Position numbers and translations under genes: made by a program. This document shows, piece after piece, positions 1-64,000 of a stretch of DNA of 64,000 nt. Below the pieces are notes generated by a model. It ran no database searches, was not told the origin of the DNA, and saw only the letters and a program-made list of their open reading frames with translations. Location of the stretch: positions 139,438,001-139,502,000 of the forward strand of contig NC_042997.1 of NCBI RefSeq assembly GCF_006345805.1. The letters are read 5' to 3'. The stretch is from Octopus sinensis (Eukaryota). The first letter of the stretch is position 1. Every line of letters starts with the position of its first letter.

Positions 1-67
1 TCATTAATAATTGATCAAAGTATAACTAATCAGTCATCAGATAATCAAAAATAATGTTTTCGCTTCC

Positions 68-277
68 ACGAGGTAAGTTCCTAGCTTTGGGTAAGAGAAA
101 ATACAAGAGGATCAGTTAATTATGATTTTATTCAACATATTCCCCTCTCAGATTCACACACTTATTTCAGCGGTCCTTCAGTTTTTCTAAGCCTTGTAAA
201 AAGCTCGGAAGATGGCGCCTTCAACCAGGCCTTTCGCGATGCCTATAAAGCCAGGAACTTTTCAGCACCACCTCGTA
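68..277. mobile_element. Mariner-type MITE (non-autonomous)
   Basis: Left end acgaggt-aagttcctagcttt matches the reverse complement of the right end aaagccaggaacttttcagcaccacctcgta apart from a short deletion; no coding capacity. Confidence 0.65.
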
Positions 278-844
278 TCTATCTATCTATATGTCTGTCT
301 GAACAAATCGACCACTGTACTTATTTTATAAAGCCTGGCACCTATTTCTTTTGCCTAACTGCTGAATTACAGAAGCACGAACAAACCAGTATTTGGTTAT
401 AAAGTGAGCTTCATAACCATACAGCCATGCCTGCACCTTTTATAAAAAAAAACACGTTCCCGCCCAGTGTAATATTGGGAAAGAATGTAGGGTAAGAATA
501 ACAAACAATTAAGTATACAAAAAGACCTACACACACTGATGCATATGTCACACTTTTGTATATCTTTATAAATACACATGTATTCGTGCCTCTTACAACA
601 CACAGTGGCAAATATACAATCATAAACGCATTTATACTTAAACACATACACACAATAAATCTCACAATAATTGGTACATACACACACACCACACACACAC
701 ACACTAGCTTTTCACTTCCTATAGAAAAAATTATAATAACAATGTTATTGATCAATATATCACACATCGTTGACTACGTAGCTTAAAACCCAAAACAACC
801 GTCTCAACACTTGATATACAGCTTCGCCTACACACACAGACACG

Positions 845-888
<44 letters not shown>

Positions 889-907
889 CGGACAGACAGA
901 CAGACAG

Positions 908-938
<31 letters not shown>

Positions 939-1070
939 ATAATAATGTCATAAAAAATACATAGACGTAGATAAATATTTCCCAGTTATACAGAATAAAT
1001 ATTTTGAACTAAACGATTTAACAACAGGGCTCAATAACGGTGAAAAAGAGAGAAATTTAGGGCGATAATT

Positions 1071-1810
1071 ACAGGGTGTTCGGCCTTAACTTGGCGATTC
1101 TTTTATATCTTTCTTCGGGAACAGCTTAGTATTGGTGAACAATCGATAGTGTTGGAGAGCATAAAGATTAAAGTTGTAGTTTAGGATAAGTTATCTGGCA
1201 TGGAGGACTGGAAGTTACCTGAATATTGGAAAATATTTCCCTGTTCTATGATAATTCGCTCCAGGTATCGAAATACCGACATCATGACTGATGTTCCACG
1301 TTCTGTGAACACAGTAAACGCTGTAAGGCATGATACGTACAGCTTCAACGGACTGTGTGATATCATGGCCGCAGGAAGAGACACAGCAGACCATCCGCCT
1401 GTGTCCGCACGCCTGAATTCATCACTGCATCTTTGAACAGTACTTTAAGCTCAATTCTGAAGGCTATATGAAGCTGTGGAGCCTGTGAGGAGAGTATTGT
1501 TGCTCGAAGGCCATACGTGTAACAGTAGGATTCGGCTCTTTGCCATGCCTCCTGAAAAAGTCAGAAGTGGTTGTCGGAGAATTTCTATGACTTCATCAGC
1601 CCCAATTTCTGGCCTCCGAATTCCCCTGAGTATAATTTCATGGATCATTGTGTGAGGGCACGATTGAGAAAGACACAAACCGCTCTGCTTGCAGCACCAA
1701 GACTGAGCTGGTGGACTAAAGGTGTTTGAAGGAATGCATACGCCAGATTCCGGAGCCGTCTTGAGGATGTGGTGGAAATTGAAGTGGATCTTTGAGCAAA
1801 CTGTTATCTC
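1071..1810 (+). pseudogene. Decayed maT/DD37D-type Tc1-mariner transposon
   Basis: Begins CAGGGTGTTC (TIR-like). 1507-1660 translates GRPYV*Q*DSALCHAS*KSQKWLSENFYDFISPNFWPPNSPEYNFMD, matching QQDxAPxH...WPPNSPDLNPxD; several stops. Confidence 0.7.
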
Positions 1811-2734
1811 CAGCTATAATTTAGTTGATATTTTTTGACTTTATAAAAGTACTTTTATTTTTAGATGGAGTATTGCGGTTCCTTTTCCTTCTAATAACCC
1901 GAACTTTCTGGAGAGGGCGCGATACGTAAATACAGCTGATGCGGTGAGATGCTTGAAAATAAAATCAAGCCACAAAATTAAAATATGTTCACAATATAAT
2001 CTATCTTCGAACGCAATTTGTGTTCCTTAAACACAGGGACACACAGATACGTATGACTGAGTGACATCTTCGTCAACAAAACTACAAAGAGATATGTAAA
2101 TGTATTTTTTTCCTTTTTTCATATACATTGCATTTCAGAAGACGCGAATAGATTCAATTGAATTGAAAATCTTCTAAGTGAGATTGCCCAAATTTCAAAC
2201 ACATCAGAGAGTTTTTGCATTCTACTTACAAGGACAATCTCCATAAATCGAGGGCTTTCAGTCTACTACATTATATATGTGAGACTCTACTTTGTGCATG
2301 CATACATACATACATGCATGCATACATACATACATACGTACGTACGTATGTGCGTATGTATGCATGTATGTATGTATCTATATGTGTGTGCGCACGCGTG
2401 TGTGTGTGTGTACGTATGCATGTACTTATGTAAATGCGTGCGTCTTCGTCCCCAAACCCGCTTAACAAACAACCGTTGTTGGTTTGTTCACGCCCCCGTA
2501 ATCTAGGGGTTCGGCAAAAAGAAACCGATAGCATAAATATCTGGAAGGCGGCGTGTGTAGCCCCTTGTGGACAGTAAAGAAATAAGGAAAAATATCAGAT
2601 TTAAAATGTGGTCCTACAGTTTGGCTGCAGTTCAGCTACCGAAATAAGTGAAAAATAATCAAAGAATAACAGTTAAACTAGAAGATATTCACATTTTTAA
2701 TGATACGAACGCACAGACAAACACAAATATATCG

Positions 2735-3155
2735 CTTATTTTTCACTTGTTTTAGTCTTTGGACTGCGACTGTGCTTGGATACCACCTTCAAAGGGTCGA
2801 ACATATCAGCAATAGTATGTATTTTTAAGCCTGATATTTATTCTATCGGTTCCTTTTCACCGAACCCCTAACTTACACAAAGAACACCGAACCCCTAACG
2901 TAAACAAAGCAACACCGATTATCAAACGGTGGTTGTAGGACAAGCACCGACACAAAAACACGCGCACATACACACAGACATGCACACAACACACACATAT
3001 ATGCGACGGGCTTCCGAACAGTTTCCGTCTGCCAAATTCACTGAAATGGTACTAGTCGGTCCGACGCTATAGTAGAAGATACTTCCCCGACACGAGGTGG
3101 GACTGAACCCGAAACTACGTGATAGTAAAGCAAACTCCTCGACCACACGGCCAAT
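2735..3155 (-). mobile_element. tRNA-derived SINE family A, diverged copy
   Basis: Colinear with 4832-5233 (cagtttccgtct.ccaaat.cact; gggactgaacccg). Confidence 0.75.
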
Positions 3156-4831
3156 TGCTTAAATAATTCAGTTGTACATATTAAATGTAAACATAAATTT
3201 GCACGTAGACGTCAAGAAATATAGATAGCAACAAACAAAGCGCATGGAATGACGAGAAATCATATAACCTGTTTTTTTTAAACTTATTCACTTGTGGATT
3301 TCAACAAATGTGACACTCCTGAAATGTGAGATCATTGTGACATATGTGAATCTTTTGATTGATTTTATGCGTTATATGAAACCTCACGCAATTCAACTTT
3401 TTATACCATTTAGGTCAAACTTTCAAATTTATATATATTTTATCAGTCAACAGAAACCTACCTATGAATTTTATAGAATGTAGCTTGTACATTCTAAATC
3501 CTGTACGATTTATGTTTCGATAGCAAAGAGTTTTGACTACTTTCAGTTTGCTATGGCAATGCTTCACTTTCTAATTTTATCTTCCTATACCACTGATCAC
3601 AGACTGAAAGTGTATTGTTAAAAATACTTGGTTGTTTCAGTGTGGTCTTCAAGATTTCGCTCTGAATAGTAAGGTAGAAGTATCACAGATATGTAGACAA
3701 CCAGCTTGAAGAGGAATCTTCTTTCCAGCAGCAGAGAAACATTCATCCGTTGGCGAAATTTACCACTAGCAGTGCATATCAAATATCCACACTTAATATA
3801 AAATATGTTTGGAGTTATAAAAATTAGAAAATAAATAAATGGATTTGACAAGCAGAGTATCGGAATCTCGATAAATTTGATACTTATTCGATGCAGTCAG
3901 AGTCGTTTCTTTTTCTTAGTCGAACTGTTAATGCATTAGTTGATATTCCAAATAATTTATTCGGTGGCATAAATTTAGTTTTAAGTGTCTGAGGATAATT
4001 ATATAAGAAATTTCATAGAATATATATTTATTTCAGGAATGTACTTTCTGGCAAGTGATTTGATCGCTGGTAGTGTGTTGAAGCAAAAGCGTGGAATGCA
4101 CGTATTAGCAGTTCGAGAAACACAAATGCTGTTGGCTTTACTTTATTGTTTGGTGTCAAAATTTTCATCGCTTCAATTGCGGCTTGGTCATTGTCAAGGT
4201 GCCTCTGCAGCGATTTAACTTAAATCTAAAGAGGGGGGGATCATCCCATCCATGCATGATAACCGAAAGACCGCGATTTCGATCATGCTGGGTTCCATTC
4301 GGCAGCAGTACAGTAGGAACCAGCAAGATCAAAATTGCGATCAATCAATTAAAAAAAAACATTCTGTCAGAGATTATAATTTCGAAAATATTCTATAACA
4401 TGCTTACATGGCAATATTATTTTGTTCACATTGTTTACCCAGTGAGTCAATATGAGTTTAATTCGTTATAATCATCAATCTACAACATATCCGTGAATGA
4501 GCAATGGGGAAAGTTTAAATGATATTTCCTTTAGTTTGACAAATATATTTGATTCTACTAACAGAAATAAAACATTCGGGAAAAAAAGGCGATCACTAGT
4601 TTACTGTTTACCAATGAATGTTATCTTAAGGATCATAAATCGGCAGGCCCTTGCCGTTTGTCTCATTTCTGCGAGCTGGAAAAGAGAACTACTTCATATC
4701 AGCTGTGTGTGTGTGTGTATACGATGGGCTTCTTTCAGTTTCCGTCTTCTGCTATAGCCTCGAACCGATCAAAACCTTGTGAGTAGACGGAAACTGAAAG
4801 AACCCTGTCTTGTATATATGTATATATATAC

Positions 4832-5231
4832 TCTTCTACTCTTTTACTTGTTTCAGTCATTTGACTGCGGCCATGCTGGAGCACCGCCTTTAGTCGAGCA
4901 AATCGACACCGGGTCTTATTCTTTGTAAGCCCAGTACTTATTCTATCGGTCTCTTTTGCCGAACCGCTAAGTGACGGGGACGTAAACACACCAGCAACGG
5001 TTGTCAAGCAATGCTAGGGGGACAAACACAGACACACAAACACACATACACATATATATATACATATATACGACAGGCTTCTTTCAGTTTCCGTCTACCA
5101 AATCCACTCACAAGGCATTGGTCGGCCCGGGGCTATAGCAGAAAACACTTTCCCAAGATGCCACGCAGTGGGACTGAACCCGGAACCATGTGGTTGGTTA
5201 GCAAGCTACTTACCACACAGCCACTCCTGCG

Positions 5232-5233
<2 letters not shown>
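4832..5233 (-). mobile_element. tRNA-derived SINE family A, full length
   Basis: Minus strand starts ggcgcaggagTGGCTGTGTGGtaag (A box) ... GGTTCAGTCC (B box); internal (TA/TG)n; tail ...gactgaaacaagtaaaagag. More than 10 related copies in the window. Confidence 0.9.
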
Positions 5234-5323
<90 letters not shown>

Positions 5324-5378
5324 ATATATGTATGTATGTATGTATGTTTGTATGTATGTATGTATGTATGTTTGTATG

Positions 5379-5430
<52 letters not shown>

Positions 5431-5439
5431 CATATATGT

Positions 5440-5630
5440 ATGTGTGTATATGTTGTGTGTTTGTGTTTGACCTCCCTCCATCGCTTGACAACCGAGGTTG
5501 GTGCGTTTACGTCCCCATAACTTAACGGTTCGGCAAAAGAAGCCGATAGAATAAGTACTAGGCTTACAAAGAATAAGTCCTGGGGTCCAGTATGGCCGTA
5601 GTCAAATGACTGAAACAAGTAAAAGAATAA
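5440..5630 (+). mobile_element. SINE family A, 3' half
   Basis: gcttgacaaccga...cggttcggcaaaag...gactgaaacaagtaaaaga; inverted relative to 4832-5233. Confidence 0.8.
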
Positions 5631-5923
5631 AATATATATATATATATAATTCAAATTTACAGAAGACAAAGTACGAAGACAGGTAAGGAAACAGCAAGCA
5701 GGCGTATTAGTTTGATGCTCGGGAAGAATAGAAAAGTCTTTGACGTTTCGAACTTACACTCTTCGACAGAAAAGGATGAAAAGGGAAAAAATGGAGAAAC
5801 AAAAATGAAGACAGAAAAAGACTGTGTAAGGATTAACATGATAAATATATAGTCCGTATTCATTTAAGAGAAGAAAATGGAGAGATAATGGTTAATAATT
5901 ATTTATTAATAAATTGATAATCA

Positions 5924-6022
5924 TTTATTCCTACAATTGTTTCAACTTGTACTCATTCAATAAATTACAAATTTATGCAATAAATATGCATTTATAAGTT
6001 ACGAACAAAATATCATCAGGGA
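5924..6022 (-). ncRNA. Penelope-type minimal hammerhead ribozyme motif (type I) with poly(A) signal
   Basis: Minus strand: cc-CTGATGA-[long AU-rich stem II]-GAAA-CAATTG-TA-gg-AATAAA; palindromic stem III, GUA triplet, cc/gg stem I. Confidence 0.6.
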
Positions 6023-6504
6023 TATATTAAACCTTAAAAAATTACATGTTGACCAATCTGTTCTTTCCAGCATAGTATATATATATGTGTGTGTGTGTAT
6101 GTATGTATGTATTTGTGTGTGTGTGAGAGAGAGAGAGAGAGTATATAATCTTTTATCCTTTATCTGCAGCAATGCTGGTGCATCACCTTGAAGAGTTTCG
6201 GTCGAATGAATAGAATCCAGTTCTTATATTTTAACAGTAGACACTTATTTATCGGCTCTCTTTTGCCGAACCTCTAGGTTATGGGTGCAAAACCGGTTGT
6301 TTGAAAGTCATGTTTTCATTTCATTTCAGACTACAGATGTATTAAATTTCATACATGTGAGGTCACTAATAACTTTCCCATGAAATTGCGCAGTTGTTTA
6401 GTTAACCTTTTTAAAGTAATGTTTTTATAAACAATGTCTGTGTGCGTGCATGTAAGAGTGAGTTTTTTGTTTGCGTTTGCGTTTGCGTATATATAAATGT
6501 GTGC

Positions 6505-6540
<36 letters not shown>

Positions 6541-7277
6541 TAGTTCGTCCGTCATTGTTGACAATACACATGCATATAAATATACATATAGACACACACA
6601 TAAAACTGCAAATGCATATATATACATATATATACACCCATACATATATGTGTGTGTATGCATACAAATGCATGCACACATACATATGCATACACATAGA
6701 TATGCATACACACACATACACACACACAAACAGGCATGTATATATATATATACATATACAAAAAACATATATGTACGTAGACACATATACACATACAGAT
6801 ATACAGATATATACGTATAAGTATATCAATTAAATTAAACATTTCGAAATCAATGTCTTTTTCCCCAAACGAGGACGGAATTCAGAGAGACAGTTATTTA
6901 CTAAATAAATATTTACCCTCCAGCATTCAAGGTGCTAACAATTCGGTTCTTTGTTCAAACATTTGCTAACTTGAAGCATAGTTGTTAATTTTTCACTCAG
7001 ACCTCACACAACATGTTTCATTTTGAAGTTACTGTTCCTGAATGTTTGTAATTTGCAATTCATGAGGATTTCTCTCACACAAGAATCTACATACATATGA
7101 GTGTGTATGCATATATATTTATCATGTATATATATGTATGTATATGTATATGTATATATATATATATATTATATATATATATGCCTATATATATATATAT
7201 ATATAATATATATATATATATTATATATATATATATAATATATATATATAGGCATATATATATACATATATATATAT

Positions 7278-7467
7278 AAATTATAATTAAGGGTATCTAA
7301 GATACCACGATGCTAGATATAGCATCAGCATAAACCTGAATCTATTCACTGCGGTGGTATTTTGACTATATCGCACGAGCAGTTTAGGTGGGCAATTTAA
7401 ACTGGTCGTGTGCATACGTGCATATATATATGTGTGTATACGTGCGTATCTGTAAGTATTCGTATGT

Positions 7468-7518
<51 letters not shown>

Positions 7519-7740
7519 ATTTATGTACTATTTTGTATGTATCCCACTGATGAGGCAAAGCATTTCTTATGCAAAGCCAGAAATCCGAGATCTGAAATTA
7601 TCTAATAATTTTTTGCTAGTTTATTTTGTCTCCTTGTCTTCTCTCCTGGCGCTGTATGAAAATTTAATGTGGTTTTAGAGTCAAGTTTTGGCTGCTATAT
7701 CTAGCATGGGGGTATCTTAGATACCCATCATTATAATTTT
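7278..7740 (+). mobile_element. Non-coding Penelope-like pLTR element with inverted termini and a hammerhead motif
   Basis: ~45-bp inverted ends (aattataattaagggtatctaagatacc.cgatgctagatatagca / tgctatatctagcatgggggtatcttagataccc.tcattataatt); hammerhead motif at 7545-7594; (TA)n on both sides. Confidence 0.65.
7545..7594 (+). ncRNA. Hammerhead ribozyme motif (type I, minimal)
   Basis: ca-CTGATGA-GGC-aaa-GCAT-ttctt-ATGC-aaa-GCC-a-GAAA-TCcgaGA-TC-tg; AUC triplet; one extra A before GAAA. Confidence 0.55.
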
Positions 7741-7834
7741 AATAATATGAGGTTTTTATTCTCATGCAAGCCACTTGATATGATTGGTATTTTAAATAAC
7801 GATCTTATCCTTATTTATATAAATTTATATATAT

Positions 7835-7883
<49 letters not shown>

Positions 7884-8290
7884 TATATACATATATATAT
7901 ATACACACACATATATATGTGCATACACTAACAATATCAGCAGCAGCAGCGAACGTGTGTATTACAGGATCACGTTAGCGGCTTCCTTAATCCTATTGTT
8001 AGCTTCTCTGTTCCTTCATTTCCTTTATATATCAATCTATAATACTAATAACCCGTGTTAGTAATTGAAATTATTTACCCAACTAAACCCCTACCTCCAT
8101 AAAAAAAAAGCAATGCGGGATCTACATATCTCCAAAATGAAGGATCTCTGTTTAGACGGTGAACAAGATGTGAAATCTGAAGAGGGTGAGAATAAAGACG
8201 GTAAAGGAGAAATGTCGGCCCAGAAACGCTTGTTTCCTTGGAATGGTGAAAATGGTCGTCCATCAAACAAAAAAAAATACATACTTAAAA

Positions 8291-8384
<94 letters not shown>

Positions 8385-8760
8385 TTCGATAATAAACTGT
8401 GGACGAGATCTGATAGGGTTGAATGTTTCCACATAGCAATGGAATCAAGCAACTCAGCACAAGTCACTGATGTTTTGGGAATGTGCATCCTATTCCAGAT
8501 GAAGTTCTGGTTTCCCAAACTGGACGGATGTAGTTTATATAAGGATGCTGCTCTCTTCATATTAGATTGTTGTAGTAGAATGGTGAGAAATTTTCTTGAT
8601 GTAATGATCTCTCTGAATATCGGATTATTTTAACTATACCAGAAACCGAACAAACATTTAAGGTACGTTAATAAAAATCCAATTATCCACACTCTATCAT
8701 AACAGGAATCATAAACAATATATCCAATCAAATATGTAGACTTTCGGCAAATGAAATATG
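8385..8760 (+). pseudogene. Decayed Penelope-like (Naiad/Chlamys-type) reverse transcriptase fragment
   Basis: WTRSDRVECFHIAMESSNSAQVTDVLGMCIL...YKDAAL...FLDVMISL...KSNYPHSI resembles PLE FDxxMGSxDxAxxxDLxG / YRDD / FLD / SNHP motifs; internally deleted. Confidence 0.6.
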
Positions 8761-9169
8761 TCGTCTTATTTTATTATACTTTTTCTTGGCTCTATAATAG
8801 TAAGAATATATGTAAGAAGTATGTGCGTATGTATGTGTGTGTGCGTGTGTGTGTATGTGTATGTATATATAAATAGATACATGTGTTATACATAAAGATA
8901 TAAAGACTACTTTGTATGTATGTTACACATTCAATCAAATTTTAATCTTACATGTATTGATGCGTAGTATGACCTGTCGGTCACGCTAGAGGATGAGGGG
9001 AGTGAAACAACTAAAAGAATGCAAGTGAATGACCCTTACAGATGTTAAAAGACAGACAACAGCATTTAGAGGCTTTGCTCCTAAGATGCTGATATTCTAA
9101 TCAAAACAAATCTAAATATTTTTATTGTAAATTGCATTTATTTTATTGGTTTCTCTCTCTCCCTCTCTG

Positions 9170-9204
<35 letters not shown>

Positions 9205-9711
9205 TACATGCACGCGCACATAATTATTTATATATGAAATTAAATACTTTTCAAAATATTCACATAACGTATATATAATTGTTAAGTGAATGATAATATA
9301 TCATATATATATATTTGTGCATGTGTGTGTGTGTGTGTGTGTACTTTCAATTTCTCCTTTCATTGTAGCCTTTTTTTTTCTTTGATTACCCTTTCTGTTA
9401 CACACCTTTATTTCCTTTTCTAAGTAAACGATATGATATTTTCCTGGTTTCATCGATCTAAAAAATGTAAACATGCGCGCGAACACACATTCATACACTA
9501 ACACACACATATGCACACGTGCATATCTATGTAGATGCATAGGTGTATATACATATGTATGTGTATACACATATGGAGAGAAATGGTAGGATATATGTCT
9601 ATTAAACAAATGTATATATATGTATATATATACAGAGAGGGGGAGGGATATGTCATAAAATAAATATATATATGTATATGTGCGTGTGCGTGTGCAATCT
9701 TCCTATCAATC

Positions 9712-9756
<45 letters not shown>

Positions 9757-9763
9757 TATATAT

Positions 9764-9806
<43 letters not shown>

Positions 9807-10065
9807 ATATATATATGTGTGTGTGTGTAGATATATATATATATATATATACGTTTATATATTTGTTGTGCAAGATTTTTTATGTGAAACCGTGTGTTGA
9901 AAAAGATATTGTTATATTTCGGAATGGTCATTTTGCCAGTTTAGCCAATAAAAACACACGCACTATATATTTGGTGTTATTTTGCTTTAGTGTTATTTAT
10001 TTTTTACATTAATCTTAATCTTATTTCGGCCAGAGTTCTTTTGTCACACTTCTGTGACCGTATCA

Positions 10066-11140
10066 ACATAGTGGTAAACGCACCCCCACAAGAGAGTATT
10101 CTTGAAATAGAAATAGAAACTAATACTATGGAGAGCATCCAGCAAATAGCTAACTCCATCCACCAGAGTATTAAGGTCACAATAGACTACCCCACTAAAC
10201 ACCCCAACCATAGACTACCGGTACTGGACACAGGACTCTGGCTAGAAACTGTGAATAATAAAACCCAAATCCTTCATTGGTACTATGCCAAACCAATGGC
10301 CTCAAAATACTTGATCCACCGGAACTTAGCCATTACGGACAATGCCAAATTCAATATTTTGATGGCAGACCTCGTCAGAATAAGGAGAAATGTGTCACGC
10401 ATGTGCGAGCCTACAGAGTTAAAGAGACACATACATTTCATTCACCGCATGCAGTTCTCAGGTTACAGCCATAAATAAAGGATCAGAGTATACAAAGGAG
10501 CCATGAAGAAATTTGATAATATATTATGTAATGATAGGAATGGGATTTGCCCACTCTATAGGAACATGTCATGGAACACTATAGAAAAGACAAAGAAGAA
10601 AATAGGAAAGGCCAACTCTTGGTATGATAGCCATAAATACCAGAGTGTCATGTTCGTTGACACCACCCCTGGAGGTGAACTGGCGTACCGCTTTAGAAGG
10701 ACCCAAGACAAACTTAAGCTAAGGATTAAGGTTGTTGAAAAGCCAGGTAACCCTATCAAATCCGTAATCGGTAGAACCTACCCTTTTAGTAGAACCCCCT
10801 GTACGGATAGGTACTGTACTGTGTGTAGATTTAGCCCACAAACAAACTGTAAAGCCAGAAATGTAGTCTATAGTATAAGATGTATAGAGGGACGATGCAA
10901 TAACAAGACAACAACATACGTAGGAGAAACGGCACGAAGCATAGGAGAGCGGGTAAATGGACATTGGAGAGAACTTAAGGGAGGTAAAAGCTCATCGATT
11001 CTGTACCAACACGCCGAACAGGAACACGAGGGATCAATCAACAACATAGAAGTTAAAATCTTGTCCACACATAGAACAGATGCAACAATCAGACAATTAC
11101 AGAAGCTACACACATAATAGAAGATAAACCTAGCCTGAAT
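10066..11140 (+). pseudogene. PLE ORF remnant: RT thumb plus GIY-YIG endonuclease
   Basis: ORFs 9990-10478 (LPVLD..YYAKPMAS) and 10503-11117 (CTDRYCTVC...CKARNVVYSIRC...YVGETARSIGERVNGH...SILYQHAEQEH), separated by a single in-frame stop. Confidence 0.85.
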
Positions 11141-11312
11141 AGGAAACTGGAATGGAACACTAGCACCCACCACAACATATGACGGTAGAGGATCCCCATA
11201 AACTGGTTACAATATAAACAAAACCGAAAACATAATAACTAAAATACACAGATAAATAAACAAATAGAAATAAATAACTATATAAGTTTTTTTGCTTAAT
11301 TTAAAAGATTTT

Positions 11313-11372
<60 letters not shown>

Positions 11373-11852
11373 TAGTATTGTTGTTATACATACATACATA
11401 CATACATACATACATACATACATACATACATACATACATACATACATACATACATACATACATACATACGGATTAAGGTTGTTGAAAAGCCAGGTAACCC
11501 TATCAAATCCGTAATCGGTAGAACCTACCCTTTTAGTAGAACCCCCTGTACGGATAGGTACTGTACTGCGTGTAGATTTAGCACACAAACAAACTGTAAT
11601 GATAATAATAATAAGTGGATGTAAACACATGAAAAAAATAAGAATAAACAAAAACAACAACAAAAACAAATTACACGAACGTATATAAACAGAAGATACA
11701 AATATTACAGGCATCCCCCCAAACACACACACTAACTAAACATAGATGCACATAGAGATATAAGCATGCGCAAATGAAGACATACAATAGAAATACAAAA
11801 TGGCTGACGGTTAGTAAGGAGAGACACAAATAAGAAAGAAGAAAACAAAGGA

Positions 11853-11892
11853 CCACTGATGCGGCCACAAGAGTGTGACGAAAGAACTCTGG
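11853..11892 (+). ncRNA. Variant hammerhead motif in the PLE pLTR
   Basis: CCA-CTGATG(cg)-GCCAC-aagagt-GTGAC-GAAA-GaaC-TC-TGG; A9 is substituted; inverted decayed copy near 10027-10065. Confidence 0.5.
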
Positions 11893-12014
11893 CCGAAATA
11901 AGATTAAGATTAATGTAAAAAATAAATAACACTGAAGCAAAATAACACCAAATATATAGTGCGTGTGTTTTTATTGGCTAACTGGCAAAATGACCATTCG
12001 GAAATATAACAATA

Positions 12015-12054
<40 letters not shown>

Positions 12055-12482
12055 CATATATCGCGGTGATTAGACGCATTCTTGTCTGTCTCCTGTCAGA
12101 ACTTGTTTCTCTGCGTTCAACAACTCAACTCGTCTAGGCTTAGCAGCACTTCCTGTCTGTTTTCACTATCTTGTTTTTGTTGCTGGAGCAACTGTTATGT
12201 CGAAAACGTATCTTGTTTTGAAATTCTCGAAATACGAAGTAGAAAAACAGCCAGCAACTGATGAAGGGTCGTTTTCTCGTATTGCTTGTCTTGTTTTCCG
12301 CGTTTGTTTCTTTCGTTCGCAGAAAAAGTTCGTATTCCATGTTTTCGTATTTTGTGTTTATTTTATGTTGTTTACGTTCCGTACTGTCGTGTGCCTGTAT
12401 ATGCATGTGAATACAACTATATGTATGTACTTATATATGTGTATGTATGCATATATATTTATATTATATTATATAGCACTAA

Positions 12483-13130
12483 AATGTGACAACCGATGCA
12501 GATATCAGCCACATCATAAGCAGTTGTCTGAAAATGTCATCACGGTTATGTCTACCGATGAGATGTGATGTTGTAGCTAGGACACTGTATAATGAGATCC
12601 ATTGGAAGGATAATCCCGAGGTCAAAGATATAAGAACTCACAGTATGGTAGAAGCCATAGTTACTCATAATAGTTACTCATAATAAAAAGGAGTACTGAT
12701 GAAAACATCGATAAAAAGTAAATATAATAATTTGGGATGGAGAAGAGAAACTGTGCACAATTGTGGAAATCAGCTGCGGATGTTAAAGCTAAAGATCAGC
12801 GAAAAAGAGAATACCTACGCTTAACTATTGAGAAATATGCAGTCACTTTATACATATTACAAGCTCAGGTTTATACCTGTAATTATTGGGGCCTTGAGAT
12901 ATGTAGCAGACCACCTAAAATGCTAATCTTGAGAAATTAGGCTTCTCAAAAAGCAGAAAAGAGAAAGCCAGTTCGAGGACTACAAATTCAAACCATCACT
13001 GGAACTGTAAAGTTCTCTAAAGCTTTCCAGAAGTTTAACATTTAAGTATATATGAGCATGACTAGGCTTACAAGTAAGTATACGCATGAAAATACATACG
13101 TAAAACAAAATATACAAATTTGCACGTATA
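12483..13130 (+). pseudogene. R4/Dong-type RLE LINE 3' fragment (family 1)
   Basis: DISHIISSCLKMSSRLCLPMRCDVVARTLYNEI (CCHC-adjacent region) ... LQIQTITGTVK; the 3' end runs into (CATA)n at 13128-13202. Confidence 0.75.
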
Positions 13131-13579
13131 CATACATACATACATACATACATACATACATACATACATACATACATACATACATACATACATACATACA
13201 TACACCTACTTTACACATGTTTCAGCCATTGCTTCCGGAATTAGACTTCGGACATGTCGGTGCAGACTTGAAGAATTTTTACAAACGAATTGACCCCAAT
13301 ACTAAATTTTTTTAAGCCTGGTACATTTTATTTCTATCCGTCTATTATGCCGGGCAGATAGTTTGTTTACAGGCACATAAACAAATTATCGTCGGTTGTC
13401 AAGCAGTCGTAGACGCAAAAATAGCACAAAGACACAAATATATACGTAGATAGATAGATACATACATACATACATACATACATACATACATACATACATA
13501 CATACATACATACATACATACGTACATACATACATACATATATATATATTTATGTATATATACATACATTATATATCAC

Positions 13580-13955
13580 GCGGCACTCCGTCGGTTGCGA
13601 CGACGAGGGTTCCAGTTGATCCGATCAACGGAACAGCCTGCTCGTGAAATTAACGTGCAAGTGGCTGAGCACTCCACAGACACGTGTACTCTTAACGTAG
13701 TTCTCGGGGAGATTCAGCGTGACACAGAGTATGACACTATACAGGTACAACAGAAACAGAAAGAAAGAGTGAGAGGAAGTTGTGGTGAGTACAGCAAGGT
13801 TCGCCACCACCCCTTGCCGGAGACTCGTAGAGCTTTAGGTGTTTTCGCTCAACAATCACTCACAACATCCGGTCTGGGAACTGAAACCGCGATCCTGAAA
13901 CTGCGATCCTACGACCGCGAGTTCACTACCCTAACCACTAGGCCTTTGTGCCTCC
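13580..13955 (-). mobile_element. tRNA-derived SINE family C
   Basis: Minus-strand head ggaggcaca..GGCCTAGTGGTTAGGG...GGTTTCAGTTCC; colinear with 62929-63308. Confidence 0.85.
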
Positions 13956-13992
13956 ATACATTTTATATGTATATGTTTGTGTGTGTGTGTGT

Positions 13993-14062
<70 letters not shown>

Positions 14063-14140
14063 AATATATAATATATATGCACACACGCACATATATATAT
14101 ATATATATATATTTTATATATATATATGTATATGTATATA

Positions 14141-15388
14141 TTGAGTTGTCCGAAAAGTTCGTGCCGATTTATAGTAGCTTACCTTTCGACTTATTTTAGA
14201 ACATGGTTGAGTCCATAAAATAGGATTTTACTACACCTCCATTTAGAGCACAGTTTAAGCTATCTTTTAGTGGAAGAAGGTTTATGTTCCTATAACCTGT
14301 GTTAATTCTGTAAGCCTTTAAAATGGAAGATAAGAAAGTCCATTTTCGGCATTTGATGCTTTTCTTTGTCCGTAAAGGGGAAAATTCCTCACAAGCAACC
14401 AAAGAAACATGCAGTTTACGGTGATGTTTCTTTATCCGAAAGAATTGTACGGAAGTAGTTCGCAAGGTTCCAAGCTGGAGAATGTAGTCTTATTGATAAA
14501 GAGCGATCAGGCAGACCATCCAAATCAAGTCATTTATTGAGAATAACCCACATTGCACAACCCGAGAATGGGCAGAAAGCCTCAACCTATCAAAATCCGT
14601 CGTTCATGATCACCTGGTAAAGCTTGGGTATACAAATCGCTACGATGTTTGGGTACCACATGAGTTGTGTGAGAAGAACCTTTAGGATCGCATTTCCATC
14701 TGTGATTCGCTTTATAAACGGAATGAAAACGTACCTTTTTTAAAGCAAATTGTGATAGGTGATGAGAAATGGATTATCTACCGAAATATTCAGAGAAAGC
14801 GATCCTGGAGTAAGCGACATGAACCAGCCTTAGCCACACCTAAAAAAGTCTTGCTTTGTGTCTGTTGGGATTGGAAAGGAATTCTGTACTATGAGCTTCT
14901 CCCAAGTAACCAGACAATTAATTCTGAGAAATACTGCACACAACTGGATGAGTTAAAAGCAGCAATTCAAGAGAAACGCCCAGAATTGGCCAACAGGAAG
15001 GGTGTTGTTTTTCAACATAATAATGCAAGACCACACGTTTCTTTGGGAACCAGACAAAAATTACTGCAGCTCGGCTGGAATGTGTTACCCCACCCACCAT
15101 ATTCACCAGATATTGCTCTTTCGGATTTCCACTTATTCAGGTCTCTGTAGAATAGACTTAATGGTAAAAATTTCAATTCCTTGGATGACGTAAAAAGATA
15201 CCTTGATGAATTCTTTGCCATGAAACTACTTCAATTCTGGGAAGAGGTTATTTTCAAGTTAAAGGAAAGATGGAGATGCATTGCGCAACAAAATGGTTCA
15301 TATTTGGTTGATTACAAATGTAATGGCAAGTATTTATTGATCTTTTTCTTTCCTTTAAAAATCGGCACGAACTTTCCGGGCAACCCAA
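14141..15388 (+). mobile_element. Full-length mariner (DD34D) transposon with disrupted transposase
   Basis: ~30-bp TIRs ttgagttgtccgaaaagttcgtgccgattt / aaatcggcacgaactttccgggcaacccaa with TA TSD; MEDKKVHFRH at 14323, WVPHEL, GDEKW, HNNARPH, YSPDIALSDFHLF; frameshifts and stops. Confidence 0.95.
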
Positions 15389-15508
15389 TATATATATATA
15401 TATGCTTTATCTTATATTTAATCTTTCTATAAGATGTAATTTTTCTAAATGGTATAATTTAATTTTTCATTATTGAATTGATAAAAGTGGTGTTTTTTCT
15501 AATTTATA

Positions 15509-15565
<57 letters not shown>

Positions 15566-15740
15566 TATATATATATAGGAATCCCTGTTGATGCAACAGA
15601 AGTGATATAGAACAGGAGTCAGTACAAATATAGAGTATTCTTTAATACATTGTAACGACGGCTTCCACACAGATTTCGTCAGTCAAATTCACTCACAGGG
15701 CATTAGTCGGCCCAGGGTTACAGTAGAAAACACTTCATTC

Positions 15741-15789
<49 letters not shown>

Positions 15790-15963
15790 TGAGTGCGTGA
15801 GTGCGTGCGTGTGTGTCTTGAGTGAAGAATTACACAGAAGCGCGAATGTGAAACAGGAATCGCAGCCCCTTAAGCATAAGAAACGAGGTCAAGATTTTTT
15901 GCATGCTACACAAATGAGTGTAATATGTATTTGAAGGAAAGACACGTGATCCCAAAAAATATT

Positions 15964-16177
15964 GATTTAAAATTTTTGGCACAAAATCGACTTAAGCACG
16001 AGTTAAGTCGATTACATTACATTAACCCTAGAGTTCAACTGGTACTTATTTTATCGACCCGAAAGGATTTTAAGTAAAGTCGACCCCGGCGGCATTTGAA
16101 CTCAGAAAGTGAAGAGGGACAAAATACTGCTAAGCATTTTGCCCGCCGTACTAGCATTCTGCCAGTTCGCCGCCTTA
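15964..16177 (-). mobile_element. SINE family B with target-site duplication
   Basis: Minus strand aaggcggcgaactggcagaatg...ttctgagttcaaat...; flanked by tgatcccaa(a/g)aaatatt. Confidence 0.8.
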
Positions 16178-16252
16178 TGATCCCAAGAAATATTACAACC
16201 CACCAATCCTTTTCACTCGATATGACTTGACTTTAAAAATATGTCCTGATCT

Positions 16253-16640
16253 GATGCAGGTGTGGCTGTGTGGTAAAAAGTTTGCTTCCCAACCACATGT
16301 TTTTCGGTTCAGTCCCACTATGTGACATCTTGAGCAAGTGCCTTCTACTGTAGCCTGGGGCCGACTAAAGCCTTGTGAGTCGATTTGGCAGATATGTACG
16401 TGAGTATGTATATGTGTATGTATTCATGTTAGTATTATTTATGTGTGTGTTTGTTTGTTACCCCCTCTGCCGCTTGACAACCGGTCTTGGTGTGTTTACG
16501 TTTATGTAACTTAACGGTTTGACAAATGAGACAGATATAATCAGTAGCAGGCTTTAAAAAGAATTAAGTACTGGGGTCAATTCGTTCGAATAAAATTCTT
16601 CAAGGCAGACTAATGACTGAAACAAGTAAAATATAAGAAT
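16253..16640 (+). mobile_element. SINE family A
   Basis: tggctgtgtggtaa A box, ggttcagtccc B box, family tail. Confidence 0.85.
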
Positions 16641-16737
16641 TGACGGTAGCTAGGGGAGGTAATGTGCAGTGAGTATACGAAAGTAAAAGCCTAAAGTATA
16701 TATCTCTAATATATATATGTTTATATATTATATATAT

Positions 16738-16800
<63 letters not shown>

Positions 16801-16848
16801 TATATATATATATATATATATATATGGATAATCAGGTGACTTGCTCGA

Positions 16849-16893
<45 letters not shown>

Positions 16894-16896
16894 TAA

Positions 16897-17300
16897 AATG
16901 GCTGCGTGGTAAGTAGCTTGCTTACGAACCACATGGTTCCGGTTTCAGTCCCACTGCGTGGCAACTTGGGCAAGTGTCGTCTACTATAGCCTCGGGCCGA
17001 CCGAAGCCTTGTGAGTGGATTTGGTAGATGGAAACTGAAAGAAGCCTGTCGTATATATGTATATATGTATGTGTGTGTGTGTGTTTATGGCTGTGTTTGT
17101 CCACCCACCCCAACATCTCTTGACAACCAATGCTCATGCATTTACGTCCCCGTAACTTAGCGGTTCGGCAAAAGAGACCAAAAGAATAAGTACTAGGTTT
17201 ACAAAGAATAAGTCCTGGGGTCGATTTGCTCGACTAAAGGCGGTGCTCCAGCATGGCCAGAGTCAGATGACTTAAACAAGTAAAAGAGTAAAAAGAGAGA
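16897..17300 (+). mobile_element. SINE family A
   Basis: tggctgcgtggtaagtagcttgc...cagtcccactgcgtggc...aagtaaaagagtaaaaagag. Confidence 0.9.
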
Positions 17301-17307
17301 GTAGACG

Positions 17308-17371
<64 letters not shown>

Positions 17372-17490
17372 ATCACGTGACCGACCAGACCATCAGATGT
17401 TGTTACACATCGCTGGTCACAATGTGTTCGCATTGTTTTAGCCTTCGAATGACGCCACCCCGCCCCCGCTGGCTAAGCGAGCAGGCCATA

Positions 17491-17600
<110 letters not shown>

Positions 17601-18129
17601 TAATATATATAATGAGATCGAGTGACTTGCTCGAGTCAATGCAGCTCTTCCACGCTAGGTGTCCCTATCAAGCGATGATGATGATATAAACGCTTATTTT
17701 GAGTTTTAGATACATTGGTCTTTTGCTAGCTGAAATATCTCATCTGCACACGCCAGGAATGCTGATAATAGAAGTACTTCGCTAAATTTACTGGTTGATC
17801 CTGGCCATTGAAAGTTTATTGTCAGTTCATCATCTCAATATCTAGTTATATTCACCATTGACTCGATAAGGTCGACCAACATGCTACATCCTAAGATGCC
17901 TGTCTAGGCTATAAACTACATCAGGTAGTCGGACCCTAGGTCGGGAGTTCCAGGGTTTTAAGTGGTGTTGAATTACCGCTTAGCCACGTATGTTCCCAGG
18001 TCTACTCGGACCCGGAGTAGTAGTACCGGTCAGAGTCCCAACTATAGCTAAATAACATGTAACCACTGAGGTCTGGTATGGTGAAATCATGTGATGAGCA
18101 TAATAGATGTGATACAACCCACACGATAT

Positions 18130-18212
<83 letters not shown>

Positions 18213-18741
18213 AATATAGTATAGATAGATATAGATATATATAGATATAGATATGTAGATAGATAGATAGATATAGATATAGATAATATTATATGTGTGT
18301 GTATGTATACACATGTATCATATTTTCTGATAAAGTATATGTCTATCTATGTATGTATATATGTATGTATGCATTGCGTGTGCGTGTGTCTGCGTGCATG
18401 CGTGCTTGTGTATGTGTGTTGTGTGTGTGTGTGTGTGTGTGTTTTTGTGTGTGTACGCACGTGTCTGTGTGCGTTAGCTAAAAACTTGTTAAAGGGCTGA
18501 ACAATACAAAATGAAATACATAAGTAAAAACAGAATTACTGATGAAGTTTTACATTTCATTTAATATTTCTTAATATTTCATTTAATATTTCTTTAACAT
18601 TTCTTTAATATTTCGGAGTTAGGACCCGTTCATCAGGACACACAGAGGAATGAGAGATAGATTGTAGTTTATTTTGCCTTATTTCGGCCTTAAAAAATTT
18701 TTGATATCACAGAATGATTCAATGAAATTATTCTATTCTAA

Positions 18742-19200
18742 TATAAGGGTGGGCTGAAAAGCTCATAGGCTGACTATGAAGGAGTGAAGCTAGAGCTGTG
18801 AAATCATGCAGTTACGAAAGGCTATCAAAACCAAACGGCAGGAAAACTGTCAAAAGAAGTCTTGTTTCATCAGGACAATGTTCCAGCACACAAGTCCTTG
18901 TCTTCAATGGCTGCTGTGCGTGACTGCGACTTTGAACAGGTTGAGATCACCTCTCTATTCTTCTGATTTGGTCCCATCTGACTATCATTTGTTTCCCAAT
19001 ATGAAATAACACTTAGCTGAAAACCAGATGTGGACGCCATATTTGATGTTGACTTTATTTGAGCACCAGAATGAAAGCTTCTTCAGCAATGGAATCCGAG
19101 TACTTCAACAGAAGAAATGTGTGTATGTCGAAATAAACCTCATTTGCTTACATTCTATGATAGTTTCTTGGTGAGCCTATTAACTTTTCAACCGAACTAT
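18742..19200 (+). mobile_element. Internally deleted mariner
   Basis: TIR-like ends gggctgaaaagctcataggct / agcctattaacttttcaaccg; FHQDNVPAHKS...YSSDLVPSDYHLFPNMK. Confidence 0.8.
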
Positions 19201-19226
19201 ATATTGTATATTTTCAGATGAAATAT

Positions 19227-19291
<65 letters not shown>

Positions 19292-19818
19292 GAGTGTGTC
19301 CCCACGTCTGCGCACACACGTACGTGCGTTTCTGTGTGTTAGATAAAAACTTGTTAAAAGGCTGAAACAATGCAAAGTAGAAACAGAATTTCAGTTAACG
19401 TTTTATATTCCACTTCTTCAATATTTCGGAGTTAGGACTTTTCATCGAGAATGGAAGACTAATACAGTTCTCACTTTTGTACTTTATTTTGCATTATTTC
19501 GGCCTTTTAAAAAGTCTTCCTCTAATTTAATATAACCCAACGCTTGGTCCAAGCAATTCTATTCTATTACAAATACATCTATCTTCTGGAAACATTGTTT
19601 TTGATGCCTTTCCGGATTATTGGTTTTTGCGAACCAGGGATGGTCGTCTTTGTCGACACAGTATCAATTAAACAAATACTAAATTTACTAAAATAATGAA
19701 ATTAAATCAAATTGAAACGAAGATACCCGTGTGTTAGTGTAAATTAGTACAGATTAAAAGAGGTTCCAGACCATTGTGGTCCAGAAAGTTGGTATTGCAC
19801 CCGCGTATATGTATACAT

Positions 19819-19849
<31 letters not shown>

Positions 19850-19926
19850 CTTATATATATACATATATATGTAAATATATATATGTATATACATATATCT
19901 TTCTATTTATAATATATATCTAAATA

Positions 19927-20010
<84 letters not shown>

Positions 20011-20150
20011 ATATATATATATATATATACATATATATCTTTGTGTATATGTATATATGATTATATGTATGTAGTCTTTATACATATATGCAAATATATA
20101 CATAGATATATGTATATATATTTATATATAGATAAATAGATCCATACATA

Positions 20151-20207
<57 letters not shown>

Positions 20208-20495
20208 TTAATATTAGGGAGTATATCCAAACTTACAGGGAAAAATTAGATTTAGGATTAAATGAAATTTCACAGTATAAATATAAATTAAATTACTTAT
20301 TATATTATATTTATCTTTTTTAAACTTTTCGGTTAATAAAAAAAATTTTTTGATTTAAATATTTAAAAATTTTGAAATTTGAATTTTAAATTTTATATTT
20401 TATATATATATTATATTATTTTTTGTTATTTATGTATTGGTTTATGTCTATCACTGTTTGAGTTGCCTAATAGTGGTTTTATCTCTAATTTAATT

Positions 20496-20528
<33 letters not shown>

Positions 20529-21166
20529 AAAGATACACAAATATGATTATATACACATATATACTCAAAGATATATTTATACATATATCCATATTTATAA
20601 ACAAGTATATAACTACATATTTATATACATTTATGTATGGACATGCGTATACACATACATAAACGCAAGCATACACACCCATATATACACTCACATACAA
20701 TCACACACACATATATAAATAACCGCATACATGAATGAATAATTACTTTCATACATTCATACACACACACACTCACATACACACACACACATACACACAT
20801 ACATATATACATACATACATACATACATACATACGTACATACATACATACGTACATACATACATACATACATACATCCATACATACATGCATACATACAT
20901 ACATACATACATACATACATACATACATACATACATACATACATACATACATACATACGTACTTTTCCCAGTCAGTTAAATATTTGAAATCTATTCTTAC
21001 CTGTGACTCTTCTTACAAGCGACTCCACCTTAATACATATCCAATAGATTTGACAAACTTATGTAATTTCAACATAATCAGATACGCATATTCGCACTCT
21101 CCGCCTCCGCCTCTCCCACTCTCTCCCTTGATCTGTCTGTCTGTCTCTGTGCCTTTCTCTTTCTCT

Positions 21167-21227
<61 letters not shown>

Positions 21228-21241
21228 TCACACACACACAC

Positions 21242-21276
<35 letters not shown>

Positions 21277-21525
21277 GGTGAATTACACTTGTCCCTCAAC
21301 TTTTATGTCTTTCCTTTCTCTTCACCACCGCCGCACCCAGCAACACCTTTTTTTTTTTTGACATATCCAAGAATTTATAGTAAAAAAAATACACCTAAAT
21401 TTCCCCTTCCCACTCTCATTCCTCTCTCTTTTCTCTCTCTTTCTCTTTCTTTAATATATCTATATTTTTCTATTGCTCTTTCTCTCTCTTTGTCTCTATT
21501 TCTCTGTATTATATATATATATGTA

Positions 21526-21554
<29 letters not shown>

Positions 21555-21557
<3 letters not shown>

Positions 21558-21709
21558 TATCTTTTACATGGTTCAGTCATTAGACTGCAGCCATGTTGGG
21601 TCACTGCCTGGATGAATTTTTAGTCGAATGAATTTTTGTCGAACCGCTAATTTACAGAGATGAAAACATGCTAACACCGGTTGTCAGGCGGTTGTGAGGG
21701 ACAAACACA

Positions 21710-21756
<47 letters not shown>

Positions 21757-21767
21757 GCACGCACACA

Positions 21768-21820
<53 letters not shown>

Positions 21821-22030
21821 CACACACACACACACATGAACATAGACTTTCGTGATATATATACACAAAGGTCTTCTTTCAGTTTTTCGTCTACCAAATC
21901 CAGTCACAAGACTTTGGTTGGTTCGAGACTATAGTGAAAGACACATGTCTAATGTGCCATAGTGGGACTGAACTCAAGACTACGTTGTTGAGAAGTTAGC
22001 TTTTTAACCACACAGCCACACCCACGCCAT
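21555..22030 (-). mobile_element. SINE family A with expanded internal (CA)n
   Basis: Head ...aaccacacagccacacccacgcc and family body and tail matches. Confidence 0.8.
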
Positions 22031-22225
22031 ATATATTTTTATCTTCTTTATTCTTACTCACTACTTTCCTTTTCCTTATGGGCGATGGATTGGCACAGTC
22101 GTAAGAATGTCGGTCAAAATGAATTGTCCCAGCTCTTTACATTCTGAGTTCAAATCACGTCTAAGTCATCATCGCAGTCTATGAAATGAAGTACCGGTCA
22201 AGTACTATAAAGTAAAGTACAGTTA

Positions 22226-22436
22226 CCTTCTCGAGTCATGCCGACTCATAAGGGCCCGTTTCCCGGTTTCGTGGCTGATATATTCCCCACCTGGACGGGA
22301 CGCCAGTCCGTCGTAAGATTACTCATTTCTGCCTGCTGAGTGGACTGGAGCAACGTGAAATGAAGTGTTTTGCGCCGCCCGGTCCAGGAATCGAAACCAC
22401 AATCTTACAATCATGCGTCCAACACCTTAACCACTA
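22226..22436 (-). mobile_element. tRNA-derived SINE family D nested in a family-B remnant
   Basis: Minus strand tagtggttaaggtgttggacgcatgattgtaagattgtGGTTTCGATTCCtggacc; aagtact on both sides; family-B sequence at 22077-22208 resumes after it. Confidence 0.7.
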
Positions 22437-22454
22437 AGTACTGGGTTCGATCTA

Positions 22455-22769
22455 ACCACAACATCATAAGCGGAAAGTGTAACCTCTCGAAAGAGCTGTT
22501 CTTCACTCCTGCTCCAGAGCGTCGGCTGCGGGGTCATTCCGAAAAGCTCTACCTGCGACGATTTCATCTCAATCGAAGGAGAGGAGCTTTCTCCGTCCGG
22601 TTTGCGTATCCGTGGAACAAGCTGCCAGACGAGATGGTGAAGATGCCGACGACCGCTTTGTTCAAAGCCTCCCTTGACCTCAAGTGGCCTGAACTCTTTA
22701 CATGAACACCACCCTGTACTTAACTCCATGTCCCCCTACATGGCCTTGCTATTTGCTTTTGAGCCAAAT

Positions 22770-22802
<33 letters not shown>
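22455..22802 (+). pseudogene. CR1-clade LINE 3' end with (CTAA)n tail
   Basis: LRGHSEKLYLRRFHLNRRRGAFSVRFAYPWNKLPDEMVKMPTTALFKASLD*, short 3'UTR, then taac repeats. Confidence 0.85.
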
Positions 22803-23084
22803 GCTGATCAACATAAAATATGCGAACGTGGTACAAGACTGTCTAAATTTCCGTCCCAACGTGGAGCTCCCACGTCAGCTATAGCGATTGCGGTACAATG
22901 GTTTCACCTTGATATTATCTATTTCCGATTCCTTATGACGCTATCAACACGCACGCGCACACTCACGCAAACAAACGCGCGTACAGGCACGCAACTGTAC
23001 GCAAGCATTCTTTTATTAACTCATATTTACATATATATGAAGAGTTAAAGCTAATAGAAAAAAATGGCTGCTCTTCCTTTCTCT

Positions 23085-23458
23085 CCTATATTCCTTCCCC
23101 CTCTCTCTCTCTCTCTTTCTATGTTTATCTATCACTATCTCTCTCTGTCCCTCCCTGTCTTTCTCTTTTTCTCTCTCTCACTCACTCTCTCTCACACACA
23201 CACATGTGTGTGGCTGTGTGTATGTATTAGAGTCGATATTTTTGTCTTCATTTCCTCACTTCCTTGTCTTCACTTTCTCTCTCCACAAACCAATCTCTTC
23301 TCTCTCTCTTTCTCTCTCCCTCACTCTCTATCTATCTATCTATCTCTCCCAATCATTCTTTAACACAGTTTTGTTCTCTTTTGCTCTTTCTTATTCTCTA
23401 TCTCCAACTATATATATCTCTTTTCTTTTACCTCACTCCCCTACTCTCTCATACCTAG

Positions 23459-23496
<38 letters not shown>

Positions 23497-23870
23497 GTTA
23501 ATTCCTCTTACTTGCTTTCTTTCTATAATAATCTCTATCTCTCTCTTATTCTCTTCACCCCTCCCTTTACCTATCTATCTACCTATCAATTTATCTACCT
23601 GTTTGTCTTCCACATCTTTGTCATCCTCCTGTGTCTCTCACTGCCATTACTGTCACCCTAATGCCTTCTCTTTCTCTCTCTTTTTTTTCTCTCCCAATGT
23701 CTCTCTGTCTCTGTCTGTCTGTCTGTCTCTGTCTCTCTCTGTCTCTCTCATTCTCTCACTCTTTCTCTCCCTCTCTCTCTCCCATCAGCCTTCTCTTTCT
23801 CTCTGACACCGTTTATCTTTCTGTCTGTCTCACTACTTCTCAGTCACTCACCTTGACATTTTTCACTTAT
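23085..23870. repeat. CT-rich low-complexity tract
   Basis: Degenerate (CT)n/(CTAT)n/(CTGT)n over about 800 bp. Confidence 0.85.
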
Positions 23871-24380
23871 TTCTAAAGTGATCATTATGCAACCGTATTG
23901 AAACAGATTGAAAACTTGAAAAAAAAAATGTAACGTCAACAAACAACAATATTAACAATAAAAAAAAAATTACTGATAATAATGATGATACCCAACATAC
24001 GCATAAAAAATACTAGTTTATCGAGTCGAAAGATATAGGAGAATCCTTTTGTGGAAGAATAACAATGATAGTAAGTCTAAAATCGCTAGAGCGGAACGTT
24101 TTGAAAGGTGATTATTTGAATGTTTCTGACTAAATGTCATAAACATTTGAGTTACACAAAGATATCTAGTACGCCTTGTGTGTGCCAGTGTGTGAGTGTG
24201 TGCGTATATTCATATATATATATTTATATATACACGTATGTATATATATATTCAGCGACAGCCTGACAGATAGACAGACAAATATTTGTGTCTGTATATA
24301 TGCGTGTACATGAACCCCTTGTAAGAAACCGATTGGTAAGATCAACCGTGATGGATATATAATACTGTACACTTCAATTA

Positions 24381-24468
<88 letters not shown>

Positions 24469-24472
24469 ATAT

Positions 24473-24505
<33 letters not shown>

Positions 24506-24835
24506 ATATATATTTACATATATATATGTATATACATATACATATACATATACATACACATATATCGCACCTTCGAAACACGCTGGAGTTGAACTAGGGA
24601 CAGCTGATGAAGGAGATTTTTCCTTGTGTAGTTTGTCTTGTACACAGTTCTTTCGTTGTTAAAAAAAAGGTCCGTTCCATGCTTGTTTTTTCGTTTTCGC
24701 CTAATTGTGGTGTCCTGTACTCACGTATATATATTTATATATGCATGTATATATACATGTAGATGTAGGTACGTACATATATGTATGTTTGAATATATTT
24801 TATTTTTTACACTATTATATATATATATATATATA

Positions 24836-24983
<148 letters not shown>

Positions 24984-25198
24984 TCGAATTTGTGTGAATG
25001 TGTAGAGAATAATAAATATAGCAGTTGGCACCGCTTTCATTTTTTTTTATTATGGTATTCTAACATTAAAAATGTATTTTGTAATGCTCATAACGTTAAA
25101 TTAGCGCTTTCATTTCATACATGTAATCATCAAATTTCAAATGTGTTTAACTGACAGTTGAATTCTTGACAACTATACATGTATGTATATATACATAC

Positions 25199-25229
<31 letters not shown>

Positions 25230-25568
25230 ATATATTCAGATGTATATGTACATATATATGCATATATTGGTGAAACAGGAATAAAATGGCAAACACATAT
25301 GTATACCCTTTTTATTATATATTTTTTATTAAATATCTAAATTAAATGTCCTTGGCAAGTCTTGCCAAACGGTTTACCTTTTCATTTGTTTTAATCTATA
25401 CCTACCTGCCCATTGAGAAGCCACTCCTAGCCGCTTCAGAACGGTAGTCTCAACATAACATGTTGAACTGCAATTCAAACTGGAGTTTTAGTCGCATAGC
25501 AAATTGAGCCCTCGGAGTGCATACCTATTAGTTTGGATCACCTGACGAAAATTCCTCATATAATTTGT

Positions 25569-25646
<78 letters not shown>

Positions 25647-25647
25647 A

Positions 25648-25815
25648 GGTCACTCTTGAGTGCTACTGGTAACATGTAACCCAATACAACCTCTCGCATG
25701 GTCGGGTCTTCTAGCAACCCCACCAGGCTTGATTGGTGAGGAGGGGGTTGTTGGGTACCCTGCGGGATGAAAAGTAATACCTGTCAAAGGGCAGATGAAC
25801 TTCTGAACAGTCAAT
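25648..25815 (+). mobile_element. RTE-type 5'UTR fragment with a partial HDV-like motif
   Basis: Homologous to the head of 34596-35144 (-); directly follows (TG)n; the P4/J4-2 segment is deleted. Confidence 0.6.
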
Positions 25816-25819
25816 TTCT

Positions 25820-26938
25820 TTATTAACCATGAGGTTGAGAAAGAGAGGGGGCGATACGAGGACAGATAAAATAAACATTGGGGTCAGAGTATCGAATGAG
25901 ACGAAACATATGAATAAACAATTAAAATATATACAATAAAATAAGAATGAATGATTTACAAAAACTGAAGCGGAGGACGTGGTCAATCCCACAAACCACA
26001 TACTCACACAGAAGACTTTGCCTTGTCCTTTTTTTGTTCTCGTTTAGACGGGTTGTTTCACTCGCAACATACTTTACTCTTTTTTACTCTTTTTTACTCT
26101 TTTTACTTGTTTCAGTCATTCACTGCGGCCATGCTGGAGCACCGCCTTTAGTCGAGCAAATCGACCCCAGGACTTATTCTTTGTAAGCCCAGTACTTATT
26201 CTATCGGTCTCTTTTGCCGAACCGCTAAGTTACGGGGACGTAAACACACCAGCATCGGTTGTCAAGCAATGCTAGGGGAACAAACACAGACACACAAACA
26301 TATTCACACACACTTATATATATATACATATATACGACAGGCTTCTTTCAGTTTCCGTCTACCAATGCTAGGGGAACAAACACAGACACGCAAACATATT
26401 CACACACACTTATATATATATACATATATACGACAGGCTTCTTTCAGTTTCCGCTAACCAAATCCACTCACAAGGCATTGGTCGGCCCGGGGCTATAGCA
26501 GAAGACACTTGCCCAAGATGCCACGCAGTGGGACTGAACCCGGAACCATGTGGTTGGTTAGCAAGCTACTTACCAAACAGCCACTACTTGCTACAGACTT
26601 CCATCTTTTACGAAACACACTTTGCGACAGCCATTTCTTCTCCAGCCTTATTTTCCGTTTCATGTAGAAAACGAAAAAGTCGATTAGCTCGAGACTGGAG
26701 ATGAACATGCCTGTTGCAATTCCTTTCACTCTCGTCTTCCATACTACCTCTTTCGCAACAGCAACTACCGAGAGAAAACAGGCTCGCTCCTTCCTATTCA
26801 GGGAGGTCGGCGGAACGATCTTAATTACAGATTCGCTCGACAGTTATTCTCTTCTCGAATGCGACAGCAGGTGATAGACAAAAGCCCAGAGTTCAGTCAC
26901 CTTGGGGCATTGCACAATCGCGTGCATGACAGCTTCAC
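25820..26938 (-). pseudogene. Tx1/L1-clade LINE ORF2 C-terminus and 3'UTR, interrupted by a SINE
   Basis: EAVMHAIVQCPKVTELW...AVAKEVVWKTRVKG...KRKIRLEKK...FRKRW; similar to 45090-45225. Confidence 0.7.
26075..26588 (-). mobile_element. SINE family A with an internal ~96-bp tandem duplication
   Basis: caatgctaggggaac...cagtttccg occurs twice (about 26267-26362 and 26363-26458). Confidence 0.9.
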
Positions 26939-26959
26939 TTTGTGTGTGTGTGTGTGTGT

Positions 26960-27009
<50 letters not shown>

Positions 27010-27289
27010 CGTGCGTGTGTGTGTGTATTATTTTATATTTTTTAATTGCATATTTTTTACTTTCCTTTATACAATATTATTTATATGTAATTCTTATTCA
27101 CACATCGTACCTTTTTTTATTTTTTTATCATTTTTATTTTTTTATTTTTTATATGTATATTTTTACTTTTATATATATATTTATATTTATTGCATATCTT
27201 TTACTTTTTTATATTTATATATAATTCTTATTTACATTTGCAAATTACGTATCGTACCTTTCTTTTTTTATTCTTTTATGAATGAGCTA

Positions 27290-27935
27290 CTCCGCGTCGG
27301 TCACCGGAATGATATTTGATCACTTTATAGTGTCTGAGTGTCGGTTTGACATCTGGAATGGAATAGCTTACCTCATGGGCAGGTAGAAGCTCTTTAACTT
27401 TGGTTCGAAATCTACCTAGGAGAAGGAACTCTTCGAAATAAAATCTGAGACTTTGGAAGTTCCTGGTTTTGTCAATTTTCATGTCACACCGGCGAAAGTC
27501 TTCTTGGACCAATAAGTGGGGGTAGTGCAAGCTACACCCACTGAAAATTACTCATCTGCACAGGTACTTCCTGTACTCCAAATCTTAGTAAAATCATTCA
27601 ATTGGTTGGTTGGTTGGTTGGTTGGTTGGTTGGTTGGCAGAAACCTAAAAATGCACTTGTAACTTACTCTAGAATGTCTCAAGCAGATTCAGTAAAGGGC
27701 AAAAAAGGCTTGGGAACGTCGAGGGAACAGGTCTGGCTCGGCAGGTGTCCCAGTGTATCACAGGCTGGACCCGGTCGTCATTCTGCCGCTGTGGTCAAAC
27801 AATCTTCAAGAAAAAGCAAAAATAAACATCCTTTGAATTTTGGTTGTTGGAATGTGCGCACACTTCTTGGTGATAATTTCAATTAGAGGCCAGAAAGGTG
27901 TGCTGCATTTATTGCATGCGAGCTCAAGAAATATA
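27290..27935 (+). pseudogene. RTE-clade LINE 5' end (UTR plus start of AP endonuclease)
   Basis: UTR motif cctaggagaagg-aactct; LNFGCWNVRTLL..RPERCAAFIACELKKY. Confidence 0.7.
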
Positions 27936-28149
27936 TATATTATATAAGAAATAATATAGAGAGACAGATAGGCATAGAGATAAATAGACAAATATATATA
28001 TGCATATGTGTATGTAGAGACATGTGTGTGCATGTATGTGTGTGCACATATACATACATATATAGATATATACACATTCACGAAGACACAAAAGCAAAAA
28101 AAAACAACAACAAAAGAGGAAACGACAAACCTACCCAACAATACAACTA

Positions 28150-30640
28150 CACCTCCAGTCAAAAACTTCTCCCGGAGCAGGACATTTTGTTTTAGCCATG
28201 TTGAACCTGAGAAAAGAAATACAAAAAAAAACTTTTAGCCATTACTCAATACCATTCTATGCTATGAACGCTGTGCGCCAACTCCCCACGTTGCTGTCAC
28301 TAACACACAATCACAAAAAAAACCTGCAACGGTCAAAACCAGGCACTACACTAGACTCCACATTTCTACTCAATGCACAAGGAGTCAGCCCTTCAATCAA
28401 TGCAGAATGGAAGATCCAATTCATTGAGGATTGAGTTGGTAACCATCCACACCACATCGCTTTCTTTATTCTTACTGAGACCCACCTTGACAACCCCCTC
28501 TTGGAAAACCGAAGTGAAAGTGAGGAATTTCACAACCATGCCTCAACAGCATTAAGAGCTTTATTCGACAGTGTCATTCTAGTAACATACTTATGATTTG
28601 GATATTTTAATCTACTCTGTGTTGATTGGTCTACAAACAGTATAAAACCAGGCACTCCCACCTCTCAACTTTAAGAATAAGTTTTTTCTTGTCCCAACTT
28701 GTACTTGCACCAACAAGATAACAGAACATTTTGAATTTAATGTTTAGTAACCTGTGGAAAGAAGGGTTTTTTCCACTGTAACATATTACAGTGGAAAAAA
28801 GCCTTCTTTCAGACCATGACATGGTTCTCTGTAACCTGAGATTCCACCAGCCGAAAGCTAATCCTAGTGACCTGTCTCCAGCCCACCCATTTGATAACAT
28901 GGATCGCTTTAATACCAACTGGGATGCAACCATGAGCGAGCTATCATATATTGACTGGTCTCCCACACACGCACACACCTTCTCCAGCATCAAAACATAT
29001 TGGCAGATCTTTGTAGACACTGTTAGAAACATATGTGCAAAACACACTCCACCAAAATCTATGAACAAAACTAAGTGTGCACAATTCCCCAAAACAGAAA
29101 AACTATTATCAGAAAAATAAAAAGAACAAACAAAAAAAATTAACAAACTAAAATACTGCCAATAGCCACACATATATTCGACGGCTATCGCCATGCTCAA
29201 GCCAAAAATATGTAACCTCCAATAATATATGAAGACCATCAACAATAACCAAAGAACAGCTGAGGAGAACTGAACCATTGAGAAAATCAAACTCAGCCCC
29301 AATGTGTTCTCTTTTGCAAAAAAACACATGGTCACTGTCTCTACTGTGATGAAAATGGCACTCTAATTGATGAAAATGGCACTCTTCAAGATAATGCCAA
29401 AACCGTGAATGAGATACTGCTGAAGCAATAATGCTGCTTTCAGCAATCCTGATATGGCCGATCTGGGCTGTATCAGTGATGTTAATCCCCAACGCATTAT
29501 ACCGGACATAACGTTTGGCGCCTCTGATGTCTTAGCGACAATAAACAAAATTAAGCACAATTCAGCAATAGGCCCTGATAGGTTCCCTGCTTGTGTCCTG
29601 AAGGTGTGTCGACACCGACTTGCATATCCTGTTGCTAATCTGTGGGGGAACTCTTTGGATGCTGGCTATACGCCCAAAACTCCTGTCTCAGTCTGTTGTC
29701 CCAGTTTTCAAAAAGAGAAACAAGTCCTTTGTAGTGAACTACCATCCGATCTCACTCACTTCTCATATCATATCATTTGACAGGGTGGTGAGATCACGAA
29801 TAACCCTGTCTCTTGAAAGCAATAGACTGCTGAACCCCAACAAATGCAGCTCCTGCATCACTTTGATGATATTTTGAAAGCTTTGGGAGAGGGCTCCATC
29901 TGCCTTGGTTTCAGCAAGGTCTTTGACAGGGTTGATCATAAGATTCTCTTGAAAAACCTATTCAGCATTGGTGTTTCTGGAAAGTTAGTACAATGGATCA
30001 AGTGTTTCCTAACAGTCAGAACCCAACACGTTGTAGTCGAAGGAGTAAAATAAAGTCCAGCCAATGTCAGTAGTGGTGTTCTACAAGGCACTGTGTTGGC
30101 CCACTTCTTTTCATCATCTAAATTAATATTACTGACATCATCAAGCACAGCAACAATAGAATCTTTGCAGATGATTCCAAGCTCCAGAAGGTTATCAATG
30201 AAGTGGGTAACCAGACATGCCTTCAGTCAGACCTACTTGCAGTCATCCAATGAGCGGAAAAGAACAGCAAAGTTGACATGGCCCGCAGAATGTGTTCCTG
30301 GGTTCTCAGAACTTTCCAGTTGAGAGATATCCACACCATTATCCTTCTCTTCTCCACTTTTGCCCGACCCCACCTTGAATACTGTTGTCTCCCCACATGA
30401 AACAAAGTATCATGAAAGTTGAAGCACCTCAAAGGTTAATTACAAAATGGATAGCTGGAATGACAGGCCTTGACTATTGGGGTCGACAAAGTTGCCGTGA
30501 GCGCTGCATCATCTGCATGATGTGGAAAATATTCCATCAGCATTAGCCAAAGGATGTTGGCATCACCTTTAAGATACACCCAATGCTTGGGCCCCATGCT
30601 ATCCGCCCACAATATAAATTACACTCGAACCATGTTGTCC
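28150..30640 (+). pseudogene. CR1/L2-group LINE ORF2 remnant (AP endonuclease plus RT)
   Basis: LNAQG, TETHL, LSDHD, SAIGPDRFP, NYHPISLTS, FSKVFDRVDH, SGVLQGTVL, FADDSKL, RPHLEYC; many frameshifts. Confidence 0.85.
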
Positions 30641-30754
30641 GAATCTTGATTTGAAATACTTTGCTAAATGGTGCTATTAAGTTAGACATGGCCTGGACCA
30701 ATAGTGACCGAAACTTGTCAAAATATCAAAGTAGATGTATATGTTTATGAATTT

Positions 30755-30945
30755 GTTTTGCAAGATTCCTGATATAAAATCGTGTTTTGAAACAGATATT
30801 GTTATATTTCAGGATGCTTACTTTTTTCTTGCAAAATAAGCAACACGCACTATAAATTCGTTCTTCAGTTGTATATCATTGTTCTTATTCTATGTCTATT
30901 GTCTGAAATCTTTCGTCACACCTCTGTGACCCCTTCAGCGACTTC
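30755..30945 (-). mobile_element. Inverted PLE pLTR with a hammerhead-like motif
   Basis: Homologous to 9870-10064; minus strand gtcg-CTGAAG(gg)-GTCAC-agaggt-GTGAC-GAAA-gatt-TC-agac at 30901-30943. Confidence 0.6.
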
Positions 30946-30997
30946 CCATCCCACGTGTCTCCTCCTGTTCTGTTTAGTCCATTTTATCTCAGAATGG

Positions 30998-31552
30998 ACT
31001 AAACAGATAGAGTGGCCATGTGAACGAGAATGGGCCCCAACTATGCGAACCTGTTCGTTGGCTACGTTGAGACCCAATTATTCTCAAGTTTCACTGGTCC
31101 CACTCCTGAACTATACGGCCGTTATATTGACGACTGTATCGGTGCGACCTCACTCTCCCGCGAACATCTAGATTCCTTCCTCTCTTTTATCAAATCTTTC
31201 CATCTTGCCTCCACTTTTCCTGCACTATTTCCGACACCTCAGTCGCCTTTCTCGATATTTCGGTCAGCATTCATAACTCCACTCTCACCACCTCCATCCA
31301 CTACAAACACACAGACTCACACTCTTACCTCAACTTTTCCTCCTCCCACCCTAAACACACCAAGCTCTCCATCCCCTATTCCTAATTCCTCCGTCTACGG
31401 AGGCTCTGCAGTGACAACCATGACTTTGAGACTCAGTCTCAACTCATGGCTCGCCACTTCATCCTACGTGAATATCCCTTCACCACAATCTACACCGCCC
31501 TTGCCAGAGCACGTTCCGTGGACCATACATCTGCTCTCTACCCCCGCACCCT
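30998..31552 (+). pseudogene. Penelope-like (Neptune-type) RT fragment
   Basis: MGPNYANLFVGYVE...YGRYIDDC; after a frameshift, VAFLDI...IHYKHTDSHSYLNFSSSHPKHTKLSIPYS*FLRLRRLCS. Confidence 0.9.
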
Positions 31553-31949
31553 AGCTTATTGGTCTCTTTGAATTTCGAGCACAGGTTGGACATCCGTCAG
31601 TCGCGCTAAACTGACGAGATACAGAAAGACAGGTAATTTTTGGTTCACCTTTTCTAGAACATTCCCAGCCTCCGATTGAACATTGCCCTCTCCCAATGGA
31701 GCTGCTCGGATACCCATGCAGCAATCCTATCGCTGTTTTGAGCGACAATGAGACGACTTTATATCTAGCATTGGCCGCCTACGTGCAGGTCGCTGACTAC
31801 ATGCTTCCAACCTGTCAGGTCTGCATGCTTCACCACCTTCCTATTGCCACAGGACTTCCGGATAAAAATAAAATAAATATATACTAAAAATAAAATAAAT
31901 ATATACTGAAAATAAAATAAATATATATATAGGAGGGGAAAGTAGCACA

Positions 31950-32478
31950 AATCGAGCAGAGATTAGCAATGGCGGAGTTTTAGGTCCAATAAGGCTTGTA
32001 CGACACCTCATAGACCCTCTCCACGTTATTGATATTATTCAGAGACAAGCCAGAGTGAGATGTCTGGTGCCAATATGAGTCACAGGCTCAGGGATGCCAT
32101 GATCTCTAGCACAAACCTAAGATCCCCAAAATGTCCAATGCCATTTCCTGCATATCTGATTTTATATCAGAGTGACCTTCGCCGAGAGACATGCTTTAAC
32201 AGAAGCTGAGGGGTGTCTCACACCCAGTGGTCTTCTAGCGCGCCGGACACCATCCCGAATTTCTGCGTACCCTTGCGATTGCTACAAAGCCATTGAGCCT
32301 GCACTAGGTTCATCTGACCTTTCAACAGGTCTCGTTCTTAATCCTGCTGGGTTTCTAGCAACCCTCCTCACCAGGGTTGCCAATTGGGGTGCCGATTTAG
32401 TGCTGACAACCCCACCATGCAACAGGTTGAACTGGTTTCCATGTTACCAGTAGCACTTGCGAGAGCCTCATAAGTGAC
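31950..32478 (-). mobile_element. RTE-type 5'UTR element, diverged subfamily, with HDV-like head
   Basis: Minus strand gtgctactggtaacatggaaaccagttcaacctgttgcatggtggggttgtcagcactaaatcgg; abuts (TG/TATG)n. Confidence 0.55.
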
Positions 32479-32633
32479 TTGATATACACACATACATATA
32501 CACACACACACACACACACACATACATACATACATACATACATACATACATACATACATGCATGCATGCATACATACATACATACATACATACATACATA
32601 CATACATACATACATACATACATACATACATAC

Positions 32634-34062
32634 GTTCAATAAAACAATGGCCCACAGTGTATTTGCAATGCCAGTACCCATACCAACATTTGGACTGATT
32701 GATTGGACGCTTGATGAGATCTGAGCCATTGATGTGAAAACCCGAAAAATACTAACAATCACACATAATTTCCACATAAATAGTGATGTAGATCGCCTCT
32801 ACCTGAAACGTAAACGAGGTGGCAGAGGCTTAATATCAATCCAAAATGCCTTTGAATGTCGTATTATATCCCTTCGACAACATCTTTTAACTACCAGTCT
32901 CGAAGTGGATCCTTTCACCAAGTTTGCATACATGAGGCTGATAACATCATCAGATTTGGAAGGCAGCTCCTTGAGCAACATTCTTCGTCTGATAACTTAG
33001 AGTACATGCCCAAAGAAGTCGCACGACTCTACCACAACGTATCATCAGATTCAAGGACGAGCTTATATGAGCTGAAGATTATGCATGGATATGTTAGTAG
33101 AAAGCTCGGAGATAATAGTAACATCGATCATCAAAGCAGTCTATCATGGACCAATAGCCGGATTGCTACCTCCCACCTTCAAGAGTATGCGTTTGTAATC
33201 TAGGAAGAGGAAATATCAATCAAATACCTGATGCACAAAAGGGATAGAAATGCAGGAAAAGCAGTGAAATGTGACAAACGATGCAGACTTTGTGGAGTCA
33301 ACACCGAAGATATCAACCACATCATAAGCAGTAGTCCGAAAATGTCATCACAGTATTATCTACCGATGAGACATGATGTTGTAGCTAGGACACTATAATG
33401 AAATCTCTCGGAAGGATAACCCTGAAGACAAAGAAATAAGAACCCACTATATGATAGAAGCCATAGCCACTCATAATAAAAAGGAATGCTGGTGAAATGT
33501 ACCAGCGAAGATCTCAATAAGATGTAAGCACAACAGACCTGATATAATGATTTGGGATAGAGAAGAGAAACAGTGCACAGTTGTGAAAATTAGCTGCCCA
33601 GCTGATGTTAACATAAATCTGAAGATCAGTGAAAAAGAGAATACCTACGCTGAACTATTGAGAAATCTGAAGTTACTCTATCCATATTACAAGTTCAGGT
33701 TTATACCTGTAATTATTGGGGCCTGGGATATGTAACACACTGCCTAAATACCAATTTTGAGAAATTAGACTTCTCGAAACCAGAAAGGAGAAAGCTAGTA
33801 CTGTAAAAATTTGTAAACCTTTCTAGAAGTTTGTCATTTAAGTATATATGAGCATGTCTAGATATGTAAGTATATGCATGAGAATACATACATAAAAAAA
33901 ACATACAAATCTGCATGTATACATATATACATGCGTACATACATACATACAAAAATACCCAGTTGTTGATGTCGAAAGTCCAATGAAGGAGCCTTGGATC
34001 TAGGTTAGAAACCGGCTCTTTCTCTATTGGCAAGAAAGAAAACTGAATAATGACATGCATAC
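32634..34062 (+). pseudogene. R4/Dong-type RLE LINE 3' half (family 1)
   Basis: IDWTLDEI..DVKTRKILT..SDVDRLYLKRKRGGRGL; MHGYV; CRLC..HIISS; KHNRPDIMIWD..ISCPAD (PD-D/ExK RLE); (CATA)n at both ends. Confidence 0.9.
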
Positions 34063-34595
34063 ATACATACAAACATAAAAGACCGGATGAAGGTCATTTG
34101 ATGCTCTAAACTTAGCCTAACAATAGACACCCCTCCATCCTACCGTTATATTATTGAAAAGCATGTAGACATAAATACTGATTGTGAAGAAAATCACTAA
34201 AAATTCAGTTTTCTTCCACCTGTGACTCTAACAATATAACCTGTTTTGAATGTTATTTATTTCACACAAAATAACACTAAACATTTATATGCAAATTATT
34301 TACTTTTAATTAGAGCAACAGAAAAAAATGCGAATTTCCAAAACTTTTATTCATTTTTTGAAACTCTTACAATTTACCAATTGCACCATGATAAATCTAT
34401 TTCTGGAATGTAATGTTGTGGTACCCACTTCCCTTTGTTCGCTAATCACTGGTTATATTGTTTAATGATTAATCTGGTCATATATTCACGATCACCAAGT
34501 TGATGTTGCCTAAATGCTAATGATTAGAAACTGGTTCTTCTTTGATAGGCAGAATTTAGTTATTTTATAAAATTAGATGAATATACATACATATA

Positions 34596-35144
34596 TGGTG
34601 GCGGCCCCCTCGTTATCGAGTATGGCCATTGCATGAAGCTTAATCAATGTTGTTATCGTGCAATGCCTGTGCAAAAAGATTTTTTTAAAGTGAGGAAAGG
34701 CTGTGCACTGAGTCAATCCCACTCACTAAGCAACAGCAGCCATAATCCGAAAAGAAGAACAAGCCAACATCATCGGCAACCACTGAGCCGCAGGTTTTAT
34801 GTCGGAGTTATCCCAGTTACCAGAGTTACCTTCTCCTAGAAGGATGCCCTAACAAAGGCTAGGAGTCCTTCACTCCAAATGGTTTAACCGCGCGATCGGG
34901 TATTCAGTCCGATTATTTCTATGTCCCCGCGCATGATACATCCTTAAGACATTTATTGGATGGCCGTTGACTCTCAAGAGTTCCTCCGCCCTTTGACGGG
35001 TTTTGTTTTTCATCCCGCAAGGTGTCCAATAAACACCCTCCTCACCAAGCAAGTTTGGTGGGGTTGCCGGTTTAGTCGCCGACGACCCGACCATGCAACA
35101 GGTTGTACTGGGTTACATGTTACCAGTAGCACTCGAAAGTGACC
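34596..35144 (-). mobile_element. ~550-bp non-coding RTE-derived element with a putative HDV-like ribozyme head
   Basis: RTE 5'UTR motif ctaggagaaggtaactctg; head fold at 35067-35144; (TATG)n on both sides in its sense; no ORF. Confidence 0.6.
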
Positions 35145-35163
35145 GGACATAAATACACATACA

Positions 35164-35194
<31 letters not shown>

Positions 35195-35204
35195 GAGAGA
35201 AAGA

Positions 35205-35395
35205 GAAAAAAATGGAATTCACAAGACCCTTTATTATTCACTTTGTTCGTTTCGATCCATCGTGCATCTGTCCCTCACGGGTGAAACGCTGCACGAATAG
35301 TCGTGATACATCATTTGGTGCACCCGCAGGGGACGGATGCACGATGAGTCGAAACGATCGTAGTGATTAATAAAGAATCTCACGAATTCCATTTT
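35205..35395. repeat. Fold-back element made of inverted PLE-like tails
   Basis: ~75-bp imperfect arms; the right arm has gtc-GAAA-CGATCG-TA-gtg..AATAAA. Confidence 0.65.
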
Positions 35396-35937
35396 CTTTA
35401 TTATTACATACATACTGTACTACGTACGTTCGAGCATGCACGTATGAGAAAAAGAAACTGACGTGCAGCCTCCAAATCCAATCTTCTGCAGGACAGTGAA
35501 AATTTGTAAAACATTCCAAAGACTCTCAATGTGAGATCCTTTAAATAAATATATGCACGCACTTGGTTGTGTGCATCTACAAACGCACAGATATAAACAG
35601 TAATCACACGCATAAACACACGTACATACGGGCACCCGCATCCAAGTACTAAAGAGATAAGTTCACACAACACAAGTGCGGTTACAAACACCAGCATATA
35701 TGCACACACTAACTCTATCGTATATTTACGAACTGCATAACAGTTTTAACTCAAAAGTCTTGTCACTTAATGAACAACTGGCTTGAAAATCTTTATATAA
35801 ATTATGCGCAAACACACCCACACATACATACATACATACATACATACATACATACATACATACATACATACATACATACATACATACATACATACATACA
35901 TACATGAAAGACCGAATAAAACTCATTTGATGCTCTA

Positions 35938-36152
35938 TCCTTTTAGCATATCCGGCCTAAATATTCTCCCTGTCCAAATATTCCACCTGTTCAAAATGGT
36001 AAGAGCTGGCCTGTTACGCCTACCCTACAATGTCATTCTAAAAATAAATCATATCATCGAAATCATGAGACTATAAGATAATGCATGATTAATTCAAAAC
36101 AATATGAATAAATAAGCTTTACGTGTGACAGAAAAATCTGAATGCTAAAGGA
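35938..36152. mobile_element. Decayed MITE with piggyBac-like termini
   Basis: ccttttagcat...atgctaaagg termini; interrupts a sequence that is uninterrupted at about 34100-34115. Confidence 0.45.
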
Positions 36153-36574
36153 CTAGACATAGCCTAACAATAGATACCCACCTCCATCCTTCCGTTATAT
36201 CATCGAAAAGCATTTAGACATAAGTAATGATTGTGAAGTTTCCTTCCACCTGTGTCTCTAACAATACAACCTGTTTTTTAATGCTATTTATTTCACACAA
36301 AATATCACTAAACATTATATGCAAATTATTTACTTCTAATTAGAGCAACAGAAAAATGTAATTGTGTGGTACCCACTTCCCTTCGTTCGCTAATCACTGG
36401 CTGTGTTGTTTAATCATTAAGTTGGTCATCATATATTCATGACTACCGAGTTGGTATTGCCTAAATTCTAATGAAAGAGCTTTGTTTCAATACTGGAAAA
36501 ATGTTCTTGTACTAAAAGTAGATAAACATACATACATACATAAAACGTAGAAACAAACATACAAACATACATAT

Positions 36575-37563
36575 AAAAACCCGAAAAATACTAACAAACA
36601 CACAATTTCCACATAAGCAGTGACGTAGAGTGCCTCTACCTAAAACGATATCTACCGATGAGACATGATGTTGTAGCTTGGACACTCTGCAATGAAATCC
36701 GTCTGAAGTATAAGCCCGAGGACAAAGAACCAAGAACCCACAATATGGTAGAACCCATAGCCACTCATAATAAAAAGGAATATTGGTAGAATGTACCAGT
36801 GAAGATTTCAATAAAATGTAAGCTCAACAGACCTGATATAATGATTTGGGATAGGGAAGAGAAACTGTGCACATTTGTGGAAATTAGCTGCCCAGTGGAT
36901 GTTAACATAAAGCTGAAGATCAGTGAAAAAGAGAACACCTATACTGAACTATTGAGAAATTTGCAGTTACTCTATTGCAAGTTCAGGTTTATATCTGTAA
37001 TTACTGGGGCCCTGGGATATGTAACACACTGCCTAAATACCAATTTTGAGAAGTTAGACTTCTCAAAACCAGAAAGGAGAAAGCTAATTCGAAGACTACA
37101 GATCCAATCCAACACTGAAACTGTAAAAATCTGTAAAACTTTCCAGAAGTTTATCATTTGGATATATATGAGCATATCCAGATTTGCAACTATATGCATG
37201 AGAATACATACATAAAACATACAAATCTGCACATACATACATACATACATACATACATACATACATACATACATACATGCATGCATGCATGCATGCATGC
37301 GTACATACATACATACATACATACATACATACATACATACATACATACATACATACATACATGCATGCATGCATACATACATCCATCCATCCATCCATAC
37401 ATACATACATACATACATACATACATACATACATACATACATACATACATACATACATACATACCGTGTTGATGTTGAAATACCAATGAAGGAGCTTTGG
37501 ATCTAGGTTAGAAACTGGTTCTTTCTCTATTGGCAAGAAATCTTGAAATAAACAGAATAATGA
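36575..37563 (+). pseudogene. R4/Dong-type LINE 3' fragment (family 1), internally deleted
   Basis: ORF 36799-37215 KCKLNRPDIMIWDREEKLCTFVEISCPVD; 3'UTR shared with 33850-34060 and containing expanded (CATA)n. Confidence 0.9.
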
Positions 37564-37588
37564 CATACATACATACATTTAAGTATAT

Positions 37589-38265
37589 ACAGTCGTCCTC
37601 AAAATTATTCATACCCTTGTTAATTTTTGCGATTTTTTTTATTTTGGTGATGAAATGAATCCATCTTGTCAAATTTGTATATGAGTTATATGTGACCAAC
37701 AAGTGAAAGAATAACAACAATACACAATTCAAGAAATTCTTCATTTCAGGGATATTTTATTCATGGATTTTCAAAAAATGCCATGTTCAAAATTATTCAT
37801 ACCCTAGGTTTACTGAGTCAAAATATCTTTCTTTAATAGTCAAAAGCACAGCTTTTATGTTTTTTATGAATGCTTTTAGACGATTCTTGTACGTGTCCAG
37901 AAGCTTCCTACTTGTCTCTAGTGAAATGTTGGACCACTCTTCCTTGACAAAAGCCTCGAGCTGAGTCAGGCTGGTTGGTTTCCTAGCCATCACTCTGGTC
38001 TTCAAGTTTCGCCACAATTTCTCGATCGGATTAAGGACAGGACTCTGACTTGGCCATTCTAATACGTTGACATCATTGTCCTTAAAGCATTTCTTCACTA
38101 CCTTGGTGGTATGTTTCAGATCATTGTCCTGCTAGTACTTCCAGTTGTGGCCAAGTTGGAGCTTCTCAGCGGATTTTTTCACGTCTTCATCAGGGATCCT
38201 GATGCAATTCTCCTTTTTCATGATTTTTTGAACCTTGATAAGGTTCCCTGTGCACTCAGCATCCC
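37589..38265 (-). mobile_element. Tc1-like (DD34E, IR/DR type) transposon, 3' part
   Basis: QDNDLKHT..VLEWPSQSPVLNPIEKLW; terminal TA-CAGT; tcaaaattattcataccct repeated at about 37599 and 37787. Confidence 0.85.
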
Positions 38266-38279
38266 ACCACCAAAAAAAA

Positions 38280-39182
38280 AAGACTATCCATGGGTATGTT
38301 GCCCGGAAGCTTGAAGAAGACAGTAGAATTGATAGGAAGTGCAGCTTCTCTTGGACACAAGACCATTACATGACATCACACTTTGAAGGCTATACCTTTG
38401 CAATCCAGGAACAGGAGATTGCCACAAAATACCTGGTGAACAAGAGAGACCGTGACGCTTTTGTAATCCCAAGATGCAACCGCATGTGTAGGCTATGTCA
38501 TGTTTCTGTGGAGGACATCACGCATGTGACTAGCAGCTGTCCTAAAATGTCATCACGGTACTACCTCCTTATGAGGCATAATGTTGTTGCTAAAACATTT
38601 TACAATGCCATCCGCAAAAAAGACTGTCCTGAAATAAACTTAGACAATCCCTCTGTTATGAAATACATTCAAAAACACAAACTCAAGGATTACTGGTGGA
38701 ATATTCCCATTAAAACTTCTATCAAATGTAAACATAACAGACCGGATATTGTTGTTTTTGGAAAGAGGGGCAAAAGTATGTAACATCATAGAGGTCAGCT
38801 GCCCTGCATATATAAATATCTCTTTGAAAATCAAAGAAAATGAGGATATCTATGGACACCTGCTTCGAAACCTCCAGCTTCAATATCCAGACTATAAATT
38901 CATATTCATACCAATAATAATTGAAGAAATAAGTTTTGTTAGTAAATGCTTAAAGGAGAACTTGAATAAACTGGGATTTTCAGAAAGAGGAACCGACCGG
39001 CTAATTCGTATATTACAAGTGCAATCTGTCAGTGGAGCAGTAAAAATATGCACGAATTTTCTCAAGTTCCAAATGTGAATTTGTCTGTTAACTGCATCCC
39101 AAAGATGGAGCCTTGTTTCTTTCTTGGAAACTGGCTCCCTCCTCGGTGGAAGATTTATAATAATTAAAAAACTAAAAGAGAC
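38280..39182 (+). pseudogene. R4/Dong-type LINE 3' fragment (family 1, diverged)
   Basis: IHGYV..FEGYTFAIQEQEIAT..CRLC..HVTSSC..RHNVVA..KHNRPDI..IEVSCP; ends at acatacatacat. Confidence 0.9.
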
Positions 39183-39299
39183 ATACATACATGCCGAGAA
39201 ACTGACGCGCATCCTCAAAGTCCAATCTATTGTAGCACAGTGAAAATTTGCAAAATATTTCGAAGATTCTTAATCTTAGATTCTTTAAATGAATATATA

Positions 39300-39950
39300 C
39301 ACATATGTAAAATTAAGTTTTATATTCGGTATTATATGCTTTACGAATTTCGTAAGAGCAACAATACAGCACATGCAAGAGAAAACAAATTTACTGTACA
39401 TCATGATGACGTGAGTGTTCGGAATGTCAACGGTGGTTTAAAAAAACTCAAAAACGGTGATTTCTTTTGTGAATGGGTATCGGTCAGGAACAATGACTAT
39501 TCTCAGTAATAACGCAGTGAAAACAACAGTTGAAGAAGATCCGCGTTAATGTATCGGAGACTTATCCCGGAGGTTTAATATACCTTGGTCCATTGTGCAA
39601 GGTTATCTTAAGCACATTGGGAAAGTGTATAGAGAAGGGAAGTGGAACCTCATAAGCTATTCCTCGAGAATAAAGTAGTGCGTTCTACAAGATAACCCAA
39701 GAAAAGATAAATTCATCTGGCTAACTCCATGCTCTGTATTACACTATCAGATTTTCATTTACTCAGATCACTTGAACACTTTACTTATGGAAAAATATTC
39801 AGAAGCAGGGATGATGTCGAAACTGAACTCCAAACATATTTTCTCTTCTGATTTCCTATCTCCACCTCACTCACGAAGAATCAAGAAATTAATTCCGAGA
39901 TGGGAAAAAATTATTACTTACAATTATATTTTGAATGAATAAAAATATTT
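39300..39950 (+). pseudogene. Heavily decayed mariner transposase
   Basis: IRYYMLYEFRKSN..QRWFKKLKNGDF; WEPHKL; LSDFHLLRSL. Confidence 0.65.
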
Positions 39951-40851
39951 ACGAGCTGAAATTCTACAGTAATGCTTGGTACTTCGCCTGTTGCTTTTGT
40001 TAAGGACGTCAGTAAGGTGTATTATTGACTCACCAACACACCTGCGTTTTTTTGTTGTTGTTGTTTTGTTTGTTTGTTTATTTTTTTAGTTTTTTCACAA
40101 ATTCTGGGTCGGCTGTGTCAGACGACACGCCTAAGGAAAACATTTTACACACCGTACAACATCCGCTTTAATAAAACTTTATCGTAAATCATTTGCAATA
40201 TTATTCTAACCGGCTTAAAGTAAATATCGCTTTTGAGATTTGAAAATAAGTGTGAGTCACCTATCTATTCTCAATCAGTAAATGTTTCTACCGAAATAAA
40301 ACCATGATTAAATGAATAGCGTGTTTGCTGACAGATCTAACCCAAGACTCCACGTTTCTCATTCAGTCACGTACATTAAATCAGTACTTTTAACCAGAAT
40401 TTTTTAATTCCTAAATAGACCCAGAACATCATCTGAAAATAATCACAATGAGTAGATAACTGATCGTAACTGTAAGTAGAGGAAACACTGTAAATTGATA
40501 AATGTTTTACAAGTTTGCAGCGATGAGTTTAAACCTCGTGGTTTATTTATTTCTTTATTACCTACAGGGGGATGCTTCAATATTTATTTCTTGGAGAGAT
40601 GGAACTTACCAGACTGAGTGAACCGCCATACGCTAATAGAAACCCATCACTCCCACCCATCTATAGCTTGTGAAACACATGCATGCTAAATATAACCCTT
40701 TTTTTTTTTTTGTATGATAAATGTTTGCAAAACGTAAGATGTAAGATTTTTATGAACTGTGGAATTCTTAAATGCATTATCAACGCAACGTAACGTAAAA
40801 TAGGTTGCAGAAATCTTACACTCCTAAGCTACAAACCTAGCGCGCTCACAC

Positions 40852-40924
<73 letters not shown>

Positions 40925-42020
40925 CTGATTTATCTATCTAAATACGTTTTTCATAGAGTATATCAATGTTTCTGCCCCAAATGCCAACAGTTACACAAAA
41001 TATGAAACAAATATTACGAGTCCCATATTTTAAATACTTTTCTGAGTGTCAGGTTTTCCCACTGTTACATGATCCATTTAATTTTCTGTGTTATTTTTTA
41101 TAACACTTCAGACGATATTAGATACTTGATTAAAATCAGAAACATACCTTTCTCTTCTCATTATTAATTCGCTGTAGCATATTCTATTGAAATCCTTTGG
41201 TACATGATCAACACACAGAAAAGAATGAATAGCGTCATTGAAGCTTTCCTAAATGATATCACAATTATATTTTGTTTATAATTTAGTCAAGAGGAAAGGG
41301 ATGTGGTAATGATCTTCATATGCCCTTGACATATTTAAGGAAAAAATTGTGGACAACATTATTACAAAGGGTTGGTTTTCTGAAGAGGAATTGATTAGCG
41401 CGGGCTCTGAGGGGAGTCACAAGGTAGGATTGATGAGAGAAGAAAAAGGTGTCGCGAATGGCTCCAGAAGGGGGCGGTATGCCACTAGCTTATTCAAAAG
41501 AATAGAAGGAGGTGTAAAAAATTAAAACAGCTGGATTTCAATCAGATTTCCCGGCCGTGAGTTTCCGGTTGTTTGATCAAATGAGTTTGCGCTGTCTGCT
41601 CATCAAATTATTGCTTGAATGCTTGAGTATTCCATAGACATACATACTGCTAACGAAACCCTCAAGTAGAATCAGATCAGCGTGACACAGAGTGTGACAA
41701 AGCTGGCACTTTGAATGACTTGCACAATTTATTCGACGGCCTTCCACACAGTTTCTGTTAACTCAATTTCCTTCACAAAGTTTGGGTCGACCCAATGCTA
41801 TAGTAAAAAAACAAAGTACTTGTTCATGATGCCACTCAGAGATATCGAATCAGGAACCTCGTGGGTGTGAAGCAAGCTTCCTATTAATCATTTGACCATG
41901 ATGTATCGACAGAAAAACCGTTGTAGTAGCAGTCGAGTAGGCCAAGTTGGGACACATTGCGTCTTTGGGTCAGAAGCTAGAATGTGTTAGTGCAAATATA
42001 AGTTCATTACGGTATTACGT

Positions 42021-42260
42021 TAAGGCGGCGAGCTGGCAGAAATGTTAGCACGCCGGATGAAAGGCTTTGCGGTATTTCGTCTGTCGTTACGTTGTGAGTT
42101 CAAATTCCGCCGAGGTTGACTTTGCCTTTCATCCTTTCGGGGTCGATAAATTAAGTACCAGTTACGCACTGGGGTCGATGTAATCGACTTAATACCTATG
42201 TCTGTCCTTGTTTGTCCCCTCTATGTTTAGCCCCTTGTGGGTAATAAAGAAATAGGTATT
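42021..42260 (+). mobile_element. SINE family B monomer
   Basis: aaggcggcgagctggcaga...gagttcaaattcc (B box)...gcctttcatcctttcggggtcgataaa (Deu/Nin-like core)...aaagaaataggtatt. Confidence 0.9.
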
Positions 42261-42384
42261 AAGTTACATCTCTTTACTTCCAGGTTTAAGCGTCAGGTTT
42301 TTGCCTTTTCCTCGATCGACAAAATACCAGTAGTAAAAGGCGGTTGTCTCATTTCTAACCTTATGCTAATCACCACCACCATTA

Positions 42385-42590
42385 TGTCGGGAAGCTGGCA
42401 GGATCGTTAACGCGCCGGGCAAAATTCTTAGCGACATTTCGTCCGTCTTTACGTTCTGACCTCAAATTCCGCCGAGGTCGACTCTACCTTCATTCTTCTC
42501 GAGTCAATAAAATAAGTACCAGTTGAATATTAAGGTAGATGTAATCTGCTTACACCCTCTCCCGGATCAGTTAGTATGCAACTTCACTTT
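42385..42590 (+). mobile_element. SINE family B followed by a long (ATT)n
   Basis: Family body match; (ATT)n at 42594-42742. Confidence 0.8.
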
Positions 42591-42618
42591 TCCTTATTAT
42601 TATTTATTATTATTATTA

Positions 42619-42742
<124 letters not shown>

Positions 42743-42759
42743 CCAGCACGCAAAGACTA

Positions 42760-45225
42760 CAGGGACCGGATTAGTGCACTAGTTAAGCGGAAGCAATCGT
42801 AAACCGACAGGTGACGGTTTACTTTGACCACTGAACAGATCTGAAAACTAGTCCGAAGACGTCTGTTTTCAGGGCGGCTTCCAAGTAACGATGGTCGACC
42901 CTATCGAATGCTTTCGATTGATCTAAATCGTCAACAACCGGTGGTGGGCCGCCATGAAGAGGGCGGTTAGAGTACAATCTATAGCGTTTAGCTAAAAGTT
43001 AACAATAGAAAGGAATAGCTTAGAGGGTGAACTAGTTAGCAAATTAGAAGACACCATTAGAAAGGGTATTGTGACCGATATGTTAGCGGCGAGAATGGCC
43101 CTTGACCATTTCTTCGAAGCGAAACACGAAGGTTGCGTTGTCAGAGCTAAGGCAAGTGCGCTCAGACATGAAGGAACTAAAGCTGTCCGATGGACACGAA
43201 TGGGGGAGGCGCGATATGGAAACGAAACCACGATCAGGCCTTTTACGAATTGAGACCGGCGCGTGCTACTTGGTTCTGAGCAGATGTGTGCGGCTTTTCA
43301 GCAATATTTCGCGCAGCTGTTTGGGGAGGGCAATGGGTCGACGACGGTAGTAGACTTTAGTTCGAGCCTTGACAGCCTGCTGCGACCTCGGCAGCTAATG
43401 CGAAGTTACGTCAAAAGCCGATAACGCCGCTGACAGTCGGGAGGCGATGAGTGATTGCACAAGTCACAAATCGCTCGGTTTGGATAGTCTGCCCTATGAA
43501 TTCTATGTATTCATGCCAGATTTGTTTGGCGACCTCTTGGCAGACGTCTACCACAACTGGCAACAGAGCGGGAGAATTCCTAGTGCTATTAGCCGAGGTG
43601 TAGTGATACTGCTGAGGAAGAATGCCGACAATGAGGACGTACTGGGGAATTTTCGGCCCATAACTCTGCTAAACAGAGAATTTAAGATTTTGGCCAAGGT
43701 GTTAGCGAAAAGGTTGGCGCTTGTCGTTGACAGCCTAGTCGGAGAAGCGCAATCCCGAGCAGATCTATCCACAACCTCCACCTAATGCGATACATCATCG
43801 AGAGGGTTGAGACCAAAGCTGGCTTCGGGGGTCCTCTGATCAATTTAGATCAATCGAAAGCATTCAATAGGGTCAACCATCGCTACTTGGAAACCGCCCT
43901 GAAAGCAAACGGTTCCGGACCCGTTTTCAGAAGCTGGATTGCTGCAATGCCCTACGGCATCTGTTCGGTGGTGAAAGTAAACCGTCACCTATCGGAACTG
44001 TTTGGCATCGCATGCTCGGTCCGTCAAGGTTGCCCGCTGTCGCCTTTTCTGTACATATTGGCACTCGAGCCACTGCTGCGGAAGCTGGAACAGCTAAGGG
44101 GCATCGCTTTCGAACTAGGAAGGGCAGTGTCAGCATACGCGGACGATGTCACCTCATGGTGTCGGACGCCTCTTAAGTGGAAACGGTCGGCACCATCCTA
44201 AAGGAATATGAGTCGGTTGCAGGGGCTGAAATCAATGCCGACAACTTGTTGGGTTTGCGGTTGGGCCCCTGGAGAGGCAGGTCGATGCCATCGGACGGCG
44301 TAGTCAGACTCTAGACCGACGGACCAGTTAAACTGCTCAGAGTCTTGTTTGGTTCCGACCTCCAGGTTGATAAGAACTGGGACAAGTTGGCGAACACGGT
44401 AGCCAGTCTTACCCAGAAATGGGCTGAGAGGAAGCTGTCTCTGAAAGGTCAGGCAGAGGTGACGAATACCTACATCGCCTCCGTTATAATTTATCGCCTG
44501 ACTGTTGTGCCTTGTCCCTGTTACTGCTTGACCAGGTTGAAGCGTATCCCATTTAAATTCTTGAGGAATTAACGCGGTCAGTCTGTTGCCAGCATCCTCT
44601 GAGTGGCGGATTAGGTAAGCCATGACTCCTAATGCGCAGACAGGTTCTTAGGTTACGTCACTTGCATTGATTTCTAGATGGTGAGCATATGTGGGCTCCG
44701 TTTCTGAGGCTCGTCTTTCCACAGCTCGTCTCCTTGACGAAGCTGCACTCCTAGGTGAAGAAAAGACCGAGACTGGACGCCTGGTACCTAGAATGTCGTC
44801 AGGAGCCCACAGCCCTCTACCAGTCGGGAAATGGGATCGGTGAATGTTTCACTTAAGAAATTTATAGAGGATTCGTGGCGGGGAAGTGCAACGACGTTCT
44901 CAAGGGACTCTGGGCGCCGACGAAACCGAACTGACTAGTCTGTTCCGAAGGACTTTCCAGTAGGGGACTATCATGGATAATTTCCAGATGTCCTTGGCCT
45001 GGAAGTGCTACCGGGCGTCGCTACCGATTCGACATAAACTCTACAGGGACGGATGTGCAGTCAGACGGGCCTGTCCGAGGTGCATGCAGTGGCGAAACCG
45101 TTCAGCACACTCTCGTTCAGTGTCCGGGCATTGCTGACTTGTGGGGTTATGTCGAATAGCTGCTGTCATACGTGGGACGGATCCTGTCTATCGGCCGAGT
45201 CTGTAGTGATGATTGCCCCTTTTTA
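42760..45225 (+). pseudogene. Tx1/L1-clade LINE ORF2 remnant
   Basis: SLGLDSLPYEFY..NFRPITLLNREFKILAK..LDQSKAFNRV..VRQGCPLSP..YADD..WAERKLSLKG..CPRC..ETVQH...QC. Confidence 0.9.
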
Positions 45226-45229
45226 GCGC

Positions 45230-46100
45230 CCTGTATCTTTGTTCGCTTTTAAGCTCCTCCTTCTCTTATCGTTCTAACAGAAATTTCCTTCGAGAGCATA
45301 TCCAACCCTGCCTGGATTCTTCTTTTCAACCATGGATCTTTTCTTTTGTCACTCCCATTATGTTTCTTTTTCTTGACATCAACACCCACGTTTCTTGCTA
45401 CAACAATACTTACTGCCTTGAACAAATTATTTGTTTCCTTGGTGTTGTTTGTTCTGATGTATTTCAGAATTTCATTGAAATTATTCGTTTCTTGGTTCAA
45501 TTTCCACCGATCAACCTTTTTTAAGGTTGCAAATAATGTCGCTATCGTTCTCTTGTAGTCTTACCTTTATTCTGTCATAGATTGACTTATGTTCATCTGT
45601 CATGTTGCCATTAGTTTTATTGTCTTCTTTTAAACCATCTATATGTCTCTCATCAAGTAAACTACCACTGCTCCTTTCCTGTGCTATGAGATTACTTTCT
45701 TAGTAAGAACTGTATTTTCATTGTTATCTCTGCTGCTATTTTCCAAGACCCATCTTTTGATAGCTTCGAGCTCTACTTCTGTGAACCAACGATATTTTCT
45801 TATTGCTCTAGCTTGATCACATGGTCTCTATTCCGTGAGTTGAAACAGGCCCTTATCCCTCCAATGATCATACATACGTTGTCGGTAACCCCTGATTTGA
45901 GCACCATTTTCATCTACCGAGTTGCTCAAAGAGTAACACTCCATGACCACAGCATTAATTTGATTGCTCCATCTACACCATGTGTGGTGGTCCCTTTCTA
46001 GCTATCGACAGGCTGGAGCCGGACCAGAATCTCTGAGCCTACCGGGTGTAACACTGTCACCATCAATGGCTTCAGTTTCATTACCACCGTTATTCGCAAA
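45230..46100 (-). pseudogene. R4/Dong-type LINE N-terminal region
   Basis: QARAIRKYRWFTEVELEAIKR and ETNNLFKAVSIVVA..DPWLKRRIQ, typical of the R4/Dong N-terminus. Confidence 0.65.
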
Positions 46101-47061
46101 TCTTGTTTTTTCATTGTTACTCATATGAGGTAGCGATTATCAGGTTGCACAATTACCAGTGTTTTTATTGTGACACCATCACTAGATGTATCATTAATCA
46201 GGACATGGGGAGACTCCACTCGCTTCCTTTCATTATTATTATCATCACTGATATCACATATATTATTGTTTTTATTTTTTACTATTTGTCATTGTTATAT
46301 TAACAGACTCAGAGGTTACACCGGCCTATGCAGAGTAGGTGTGACACCAATTTCCAGCGCTGTTCACAAGAACAGCCGCATAGAAAATTACACCATTTGA
46401 TCTGGTCTTCCTCGGCGATGTTCTGTCATGCTGAACGACTTTCCAGAGAGTCCATTGCTCACTTGTAATCTTCTTCGGCGAACAGACTCTTCTTCAGTCT
46501 TCTATTGCCGTTGTCAGTTACTGCCTTTATTGTTGTAATTGTTGTATCTATGTGTAGTAGCAGCAGTGGTGGCAGCAGCAGCAACAGTAGTAGGGGTGGG
46601 TGTAGTTGTAGTAGTGATAGTTGGGCCTCAGATTCCTGTGCAATCAGAATAGTAGTAGTTGTAGCAGTAGCAGCTGCAGCATATTATCATTATTTTTATT
46701 TTTATCATTATCACCATCACCACCACTAATATCGTTATTATCATTATTACTATTTCCATTTATTATTAAAAGATTTTATTCAACTTTTGTCTTGTACTTG
46801 AGATAACCATAAATATGTGGTTGTTGGAGGAAATAGTTGGGGAAGAGTAGCAGCTTGGTGACTAGATCAAAACCTACAGGTCTATAAATAGATTCGGCAG
46901 ATTGTGGGGAAGTCAGCCATAGAGACAAAAGAATCTCTGCACCCTTTGGGTCAGCAGGGGTCAAATGTGTTTACTTTAAACAACGGCTACCGAGAGCGCT
47001 GCCCTTGGCCTTGAAAAACAGCAATTCAACCTGTTCTATTTGTAATTATTGGTAGAAAAAT

Positions 47062-47123
<62 letters not shown>

Positions 47124-47134
47124 CTGATAATAGC

Positions 47135-48320
47135 GTCGTTGAATTTTTGAATTTCTGAATTCAATTGTTTGTTGCAATAAAAGGTATGTTTACATATTTG
47201 GGTAGTCAGGGATAAGTTTCATACAAAATTTGATATATTAAAGTTTTAAAGTTTTCTTGAGATGTTCGTTTGTCTGTCCAGCTGGAGAATACAGTAGCAT
47301 TTTTGCAATGAAAAGAATGTTTACATTTTCGAATACTCAGGGAGAGATAAAAAAGCAAAGAAAACGAGGGTAATATTTTCACAGAAAGTTGTAGATAGTA
47401 AAATTTTAAGATTTAGTAAATATGGTGTTTTGTATGACCGCACAGAGAGAATTTGTAGTGTTCTTAGAATAAAAAGGAGGATTTTTACATTTTCGAATAC
47501 TCGGGGTGAAAGGAAAGGATAGGTATTCTCAGAAGTTGTAGATATTAAGTTTTTTTTTTTTTAAAGCTGATCGTTTGTGTATTCGAAAGTTGTAGGCATG
47601 TAAGTTTCCTAACTTATTTTGATGGAGATTTAAAATATTCACAGAAGATTGTATATATTCCAGTCTTTCGGAATAGTAGGAGGAAGAGATGTTCGCCTTG
47701 TTGAATTTTTAAATTTCTGAATTTCTTTTTCCTTTTCTTTTGGAATTTTTCTTTTCTTTTTAATAGTTTTGCTGTGGTTTACAGTTTTTGTAGTTATGCA
47801 GTATATATATATATATATATATATTGGCAGGTGCTTACCTCCTTAATTTTTTTATCGTGCATTTAATTGTGTTGTTATTCGGGTAGTCAGGGGAAAAGGA
47901 AAGATAAAATGTTCATACAAAATTGGAGATATTAAAGTTTCTAAATTTTGTTTGAGATGTTCGTTTGTATGTCCTTTCAGAGAAGACTCTAGTGTTTTTG
48001 CAATAAAAAGGGTCTTTACATTTTCGAATATTCAGGGAGAAAGAAAAGGAAATTGTAGATATTAAGGTTTTAAAATTTACTGGAGATTATCTTTTGTCTG
48101 TTCGAACAGAGGAAACTGTAGTGTTCTTGGAATAAAGAGGATGTTTACATTTTCGAATACTCAGGGAGAAAGGAAAAGATAGGTATTCACAGGTGTTGTA
48201 GATATTAAAGATTTTAAAGCTGATCGTTTATGTGTTCGAAAACTGTAGATATAAGTTTCTTAACTTATTTTGAGGGAAATTCAAAATACTCACAGGAAAT
48301 TGTAGATATTCCAGTCTATG
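47135..48320. repeat. Degenerate higher-order minisatellite (~145-bp subunits within two ~600-bp blocks)
   Basis: Recurring tttacattttcgaatactcagggaga and gttgtagatattaa; block markers gttgaattttt.aatttctgaatt at about 47138 and 47700. Confidence 0.75.
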
Positions 48321-48452
48321 ACAGTTATTTTTCAGTTGTCCTGCTGGGTTGTATTAGTGTTTCTGTGTCTTCAGCTGCTGATAGGTCAGAGCAGCGAAGA
48401 ACACGTCCAGCCGCTGTCATGTCCGGCCTGGTTGTTGTTATCATCATGATCA

Positions 48453-48534
<82 letters not shown>

Positions 48535-48535
<1 letters not shown>

Positions 48536-48903
48536 TTGGTTTGGCTCAAGTTCGGTTTTATTCCTGGTAGGATTTATATGGGTAACCAGCAGTCTTTCAA
48601 GTGCTTAGAACCCTCCTGATAACACTTGCTGTTCCTAAGAAACTAACTTTCTGTAGGAGCTCTATTATTTCAATCTCCTTCAATCACTTTCTATATCTTT
48701 GCTTACTTCTCCCAACACACCAATTATTATAGGCACGACCTTTATTGTTTGAGTACTCCAAATTCTTCCTATTTCAAATCTTAAGGGATTGTATTTTTGT
48801 TTGTTTTTCTTCCTCTTTCTTTACGATCCTGGAATCAAACGAGGATGATGGGTTGATAAGTAACTTCGCCTTTCCTTATCCATAATTGTTGAATCAATAA
48901 TTG

Positions 48904-48964
<61 letters not shown>

Positions 48965-49167
48965 AGGCGATGAGCTGGCAGATCGTTAAGCACGCCGAGA
49001 AAAATGCTTGTAGGCATTTCGTCCGTCTTTACATTCTGAATTCAAATCTCACCGATGTCGACTTTGCTTTTCATCCTTTCGGGGTCAATGAATTAAATAC
49101 CAGTCAAGTGCGGGGTCGACTTACCCCAACCCATCAAATTTCAGGCTTTGTGCCTATAGTACAAAAG

Positions 49168-49236
<69 letters not shown>

Positions 49237-49602
49237 TTGGTTTGGCTCAAGTTCGGTTTTATTCCTGGTAGGATTTATATGGGTAACCAGCAGTCTTTCA
49301 AGTGCTTAGAACCCTCCTGATAACACTTGCTGTTCCTAAGAAACTAACTTTCTGTAGGAGCTCTATTATTTCAATCTCCTTCAATCACTTTCTATATCTT
49401 TGCTTACTTCTCCCAACACACCAATTATTATAGGCACGACCTTTATTGTTTGAGTACTCCAAATTCTTCCTATTTCAATCTTAAGGGATTGTATTTTTGT
49501 TTGTTTTTCTTCCTCTTCTTTACGATCCTGGAATCAAACGAGGATGATGGGTTGATAAGTAACTTCGCCTTTCCTTATCCATAATTGTTGAATCAATAAT
49601 TG

Positions 49603-49660
<58 letters not shown>

Positions 49661-49863
49661 AGGCGATGAGCTGGCAGATCGTTAAGCACGCCGAGAAAAA
49701 TGCTTGTAGGCATTTCGTCCGTCTTTACATTCTGAATTCAAATCTCACCGATGTCGACTTTGCTTTTCATCCTTTCGGGGTCAATGAATTAAATACCAGT
49801 CAAGTGCGGGGTCGACTTACCCCAACCCATCAAATTTCAGGCTTTGTGCCTATAGTACAAAAG
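48535..49863. repeat. ~700-bp tandem duplication (Dong 3' fragment on -, SINE B on +)
   Basis: 48538-49167 is near-identical to 49239-49863 and is bounded by (ATT)n. Confidence 0.95.
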
Positions 49864-49923
<60 letters not shown>

Positions 49924-49924
49924 T

Positions 49925-50690
49925 TATACTTTTGCTTTGTATTTGTACAAGTTAATTCCAAGTCTCACCCAGAGACATCAAGAGACAACAAGTTAGAAGT
50001 TCAAGTTGGTATTAAAACATAAGAAAATTATAAGTTTGTTTTAAAATTTGAGATTACAGAGACAATATTTTACGTAGGATATGGACAATTCCCGTGAGCA
50101 CTATCTTTTGAATTTCTGCCATTTCGGAGTATCCTGGTATCTGAGCTAGGTAAGAATCATCCCCTTTTGCTATCATTCCTAGGGCACCTATGATAGCAGG
50201 TATTGTTTTAGTCTTGAGGTTCCACATTTTGCCAATTTCTATTTCAAGATCTTTATACTTGCTCAGTTTTTGGTAGGTCTTGACAGATACGTTTATATTG
50301 ATTGGGACAGTCATATCAATGGGGAGGCATGGCTTTTATCTGAAGTCCTTCAATATAATGTCTGGCATCTATCTTTCTGTCACTTTGAACGGTGAAGTTC
50401 CAGAGGATTAGGATGTGGTCATTTTCGAGCACTGGAGGTGGTTTGTTTTTATCATGGGGCAGGTCCAAGTCTTTTTTTTTTCAAATTACCCAGTGAATTT
50501 ATAGTGCTGCTCTATCATACCTATTGAGATACTCTGCAGGCGCAAGAAGACTGCTCATGGAGACAACATGATCAATGCTTTCATTTTGTTGTTAATATAC
50601 ATGACATATTGGGCTACTGCCTTTCTTTAATAAATTGGCCTGGTAGCTCCTTGTATGTAAGCATTGATCTTGGGCTGCTATGATAAGCCC
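49925..50690 (-). pseudogene. R4/Dong-type LINE 3' fragment (TAA-associated group)
   Basis: IAAQDQCL..ESIDHVVS..PDIIL..IDMTVP..KLSKYKDLEIEIGKMW..IIGALG..IQKIVLTGIVHILRKILSL*. Confidence 0.85.
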
Positions 50691-50745
50691 TTCTGTTGTT
50701 GTTGTTGTTGTTGTTGTTGTTGTGTTGTTGTTGTTGTTGTCATAT

Positions 50746-50958
50746 CAGGCAGCGAGCTGGAAGAATCGTTAGCACGCCGGGCAAAATGCCTAGCGGTATT
50801 TCGTATGTCTTCATGTTCTGAGTTCAAATTACGCCGAAGTCGTCTTTGCTTTTCATCCTTTCGGGGTCAATAAATTATGTACCAGTCAAGTTCTGGGGAC
50901 GATGTGATCTACTTACTACCTCCCAACATATTTTGGGCCATGTGCCTATGGCAAATAT
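50746..50958 (+). mobile_element. SINE family B
   Basis: aggcagcgagctggaagaatcgttagcacgcc...; ends in att repeats. Confidence 0.85.
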
Positions 50959-50964
50959 TATTAT

Positions 50965-52630
50965 CATTCAGTAGTCTTATTTTTATCACGTGCTTTCACT
51001 GCACTACCAAGTGCAGCTCTGTGTGCCTTGGGCATGTGCTGTGGTTTGTTGTGATGCTCTTATTTTTACTGTATTGAAAGTGTTTTGCGTAGGATGTGTG
51101 CGGTGCCTAGTAGTGCTAATTTCTGTATGTTATATATACTTGTTAGTCCTGGTGTTTTTGTTATATATTTGTCTGAATATTTCTTTATCATACCTAATGT
51201 GCTTAATATGATAGGAATTATTCTTTTACTCTTTTACTTGTTTCAGCCATTTGACTGCGGCCATGCTGGAGCACCGCCTTTAGTCGAGCAAATCGACCCC
51301 GGGACTTATTCTTTGTAAGCCAAGTACTTATTCTATTGGTCTCTTTTACTGAACCGCTAGTTACAGGGACGTAAACACACCACCATCGGTTTTCAAGCGA
51401 TGTTGGGAGTACAAATACAGACACACAAACATATACACACACATATATATATAACATATATACGATGGGCTTCTTTCAGTTCCCGTCTACCAAATCCACT
51501 CACAAGGCTTTAGTCGGCCTGAGGCTATAGTAGAAGACACTTGCCCAAGGTGCCACGCAGTGGGAATGAACTCTGAACCATGTGGTTGGTAAGCAAGCTA
51601 CTTACCACACAGCCACTCATGCGCCTATTGTTTGTTTGTTTTTAGACTCCACATTCGAGTTGCCTCTATTTCCAGGTTTTTGTATTTTGAAAATTTCTCC
51701 ATTTCTTTTAAAGAGAAATTGTCATCGATTAGAAAGCATTTTTTTTTCCTGGTGACCTCTGACAACTATATCCAGCCTATTGGCCTTAATTTCCCTATCT
51801 GTGTGTACTGGCATATCCCATAGTATGGTTGCTTTCTCATTTTCTGTGATCTTTTCAGGCATGTGCCAATTCTATCTTTTTCCTTTTGTTATTCTATAGT
51901 GTTGGCATAGCTTCCAGTGTAAAAAGATCCTATCTCTGTCGTGTCTGTAAATATATTCCTTCTTAGGCAGAACTGGGCAGCCAGAAACATTATGGTTTAC
52001 TGTTTCTTATCCATCTCCACATATTCTGCAGTTACTTGTGCTTCTTTTCATTGTATGTTTTTGGTAATTTCTGGTGGGAAGACTTTAGTCTTGTGTTGCA
52101 ATTAAAAATCCTTCAGTCTCTGTTTTGAGTCCTGAGCTTCTCAACCATTGCTGGGATTTTTCTTTGTCTATTTCTTTTGCATTTAGCTTAGTCTATTATT
52201 CGCCATGAAGGGGCTTTCCTTACCATCGTTTTATCCTGATCCGTTGCTGTTCCAGTTTTAGTTTGAATTTCATTTGTTTTACAGCTTTTGTTGTTTCTTC
52301 TTTTTCTTCATAGCTACTATGACTTCTTTTTTGTATTTCTCAGCTTCCTTAAAGACTGAAAGCAGAATTTTTTTGCTCGTGTTTTATGGCTATCTGTATT
52401 AGTTTCCCTTGCTTCTGAAGTAGGTATTTTTGTAGTCCTATGGTGGTTATTTTGTAATAGTTTTCTAGCTGTATAAGACCTCTACGTTGTATATATAACC
52501 TTTCTATGTCAGATTTTGGGTGGTGCATCCTAAATCCTATCATTATTTTTCTTGTTTTCCTGTCTTTCGTTTAGAGTCCAGTTAAAGATATTGTAGTTGT
52601 AACTTATAACTGGGACGGCTAAAATGTTGA
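50965..52630 (-). pseudogene. R4/Dong-type LINE 3' half (TAA-associated group), interrupted by SINE A
   Basis: MHHPKSDIERLY..GLKTETEGFLIATQD..CRICG..HNVSGC..RHD..ILWDMPVHTDREIKANRLDI..IQKLALLGTAHILRK; (TAA)n at both ends. Confidence 0.9.
51222..51627 (-). mobile_element. SINE family A, full length
   Basis: Complete head, body and tail; sits inside the Dong RLE domain. Confidence 0.9.
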
Positions 52631-52722
52631 TACCGATTATCTTGTTATTATCATTATTATCATCATCATCATTATTATTATTATTGTTGTTGTTGTTATC
52701 ATTATTATTATTGTTATTATTA

Positions 52723-52798
<76 letters not shown>

Positions 52799-52807
52799 TA
52801 TTATTAT

Positions 52808-53019
52808 TCAGTAGTTTTATTTTTATAGCGTGCTTTCACTTTACTACCGAGCACAGCTCTGTGTGCCTTGGGTATGTGCTGTGATTTGTTGTGATGCTCT
52901 GATGGTTATTGTATGGAAAGTGTTCTGGGTAGGATGTGTGCAGTGCCTAGTAGTGCAATTTTCTGTATGTTATATGTGTTTGTAAGTCCTGGTGTTTTTG
53001 TTATGTATTTGTCTGAATA

Positions 53020-53030
<11 letters not shown>
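52808..53030 (-). mobile_element. Dong 3'-terminal fragment in (TAA)n
   Basis: SDKYITKTPGLTNTYNIQKIALLGTAHILPRTLSIQ* plus 3'UTR. Confidence 0.85.
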
Positions 53031-53052
<22 letters not shown>

Positions 53053-53096
53053 CATTATTATTGTTATTATTATTATCATTATTATTATTATTATTA

Positions 53097-53138
<42 letters not shown>

Positions 53139-53149
53139 CATCATCATCA

Positions 53150-53708
53150 TTGAGCGGCAGAGCAGCGCATGTCATCAAAAGTGACACTGAGGTACAAATA
53201 TACGAAGCCCAATATACCTATCGTGACTACCCGTCTGATAAGAGTATTCCAGGCACATGCTTCACAACCATGTGTGCCCAACGTGCTAACCTCATATCAA
53301 GATAAACAGCGCATTACCTTGCAGGTGAGACCCAGTTAGAATTTTCTTCGGGTCGAGTAGTCCATTCCGCTCAAAAGGTCCCTGAATAAGGGTTGTTTAA
53401 GGATGTTGAACGAAACACCCATGTTTCCTGAGGTGAATTATTCAAACCCCAAAGAATTTCTCTCAACACATGGCTATGATGCTCCCTCACTTCTGCTCGT
53501 GATCAGAGATGCACATATCGTCAGCCACTAAGGGACATGCTCAACCGGTTACGGTCAAACAACTGACAAGCAAATATGTGGTATTGAGCAGAATATTTGC
53601 TGTAGCCCATCTTTTATACAACGACAAAACAATGTACATGATAACACTTCCAATAAGTTAAGATGAGAAGCCATGAAAGCCACTACTTGGTACTGCATCA
53701 GGGCATTT
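53150..53708. mobile_element. Unclassified ~560-bp non-coding insert between (ATT/ATC)n tracts
   Basis: Complex sequence with sharp microsatellite boundaries and no recognisable ORF. Confidence 0.4.
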
Positions 53709-53725
53709 TATTATTATTATTATTA

Positions 53726-53940
53726 TTCAGTAGTTTTATTTTTATAGCGTGCTTTCACTTCACTACCGAGCGCAGCTCTGTGTGCCTTGGGTATGTGCTG
53801 TGATTTGTTGAGATGCTTTGATGGTTATTGTATGGAAAGTGTTCTGCGTAGGATGTGTGCAGTGCCTAGTAGTGCAATTTTCTGTATGTTATATGTGTTT
53901 GTAAGTCCTGGTGTTTTTGTTATGTATTTGTCTGAATTTT
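53726..53940 (-). mobile_element. Dong 3'-terminal fragment in (TAA)n
   Basis: Near-identical to 52808-53030 with the same truncation point. Confidence 0.85.
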
Positions 53941-53952
53941 TTTTTTTATTAC

Positions 53953-54003
<51 letters not shown>

Positions 54004-54028
54004 CATCATCATCATCAGCATCATCATC

Positions 54029-54096
<68 letters not shown>

Positions 54097-54136
54097 TATT
54101 ATTATTGTTGTTGTTGTTGTTATCGCTGTTATCATA

Positions 54137-54350
54137 AGGGCGGCGAGCTGGTAGAATCGTTAGCACGCCGGGCGAAATGCTTAACGACATTTCGTCCGTC
54201 GATACGTTCTGAGTTCAAATTCCGCCGAGGTCGACTTTGCCTTTCATCCTTTCAGGGTCAATAAAATAAGTACCAGTAAAACACTGAGGTTGATGTAATC
54301 GACTATCTCCTCCCCACAAATTCTAGGCCTTGTGCCTATAGTAGAAAGGA
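54137..54350 (+). mobile_element. SINE family B
   Basis: Full head and core; tail gtagaaaggattattatt. Confidence 0.9.
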
Positions 54351-55045
54351 TTATTATTATTGTTCATACTGGTTGGACGTGCATCGCATCTTTCGTAAGT
54401 TTACCTGTTTATTTGTGTTTTCGTAAGTCTATCTGCTTATTTGTGTCTTCAAAGGTTGTCTATTACTAAAATTTTGTCACAAAGCATTTGTTAAAGCCAC
54501 CAGTACCACATATGACTGGTTGGTTTATTTGTTCGTGCCCCCTTTGGAGGCACAAGTTCGAAAATAAATATTCTCAATTTTGTTTTGAAAAATAATTCTT
54601 TAAAAACAAGCATGGCGATGTCTGTCTTGTCCAGTGTCCTGAAAGACTTCAGGGATATCTCTAATAGAGAGTTACAACCCTCGCCCACACCTTCACATGC
54701 AGGGGAGGTGAACACTCATCAAGTCCAAAGTCCAACAAAACAAAAAACAACTCTATCAAGTACACTACAACCACCAACACCATCACCACCACTACCACTA
54801 CAATCACAGAAAATATGACAAAAGCAAAACAAAAAAAAAACAATAACGAAATCACGGCAACACATGTGGCAATAGCAATGTAAATGTAATTAACAATAAC
54901 ATCAATAACAAGAACAACAACAATACATTCGCAGCAACGGTTGCCAAAGGAAATGTTTAGTATAAACATTTTAGAAAAAGCCCTATGTGTGACTCAATCG
55001 GCCAAATTAATCAAACCTAGAAAATCATAAGCTGCCGAGGTACTG

Positions 55046-55213
55046 GAATAAACACAAAAATAAGACATAAGAATAAACACAAAAATAAGACATAAGAATA
55101 AACACAAAAATAAGACATAAGAATAAACACAAAAATAAGACATAAGAATAAACACAAAAATAAGACATAAGAATAAACACAAAAATAAGACATAAGAATA
55201 AACACAAAAATAA
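55046..55213 (+). repeat. Perfect 25-bp minisatellite, 6.7 copies
   Basis: gaataaacacaaaaataagacataa x6 plus an 18-bp partial copy. Confidence 0.95.
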
Positions 55214-55220
55214 ATGCGTA

Positions 55221-55819
55221 CGAAGGGCGGCGAGCTGGCAGAAACGTTAGCACGCTGGGCGAAAAGCGTAGCCGTATTTCGTCTGCCGTTACGTTCTGAG
55301 TTCAAATTCCCCCGAGGTTGACTTTGCCTTTCATCCTTTCGGGGTCGATTAAATAAGTACCAGTTACGCACTGGGGGTCGATGTAATCGACTTAATCCGT
55401 TTGTCTGTCTTTGTTTGTCTTCTCTGTGTTTGGCCCCTTGTGGGTAGTAAAGAAAAAGGTATTTCGTCTGCCGTTACGTTCTGAGTTCAAATTCCGCCGA
55501 GGTCGACTTTGCTTTTCATCCTTTCGGGGTCGATAAATTAAGTACCAGTTACGCACTGGGGTCGATGTAATCGACTTAATCCGTTTGTCTGTCCTTGTTT
55601 GTCCTCTCTGTGTTTAGCCCCTTGTGGGTAGTAAAGAAATAGGTATTTCGTCAGTTTCTACGTTCGTTCTGAGTTCAAATGCCGTCGGAGTCGACTTTTC
55701 CTTTCGTCCTTTTGGAGTCGATAAAATGAGTACTAGTTGAACACTAGTACTAGTTGATATAATCGATTTACCCACTTCCTCGTAATTACTGGCCTTGTGC
55801 CAAAATTTGAAACCAATAT
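55221..55819 (+). mobile_element. SINE family B trimer with an 11-bp TSD
   Basis: One head plus three bodies; ATAAATGCGTA at 55210-55220 and 55820-55830. Confidence 0.85.
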
Positions 55820-56606
55820 ATAAATGCGTATCGACAAACACCAAACGGCCGGAGCCAGAGAGTCGGACTGTCTTAGAGTGAACACTGAAGGAAGTAATTC
55901 CCGACATACAGCACATCGCGAGGGCCAATCATCTTACGGGCATTTCAGTGATCTTTAAGAGTGAAACCCTGATCATCAAGCACTCCATGGTATCCTGTCG
56001 AAGCTATATGTATGTTCCCCATCCATCATATTTAGGAAGAAGGGCGGGAAGGGTTAAGATCTAAGGCACCTCACAAGAGGTGAATATGCAGTGGATATTA
56101 ACCAGTACCTTCCTTGAAGGAAGTAACAGCCTTCTGGTGGTGAATTGAATCCGTCGTGAAAACTAGTCTGGGATCAGTGAGAGGGTACTACTCCACATAA
56201 AACCAGATAATATCCAAAAGATTCCAGAGCTCATTCGCCTTCCGGGATAGGTGGAGTTGTATGTTATGGTTGAGGGTTGAAAGCCTCGTTGCCATCTGCG
56301 TGGGGAAGTTGGTCACTTGAAAGCTTTCTGTCCTCAACAGACGACAGGGAACCACAGGGCCGCCTTACTTCTGGTACCAGGTTCCTAAAATCACAACAAA
56401 ACAAACAGCGAACAACAACATCAACAACAACAATAATAACAACAACAACAACAGTAAAACCAGCAACTGCTGGAGAAATACCAACAACAGCAACACTAAA
56501 AGCACTAACAACACCACCAACACCAGAAGCAGAAGCACCACCACCATTTTCAACAGCAGAAAACATAACGGAACCAAAAACACCCAGGGACTCTCCCAAC
56601 ATATCT

Positions 56607-56673
<67 letters not shown>

Positions 56674-57766
56674 TCACTCCGTCTCCTCTAAACACCAAGC
56701 ACACATAGAAATACCTTTCCACTCATATCCGAGACAGATTCCACAGACACGGATACCTCTGCATTAAGAAGGGAAAATGAAGGAGGACCCCAAAAACAAA
56801 AGAAAAAAGAAAACACAAAAACAGCATTCTCACATCAACAGACACATACCAAAATAAAACGAAAACGCACCCACATGTATGTATGTATGGATGGATGAAT
56901 GGATGTATGTATGTATGTATGTATGTATGTATCTATGTATGTATGTATGTATGTATGTATGTATAAATCCTCAAAATGGAATAAGAACGCAACAGACGAC
57001 ACTAAAACATCCTGGCATATAGACGATAAAGCATCCGGACAGATTGATAATAAAAAGACGGACAGGAAAAACAATAAAAAATATAAAGACTGACAGGAAA
57101 AACAAGGACGGGTCATTTGCAGAAATCTCTCATCAGTCAAGTATCCAGATAATCATAACAGTTTCGGCCAGTTACACTTGAGATTGTTCAAATCTGGCTG
57201 GCCCCAAAAATCTGAGCTAAGAGCATTAAATTTGGTGGGGGAGAAAGCTAGTAAATGTGCGTGACAACAAAGACAACAAACGGAGAAAGTGTTACACAAT
57301 TATAAATATAAATAACAAGAAAATAGCAACATATGTGTGTACGCGCGCGCGTGTGTCTGTGCGTGTTTGTGCGTGCATACACACACACACGCACGCACAC
57401 ACACGCACGCACACACACGTACGCACGCACACACACACGCGCGCGCACACGCACACACACACACATAGGATATTTTCTGTTTGGCTGCAGCTATGGAAAT
57501 TTCAGTTTATTGAAAATTTTAAAATTTGGTGTATTAATGTAGCTTTCCAAGCTGAATCTCAGAAGATATTTCGCTTTTTCCAGGTTAAAAATTTGTAGTG
57601 GAGGACAGGTGAGGAGTAATTATTAAGAAATTATAAATTATATCACACACATGTGAATATATCCGAAAAACACACACTTCTGCATACACACACGCAACTC
57701 TGTGTGTGTGTGCATGTGTGTGTGTGTGTGTATGTGTGTGTATGTATATATATATATATATTATAT

Positions 57767-57817
<51 letters not shown>

Positions 57818-58247
57818 AGAGAGAGAGAGAGAGAGAGATGAGAGAGAGAGATCGTCGAATATATATTACAAGTTACGACATATAACTGGTCAGAATATTA
57901 CCGTCGAGGTCACGTCGAATATTGCCACTGGTCAAAATTAACATCTTTTCAGATATGTCTGAAGAGACATCATTGTGGATAGTTAAATGCTATAAGCAGT
58001 AATATATTATTTGACAATATAAAAATATACCCGCTCTTTTATATTGAGTGTGCTTTTGTTTCTGACTTACGAACAACTGACATTACGACTGTGAGCTTGT
58101 GAGTGTATGCATGTATGTATGTATGTATGTATGTATGTATGTATGTATGTATGTATGTATGTATGCGTGCATGTATGTATGTAGGTAGGTAGGTAGGTAG
58201 GTAGGTACGTAGGTAGGTACGTACGTACATATATGTATATATTGTCA

Positions 58248-58420
58248 GGTTACTCTTTGTATTGTCCGTAACATGTAACCCAGTACAACCTGTCACATGC
58301 TCAGGTTGTCAGCGACTAAACTGGTAACCTTACCAAGCCTGCTTGAATAAAGAGGTTGGTTTTCATTTGACACCTTGCAGGACAAAAAGCAAAACTTGTC
58401 ATGGCCATCCAACAGTTGAA
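58248..58420 (+). mobile_element. RTE-type 5'UTR fragment with HDV-like head
   Basis: taacatgtaacccagtacaacctgtcacatgctcaggttgtcagcgactaaactgg, following (TATG)n. Confidence 0.6.
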
Positions 58421-59169
58421 AGTGAGAGACCTTTAGTCTTTGTTTAGACATGTCTTCATGCAGGGCTGGCACTAGGTAGTGCGGGGCCCAATTAGAGAAT
58501 TGTCAATGAGGCCTTCTACTGTACAAAGGCTGAAGACTAATGTTTGATTCCTCATGTAGTACGCCAATCCCAGCCAAAAAGCGTTGAGGGCTTAAGGCTC
58601 CGCCATTAGTCACAATAGTGTGCGAAATACTATAAAAGCAGATAATAGCAGCTGAGTTATGATTGGCAATGAACGCTTGAGCGAGGATCAATTCACCTGA
58701 TTTATATGGCTTTTAAGCACTTTGTATGCGACGCCTTTCCTAATAGCCTCTTCGAGTTTCCTACCACCTTCTCCAATATACTGTTCTCTAGTATCAGTTC
58801 TTTATTATGATTAATTAATTCTGTTAACCTTTAATGAGATCTTCCACCTCTTGTTGATTCTCACGTAACTAGCTTATCAATCCATTCTCTGTAGTCTTTC
58901 AGTACTGGGAACAGCGTTTTCAGTTTCCAGTAACCGGATTCTTGTCTATTTAATCTAAGTTTACTGTGTTGATCATAGATTTGCTATATGTGCAACTAAG
59001 GACCTCGAATTGTGGACACCTTACGCTATCCATGCCTGTTGATTTAGTGAAAACTTTTTTAAAAAATACGACGTAGGAGGCTTGCTACGGTTTATCCAAA
59101 TCTACGTTTGCGCATGCGTCTCCCTGTCTCAACGTGCATTTAAGATACTATTCTAACTCTCACTAATAT

Positions 59170-59370
59170 AGGCTTCAAATTTTTGGCAAGGTACTAGTAA
59201 TTTCGGGGCGGGGTAGTAAATCGATTACAAATAGTACTTATTTTATCGATCCCCAAGAGGATGCAAGGCAAGGTCGACCTCGGTGGAATTTGAAGTCAGA
59301 ACATACAGACCGACGAAATGCTACTAAGCATTTTGCACGGCGTGCTAACGATTCTGCCAGCTTGCTGCCT
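59170..59370 (-). mobile_element. SINE family B with a 16-bp TSD
   Basis: taactctcactaatat at 59154-59169 and 59371-59386. Confidence 0.85.
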
Positions 59371-59399
59371 TAACTCTCACTAATATTGAACGATGAGAT

Positions 59400-59620
59400 A
59401 AGGCGGCAAGCTAGCAGAATCGTTAGCACTCTGGGAAAACTGCTTAGCGACATTTCGTCCACCTTTAAGTTCTGAGTTCAAATTCCGCTGATATCGACTT
59501 AGCCTTGCATCCTTACAGAGTCGATAAAATAAGTACCAGTTGAGTACTGAGTACTGAAGTCGATGTAATTGACTAATCCATCCCCCGAAATTACTAGTCT
59601 TGTGCTAAAATTTGAATCCA
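59400..59620 (+). mobile_element. SINE family B
   Basis: Full copy; degenerate TSD aatattgaacgatgagata / aatattaaaagatgacata. Confidence 0.85.
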
Positions 59621-59799
59621 ATATTAAAAGATGACATATTTCTCCGTAAGATTACGGGTGCCTAAAAACGAATACTCACCTAACCCATATTGGGGCACAA
59701 ATAGTCACCAATTGCAAGACGTTGTATTTACCATTATACATGTCTAGAACCAACTATTAGCAAACATAAAATTGAAACATACAGCAGCACGCACACATA

Positions 59800-60200
59800 T
59801 GTCTTATTTCTTTATTGCCCGCAAGGGGCTAAACATAGAGGGGACAAACAAGGACAGACAAAGGGATTAAGTCGATTATATCGACCCCAGTGCGTAAATG
59901 GTACTTAATTCATCGACCCGGAAGGATGAAAGGCAAGGTCAACCTTGGCGGAATTTGAACTCAGAACGTAACGGCAGACGAAATACCTATTTCTTTACTA
60001 CCCACAAGGGGCTAAACACAGAGAGGACAAACAAGGACGGACAAACGGATTAAGTCGACTACATCGATCCCAGTGTGTAACTGGTACCTAATTTATCAAC
60101 CCTGAAAGGATGAAAGGCGAAGTCGACCTCGGCGGAATTTGAACTCAGAACGTAACGGCAGACGAAATACCGCTAACGTTTCTGCCAGCTTACCGCCGTC
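59800..60200 (-). mobile_element. SINE family B dimer
   Basis: One head, two bodies, junction aaagaaataggtatttcgtctgcc. Confidence 0.85.
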
Positions 60201-60487
60201 TGTGTGCGTATGTGTGTTTGTCCGTTGCCACCGCCTGACAACCGGTGTTGTTGTGGTAACATCCCCGTAACTTAACCATTCGGCAAAAAGAAACCGATAT
60301 AATACGTACCAATGCTTTAAAATATATATATTAAGTACTGAGGTCGGTTCATTCGAGTAAAATATCTGAAGGTAGAGCTCCAGCATGACCGCAGTCTAAT
60401 GACTGAAAAAAATAAAAAAAATAAAATAAAATATAAAAGATACGAAAACACCTCCCTCTTCCCTTTCTCCTTCTCCTCCCTCCTTTA

Positions 60488-61200
60488 GTGTATGTGTGCA
60501 TGTGTGTATGTGTCTGCATTTGTGTGTGTATGTGTATGTGTATGTGCCTATGTATATGTGTGTATGTGTATGTGTATGCGTGTGTATGCGTGTCTGTCTG
60601 TATGTGTGTATGTTTGTGTGTGTCTGTATGAGTCTGTGTGTATGAGTGTATGTATGTCTGTGTCTATATGTGTGTCTTTGCGTGTAGGTGCGTATGTGTG
60701 TATGTGTGCATGTGTGCATGTGTGCATGTGCATGTGTATGTGTGTATGGGTATATGTGTATGCGTGTCCGTGTATCTGTGTGTGTGTCTGTGTATGTGTA
60801 TTGTGCGTTTGTGTGTGTTTGTGTGTGTCTATGCGTATGTGTCTGTATGCATGTGTATGAATATGTGTCTGTGCGTTATTGTGTGCATGTGTGTATGTGT
60901 ATGTGTGTGTATATGTGTATGTATGTATATATACATGAGTGTGTCGGTGTATGTGTGTGTGTGTGTTTGTGTGTCTGTGTATGTGCGTATGTATGTCTGT
61001 GCGTGTATGTGTATGCGTGTCTGTGTGTATGTTTATGTGTGTCTGTGCGTATATGTCTGTATGTAAGTATGTGTATGTGTGTATATATACGTGTGTGTAT
61101 GTGTGTATACACGTGTGTGTGTATGTGTGTCTATGTACCTGTGTGTATGTGTGTGTGTGTATATATATATATATACGTGTGTGTATGTGTTTGTGTTTCA
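60488..61200. repeat. Degenerate (TG/TA)n low-complexity tract
   Basis: About 700 bp of alternating purine-pyrimidine sequence. Confidence 0.9.
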
Positions 61201-61575
61201 TGCGTGTCATGTCAACGTGAATTCTTCTCTTTTCCGGAAGGTAAACTGACGAAATACTCCCAAACGTCTGTGAATCGAGTAATATAATAATTCTAGACGT
61301 ATTATTCGAGTCTTACATTAAACCTGAATACAAAATGACACTTTCTTGTGAATTTCTTGAAAGACTGACAATTTGCTTAGTAACTGTGTTGACTCCAATT
61401 TCGTGTGTGTATGTATTTATTAATGTTTATGTGTGTGTACATACAAACACACACACACACACACACACATACATATTCATACATATGTGTGTCTATGCGT
61501 GTGTATCTGTGTATATGTGTGTGCGTGTGCGTGCATATCTATACACATGCACATATACTTATATATATATAAAGT

Positions 61576-61639
<64 letters not shown>

Positions 61640-61820
61640 AGTAGTTGAATGAATTATCTTAATATGGATAATTCGGTTAACCGATACCTGGGTAGCAAAT
61701 TCGCGTCAGAAAAACACGGTTGAAGCTACATGCCAAGGGCAGAGATCACGTGCTTTCGTGTGGAAATTTGTGTGTTTTTTTAAATACAAATAAATGTAAG
61801 AATATATATATATATATATA

Positions 61821-62276
61821 TAAATGAAAGAATGGAGTTGAACGACGATTTAACAAAATTCCTTTATTCTCGACATATGTTTCGAAGGCTGCATATTCCT
61901 AATTTCGAAGGAATAATGGGTGCATTATGCCGCCTTCTCATCAGGAAAAACAAGGAACTTATGTCAGCATCAAGATGAACAAAAACTTTTAGATGACTGC
62001 CCACACGGAGCCCATAGCGATAATCATTATCGCTATGGGCTCCGTGTGGGCAGTCATCTAAAAGCGATAATCATTATCGCTATGGGCTCCGTGTGGGCAG
62101 TCATCTAAAAGTTTTTGTTCATCTTGATGCTGACATAAGTTCCTTGTTTTTCCTGATGAGAAGGCGGCATAATGCACCCATTATTCCTTCGAAATTAGGA
62201 ATATGCAGCCTTCGAAACATATGTCGAGAATAAAGGAATTTTGTTAAATCGTCGTTCAACTCCATTCTTTCATTTA
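61821..62276. mobile_element. Perfect fold-back Penelope-like mini-element with two outward-facing hammerhead motifs
   Basis: Arms 61821-62024 and 62073-62276 are exact reverse complements; a 47-bp direct duplication lies at the centre; (TA)n on both sides. Confidence 0.9.
62148..62234 (+). ncRNA. Type I minimal hammerhead ribozyme plus AATAAA (mirror copy at about 61863-61949 on -)
   Basis: ttttc-CTGATGA-GAAGGC-g-GCATA...TATGC-a-GCCTTC-GAAA-CATATG-TC-gagaa; canonical core, GUC triplet, predicted cut after C62225. Confidence 0.85.
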
Positions 62277-62283
62277 TATATAT

Positions 62284-62665
62284 ACTAGCAGTATCGCCCG
62301 GCGTTGCTCGGGTTTGTAAGGGAAATAACTATACAGCATTTTTAGAGAGTTATAGCCAAAAAATAGCAAAAAAATGCATTAAAAATGGTAATTTTTTTTT
62401 AAATCGTTGACTCATCGTAGACATTTTTAGAGAGTTACTTCCCTTAAAAAAAATATGCATGAAAATGGAAAAAAATGATGGTAAATTATTTTTTAACATC
62501 GTAGACTCATCGTAGACGCGCGCTAATACCCAGAAGGGCTCGATATGAATCACGACTATAAGATACCCGGTTTTGGTTAAACTGCACCGCAAAATGTGGG
62601 AGTAGTTAGGAATCTAAATCGAAGGGGACAGACACTCACACAACTACAGTTTTATATATAAAGAT
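62284..62665 (+). mobile_element. Non-autonomous Helentron/Lep1-like rolling-circle element
   Basis: 5' actagc followed by hairpin cccggcgttgctcggg; internal short repeats; 3' acagac...ttttatatataaagat. Confidence 0.6.
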
Positions 62666-62751
62666 ATATATATATATATGAGTGTGTTTATACTGACATA
62701 TATGTGTGTGTGTGCATGTGCATGTGTGTATGTTTATATATATATATATAA

Positions 62752-62784
<33 letters not shown>

Positions 62785-62928
62785 TACACACACACATACA
62801 TTTTTCGCATTTCATTTGTTTCAGTTATTTAACTGCAACTATGTTGGAGGACTGCCTTTGCGAGAGGAAGGCATGTGAGGTAATTGTGCGCGCACACATG
62901 TATGTATGTATTATGTATGTGGAGTGGA

Positions 62929-63308
62929 AGCACTCCGTCGGTTACGACGATGAGGGTTCCGGTTGATCCGAATCAACGGAACAGCCTGCTCGTGAAATTA
63001 ACGTGTAAGTGGCTGAGCACTCCACAGACACGTGCACCCTTAACGTAGTTCTCGGGGATATTCAGCGTGACACAGAGAGTGACAAGGCCGGCCCCTTGAA
63101 ATACAGGTACAACAAAAACAGGAAGTAAGAGTGAGAGAACGTTGTGGTGAAAGAGTACAGCAGGGATCACCACCAACCCCTGCCGGAGCCTCGTGGAGCT
63201 TTTAGGTGTTTTCGCTCAATAAACACTCACAACGCCCGGTCTGGGAATCGAAACCGCGATCCTATGACCGCGAGTCCGCTGCCCTAACCACTGGGCCATT
63301 GCGCCTCC
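62929..63308 (-). mobile_element. tRNA-derived SINE family C, full length
   Basis: ggaggcgcaaTGGCCCAGTGGttagggcagcggactcgcggtcataggatcgcGGTTTCGATTCCcagacc. Confidence 0.9.
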
Positions 63309-63404
63309 ACATTATGTATGTATTATGTACGTGCGTACGTACGTATGTATGTATGTATGTATGTATGTATGTATGTATGTATGTATGTATGTATGTATGT
63401 ATGT

Positions 63405-64000
63405 GTTTCTTTAAGATAGATTCTTTTTCACCTTTGCAGATTTCAAGGCTCATTAGACTTTCCGGGCGGATTCCCAAGCGTGACCAACTAAGACTGTGGA
63501 TATTATCCAACCATCCAGTTCTTGTTTTACCCTTAGATCTCCTGTCAGTTAGCTTTGCTAGAAGTATCTGTTAGCGAATCTTTCCTACAACATTCAGATC
63601 ACATGTCTGCAGTACCAGAGCTGTGATCTCTCAATGAGGTGAAGTAACGGCTCTACCTGGAGAGACTTCCTTATCTCCGAACTACACGTCCTGTTGAGTA
63701 AAGTTACACCAGAGCTCTTTTGAGGAACCCCATTTCGGTAGCTTGTATTTGCGATTGTAGTTTTTCCGCCATTTCCCAACATTCATGAGTATAGATATTT
63801 ATGAGGATAGGCTTGGAAACTGAATTGAAGATAACGCGTTAGGCTTTTTTTTTTTTCGCCTGCCTCTTCTTTCCTGGGGATCGAATGCTATCAATTGCGC
63901 GTTATTGTGCCACAATCTGCAACTCTAGCATCCAATTCCACCATATGTTCCCCCACTCACTCGTGAATACGGCTCGTTGCACTTAAACTTCTCCACTTGC
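63405..64000 (-). pseudogene. RTE-clade LINE 3' end
   Basis: GVTLLNRTCSSEIRKSLQVEPLLHLIERSQLWYCRHVI..WLDNIHSLSWSRLGI; the 3' end abuts (CATA)n. Confidence 0.8.

Follow-up and report, generated by a model that had tools for sequence, protein, structure and literature searches.

A putatively folded and self-cleaving RNA head at the 5' ends of distantly related RTE retrotransposons in Octopus sinensis

Our analysis points to a portable RNA that defines the 5' end of RTE retrotransposons in Octopus sinensis and is putatively self-cleaving, a reading we put forward tentatively and with confidence a little short of even. This RNA "head" lies at the 5' end of its elements, is shared between lineages, varies by paired changes and has a sharp, inherited start. 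It would cut host read-through transcripts 4-5 nt before its first helix and thereby free the element, and one and the same head would serve a non-coding family together with four distantly related autonomous families. If the module depends on nothing but its own RNA, this would account for both the use by unrelated RTE proteins and the spread of a protein-less 555-nt derivative. Small self-cleaving RNAs fall into about ten known classes. The more far-reaching claim, that the head represents a new structural class among the small self-cleaving ribozymes, occurring in animals, which unrelated RTE lineages swap as a 5' module and which, in the element RTE-2_OV, sets the 5' end, is in our eyes possible but on balance doubtful; a new self-cleaving RNA class in an animal genome would, if true, be notable. 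Even without catalysis, a 200-nt head found across proteins of 25-47% identity speaks for a wholesale swapping of 5' modules among LINEs that are only distantly related.

The window, i.e. the whole stretch of DNA that was analysed (64,000 nt of contig NC_042997.1), contains the following elements and heads:

34597 to 35151, minus strand: full-length non-autonomous element of family A, 555 nt, in an ATGT-type microsatellite target
34956 to 35151, minus strand: shared head of ~200 nt, 79-89% identical to the 5' ends of the autonomous RTE families C, D (RTE-2_OV), E and F
31564 to 32487, minus strand: older family B/F head plus ~900 nt of 5' UTR, ending before the ORF
25641 to 25815, plus strand: isolated head of ~175 nt, helix 4 partly deleted
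58240 to 58401, plus strand: decayed head of ~160 nt, older subfamily

The sequence-only reading followed up here had proposed an HDV-like ribozyme at the 5' end of a four-copy RTE-type element. The letters it quoted are present at 35067-35125 on the minus strand, and the position at the extreme 5' end of an element holds; no RTE ORF, however, adjoins any of the window heads, and the link to RTE comes from other loci. The related heads it had named do exist, at 25641-25815 (+), at about 32487 (-) and at 58240-58401 (+), and a model built from relatives matches all three (E 1e-23 to 5e-12). The copy at 58 kb carries CCAGU/ACUGG and GUUG/CGAC as had been claimed. Instead of four copies of one element, these are heads of different families and ages.

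The family A element starts at 35151, ~26 nt upstream of the P1 helix of the proposed HDV fold. The window copy is non-coding (the longest ATG ORF has 74 codons) and bears a private A-to-C change at 35145, which breaks one pair of helix 1. A search of the octopus genome gave 285 candidates, and the 40 matches listed show 96-100% identity; 51 fetched loci have both ends and mostly measure 536-560 nt. Full-length copies sit in TATG- or TA-type microsatellites, and because of this their target duplications are uninformative. Genome-wide, a 31-nt core of the head has 1,369 exact copies and its reversed control none. Compared with the four autonomous families fetched, the 3' part of family A gave no match, and a search with its tail returned, among the matches listed, only close family A copies. 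With an RTE-derived 5' end and no ORF, family A is a bipartite RTE derivative. It resembles Bov-A, RTESINE and MAR4_MD, as described in excerpts of PMC5786205, in being short and non-coding with an RTE 5' end and a microsatellite end; it differs from them in that its 3' part is unmatched in the four fetched autonomous families and its head is common across lineages. Four family A copies (L020, L026, L062 and L085) are 647-654 nt long, with ~100 extra bases near the 3' end, and perhaps represent the ancestral, longer form.

The same head stands in front of complete RTE genes elsewhere in the genome. In family C (locus L114) it directly precedes an intact ORF of 979 aa with AP endonuclease and reverse transcriptase domains (PF03372/PF14529, PF00078), and in families D, E and F, found by protein search, it likewise precedes the ORF. 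These autonomous partners have the hallmarks of the RTE clade, namely a single AP endonuclease plus RT ORF, a microsatellite 3' end and target duplications (the latter seen in family D). Their proteins are distant, with 25-29% identity of D, E and F to C and 40-47% among D, E and F, and similarity between the family heads ends after ~200 nt. In a quick tree of 20 proteins (two rows less than half filled) the head-bearing elements fall into three separate clades; L168, the nearest relative of family C, has a different 5' end and lacks the head. From these sequence comparisons we infer that the head was exchanged between families and not inherited by common descent, the probable route being recombination or template switching.

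Family D is young, with 27 full-length copies of 98.7% mean identity, and corresponds to RTE-2_OV (PMC9115989): all five published primers tried match exactly, and the two are alike in their ORF, of 1109 aa from the first Met with a zinc finger at its end. Transcription of RTE-2_OV in the octopus brain has been reported (PMC9115989). Since the head starts RTE-2_OV, its nature bears on the source of this brain expression, either an own promoter or host read-through cut at the head. The quoted primer position puts the start of the published transcript inside the head, where the families diverge, and this start is probably an assembly edge. The word "ribozyme" is absent from the main text of that paper (PMC9115989), and in 8 of its 12 supplementary files no sequence was found. 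At one genomic locus (G000:C1:107868879, plus strand) the first bases of a family D head are briefly duplicated, a pattern expected from a template jump at the 5' end. A similar near-duplication is seen in L169, a full head homolog that heads an RTE in one unrelated public contig.

Where the element RNA begins was read from the insertions, which start 4-5 nt before helix 1. The tally covers 73 family D heads, counted by hand with a pattern that excluded C at position -8. T stands at -1 in 72 of the 73, G at -2 in 70 and TGT at -3 to -1 in 64; within this set of 64, G occupies position -4 in 33 cases, A in 25 and T in 6. The letter at -4 tracks SNPs of the element body (best Fisher p 3e-4 among 34 columns in 27 copies, which are related and non-independent) and is therefore inherited. 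Of 42 copies, 17 had a usable target duplication, and the distance from its end to helix 1 is 0-9 nt, in most cases 2-6 nt; in these copies the 5' junctions are inexact. Variable junctions have also been reported for R2 elements that cut at their own 5' end (parts of PMC3774820). Only 2 of 58 cases have G as the letter preceding the -4 purine, and most extra letters are T. For full-length L1 insertions an extra G derived from the cap is typical, according to excerpts of PMC11702581, and if RTE enzymes copy caps as L1 does, the scarcity of such a G hints at an uncapped RNA.

The same start could also be that of a promoter. On this account, which deserves serious weight even if we would sooner doubt than accept it, the head is non-catalytic: an internal RNA polymerase II promoter starts transcription at the -4 purine, and the folded RNA acts in translation, stability or packaging. 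T at -5 followed by A or G at -4 fits a pyrimidine-purine initiator, and a few further upstream letters are common to small groups of copies, a pattern expected of variable start sites. In the case of L1, LINE lineages are known to have exchanged 5' UTR promoters. LINE 5' regions in general are reported to drive transcription (excerpts of PMC5786205). The lack of an excess of G before the start speaks against a promoter, and a DNA promoter needs no compensatory changes in hairpins, although an element for translation would. A binding site specific for one protein is disfavoured by the occurrence of one head with proteins of down to 25% identity.

Covariation, with modest thermodynamic support, predicts that the head folds as a three-way junction followed by further helices, and not as an HDV fold. 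In 5' to 3' order the RNA consists of a leader, helix 1, a variable hairpin, a single C, helix 3 with its loop, CA, the helix 1 3' strand, two pyrimidines, an RCAUG segment, helix 4 and three hairpins. In the window element (all on the minus strand) these parts are:

35147 to 35151, minus strand: 5-nt leader U-R-U-G-U, the insertion start, which can pair with 35092-35096
35142 to 35146, minus strand: 5' strand of helix 1, CAGGU in the families
35130 to 35141, minus strand: variable hairpin, of 4 bp in A, C and D, each with its own paired sequence, of 10 bp in B and of 11 bp in L169
35106 to 35128, minus strand: helix 3, 6 bp around a conserved 11-nt loop, two compensatory pairs in L169
35099 to 35103, minus strand: 3' strand of helix 1, ACCUG, predicted to close the three-way junction, without covariation
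35092 to 35096, minus strand: RCAUG segment, pairing with the 11-nt loop (pseudoknot) or with the leader
35066 to 35091, minus strand: helix 4, 5 bp plus internal loop and small hairpin, holding the GG, P4, CUAA and P2 3' strand of the proposed HDV fold; a second register is possible
34995 to 35063, minus strand: three more hairpins belonging to the head, retained across six families, with weak covariation

Within the octopus genome, an alignment of five rows (family A twice, C, D and one single-copy variant) is 99.3% paired and contains three double-sided changes, all of them in the variable hairpin, where they affect three quarters of the pairs; 2 of 500 shuffled alignments reach this pairing and 12 of 500 this number of double changes. 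Helix 3 is invariant within the genome. When family B and L169 are included, pairing amounts to 97.5% and double-sided changes appear in helix 3 (two) and helix 4 (one), all three stemming from L169 alone; again 2 of 500 shuffles reach the pairing, and 17 of 500 the count of changes. Slid controls of the same fold reach no more than 46% pairing. Neither helix 1 nor the loop pairing shows a double-sided change, and the downstream hairpins, at 94.8% pairing, covary weakly (92 of 500 shuffles reach their double-change count). Folding z-scores range from -1.2 to -2.8. Predicted helix probabilities are low in several families (0.02-0.60 for helix 3, 0-0.41 for helix 4, 0-0.44 for helix 1); the rival register of helix 4 is the predicted minimum in family A, and the RCAUG segment favours the loop in L169 and the leader in family B. 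Helix 4 is mostly missing from several heads, among them the window head at 25641-25815, L062 and L063, and the deletion in L062 and L063 extends from one short direct repeat to another.

Outside the octopus genome, the 23 RTE loci listed from public metagenome contigs include one full head (L169) and one partial head (L175), and a model built from five heads (L169 included) and run against 35 sources matched only the four window heads, L169 and L175. No head homologs were found in viral contigs or in prokaryotic genomes. L169, used as a query against the octopus genome, gave no match, and a search of the same genome for the compensatory pattern returned 4 and 2 single copies and no family.

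These comparisons also bear on the idea that the head is a mere passenger with no function of its own, which was picked up in a single template switch and then copied from family to family, its helices being partly due to chance. The sequences compared include few independent ones, the z-scores are unremarkable and many genomic copies are decayed, all of which would suit a passenger. We consider it improbable nonetheless: the head was apparently captured repeatedly, at the exact 5' end of four protein lineages, a homolog exists in an unrelated organism, and one hairpin is present in three paired versions, with perfect extensions in B and L169.

Self-cleaving RNAs have precedents at this very position. 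HDV-like ribozymes are reported at the 5' ends of RTE, R2, R4 and L1Tc elements (Ruminski et al. 2011, as cited in passages of PMC5786205 and PMC6765202), and variants of twister occupy the same slot in the RTE element Perere-3 (excerpts of PMC8501958). As far as those excerpts describe it, the Perere-3 twister and the octopus head in its predicted fold are alike in being structured RNAs by which an RTE without site specificity has its 5' end defined, next to target duplications, and in forming a multi-way junction whose loop may pair downstream; the octopus head differs in having no AA start, no twister core and no Rfam twister match. With the HDV-like ribozymes of RTE, R2, R4 and L1Tc the head shares the extreme 5' slot of RTE elements and a similar order of parts, i.e. 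a terminal helix, then a helix with a loop that may itself pair, and a further hairpin followed by CUAA. Unlike them, it has neither a supported P2 nor a P3 of 3 bp with a loop of the YCC type, its P1.1 is at best possible, and its CUAA strand lies in the internal loop of a covarying helix. Of the original proposal, then, a predicted structured RNA head in a slot of self-cleaving RNAs remains, and the HDV fold is unsupported.

Several comparisons led to this outcome. The HDV pairings P1, P2, P3 and P1.1 were scored across five lineages (A, B, C, D and L169), with P4 omitted because L169 is misaligned there; 86.2% are paired, no double-sided change occurs, and 255 of 500 shuffles are equally good. 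HDV-like ribozymes keep a P2 of at least 5 bp among relatives; the proposed P2 is paired in 80% of cells, is perfect in one of the five lineages (family D), has a central mismatch in three and shows no double-sided change. HDV-like ribozymes have a P3 of 3 bp and an L3 of 7-9 nt beginning with YCC. In the proposed fold P3 has 2 bp, and L3 has 6 nt and starts with A. The proposed P1 has 4 bp, lies 3 nt from the GG and ~26 nt inside the element, so that a cut there would remove ~26 nt that full-length insertions retain. The norm for P1, as in R2 ribozymes, is 6-7 bp beginning at the element's 5' end, with the 3' strand immediately behind P3, although R2 ribozymes tolerate a 4-nt P1 (one deviant active case), a P3 mismatch and odd L3 spacing (parts of PMC3774820). 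Both pairs of P1.1 are possible in four of the five lineages, one of them being lost in L169, and both P1.1 strands fall within better-supported helices. L169 breaks pairs in each of P1, P2, P3 and P1.1. The candidate J4/2, where HDV-like ribozymes have their catalytic C with an A behind it, reads CUAA in the octopus families and CAA in L169. An upstream UACUGG, suspected in the sequence-only reading to sequester P2, is, in the predicted fold, a partner strand that is kept with two compensatory changes in L169.

A strict HDV descriptor gave no hit in nine heads. It had replaced a relaxed version, which produced many matches and no common register; with L3 allowed up to 32 nt, four of the nine heads were hit, again in registers that the families do not share. 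With pseudoknot helices unscored, the alternative reaches -17 to -21 kcal/mol, and the HDV fold, in its nested part, +0.4 to +2.1 kcal/mol. An HDV-like ribozyme, in the proposed register or a shifted one, is consequently very improbable in spite of the order GG, hairpin, CUAA and a strand able to pair upstream, a P2 that is perfect in family D, the youngest, as well as in the copy at 58 kb, the leniency of R2 ribozymes and a -4 purine that can pair with U and then GG as at an HDV cut site.

No catalytic core of any known class was recognisable in the head. Twister, twister-sister, pistol, hatchet and hammerhead (including permuted forms) were rejected, with key residues missing in a comparison by eye with the consensus cores and no Rfam match; in the twister-sister and hammerhead readings the cut would land inside the retained head. 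Rfam searches listed no ribozyme family among 150 of the 273 matches in the whole window (E up to 5), gave two chance matches and no ribozyme for the element (E up to 10), and returned five matches, none relevant, at four other loci including L169 (E up to 1), L174 and L152. L174 (positions 1-120) is another RTE 5' end and is compatible with an HDV-like fold whose P2 is long and whose L3 holds an additional hairpin, which was found when the descriptor allowed a long L3 and two P1 mismatches. Rfam left the HDV-like head of L174 unmatched, too, and its sensitivity is limited here for this reason.

The literature covered by our search holds no description of the head, most subscription papers and Repbase lying outside its scope. 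The accessible portion of a 2026 octopus repeat annotation (PMC13282606) does not contain the word "ribozyme", and cephalopod twister candidates are reported as inactive in excerpts of PMC11662667.

RTE 5' ends appear to be a rich place to look for such RNAs, as four different folded heads were seen there in this analysis. Another octopus RTE family (L150, L152, L153) has a different head ~300 nt upstream of its ORF, in which, by eye, a hairpin loop pairs over ~8 bp with a strand after a CUAAA linker; L152 is without Rfam match. The 5' UTRs of two RTEs from public contigs (L170 and L180) have a short head motif in common, which by eye looks like a small hairpin whose loop pairs behind a UAAA-type linker.

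The window contains further repeats. A perfect 222-nt inverted repeat with a 28-nt spacer lies at 61813-62284. Broken frames at 9945-11117 (+) and 31024-31554 (+) are presumably pieces of Penelope-type RT and GIY-YIG. By eye, fragments resemble a mariner transposase at 14686-15150 (+), the end of an R2/R4-type LINE at 38232-39078 (+) and an L1/Tx1-type RT at 43399-44201 (+). An abundant SINE-like repeat of ~400 nt is found in both orientations, at 4834-5223, 16899-17293, 26122-26583 and 51224-51615.
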